Assembly: GCA_964016885.1 (NCBI GenBank)
Contig: OZ024742.1
Coordinates: forward strand, 77,562,001-77,626,000
Origin: Eledone cirrhosa
Taxonomy: Eukaryota
Direction of reading: 5' to 3'
DNA length: 64,000 bases
The notes under the pieces are model-generated. The model was not told where the DNA came from. It did no database searches and worked only from the letters and a program-made list of their open reading frames with translations. The first letter of the stretch is position 1; the number at the start of each line of letters is the position of its first letter. This document shows, piece after piece, positions 1 to 64,000 of this stretch. The position numbers and the translations under genes are program-made.

Positions 1-76
1 TAAACAAACAGCACGAATTAAGCCGTACAGTGTTCGGCAACCATCGTTGCCCATTTGTTCAACACCGACAAAGAAA

Positions 77-117
77 CGATGGACGAGTTTCAAGCTTATT
101 AGCTGTCATCAGCACCG
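77..117 (-). ncRNA. Minimal type-I hammerhead ribozyme
   Basis: Minus strand reads CGGTG-CTGATGA-cAGCTaataAGCTt-GAAA-CTCG-TC-CATCG: stem I CGGTG/CATCG, intact core, stem II, very short stem III, GUC cleavage triplet. Confidence 0.8.
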
Positions 118-498
118 TATACCTTCCTGTCAGTCGATTGATCGTTCGAAAGTATATACATTCCTTATGCATATTAACGGCTGAGCAGCCTAATTTTCAT
201 ATCAAGTGATTTAGTCGACCGGGCATACCGAAAACGAAAAACGGAAAAAATGAAATATTATTTCCCACTCTTAGTACGACTGATACTTAAATATAAGTAT
301 GTATACGTACATACATATATGTATACAGACGGACAGTAGTATGTATTTATATGTATGTATATACATACATTTATTATAACGTTCATTATAATAAATGTTC
401 GGTAAACCGATACGTACATATATATATGTGTGTGCATGTAAGTATGTATATACATACTACTGCACGTATGTATACATATAGGTATGTACGTATACATA

Positions 499-1220
<722 letters not shown>

Positions 1221-1230
1221 CATATATATA

Positions 1231-1298
<68 letters not shown>

Positions 1299-1301
<3 letters not shown>

Positions 1302-1467
1302 CGAAGGAAATGTGGTAAGGAACCAGGTGGACCATAACGCACCAAAGTACTCAATACTTGAGGTAGTAGAGTGGGTAATAGGAACCAGTAAGACCCCGAC
1401 AGCTGAGCTCAAGCCGTTTCGACCCGGTCGAAACGGCTTGAGCTCAGCTGTCGGGGTCTTACTGGTT

Positions 1468-1470
<3 letters not shown>
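1299..1470. mobile_element. 170-bp non-autonomous hairpin derivative of the PLE at 55108-61041
   Basis: 1300-1423 matches 58570-58693, then folds back (GCCGTTTCGACCCGGTCGAAACGGC). Both termini are the same as those of the 5.9-kb element. Flanked by (TA)n. Confidence 0.92.
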
Positions 1471-1512
<42 letters not shown>

Positions 1513-1516
<4 letters not shown>

Positions 1517-1617
1517 CTACTAACCAACAACAGGGAATAGCGATGTGGCAGTTTTATAGCATTACCGACGCAACCACCACACCTTCTGTCTCGCTGCAAC
1601 GGTGACTCGAGATTTAA

Positions 1618-1622
<5 letters not shown>
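1513..1622. repeat. Short interspersed repeat between (TA)n runs, with an inverted copy at about 4180-4290
   Basis: Near-identical reverse-complement match; both copies give the same LESPLQRDRRCGG translation. Confidence 0.85.
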
Positions 1623-1658
<36 letters not shown>

Positions 1659-2297
1659 ATAAACATAATAAACATATCAAACAATTACAGTGGATAATTG
1701 GCGAAGAGTGTAAACACACGTAGTTTTGGAGGCAACATTAAAAATTAACAAGGAGCTTGAATATAAGACACCTTGCAATAATGATTAATCTCCTTTGTAT
1801 ATATTCCATCGAATAAATATATTTTACCCTTAATCGGTGAATCATACATACCAAATCTTGGTTCATCAGCAAAGGAAAAGATTTAACTATCTATGATTAC
1901 ACGCCATAAACAAACCTGAGAATAACGACTAAAATCACATGTGGTTTTAAAAAGTACAGATCGCGCGCCGTCAAGCCAGTGGCGTGAATAGGCTATCTCC
2001 AGCTAGAAATAGCAGCCAAGTCCTTTCAACATAAAAAGCTCTACTAACAGACTTAGGAGCCGTAAATACTACTAAAATTAAATTAACGATGCCATGTTTG
2101 AAAAAATCAGAAGCATGCGCCATACCACCTGTGGAATAAACTCAAAGATTCCAAGTAGTAAATTCGATCATTTATTGACATTACATTAAAAGTCGAATGA
2201 TATATATATATATAATAAACACATCAAACAAGTTCTATTATATACACCCTGCCTGTCCATAGAGTTGTTGATTTCGTAACGAGACCAGTATTTCACC

Positions 2298-2393
<96 letters not shown>

Positions 2394-2395
2394 AT

Positions 2396-2898
2396 TTAAC
2401 AGAAAGATGTGGTATCACATATGTTACATTGTAGCAGTTTTATTAATCACCAGTTTAGCAGAGTTATAGAAGTAGTAATGTAATAGTTATAGCGCCACGA
2501 CTAACCAGTTTGGTAGAAAGATATGGTAGTTATATCGACAACGACTTGAGCTTGTTTTACATTATTTATTAACAAAGGTTGAGCTGAGTAGAGCTGAGTA
2601 GAGCAGGCATGCCAAGAGAAATAAAACAAGCATTAAGATTTTCAGAAGGCACGGTCTACTGGCTGAAGTGTTGCCATGCTGTGGTTATGCTGTTGTGTTA
2701 CATATTGGCCAGTGATTACACGGCGAAAGAAAAGAAGGTGTTTACCTTAGGGCTGTCGGGCTGCAAGAGAGAGATTTCTCGAATCAACGCAGGAATAGTT
2801 CTTGCAGCGCGCGTAGAAATACATTCTCCTTTGCTGGCGGTTATTGGCTGGGCTGAGCCAAATAACGCACGAGGAATGTATATGAGCCCGCGGAATGT
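2396..2898 (+). repeat. About 500-bp diverged direct repeat, second copy at about 4466-5017
   Basis: Shared blocks GTAGTAATGTAATAGTTATAGC, GATTACACGGCGAAAGAAAAG and ATGAGCCCGCGGAATGT occur in the same order. Family not recognised. Confidence 0.85.
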
Positions 2899-3966
2899 AG
2901 GTCACCACAATACCCCCTTCCTAGTCGTAAGACGATAAATATTATTGAATCAGCAGGAAATGCTGAAAGAGCACATCAATGAAAAGAATTGAACGAAAGA
3001 ATGCATGCAAGAAGAAAAATGAGGCGCTAAGGGCCGTGTTGAGCCGCTGTGTCAAATGACTAGCTGTTTTGCTATTTATACGTGACCACCAGGGGTCTAA
3101 CAGAAAACGGATAAAGTCGACATGGACGAAGTTGCTGTTCTTGCATTAAATAATTATGGTAAGTGTTGTACCAGTAGCTGTGGATGAAGCTGTGATGGTA
3201 GTTTACCAGTAGGTGTTGTCAATGATGGTTTCAATGATGTTTCCCAGAGCTGTAGAGCTGTTATGGTAAATGTAGCAGAGCTGGCAAGATGATGATGGGT
3301 AGGTGAGAAATTGTCGGGCTCCCAGATGAATTGCCGGAAGTGCTAGGCAGCCAGGAAAAAACAGCTGGCTGCTTTGAAAAGAAAAAAAGCAACTAGAATC
3401 TGTAGGTGGGTAGTAGTTGAAGTGTAAATTCCATAATTCCTGTGAATCCATAGGAGAAATGGTGGAAATGCTGACAGGTCCAGTTCCATTTGTTCTTTTC
3501 CCAGTGAGTCGGGTAAAGTAACAATATGGAGGTTGTTATGCTAATGGACGATGAGTGTGCAACGAGATGCGGAACTGTTTGAGTCGAGCTTCAATTAGCA
3601 TTCTCGTGTTGCGGTGCAGGTGAATTAAGCTGCATGTGTCGATAGCATGTTTTGGTACCTCCACAAGGCGAGAAGGGATCTCGCAGAATATTACAACGCT
3701 TGGAGATCATATACTATAGACAACAACATGTTGGTGTGTGACAAAGAAATATGTGCGCATATGCAGGCATGTAATACAGCAAAGAAAATGTGTGCGTGCA
3801 GTCATATATATACAATGATAGAGAAAATGAATTTTCATATAATACAGTTGAAAAGAAAGAAATGTCCAAACATTGCCTGTAAAAAGAGAAAGAAAGAAAG
3901 AATTGTTTTTTTAACAAAAAGTTCGCTTTTCTTTTCTTTGAAATTTCTATGGGAAGCTAGTAGAAA

Positions 3967-3967
<1 letters not shown>

Positions 3968-3997
<30 letters not shown>

Positions 3998-4011
3998 GCT
4001 GCTGCTGCTGC

Positions 4012-4044
<33 letters not shown>

Positions 4045-4069
4045 CGTCGTCGTCGTCGTCGTCGTCGTC
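3968..4069. repeat. (GTT)n/(GCT)n/(GTC)n microsatellite
   Basis: Direct reading. Confidence 0.97.
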
Positions 4070-5031
4070 AAAGCGAAATCACAGCAAATCTTCAGTAGAA
4101 TCGAAGTCGAAGGTTGAAAACAACTTTAGAGTCACCAATATTATGAACGCCGTGTCTGACGACATAGTGGTGAGAAGACTTGTTTTAAATCTCGAATCAC
4201 CGTTGCAGCGAGACAGAAGGTGTGGTGGTTGCGTCGGTAATGCTATAAAGCTGCCACATCGCTATTCCCTGTTGTTGGTTAGTAGTTAACTATGTGTTGC
4301 TGCTGCTGATCTTGTTGATAGTTATGGTAGACAGGACTTAGGTAGCCATTATGGAATTTCCTCGTGGTCGTGTTGAAATGTTTTTGAAATACTGCTAATT
4401 ATTTTTTTTTGTCTATATACATACAACTCCACCCTCTATTATTTTTTTTTTCGGGGTCACCACTGTTAACAGAATGTATGGTTGATGTATATATATTTCA
4501 AAGAGCATTTCATACTTATATACTCCTCCGTCTTAGCAGTATTATATATATGTAGTAGTCCTATTATAATTACCAGTTTAGCAGATGTTTTAAAAGTAGT
4601 AATGTAATAGTTATAGCACCACGAGTAATCAGTTTTGTAGAAAGATATGGTAGGAATATCGACAACGACTTTAGCTTGTTTTACATTATTTATTAACAAA
4701 GGTTGAGCTGAGTAGGACGGAGTAGAGCAGGCATGCCAAGAAAAATAAAACAAACTCATTAAGATTTTCAGAAGGCACTGTCTACTGGATGAAGTGTTGC
4801 CAGGCAGTGGTTATGTTGTTGTGTTACATATCGGCAAGTGATTACACGGCGAAAGAAAAGCAGTTGTTTACCTTAGCGCTGTCGGGCTGCAAGAGAGAGA
4901 TTTCGACGCGGGAATCTTTCTTGCAGGGCGCGTAGAAATACATTCTCCTCCGCTGGCGATCGTCGGCTGGGCTGAGCCAAATAATGCACGGAGAATGTAT
5001 ATGAGCCCGCGGAATGTCGGGTCACTCTTGA

Positions 5032-5570
5032 GTGCTACTGGTAACATGTAACCCAGTACAACCTGTCGCATGGTCGGGTCGTTGGCGACTAAACCGGCAA
5101 ACCCACCAAGTTTACTTGGTGAGGAGGGTGATTTTCGACACTCTGCAGGACAAAAAATATAACCTGACCTTGGGCGGAAGAACTCATAAGAGACAACGGC
5201 CATCCAAATGTGTGTAAATATGTATATACACATGTACATATGTATGTATATATGCGCCGAGGCATAGAAATAGTCGGGCTGGACACCCGATCACGCGGTT
5301 AAACCACTGGAAGTGAAGGACTCCTAGCCTTTGTCAGGGCATTCTTCTAGGAGAAGGCAACTCAGGAAATTGGGATAACTCCGATATAAAACCTGCGTCT
5401 CAGTAGTTAGCGATGATGTTGATTTTTTCTTATTTTGGGGTTATAGCTACTGTCGCTCAGAGAGTGGCATTGGCTCAGTGCACAGTCTTTCTTCACTTTA
5501 AAAAATATCTTCACGCACAGGCATTGCACGATAGAATTAATTAATAATTATTAATAATGGCATATCGTGC
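5032..5570 (+). repeat. Interspersed repeat, possibly the 5' region of an RTE-type LINE; second copy at about 63474-63860
   Basis: TGCTACTGGTAACATGTA.CCCAGTACAACCTGTC.CATGGTCGGGTCGTTGGCGACTAAAC and downstream blocks are shared with 63474-63860. The family assignment is tentative. Confidence 0.7.
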
Positions 5571-5640
5571 AATGGCCATACTCGATAACGAGGGGGCAGC
5601 CATCATGTATGTATGTATGTATGTATGTATGTATGTATGT

Positions 5641-5835
5641 ATCAAGTTTAATATACAAATGGCTTCTGCAGGACACGAACTGTTTTATTCAAAATAAATC
5701 ATCGGGAAATACCTGATGTCTTCTTTTGAATGAAACAATTCTAGTCGTGTAGAAAACATTTCTATATTAAACTTGATGTTTACACTCTACTAAAGTACCG
5801 ATCAACTTACTAACTGTGGACACCTTTGATTGAAC
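5641..5835. mobile_element. Small fold-back element with a degenerate HHR in each arm
   Basis: 5641-5706 is an inverted repeat of 5711-5777. The arm consensus is CCTGATGA-TTTCttttGAAT-GAAAC...GTC. The right arm has a tail of about 55 nt. Confidence 0.7.
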
Positions 5836-5967
5836 TCTCTCTCTCTCTCTCTTTATATATATATATATATATAGGGAGTGTCATTTGGAGTTACTGTAGG
5901 TTCACCCGGGTGAGCACTCGATGTTTAGGTTCACTTTTGTGTTGAGGTGTAGAGCTATACATTTTAA

Positions 5968-6105
5968 AGGGTCCGTCGAGCTGCCGATTATAGAGTCCGG
6001 TAAGATCTATACAGATCGAACCTTGAGCTGATCAGTGGTGAAACGCGCGTCACCTACCAATAAATGTAATGAAGAAGTAACCAATCGTCCTTATTATCCT
6101 TTCAA
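5968..6105 (+). mobile_element. PLE pLTR fragment with an HHR-like fold; second copy at 22397-22533
   Basis: GGT-CYGTCGA-GCTGCCGATT...GATCRGTGGY-GAAA-CGCGCG-TC-ACC, with palindromic stem III and a degenerate core. Both copies end at (TA)n with TTATCYTTTCAA. Confidence 0.65.
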
Positions 6106-6171
6106 TATATATATATATATATAGATGAGATTCTACAGGACTAGATCGTCTTCATTCTTGAGAAATCATCA

Positions 6172-6212
<41 letters not shown>

Positions 6213-6608
6213 CCGTACCTCTCTACCTTAGCACACATTCAAAGAGTAATGTTGCTGCACATAGATATATTCAACATATAAGAGACTCATGCATAAACTT
6301 TTTCGTACATTCCATTAAACGTACACATATGTGAGAACATATAATTTTAGCAAGGTCCATTTAGCCAAGGGGAATACGGAAATGGTGGCGGACTGGTGTA
6401 ATAAAATTTTAAGAATTATCTCGTTAGTTCTTAATAGCATTTTAATAAATAGACAGTATTTGTGAATATTTCCGAATGTGTCTGGCACGTGTCTCATCTT
6501 TCCGACAAAGTAAAAGTGACAATCTTTGCAAGGATTGATTTATGCCACTTGGAGGAGGGTTTCGCACTCTCTCGCACGTACACTGTCAACACACACGCAC
6601 ACACACAC

Positions 6609-6678
<70 letters not shown>

Positions 6679-6778
6679 ACACACACACATACATACACTC
6701 ACACACATATTTATATAAGTATATATTGATATTTATATATATAAAGGTAAACTCCAGTGTAACAATCTTCATAAAGCA

Positions 6779-6836
<58 letters not shown>

Positions 6837-7192
6837 CTTTATGAAGATTGTTACACTGGAGTTTACCTTTCTTGGGAAATGTTCCTAAAACAGATCATGA
6901 CTCATCAGAGAAAATATGTCGCACATTAACATCAATTCAAGCGTCGTGAGTTATATTTGCTGTATACACTTGAGTGTGGGAATGATAGTGCTGCGTGACA
7001 CAAATGAAGCAAAGAAAATCTGGGAGATAGTAATGAGAAGGGACCAAAGGAAACAGGTAATCGAGGAAATAGACAAATTAATAAATTAACAAGGTAATAA
7101 ATCAAAACATTCGAATAACAACATGAATGGATCAAGCTATTTAGGATAACTTGTATATAGAGCACAATCTTACGGCTATCAATGCTTTAGAT

Positions 7193-7482
7193 CGGTCATG
7201 GGCAACCTGCGGCCCGCGAAGCTTTCAGAATAGCTCGCCTAAGTCACCTGAGTGAAATCTCTCTGATTTGTTTACCCCGACTTTTCAGTCGTAATTTATC
7301 TTCTTATCATTTTTACGACCGAGAAAAACAACGTATACGAATTCTGAAGAGAGAAATCAAAACAACCTGAGTTACTGCCCTTTTTTTAATGTTGGCACGA
7401 ATGTAAAATAGCGCTTGCGGCCCTTCTGATGATGAGCCATATCTCATGCGGCCCGCTTCTCGAAATAGGTTGCCCATTTCTG
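7193..7482. mobile_element. hAT (Charlie-like) MITE, 290 bp
   Basis: Imperfect TIRs CGGTCATGGGCAACCT / AGGTTGCCCATTTCTG, subterminal TGCGGCCC motifs, and an 8-bp TSD CTTTAGAT/CTTTAGAG. Confidence 0.8.
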
Positions 7483-8089
7483 CTTTAGAGATTTAAATAT
7501 ATAAAAGTTAGGGTGCGGGTTTTCTTTCTTTGTAGTCAGCTCTGCGATATTGTAATGCGCAGTGGACGTGTGTAACAAAATAAAAGAGTCAGTTTACCAT
7601 ATAATTATGCTCATCGCAGTTGACGGTGTATTATATAGTGAATATCTAGTTGATATTCATTACCGAGTATGATATATATATTCCAATGAGTAATCCAAGG
7701 GGCAATATAATGTAATGTATACAGGATATCTGGAAAAATTAAGCAAAATTTGTCGAAGAGTCCAAAAATAGTTATATATGCAGGTGATGGAATAAGACGC
7801 GTTTCGGTGCGATTAGGTAAAGGACTGCAAAATTTTGATTGCAATTCGCTAATATCGTACGCACATTATCAGAGTAACCACAGAAAACCCTTTATATATA
7901 TATGCCAAACATCCTATTAAGAACTGTAAACAAATCAAAGTGCAGAATCCCCCGCAAAACATGAAAAATATTATCAGAAAAATAAAAAAGAATTAACAGA
8001 CTAAAATACTGCCAGCAGCAATATTCGCCTGAGGTTGCACAGCTCGAATCGAAAATAATATAATCTCAAAAATTGCATGAAAATTATCA

Positions 8090-9680
8090 TCAATAACCAA
8101 AGAACAGCCGAGGAGGAATGGGCCATTGAGTAAGTCAAACTCAAACCCAAAGCGTTCTTTTCTTTTGCAAAAATACACAAGGTCACAGTTTCCACTCTTT
8201 TCCCTCCGGTTGATGATTCACTAATCCTGATATGTCTGACCTGGGCTGTATCAGAGATGGTTACCGTAATCATACTATATCTGACATAACGTCTGGCGCC
8301 CATGATGTATTAGCGGCAATGAAATAAATCCAATACAATTGACAAGTAGGCCCCGATAGGTTCCCTGCAAGTATCGTGAAGGTTTGTCGATACAAACTTA
8401 CATCTACTCTAGCTAATCTGTGGGAGAATTCACTATACGCTGGCTATATTGTTAAATCCTTTCTGTCTCAGTCTAACGTCCAAGATTTAGAAACGGGAAA
8501 CAAGTCCCTTGCAGTGAATTACCGCCCGATCTCATTCTACTTTCATAACATTCAGAAATTTGAGAGGATGATGATTAACTTAATTGAAAGCAACAGTCAC
8601 TGACTTTCAGCCAACGAGCTTTCGTAATGGCATGGGTTGTCTAACACAGCTCCTTCATCACTGTTGACATTTTGTGAGCTTTGGGAGAGGGCTCCAACAG
8701 TGATACCTTACCTCTTGATTTCAGCAAGGCCTTTGAAGGGGGTTGATCACAATATCATGTTGATAGAAGTATCCAGCATTGGTGTCTCTGGATAGTTACT
8801 ACAAAGGAGCAAGTGTTTCCTGACAAACAGAGCCCAACATGTTGTGGTTTAAGGAGTACAATTAACCTCAGCCAAATCAGTAGTCGTGTCCTCCATGACA
8901 CTGTTCAGCCCACTTCTATTCATTATTTACATCAACACATCAACATAAATATCTTTTCAGATGATTCCAAGCGGCATAAGGTCATCAATGCAATGAGCGA
9001 CCGATTATGCCTTCAATCAGATCCACTTGTTGCTACCCAATGGGCTGAAAAAACAATATGTTACTGAGCAAGGAAGCAGTTGAACTAACCGACTCTGGAA
9101 AAGAAAATGCACTGGTGTATTCATACTATCTTCTCTTAGTTGAAGCAGTTGAGGCATCCAACAACACCAGAACCCTGGGTTTAATTGTTGATAACAACAT
9201 CAGTTTGGATACTCATATAGACGACAAAGATGACATAAACCGAAGGAAGTGTTCCTGGATTCTCAGAACCTTCCGGTCGAGATATATTCACATCATAATC
9301 CATCACTTCTCTACTTGTACCCGGACACCCATGGAATAACGTTGTCCACTGCGGTCTCTTCACACGAAACAACGTATTATGAATATTAAAACATCCCAAA
9401 ACTCAATTACAAAAGGATAGATGTCATGAGAAGTCTTCACTATTGGGATCGACTAGAAACGCAAACATTCTACTCTCTCCAACGCCGCTCTGACCGCTAT
9501 ATTATTTCCATGATATAAAAAATATTCCATCAGCATTACAGAAATGAAGTTGGCATCCTCTTTAAACTATACCTTAGGCTTGGACACCATGCTATCCGCT
9601 CATTACCAACATCAATCTCGCATCTCATAACAACATTGTTTCACAACAACTGGTACTGTTCTTTTTAACATCACGCCAAA
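8090..9680 (+). pseudogene. Degraded CR1-clade LINE ORF2 (RT) remnant
   Basis: Fragmented motifs across frames: GPD.FP, NYRPIS, LTQLL, LDFSKAF, FLTNR.Q.V, FSDDSK, WILRTF.SR. Confidence 0.8.
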
Positions 9681-9693
9681 ACATATAAACAGA

Positions 9694-9761
<68 letters not shown>

Positions 9762-9764
<3 letters not shown>

Positions 9765-9957
9765 ACCATATATATGGACCATAACGCACCAGATTACTCA
9801 ATACTTAGTGCAGTAGAGTGGGTAAACGGAAAAGAGTCAGGTAAAGAGTCTAGACCAGTAGTATTACGACAGCAGGGACCCAATACTACTGGTTTAGTTC
9901 GGATCTAGCGGTCGAGACGAACGGAGCTCGGCCGTCGGGGTCCTGGCTCTTTTCCTA
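9762..9957. mobile_element. Diverged hairpin relative of the 1299-1470 and 55-61 kb PLE termini
   Basis: GGACCATAACGCACCA..TACTCAATACT...GTAGAGTGGGTAA tail, GTCGGGGTC end, IR GGAAAAGAGTCAGG/CCTGGCTCTTTTCC and an internal hairpin; set in (TA)n. Confidence 0.75.
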
Positions 9958-10039
9958 TATATATATATATATATCAGAACATTATGATCTCGAATTTGAA
10001 AGTATAGTTTATTGCATCTAAAAAAATATAGATGAACAA

Positions 10040-10720
10040 AGTAGTCTAACTTGGACCAACAACCGCTATTTTGGCTCCCACTTTGAAGGGTACGCTTTTA
10101 CAATCCAAGAACACGAAATCAACACAAAATACCTGATTCACAAAAGAGATATGGATGCAGGCAAAACACCTAGATGTGACAAGTGCAGACTCTGCAATAT
10201 TAACATCGAAGATGTCACCCATGTCATAAGCAGCTGTGTAAAGATGCCATCCCGGTTCCTATGAGGCATAATATAGTGGCCAAAACACTGTACGATGCAA
10301 TCCGTAGAAAAGATAGCCCCGAAAATAAACACATTAAAAGCTAGACCAATGGGGAAGACATACATATACACCATACTGGTGGAACGTTCCAGTAAAAACC
10401 CCAATAACATGTAGGCATAACAGACCAGATATAATGCTATGGGACATGGAAAAGAAGGCATGCATAGTAGTGGAATTTAACTGCCCAGTAGATACCAATA
10501 TAATATCAAAGATTACCGAAAAGGAGAATATCTATGCAGAACTAATACGAAATCTGCAGATACTCCACCTTGACTCTACCTTCAGATTTATGCATGTGGT
10601 TATTGAGGCACTGGGATATGTTAGTAACTGCCTTAATACAAATCTTGAGAAGCTGGGCTTCAGAGAAATACAAAGAACACGACTAGTTAGGAAATCTCAA
10701 GTATAATCCATTAAAAGTTT
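10040..10720 (+). pseudogene. 3' remnant of an RLE-type (R4/Dong-like) non-LTR retrotransposon
   Basis: CRLC..EDVTHVISSC zinc knuckle followed by RPDIMLWDMEKKACIVVEFNCP (PD-D/ExK restriction-like endonuclease). Confidence 0.8.
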
Positions 10721-11027
10721 CAAAGCATTCTGCATCTAATAACTACATATACTTTTGTACATATACAAAGCATATGCACATGCATACATACAACTGAAAA
10801 CATACACATCGACACATACAATAATATCCAAACCTGCACACTCATGGATGCAAACAGACATGCATACATATCTACGTAGTTAATGTTGTGTAAATTCCAA
10901 TGAAAGAGTATTGTATCTATGTTAGAAACCGGTACTCTCTCTTTTGGCAAAGATTTGTGAAATTATAAAACAAGAAGAACATACATATTCGTGTATTATT
11001 ATTGGGCCTGAGTAAATGTACTCAATA

Positions 11028-14000
11028 CTTACTGGTACTTGTACTTGTGTCGAGATTCACGCTGGACAGGTTGAGCCGGCTTCTTCTCTTGTCCTGACGG
11101 CATCCCGAACCATGGCAGCCCACGCACGTCGGTCCCGGGCTAGGTCACTGGTGATAGCGAGCCAGTCCCGGTTCCATCGGCGCAGGCCGTCCACCTGCGA
11201 ACCTGAAAGTTCGGAGAGGTCCTCCTTGATCGTCGTTGCCCAGGCCTTCAGCTGCCCGCCAACGCGCTTGCGTCAGTTACGGAGTGGAGGTGGGAGGAGA
11301 ATATGGCGGATAAGCTCACCCTCAGGGCGCCGAGCTTCGTGTTCAAACCATCTCAAGCGCCGTTGCAGAAGCACTGAAGGAAGGGCTCGAAGATTCAGAC
11401 GAAGACGAAGACTGGTGGTAGGTACCCGATCAACGCATCGGCAGCGGAGAATGCGGCGGAGACAGTCATTGTCGAAGACCTCCAGCCTCCGTTGATCGAC
11501 TACTCTCATAGGCCATGTTTCACAGCCATAGAGGAGGATAGTGCGAAAGACGGCCTGGTAGATTCGCCTTTTGGTCGCCGAGGTGATCTCTCTTCTGCCC
11601 CACAGACACCGCTGGAGGCTCACAAAAGCGGATCTGGCAGCACCTATGCGACGCTTGACCTCGGCTGCGCCATGTCCCTTTGGAACCACTGTTGAGCCCA
11701 GGTAAATGAAGGACACCACATCCTACCGGTCCACACCCTAGAGAGATATTGGCTTCCAGGCATCAGGCGACACCAGTGACGTCATGACTTTCGACTTGGC
11801 GGCATTTATTCGTAGACCAACAGCGGCGGCTGCAGCGTGCACCCCTTCGAGAGCACCTTGTACATCTGTCCCGTTATCGCCTATCAGCACGATGTCATCC
11901 GCGTAGGCCTGGTCCGTCACAACGTCCACTCTCCCGACGTCTACGTCCGGGTAATCCCGGAGCGCTGTGTTGAGAGTGTAGTCAATGGCGTAGTTAAAGA
12001 GAGTTGGCGATAGCGCACACCCCTGCCGAACACCGGTCCCAACAACGAACGATTTCGTCTCCCCATTCAGAGTCGACCGGTAGTAGCCTTGTATGAGACG
12101 AAGCAGCTTCACTGGGCTGCCGTCCGCCTGCATTATACGCCATAGGGCTTCCCGATCTACCGAGTTGAAGGCAGCTGCAAAGTCGATGAAGCAGAGGACG
12201 GTAGGCTGTTGATGTGCCCACCGTTGTTCCAGGACACGCCGGAGAATGAAGATTTGATCAACGTACCCCCTCCCCGGACAGAAGCCGCCCTGAGAAGGAC
12301 GGGTACGGACATCACGGATGGCCTGGAACCTCTTCAGCAGAAGAATTGCGAAGGTCTTGGCAGCAACGTCAATTAAACTGATACCACTGTGGTTGGAACA
12401 CAGTTTCCTGTTTGAAGAAGGGTAGGAGAGTTGCCCGCTCCAATGTCGAGGGAACCTCTGCGTCGCCCGCACCGTAGAGAAGACTCGATGGAGCCAAGCT
12501 GCGAAGACATCAGGCTTGGCCTTGTAGACCTTAGCTGGAACGCCATCCTCGCTCGGTGACTTGTTGTTCCGGAGATGTGTCAGGACACCCCGTACCTCCT
12601 CGACCGTTGGAAGGGCAGTGCTGCACCCGTATTCTTCTCCGGAAGGCTGCACCAGGTTGGCGTGGCAGGTGGCGGGTGGTTGAGCAGTTGGGAGATATGG
12701 TCCCGCCTTCGGACTAGCCGGTCATTTAAGATTGGTAATGACCAACCCGTTCCGATCACGGATCGTCTCGCTGGTACCCGTACTTCTTCGGCTGGCCCGC
12801 TTCACCACTTGGTAGATCTTGCGTGAGTCACCAAAGGCTGCTGCCTTCTCCGTCTGCTCCGCAAATTCGCGCCAGTGTGCATTCCGATCAGCCCGCATAG
12901 CCCGAGATGTGCGAAGTCGGAGATCTGGAAGATTTGGTAAACCTTCGAGTCGGGCCACTCTCGCCCTCTCTGCGAGTTCAAGAGTACGGCCGGAGATCCA
13001 GTCCTGATGACGTCTTTGGGTCGACCCGAGATATTCCCTGGCCACCTCAACCGTGGCCGCCCTGGGCGCGTTCCACTCCTGCTCCGGTTGCTGTTCCACT
13101 TCGTTACTCAGCATTTGGAATCGGTCTCGCAGCTCTAGCCGGAAAGCATTTCCAGCATCGAGTTTAAGTCGCGAGATATCGATACTTTTCTGGCGGTGGG
13201 AGGAGGTTTCGCCCGCAGCCGCAGACGAAGGGTTGCTCGAACAAGAGTATGGTCTGACCCATGCTCACTGCCCGTATCAGCCCCCCGATACGCACGCGAG
13301 TCCATCACTGAGCTGGCCCACCGAGATCTGACCAGGGTGTAGTCAATCTGATTGGCCGTTCTTCCGTCATTGGATCGCCACGTGACGAGGTGACGCCGAG
13401 GATATTGGAACCGGGTGTTGGTGACGATAAGACGATTGGCATCTGCAAAGGACACGAACCGTTCACCATTGTCACAGCGTATGCCTAGGGCGAAGCGTCC
13501 TAGAATATGCTGTGTTGTATCATCAGCCTGCCCCGTCCGCGCATTCCAGTCCCCAGCGACAATGAGAACATCACTGGAGGGGATGCCATCCTCGGTTGTT
13601 TAGAGATCGGCATAGAATTGCGTCTAGTCCGCCTCGTCCGCATTGAGTGTGGCAGCGTAGACGGCAATTATGCTGACGTTGGAGATTTGACCCTTCAATC
13701 GAACCAGCGCGAGTCGGTGTGAGATCGGCTGCCACGCCAGCAGAGCCGCTTGCACTTCGGGGCTGAGCGTGAAGGCCACTGTTGTCAGTCACGCCACTAT
13801 TGTTCAAGTGGTAGGAGTTGTCCTCGCCAGGAACTTTGATCGGAAGATGGCCAACATCGGGAAGTTGAACTTCTGAAAGGCAAGCGACACTAACGCAGTA
13901 CCTGTGCAGAGCCTTCATTGTAAGTGCCTGGACACCGTCGTCATGAAATGTTCGGACGTTCCAGCACGCCACCCTCAATTCCTTCCTTTGTCTGAAGAGC

Positions 14001-42700: not shown

Positions 42701-44177
42701 AAAAACAATTCCATATGTTTGCCAAACCTAACACATGTTTAGCTGAACTGCCATGTGCTAGACATTCATATCCCCAGGTGATATTCGCATACCATCTTGC
42801 TGCGTCTTAAACAATCAGAATATTGCCCAGTCGATAAAAATTAATTAATCAAATGGCTAATATCTGCTGAAATCTATAGAAGTAACATAGAATAACAAGC
42901 CAACAATATGTTCGCGGCTGACATCTCTTCGCAAAGACAAAATATATTCATTCACTTTACGCGGTACAAAACTATGTATTTTGTAATAACAGTAAATATA
43001 CGATGTCTTTGTGAAAACTAAGTAGCTGTAAACATCTAGTTGGTTTTTATTCGATGTTACTTCCATACATTTCAGCCGGTTTTAGCCACTTGATTAATTA
43101 GTTTTAGTCGGCTTTTGTTACTGACGAATTTATTTAGTTACAACTTCATCCGGATCGGAAAGACCAATTCCCAAAGAAAATCCTACCATGGCCATCTTAT
43201 AATGTTTCAAGTATACCGTAATTTGAACAAGACTGTCAAATATATTGTTTCCGATTTCTTCAAGGCGATAGCGTAATTTGAGTGCAATTTATCCGCTATT
43301 TTTACAGATTACAATGATCAGATACAGGCTTTACTTTTGCCTTATATATTATATATAATTTTCATAACCTCGCTGTGTTTCAAAAATAATTATTTTTCTT
43401 TGATAATCTTACCTTCCGTACTAGATGCTGCAACAATTATCTTCCATTTTTTACTACATATTTTGTTTGTATTTTCAAAATTGAGATTTGATTTTAAGCT
43501 ACATTTTTTTTAAATATATTTTTTAAATTATTTTCTGTGATAAAACGTATACATTTTGGTCTCACCATTCCGTTGTATGTAATAGATTAGAGAAAAAATG
43601 CAGCAATATGTTTCATAATATATTTATATTATCTTGGTTCTTCAGTCAACATTCATGTCAATCTATTAATTTGAAGTCTAATACCTGGCATATGTATGCA
43701 TATCGTCATATTTTTGCATAATTTCTTGTACCAGTCAGATATTTCAGTTGTAAACTTTCCTAAATGACTCCCCTGTCTCTTATAGATTTGTTTATTCATA
43801 ATTAGATGTTTCGAATTCCCTAACTTCTTTCTTTATATTTAAGATGATCTGAAGCGCATTACTAACATTCCTTTATCATTACGTGGCTTTGACATATTTG
43901 TGTAATCACAAGCTCACTTTTTACGATAATGCGGAATTCAGATACATATGTTATTACAATAGAGTTGAGTAATAAACTTATTATCTCCGTTTTTTTTTTC
44001 GTTCTTTGCCAAGGAACATTTCCACGAACCAAAGTATCGTCTTCCTATCTTCCTTCGGTTGCAACGTTTTTTGAAATATTTGCTTCTGCGTTCACAGATT
44101 GACTTTTTTAGTTTCAGAAGATCCCGTTAAAGGTTGAAAGCAGCGATTCTTTGCTTAAACTTTAATCTGTTATTTTA

Positions 44178-44263
<86 letters not shown>

Positions 44264-44268
<5 letters not shown>

Positions 44269-44510
44269 TTAAGGCCAGTTTCTACAGAGGCGATAGACCA
44301 GGTGCATACATTTATTTAGCGCCGAGGACAATATCGCTCAACTTGTGCCGATGAGAATGAACTGGAAAGTGTTTACCCAGACAAGTTGTCCCTCTAGGCT
44401 AACGAAACGCCCCACTCGGTACGGCACTGTTGTAGTAACTGCCCTTAATAATTATATTTAAACTCGCCCTAGAGACGTGCGCTGCTCTATAACTTGGATA
44501 TTACTACAAT
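44264..44510 (+). mobile_element. Small asymmetric fold-back element in (TA)n with an HHR-like remnant
   Basis: IR AATTATTAAGGCCAGTTTCTACA / TGTAGTAACTGCCCTTAATAATT, GTGCC.GATGA...GAAAC..GGCAC, and a right tail of about 57 nt. Confidence 0.55.
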
Positions 44511-44594
44511 ACTATATATATATATGTGTAGGTCTTTGTATTCCGGAATAAGGCATAATATATAGATATATAAATCTATATACATATATAAATA

Positions 44595-44651
<57 letters not shown>

Positions 44652-44652
44652 G

Positions 44653-44712
<60 letters not shown>

Positions 44713-44843
44713 GAGGTTATATTTAATTTGTTGGGATTCAACAAGCTTAAACATTTTTATAACTGATATAAAGCACTCAACCAATTAGTGGAGTAAATAT
44801 TCAATATATTAATAAATGGAAACTATATTTATAAAACCATAAT

Positions 44844-44909
44844 TATTATATTATATATATTTCAAGGGCAACAAAGGCAGATTTTCGTGCGCCTTCATCA
44901 GATAAAATA
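44844..44909 (-). ncRNA. Type-I hammerhead (left arm)
   Basis: TATTTTAT-CTGATGA-AGGCGCA...TGCCCTT-GAAA-TATATA-TA-ATATAATA. Confidence 0.8.
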
Positions 44910-45899
44910 CAAATTTGTTTTATAAATATTGACATACCCGCATAAGACAACCTTAACGGTTGAGGTTCGCTGGATAGTGGAAAAAATATTTTATTGAGGG
45001 TAATTCAAATTATGAGTAAGTATGCAAATGAGTGTCAGAAAAATTGAAAAAACAACGGTTTATTTACATTAAACTGTTGGAAGAAAGTAGTGAAAGGGAG
45101 AGGGAAAAGGGAGAGAGAAAAAATATTGAAAGGGATAGAGAAAGAATAGTGAAAGGCAGAGAGAAAAAAGAGAAAGAGAAAGAGAGAAGAAAGAAAAAGG
45201 GTGATAAAAAGGGAGATAGAAAGAGAGACAAGATGATACAGAGTGATAGTGAAGAAAATTTAAGGAAGAGCGAGCGAAGAAATGTGCTTTTCCAGGGATG
45301 GATACTCCAATCGTAAATATTACGTTCATTATGCTATGTTTATATTAAACCTAATATAGTATTAGGTTTACTATATTTATAATGATAAGTTAAAAATTAA
45401 ATTAAGAATAAATAAAAATACTGCTAATTTAATTAAAAATAAGAAGTATCTAAAATATATTAAGATGTATTAATAATATATGGGTTTAGATGTGTATGTT
45501 ATGTTATAGATGATAAATTATTTAAATGTATAGTATTTTATATTGGAAAAATATTTAGAATCTAGTTTTGTTTATTTAATTAAAGTAACTTTGGCACAAT
45601 TATATTTAGCCAGAATTTGTTAATAGTTGTAAGTCAAATCTTAAACACCTAAAAAATTCCAAAGATTACGAAAAATTACGAGAGTTTAGAAAGCATTAAG
45701 TACTTAATTAGAAGTATATACTAAAACCATTTAAAAATTCAGACTATAAATAAAGACTATAAACATTTTTTCAAAACATTCTTTCAAAACATTTAAAAAG
45801 TCTTTCAAAGAAAATTTTTTAAATTTTCGAAAACCTTCTCTTATAAGATCTTCAAGTAGTCATTCAAAAAAGGTTATGATATATTTTTATATATAAGAT

Positions 45900-47344
45900 C
45901 TTTTCTTCTCTAAAGGACATACTTTTACCTAGGAATAACGACTATCTTACATAAATTATAGAGAAATCGGACTCATTTATAAGAAGACTTAGATGGCGTC
46001 CTTTTCATTTTGATAAAAAATCAGATGAAAAGTAAAATAAATCCAACTTCGATAGGATCTTCAAATCCAAGAAAATTCCACCTACCAACAAATTATTAAT
46101 GGAATTTGAAAATGAAATAATTTCAATCATACAAAACATTAAATTTAAGAAAAACCATTTTGTAGGCCAGGATTACCTCAAAGGTCGTAAAAATAATATA
46201 GAACATTTTGAAAGAACTGAAAACATTCTTGTTAAATCTGATAAAATCAACAATCTATACGGAATGCAAAAGGATGCGTATAATAATCTTATATTGAAGG
46301 AATTAAGGAAAAATTACAACAGAGCAACCAATGATGACCTTGAAATACTAAATAGAGAAGCTTCTAATATAATGCAAAAATTAGGCATCGAAAATAGGAC
46401 TGTACCCTTTATACCTAGAAAACCAAAAATTAATTTAAAAGACCACAAAAGAGATTTTGAAATAGAATTACCAGTTAGACTTATAGCATCATCTAAATCG
46501 GACCTAGGCATAGTTAGCAACAATATAATAGATAGAATCATACCGCAACTTAAAGAAATATCTTACTTAAAATTATGGAATATGACTAATGAAGTTATAG
46601 ACTGGTTTAAGGACATAAAATATAAGCATAACAATAAATTCATTCAATTGGATATTGCAAATTATTACTCATCTATCACTCCTAATTTACTTAATAAAGC
46701 CCTTACATACGCATCTAAATATACTGATTTATCTAGCGATGAAATGCACATCATCTTAACTGAACGTAAAACCTTCATATTCTACCACTATGAATTTAGC
46801 ACAGAATATAAATAGAATCAATAATAGAAACTTAAAACTTAACCCGAATAGCATTAATACCTCTAGCAATATCCAATACAATGATACTGTTCCCAATAAT
46901 ATAAATTCTGATAAATGTAATTGTAGAATTAAACCTAACTGTCCTTTAAATAATAACTGTTTAGTTAAAAATGTAGTATACAATTGCAATGTCAAAACCA
47001 ATGATAATTCCTTTAACTATGTCGGCTCTACTTCTACTGACTTCAAATCTCTTTTCAATAACCGTAAATGTTCCTTTACGAATATTTGTAAAAAATCTTC
47101 AACCTCTCTATCCAACTTATTATGGAACTTAAAATCCAAGAATATAAACTATTATTTATCTTGGAATATTGTCTCAGAAACACGAGCCTACAGAAACACA
47201 GCTTTATCCAAATTTTGCACCCTATGCGTTGAAGAAATATTCTTTATACTAAAATGTAAGAACTCTATTAATTTGCGTAATAACCTATTTAGTTCTTGTA
47301 AGCATCGTTTAAATTCAACATTTAGATATATATATAAAATGTAA
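45900..47344 (+). pseudogene. PLE RT N-half (46099-46815) fused by deletion to linker and GIY-YIG (46790-47344)
   Basis: RRLRWR, KSDK..NLY, LKDHK, KSDLG and FIQLDI motifs, then CNCR...NCPL, NVVY.C and YVGST. The YxDD region is missing. Confidence 0.9.
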
Positions 47345-48291
47345 TATATGGTCAATCTTCCTTACATAAGGTTTTCTATATCCAAACACCTATAATCTCA
47401 TTCCTCATATTATATCCAAGAATTTAATATAATTTTAATTATATAAAATACGCTTATTACATTTTTAATTTACTCCTTAACACCTTTACTTTCTAATATT
47501 TCTACTTCATAAATATACTTTATATTATTACACTATCAATCCTACCTCCCAAAAATATATCATAACCTTTTTTAATGACTACATGAAATTCTTTTAAGAA
47601 AAGGTTTTCGAAAATTTTAAAAATTTTCTTTGAAAGACTTTTTGAAAAAATTTTTGAAAGATACGGAAAAACTATTATTTTCATATCTTCCAATATTTTT
47701 ATATCTTCCAATATTTTAAACATTTTTACTATTTATGTATTTTCATATATTTCCAAATACTTCTATATATTTGGAATAATGTATGGTTTATGTTTTAATT
47801 ATATTTTAAGATGAATTTTTATAACTTCTTATAACTTTTTAAGAGATTTTTATGTATCCTTGGAGTCATTTGAGTTTTTTTTTAATCCCTTTTAAACTTC
47901 CTTTAAACTTTCTTATTGTTTTTTATAATCTCAATATTTATAGTCTTAATTTGTAGTCTGAATTTTTAAATGGTTTTAGTATATACTTCTAATTAAATAC
48001 TTAATCCTTTGTAAAGTCTCGTAATTTTTGGAATTTTTTAGGTGTTTAAGATTTGACTTACAACTATTAACCAGAATAGCATTAATACCTCTAGGAATAT
48101 CCCTTTCACTACATTCTGCCAACAGTTTAATTTAAATAAACCGTTGCTTTTTCAATTTTTCTGACACTCATTTGCATACTTACTCATAACTTTGAATCAC
48201 ACTCAATAAAATATTTTTTCCACTATCCAGCGAACCTCAACCGTTAAGGTCGTCTTTATGCGGGTATGTCAATATTTATAAAACAAATTTG

Positions 48292-48357
48292 TATTTCATC
48301 TGATGAAAGCGCACCAAAATCTGCCTTGATTGCCCATGAAATATATATAATAAAATA
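48292..48357 (+). ncRNA. Type-I hammerhead (right arm)
   Basis: TATTTCAT-CTGATGA-AAGCGCA...TGCCCAT-GAAA-TATATA-TA-ATAAAATA. Confidence 0.78.
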
Positions 48358-48488
48358 ATTATGGTTTTATAAATATAGTTTCCATTTATTAATATATTGA
48401 ATATTTACTCCACTAATTTGTTGAGTGCTTTATATCAGTTATAAAAATGTTTAAGCTTGTTGAATGTCAACAAATTAAATATAACCTC

Positions 48489-48548
<60 letters not shown>

Positions 48549-48588
48549 GAGAGAGAGGGGGGAGAGAGAGAATGAGAGAGAGAGAGAG

Positions 48589-48632
<44 letters not shown>

Positions 48633-51064
48633 TTTGGTTTATAGTTTGTCTATGATATTTATAACCTTCGATGCTTTTATTCTATGAAACATATTCATAA
48701 AGTCAGAGCTATATAGAAGAGTAGTGGGAATAAAGCATTCACTAAAAAATCTATTTTATGAGGCCATTTGATTCATGTATTCCAGTTTAACATGACCTGG
48801 TTTATATGCTGCTTTCGTATTGGGACTGTTATGTCTATGCATGTGTTCACCATCCACGTATATGCTAATCTGTCAAAGGAGTTAGGAAATAAACAATTCT
48901 TACATATCTGTTATTGATTTTCTATTTTTAATAACTGCTAATATTAGTTCAAACATCAATTCATCTCTTTCCGAAAAATGTTTTCTGTACTTCACATAAG
49001 ATTATTATTTTCCAAATGAGCAACGAAAATTTTGGATATCATAGATGCAACGATCTTCGTATGGTGAAGAGATTATTTGTCCATAGATTTTGTTTCCCCG
49101 GAGATTATGATTTTGATTCATATTGTGTTTGCTTCATGTAACCAATATTTGATCCTGGTCTCGTACTAATTTACTGAATGTCGTTGCTAAACTTCTGTAT
49201 GCAAGCTTTAGTGGTTCCACTTGATATTGAAGACCTAATCAATTTCATAATTCTTCCAGTTGGTTGCAGTTATAAGTTGGGAATACCTATCATGCCAGAT
49301 GCCTTACTGTATTTTCCCTTTAATGTAATAATTCATTTACTTACAGCAGTGATTCATTATAACGATATATTATGCTGTAAATGTAGGCAGCGAATTGGCA
49401 GAGTCGTTGTTTCGGCTCTCTGTTTTCTGTGTCCCAATCCCGCGAAGCTGTTAAAAAACTACCAGTCAAGTACTGGGGTCGATTCTTTCTCTATATCTAT
49501 TTCTCACTTTCATTCTCTCTGTATGCTGCTGTGGAAGAAGTCTGTGTCATTCAGACCTTGCGAGGAGATAGCTCCGACAGACTTTAAAATATCTTTGAAA
49601 CGCCCTATCTGAATACTCTGCCACTACAACTGCCACGGGAGTTATGGGACCATGAATGTATGCTGTAAATTATCTCTCCACATATTCTGCCAATATATAG
49701 ACATGTATGTTGGCATCGGTTTTCTAATGTATTATGTTATGTTATAATTATTTGTTAACAATTTATACATTACTTTAGTATTCGTTTCAAATAGCTAATT
49801 TTATTTAACGAATGATCGTCGTGGTGGTCCTATCTGATATATCCTTTCAGAGACCAATATTTATACTCTTTATATTATTTTCAAGGTCCCCACCTATTTC
49901 ATAAATTTCCTTTTCATAATAGTTCATTTTGTTTACTATTTCATAAATACGAGGCGTTCTTTCATTCGTTACATTAGTATATGTTTATGTCCTTATGGAT
50001 AGGTGAATACACTGCAACAGTGTAATAACAATATAATCGAAACAAACAGCAATAACCACACGTAACGGAACATCAATCTTTTCAGAACCAACAATCCACC
50101 ACGCTAACTCGAACTCTGAACTTGAACTCCAACTTGGACTATTAACAATTGAACCGTGGAACTAATACCAACTTCCCACTTACTCAGTGCGCTACTATTT
50201 ATATGTAGTGGTTCATCCCACTCTCGCCAGGGGGGTGTCGTACTCTGGCACAACAGTATACTCTTTTAGTGTTTCTACAATTTAATATGACATATTTGCT
50301 TTCATATGTGGTACGCTTTTATGTTCCAATACTGATCACCTTGATAATGCCAGAGCTGATGAGAAACACCATATGCGGTAGGTTACATAGAACTATTACT
50401 TCCCGAATATTTTTATTTACTCAAAGATTGATGAGATGTTTCCTTTAAAGTAGATTTAACGATTTTGATATGGTCACTGCTATGTTCTGTACTATTTGCT
50501 CCAATATGTATTATTACACTTATTTTTATACAATTTCTTAGGTTATATATTTTAGTGAGTACATACTCAGAATGTTTATTAAACGTAGTTTTCCTATTTC
50601 TTCTCCTGGGATTATAGATATTGCACGTTTGCTGTTTTTGATTATTTGTGCCCACTTGTTATACATATGTCAGACGGATTAGGTGGGGCTGATTTCCTTT
50701 CCCACTGGTAAGTATTAATTTTCAAGTTTACATGCTTTCTGTGTTGATTTTCTTCACACTTACGTTTTCGAGTCATGAAAATCATATATGTTTTTGTGGT
50801 AAATATGATATAATTTTCTGTTAAAAGATTATATATATAGAGAGAGAGAGATTTAGTTCCGCAACAAATTAGCAAACCATACACGAGGACGCACCTTTCA
50901 TCTACCGGATTTTAAACCCGTGTCTTCTCTGCTGAAAATCCGCTAGGTGAAATGCGCGTTCCCGTGTAGGCTTTGGTAATGTGCTGTAGGACTCAATCTA
51001 CACTAAGCAATGTTGGGCAGCGTTCAACCAGTAACATATCAATAGATAGGAAAATACTTCTCAC

Positions 51065-51135
51065 TCCATCTGATGAAAAATTACTAGAGGGTTATTATAT
51101 AACCATCCTTGTATCTTTGAAATACATATAATGGA
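51065..51135 (+). ncRNA. Solo type-I hammerhead (PLE pLTR remnant)
   Basis: TCCAT-CTGATGA-long stem II-GAAA-TACATA-TA-ATGGA. Confidence 0.75.
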
Positions 51136-53271
51136 AATAGATAATAAAATGAAGATGTACGAATATAACCGCCTCACTTATTTATTATGTATATACATAT
51201 ATACATAATAAATAAGAGAGACGGTTATATTCGTACATCTTCATTTATATATATATATATATGTTATAGTATGTGTTGGTTAATCATCGACAAGTTAGTA
51301 TGCAGGGTAGAGCACTCGACGTTTGCGCAGGTGGGTCTGTGTACCCCGGAGTATTTGCATAAACAAGAAGTGTGAGTCAGCAGGTAAGAATTAGCTTCGT
51401 TTATTCATAGTCGCTTTCATATTTTTTTTTCTGTTCAAATTGTAGCTGCATGATTAGACACACGTACTTGATTGATTTCATTTCAATTTATTATAAACTC
51501 CCTGTCGGTTAGTGTAATAACCAGTTGGCTGTTTAGTCGTCGTTGATTTTCAATGCTCTTTTGTCACATATTATGCGTCCTCCTCAGTGACTACATTTGT
51601 AGATATTTTGTGTCTTTCATTTGTTCTGTCAGCTCACAAAAACAAAATGCTATAAAATAAAGCAAAGAAGGGACACAAAATAACTAAAGAAGTAGTGATT
51701 GAGGATGTCACAGAATGTGTGAAGAAAGGGTTTTTGACAATAAACAACAACTAAACAACAAGCTGGTTATTAAATTACCGATTGGCTGTTGATAATAAAT
51801 GGAAGTGAAAGTCAACTGTGTTTTTATTTGCAGCATAAATTCTACCAAAACAGGGGACATATAGCGAAACCAAAAGGATGGACTTTTCTCATACAGGATG
51901 ACAAAATACTAAACTGAATTGATGATTGAGGCATTTGAAGGTGTTCATCAAAAAAGCCATTGACTTTAGAATTTCCAAACGTCTGGGTTACAATGAACAA
52001 AATGGAAGCTATATCTAATTAGACAAATCAAAATACCATCCTTCAGAATATCAATTGTGACGGTGTTGTTTTATGGACCACGTACGTGGAATCTGACACA
52101 AGCGCTTGAGAAGTACTAGATGGTACATGCACAAAAATGCTTAGGGTTCTAGATACAAACTTGAATTGCTCAAGGATAGTTACGGTTTGCAGGACATTAC
52201 TGGGAAAGTAAGCAGATGTTTTACATAAGCTACTATTGTGGGAATCAATTTACGGGAGACGCAGTAGAGGAAGATCTCATCGACCCTTCAGCGATCAACT
52301 CTCAGTAAGGAGCAGTTCCCAAGTGCAACGAAAAATGGTTAATCGTTGAGAGACTTTGTAAGGAATGTTCGCATATGGTCACTATGAAGATGATAATCTG
52401 CAAATCGTTTCGAATTGTAAATATTTTCAATTGGAAACTAATCAACGTTTCTAGCCTCTCAGTCTTAACATAATAATCTGGATTATTGTTGTCTATTTAC
52501 TGCTTATAAGATATTCTCACCAAGCAAATACGATATTCTCACCAAGACTCACATTACATTTACAACAAGGGGCATCGCGCTAAACAAGAAGCCAAATCAG
52601 TATAGAACAACGCTAATAGACAATTCATTCCGGCTGAACATTTTGCTCTCCATATGAAGCCGCATTAGAAAATGTTCTTTGGCATAGACGTACTTAACTA
52701 TATCGATTTCATTAATACCTTAATTCTTGTGTACTTTAAATATATGTTGTTGAATGGAATGGATGTTCACAAGTCCAGGAAAATTGAATGTAACTTTGAA
52801 ATAAACACACATAACATATTTTATGACAATTTCATGCATACACAAACATACGCACAAAGAGATACACCTCCGCATGGCATATACACATTTATACACACAT
52901 AAATATATATATATATATCTGTATGTGTGTGTGTTTGTGTGTGTGTATGTGCGTGTGTATGCCTATGTGTGTGTTTATGCATATATATATATATATATGT
53001 AAATATATATATATATAATAATAATTGTTTCTACTTTAGGCACAAGGCCAGAAATTACCCAGTACATTACTGGTACTTTATTTTATCGACTCCGTATGGA
53101 TGAAAGGCAAAGTTAACCTCGGCGGGATTTGAACTCAGACTGTAAAGGGACGTAACTATGCTAGAAAGCATGGGTCCAACCCTCTATCGATACTGCCAAT
53201 TCACCGACCTTTATATATATAATAATAGTAATTGTAATAAATGAAAAATATATCACTATAACATCATAATT

Positions 53272-53331
53272 TATTTCGTTATATATGTTTCAAGGATACT
53301 AATATATAGTATGCACTCTTCAGACAAAATA
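53272..53331 (-). ncRNA. Solo type-I hammerhead (PLE pLTR remnant)
   Basis: TATTTTGT-CTGAAGA-..ATACTAtatatTAGTAT..-GAAA-CATATA-TA-ACGAAATA. Confidence 0.78.
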
Positions 53332-53439
53332 CAATATTTGATGTATAAAATTGCGACATACGCATAAAATAGACCTCATGCGGCCAACTTATATATATAA
53401 ATATATGTATATACATGTATGTATGTATGTATACATGTA

Positions 53440-53481
<42 letters not shown>

Positions 53482-53488
<7 letters not shown>

Positions 53489-53900
53489 ATTAAGTCAAAT
53501 ATTTAAAATTTGTCTTCGTTTATTAAAGATGTACTGCTATATATATATATATCGGTGACAGCCATCATTGGCTCTGACTTCTTCAGGCAGTCCGAATTGG
53601 TGGGTAGAGACAGGTACACATATTGTTGAAGTGTTTTTATTCCAGTCCTCAGAGAATAAAACACAACCAGGAGCTGGACGTATCGGAGTATTGGCTGAAT
53701 TCGGACTGCCTTGTGAGTTCACAGCCAATGATGGCTGTCACCGAAATATATATACCAGTACATCCTTAATAAACGAAGCCAAATTTAAAATATTTGACTT
53801 AATTATTTTATATTACTCCGGAGTAACCAAACCAACTTGCGTACTTCCCCGAGTGCTCAATCTGCATACTGAGGTGTTGGTAAACAACCAACATATAATC
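53482..53900. mobile_element. Fold-back element with a degenerate HHR in each arm and a right tail of about 90 nt
   Basis: 53482-53598 is an inverted repeat of 53697-53810. The consensus is ACTGC-CTGAAGA-..CAGCCAatgaTGGCTG..-GAAA-TATATA-TA-GCAGT. A relative of the tail lies at about 51265-51405. Confidence 0.78.
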
Positions 53901-54776
53901 AATATATATATATATCCTCATATAATCATTCCAAACGTCTATATCAGAACAAGTAAAATAATAATAAAAATATGCAACTATCCAAACCAATACTAACAAT
54001 CAACAAAAAGACCAACATTTTTAATACACTGATTTAATTGCAATTTGAAGGTCATATCTACAAATTGGTGCTGCAAAGATCATAGAATTGCTATGATTGG
54101 AAAATATATCGATTGTATCGATTGGAAGAGAAATAATCTTTTTTTAATGATTTTGTTTTTCATAGACCTTTTCATTCACTGATAGCTTTCAGCACTTGGT
54201 TATATTTTAAAGCCATTTTTATTTCAATTTCTGTTATGTTCGGTTTGTTTCTATGTAGTAATACATAGGAAAAAATAAATACAGACGTTGGTGAAGGCGT
54301 CAACTTTGATAATTAAATTTTAATGAAATTACCTTATCACACACGCTTAAGATAGCAAGCCTGACGATTTATAAAGTAAACAAAATCATTAAAAAAGATT
54401 GAATGTATTTCGTATTTTCTTTTATATTACGTTGATTGGAAATATCAATTGAGAGGTTTAACTATGGTATTGATGGGATGTGAGAAAGAAAGCTGGCAAC
54501 TTCTTTTCACTATTGATTGATTATCGATTCCATTTATCATTCATATAATTTCAATTGACACCTTTTCGTAAGCTAAAAACACGTTTTACGTTTGACTTCA
54601 TTCGTGGCTGAATCATTAAGGAGAATGTTAAAGGTTTTCGTAATGTGTTAATAGTATATCTATATACGTATACAGTAATGTAGAGCGTCATTTCGTATGA
54701 AAGTATATGTATGTTTGAAATTATAGGCATATATATACATATATAAACTATATATGTATATGATTGTGTGTGTGTG

Positions 54777-54814
<38 letters not shown>

Positions 54815-55120
54815 AATGTGAATATAAGTACATGAGTGTATATAGAGAGTTATATAGATGTCTATCAATATATAGGTGTTTCCACATTTGCATATCTGTG
54901 TCTGTATGTGTATAAATACGCAATGTAAGTCACTCTTACATAGATTGTGTTCACATATATAGAAAACCAGAGACACAGGCCGACAAAGAGACACACTCAC
55001 AAGCACACACTCAGCCATATATATATATATGTGTGTTTGTGTCTATATATATATGGTTATATATGTATATATTTATATATATATATATATATGTAATATG
55101 TATATATAGGAACCAGTAAG

Positions 55121-55214
55121 ACCCCGACAGCTGAGCTCAAGCCGTTTCGACGGCTAATTCTGGACTAAATGAAAATTTATCCTGGTATTTAAATAGCCGA
55201 TCTTCTCAAGGGGT
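55121..55214 (-). ncRNA. Type-I hammerhead, U3-A8 variant (3' pLTR)
   Basis: ACCCC-TTGAGAA-GATCGGCTA...TAGCCGTC-GAAA-CGGCtTGAGCTCAGCTG-TC-GGGGT. Confidence 0.82.
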
Positions 55215-56316
55215 AATTCCATATATGGTCAAAGTGATTGTCAAAAATCAGTAGTAATTCTGTGGTTGCAAATTAGTAGGGGAGATGGTGGCTAAACCTG
55301 CCAGTAGAAGAAAGAGGGGAGGGGGTGGAGTAGACCCAATCAAGCGTTGGTAGTGCCAGCTACAGCTGGGCATGAGGTCAAAGAAGATACAGGGGAGGGG
55401 GAGGGGGAGGAAGTCGGAACGGTAGGTAGAACAATGGGGGGTAGAAATACGAAAGAAAAAATACTGAGAGTGAAGAAAAGCAAATAAGTGTAAAGAAAAA
55501 AGTAAGGTAAATTAAATTCTACGACCTAGGTGTCAGGCTATTGTTAGGCGAGAATAAAATAAAGAAAGAAAGGAAGAAGTAAATAAATAAATAAATAAAT
55601 AAATAAGGAAATAAGTAAGAGAACTAGGTGGGACGCATAAGGCAAGGACCCTTTTAAGAGGTATAAGTACGTAAATGATACGGTGACGGGTCAACAAAAG
55701 GGGCCAAAATACTAAAGAGACTACCACGAACTAAACAATAAAGGTTTCCATCCCGGGCCAGCAACGACCCAGTGCAGCAAAGTGAACTTGTACGAGATAA
55801 TAATTCTGAGTCCCGAGAAAAAAAAATATATATATACTAATGCTAACTCTAAAAGATCTAAAACAAGCTACATGAGAGTTCGTACGAAATAAAGGTAGAA
55901 TACGGAGAAATAAATTCAGAATCCACCCCGCCCAGAAGAAAAGCGAAGCAAGAAATACTGAAACGAAAAAATAAGGAATAAGTGCCACTAAGAAATATAG
56001 AGGGCACAGAGAATAGTGGGAGCGGTCGGAAAAAGGGGGAAAGTATCCGGGGTCTAAGCCAACTGCTATAAAGGGCGGAGTCCGCCAAATCTATCAAAGA
56101 CTAGGGGGGGGGGTACTAAGGCTACATGGGGCCAAAGGGCAGCCTCGGGTGGGCGAGAAAAGACGCCGACAAAGGAGAAGAGCTGGGGTAGAAGGACAAA
56201 GGAGAGAGGGGGGAAGGAAATAAAGGAAGCGATAAAAGAATACAAAGAAGATCTTACGTCTTCCTTGGCAAGCAGGGGTTACCCATTGCAAAATCGGCAA
56301 CTGGGGTGTTATAGCC

Positions 56317-64000: not shown

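Follow-up and report, generated by a model that had tools for sequence, protein, structure and literature searches.

Taken as a single locus, the hairpin mini-element at positions 1301-1469 of the window (the 64,000-nucleotide stretch of Eledone cirrhosa DNA analysed here) is individually ordinary debris: a one-off, dead-end insertion of a Hydra-clade Penelope-like retrotransposon (PLE). Taken together with the more than 20,000 insertions of its family, which are independent dead ends with fixed outer ends A and B and variable centres, it leads to a reading to which we give a probability of roughly 80%, namely that two primers copy one RNA until both cDNAs run off its 5' end, and that capped RNA, ribozyme-cut RNA and endless RNA would account for three classes of inner end. 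The DNA itself displays the fixed outer ends, the variable centre, the three inner-end classes, bases added in a position-specific manner and a pairing of end classes between arms.

The hairpin, about 170 bases long and set in (TA)n, was described in an earlier note as sharing both termini of a 5.9-kb PLE elsewhere in the window, and this is borne out: its long arm agrees with 58566-58694 at 99.2% identity across 129 bases and also matches 60916-61039, and its short end matches 55109. The termini given in that note, 55108 and 61041, designate the same ends but both count TA shared with the target, the element itself running from 55109 to 61039. Family positions refer here to the sense strand, with zero (site A) at the final C of the short end, which in the 5' pLTR is window position 58652; the long end (site B) lies at +80 (window 58572) and the ORF start at +174. 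The long arm copies the 80-base tail, site A and the 3' half of the ribozyme, and both arms do reach the base of stem II, as had been noticed, ending three bases past GAAA. The coordinates of these features are collected in Table 1.

Table 1. Features of the hairpin mini-element and of its parent element (positions in the window)
Feature	Position	Strand	Remarks
(TA)n target, left flank	1220..1300	.	
Hairpin, long arm	1301..1423	-	cDNA primed at site B (+80); ends at -42
Hairpin, central junction CCG	1424..1426	.	one non-native C per cDNA 3' end plus one base
Hairpin, short arm	1427..1469	+	cDNA primed at site A (0); ends at -42
(TA)n target, right flank	1470..1515	.	
Parent, left arm	55109..58803	-	starts at site A; 3,695 bases
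RT and C-terminal GIY-YIG ORF, Hydra clade	56317..58478	-	two frames, one frameshift near 57010-57045
80-base tail	58572..58651	-	between sites A (58652) and B (58572)
Type I hammerhead in 5' pLTR, U3-A8 core variant	58663..58758	-	predicted GUC cut between 58669 and 58668
Initiator-like T(T/C)AGT	58707..58711	-	loop II; putative main capped start at A 58709 (-57)
TATA-like box TATTTAAA	58731..58738	-	stem II/loop II border (-86); putative function
Parent, right arm	58804..61039	+	starts at site B; 2,236 bases; head-to-head with left arm
Hammerhead copy in right arm	60852..60946	+	G to A change right after the cut site

The parent element is made of two head-to-head arms, the left of which exceeds one 3,543-base unit and crosses the -57 site twice. 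Its ORF contains the motifs RWR, DKT, YRDD, CNCPVRSIC (CxCX5C), VIY...YIG (of the GIY-YIG type) and CNLC (CxxC), and its RT motifs, compared by eye, resemble those of Hydra-1_Obim; searches of Pfam and PDB with the parent protein gave no significant match. RWR/RWK, DKT, CxCX5C and CxxC, together with the (TA)n target and the absence of CCHH, are the features by which the Hydra clade is recognized. The ORF has CKD where that clade has CxH, and the unit is above the general Hydra-clade length; in PMC8557442, CxH is called possible and a length under 3 kb general. On its motifs, the parent is thus a Hydra-clade PLE of a family separate from Hydra-1_Obim, and it carries the marks of an EN+ PLE, that is, an ORF with RT and GIY-YIG, a pLTR with an inverted 5'-truncated partner and a one-sided tail, and a pLTR hammerhead. 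The 3' UTR of this family is unusually long, about 1.2 kb, and pyrimidine-rich with a (TTTA)n run (window 60041-60560 and 55480-55960).

A census of the 3.0-Gb genome relied on exact matches, and its counts are therefore lower bounds. It found 38,075 arms with the 22-mer at -42 to -21, 3,285 arms that reach -68, and 318 arms reading through site B towards the ORF. Exact ends followed by TATATA number 23,629 for the long end and 17,330 for the short end, with none in the reversed-pattern controls, and the outer end coincides with site A or site B in 29 of 30 unselected arms (read by eye). The suspicion that the outer endpoints recur and are not random is thereby confirmed. The sample for a closer look consisted of 98 B ends among the first 100 matches listed, all located in the initial 26.5 Mb of contig C1; an inverted A arm adjoins the B end in 65 of them, with a median size of 190 bases. 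Such a tail, offset between the two arms, is a known signature of two internal RT starts (PMC11167929).

Junctions varied among the 44 elements that were parsed, with five or more haplotypes represented, and fixed outer ends combined with varying junctions mean independent insertions. The count of same against variable junctions that had been suggested therefore comes out in favour of independent abortive insertions, the CCG junction of the hairpin itself occurring only once genome-wide. The alternative of an amplified MITE, or of a mini-element propagating itself, would account for the high copy number, the hairpin shape, TA flanks compatible with a TA duplication and a few recurrent junctions (three of them, at 3/44 each); most of the recurrent junctions examined, however, fit microhomology or the cap C discussed below. 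There is also no sign of transposase-type terminal inverted repeats, since one end has an 80-base unpaired tail and both ends are those of an RT element. The minis, in addition, have no TATA-like box, ribozyme 5' half or ORF start, and we see next to no chance for this explanation. The earlier view of the hairpin as retro-derived, independently inserted and only MITE-like is upheld. Nor does it qualify as a non-LTR retrozyme, defined in 10.64898/2026.07.22.740005 as a tandem in which every unit has a full type I hammerhead: the hairpin at 1301-1469 is not a tandem and contains just the 3' half of the ribozyme.

The inner ends tell a different story from the outer ones. It had been proposed that RT stalled at stem II in both arms, but among 163 arms only 4 end at -40 to -45, whereas 105 end at -48 to -63, 6-21 bases beyond the base of stem II and within loop II; in total 46 end earlier than this zone and 12 later, 5 of the latter at -66 to -69, probably through alignment overrun. 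The main stop is TTA/TCAGT, about 29 bases behind the TATA-like box. A stall of RT at RNA structure, either the stem II base or a weak predicted loop II hairpin (-73 to -53), on a longer or circular RNA, would be in line with the hairpin at 1301-1469, which itself stops at the stem II base, and with the overlap between the stop zone and the 3' strand of the loop II hairpin (-61 to -53). Evidence against it comes from cDNAs that cross the same sequence a second time. From the first 100 listed of the 318 read-throughs, 91 B read-through occurrences were obtained, 60 of which continue at least 1 kb into the ORF: 55 of these pass the zone, 5 stop before -48 and none stops at -48 to -63 (51 independent passes when arrays are counted once, p=6.5e-32), a result that a structural stall could not give. 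Moreover, the extra C found at the stops is position-specific, and the GTAC subfamily, in which the predicted loop II hairpin is altered, keeps the same loop II stops. Stalling is therefore very improbable.

The remaining 31 of the 91 are short read-throughs, mostly chimeras in which the cDNA jumped from one of the stops to +126 to +901 and then continued to a stop once more; 11 of them end at -48 to -60 and 7 at -14 to -19, and within a chimera both segments tend to fall into the same end class. Both the second passes and the jumps point to physical RNA ends. The stops occupy a stretch of about 12 bases, with a minority at -60/-61, upstream of -57 (2,057 matches, many of which are read-through of older subfamilies), so that more than one start, or else trimming, has to be assumed. 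The data do not support a collision between the B cDNA and the A complex, with 18 B ends in +1 to +66 and 18 in -1 to -47. The AG dinucleotides in loop II were also considered as splice sites, but this was ruled out, the junctions having no shared upstream exon. At one locus (L213/L214, G000:C1 near 27009640) three tandem segments each start from -60 and two end at +196, a pattern of repeated jumps on one short RNA that resembles a miniature rolling copy.

The bases added at the junctions differ between stops. Between an arm ending at -57 and a partner ending at -56, the single inserted base is C in 45, T in 3 and G in 2 cases (n=50, genome-wide). Among 5,607 matches at -57, the first 100 were counted by hand and gave 30 unexplained C, 3 T and at most 5 G, the other rows comprising 13 ambiguous C, 28 GAAT microhomology joints, 12 cases of subfamily read-through and 9 partner- or target-derived bases; the control at -53 gave 1/100. 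The extra C at the main stop recurs in the GTAC subfamily. Where both arms end at -16, the ribozyme cut, the insert is instead A/T in 55 and C/G in 14 cases (n=69; Fisher p=8e-15 against the -57 table), and 20 loci of this class are ordinary A/B hairpins with differing flanks and subfamilies. As an untemplated G is an accepted footprint of the m7G cap (PMC9341517 and PMC6280765), the extra G behind the main stop likely marks a capped RNA start at -57. Arms often end in GGAC-N-C, with a wrong base at -57 and C kept at -58 (about 13 GC and 5 AC per 100 rows), which may reflect misreading or misincorporation at the cap-adjacent nucleotide; the available part of 10.1101/648345 offers no support for such cap-adjacent misincorporation.

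Against this background, the inner breakpoint of the hairpin at 1301-1469 is atypical for its family. A BLAST search with the mini ranks hits by likeness and returned similar copies, but in unselected samples that class was rare. A C that is non-native on both arms at -42 occurs in 7 elements genome-wide, making the hairpin's class both rare and short. G precedes the 22-mer at -42 to -21 in 168 arms, about 12 of 30 such arms being point variants in read-through arms, and single arms at -42 have about 8 C against 5-6 T (hand count), no clear C excess. The both-arm control at -42 is dominated by a sister family (139 elements), with no true -42/-42 stop among the first 50. On balance we favour, with some reserve, the view that the hairpin, with both arms at -42 and C added to each, copies a transcript from a minor start at G-42; otherwise it would be made of two trimmed run-off products.

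When folded for minimum free energy (MFE), the pLTR takes the shape of a type I hammerhead; its core is U3-A8, its loop II counts 35 bases, and the predicted GUC cut falls between -17 and -16. The hammerhead is supported by conservation in 43 distinct copies and by arms that end at the predicted cut as well as by the fold itself; the unpaired core variant, C3 with A8, is present in 13 of the 43. A search against Rfam found no hammerhead, only AT-repeat noise. The labels TATA-like and initiator for the loop II motifs are ones we take from consensus motifs. The TATA-like box, which reads TATATAAA in one copy, sits about 29 bases before the putative start, and the arrangement suggests a Pol II promoter inside the ribozyme, with the box at -86 and the initiator in loop II at -57. 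With such a promoter, the capped mRNA would begin with only the 3' half of the ribozyme.

That the two cDNAs of a hairpin stem from one RNA is suggested by several kinds of agreement between arms. Subfamily haplotypes agree in 45 of 48 arm pairs, as compared with 12.3 after shuffling (maximum 24), but this could instead reflect subfamilies active at different times. More telling is the pairing of end classes, -16 with -16 and long with long, both counted by hand. Of roughly 64 truncations at -16, found with a search pattern that left out partners beginning with G or A, about 20 have a -16 partner, as compared with 2 in 300 rows anchored in the hot zone; and among the first 100 read-through arms listed, 55, belonging to 25 elements, have a read-through partner. 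Fold-back self-priming, in which one cDNA copies itself, as proposed in PMC3846280, would likewise yield arms that agree in sequence, and some centres are indeed perfect palindromes. Nevertheless, either arm can be the longer at the centre, the A arm outreaching B in L075, L192 and the parent at 55109-61039, which excludes fold-back copying; the tail is on one arm only, and the extra C stands on both arms around non-templated spacers. We hold fold-back to be extremely unlikely.

In the favoured reading, in which a single RNA receives two primers, the RT-endonuclease would bind the front of its own RNA and nick both strands of the (TA)n target, and the nicked strands would prime at sites A and B on that RNA. 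The enzyme is probably a dimer, like the one predicted for the Poseidon element PAc of Anolis. Both cDNAs would run off the RNA 5' end, and repair would join their 3' ends head-to-head. Capped mRNA, primed in cis near its front, would yield the minis of about 190 bases, most of all insertions, which are dead because the upstream part of the promoter, half of the ribozyme and the ORF are missing. RNA cut beforehand by the ribozyme (5' end at -16) would give shorter minis with A/T added and not C, and the long copies would derive from a template that does not end at -57, likely a ligated circle. The start site, the cap, the cleavage and the circle are in this scheme what we infer from the genomic copies.

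The need for a template with no -57 end follows from arms over one unit (window 55109-58803) and from arrays of four or more units, and the ribozyme-made circle, proposed tentatively in PMC4209133 as template for more-than-unit copies, appears to fit the long copies best. Alternatively, the minis could be cap run-off products and the long copies derive from uncleaved linear read-through RNA, made from host promoters or multi-unit arrays. Arrays of that size do exist, and PAc uses unprocessed RNA in vitro (PMC11167929); yet transcripts from the element's own start should then give full-length copies ending at -57 of the upstream pLTR, of which there are 0/60, and the ends at the cut site show that cleavage happens, which makes this linear route improbable. 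A retrovirus-like strong-stop transfer via the -57 to -17 overlap was rejected as a source of long copies, second passes never failing at -57. One tandem array (L220-L223, G000:C1:91473200-91493749) has at least four full units of 3,542-3,543 bases with an inverted partner, the units differing at 2-9 of 2,800 positions. A tentative extension, which we regard as doubtful, is that the loop II promoter would produce a capped mRNA with half a ribozyme, whose 3' pLTR half would clip the 41-base leader and turn the mRNA into a circle, the sole full-length template; the split fold is computed to be favourable (-23.4 kcal/mol, versus -12.1 for the leader alone). If this split-ribozyme switch were true, some 20,000 hairpins would form a fossil record of priming before the switch.

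Other hairpin elements are present in the window. At 9760-9955 lies a copy of the sister family, which shares the tail, the ribozyme 3' half and a conserved TTAGT; its hairpins number at least about 130 and are centred close to an AGATCT palindrome. At 22965-27499, a 310-base unit forms a head-to-head array in (TA)n, about 7.9 units one way and 6.8 the other; near 25443 on the + strand there is a small motif resembling a hammerhead, and a short tail offsets the ends. This array is a retrozyme-like element for which both target strands apparently primed on an endless template. Beside (TA)n at 16559-17077 and 53479-53813 lie asymmetric hairpin elements that belong to other families, and a short perfect inverted repeat at 6743-6870 surrounds a central (TA)n tract, the opposite arrangement to that of the minis. 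Hairpins such as those described here can be mis-annotated as MITEs.

Known systems share much of this architecture. The EN+ PLE unit Pen2a_Av (PMC3846280, PMC8557442) likewise has head-to-head arms, a tail at one end, partial tandems and an AT-rich target, but its tail measures 30-40 bases as compared with 80 here, where units are usually reduced to about 190 bases; in addition, the inner ends here map to the cap mark and the ribozyme cut, whereas PMC3846280 proposes self-priming on an antisense template. Hydra-1_Obim (PMC8557442) has in common with the present family RWR/RWK, DKT, CxCX5C, CxxC, the C-terminal GIY-YIG and the (TA)n target, from which the family differs by its 3,543-base unit, its 5' region and a U3-A8 ribozyme with a 35-base loop II. 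In PAc (PMC11167929), the tail results from two internal RT starts, cutting and extension take place on both strands, the template 5' end determines product length and a dimer is predicted, all as envisaged here. In vitro, cleavage was not needed for PAc and no reads began or ended at its cut, and the available part of that source gives no mapped start site or cap; in contrast, one class of copies here ends exactly at the ribozyme cut.

The pLTR hammerheads of PMC4209133 are alike in their type I motif, in U3-A8 covariation (Cercyon) and in opposite-strand pairs 100-700 bases apart; the genomic ends described here support the circle model indirectly, and the promoter here appears to lie within the ribozyme. 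Full-length L1 copies (PMC9341517) show an extra G at a pyrimidine/purine initiator that is also read as the cap, but there the mark sits on full-length copies, while here it sits on the shortest, which would follow from priming near the RNA front. Transcription starting within the pLTR is likewise known from the internal Penelope promoter (PMC2377424), and a plant retrozyme (PMC12029980) with a mapped start and a leader removed by the ribozyme offers a loose analogy only. Such hairpins are not described in the available part of PMC13282606. A literature search, conducted mostly below the level of full text and with the 2005 and 2006 reviews outside its scope, found no Penelope start mapped via the cap mark in genomic copies, none placed inside a hammerhead and no template classes read from junctions. 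The mechanism of PLE copying and the role of the hammerhead are stated to be open in PMC8557442 and PMC11167929, and dead copies here supply predictions to the single base, with the capped start placed at -57 and the cut at -16, a circle of 3,543 bases and two primers on one RNA. The architecture of two-arm tailed insertions is, then, already known, and the new part is the putative start within the ribozyme together with the template classes read from the junctions.
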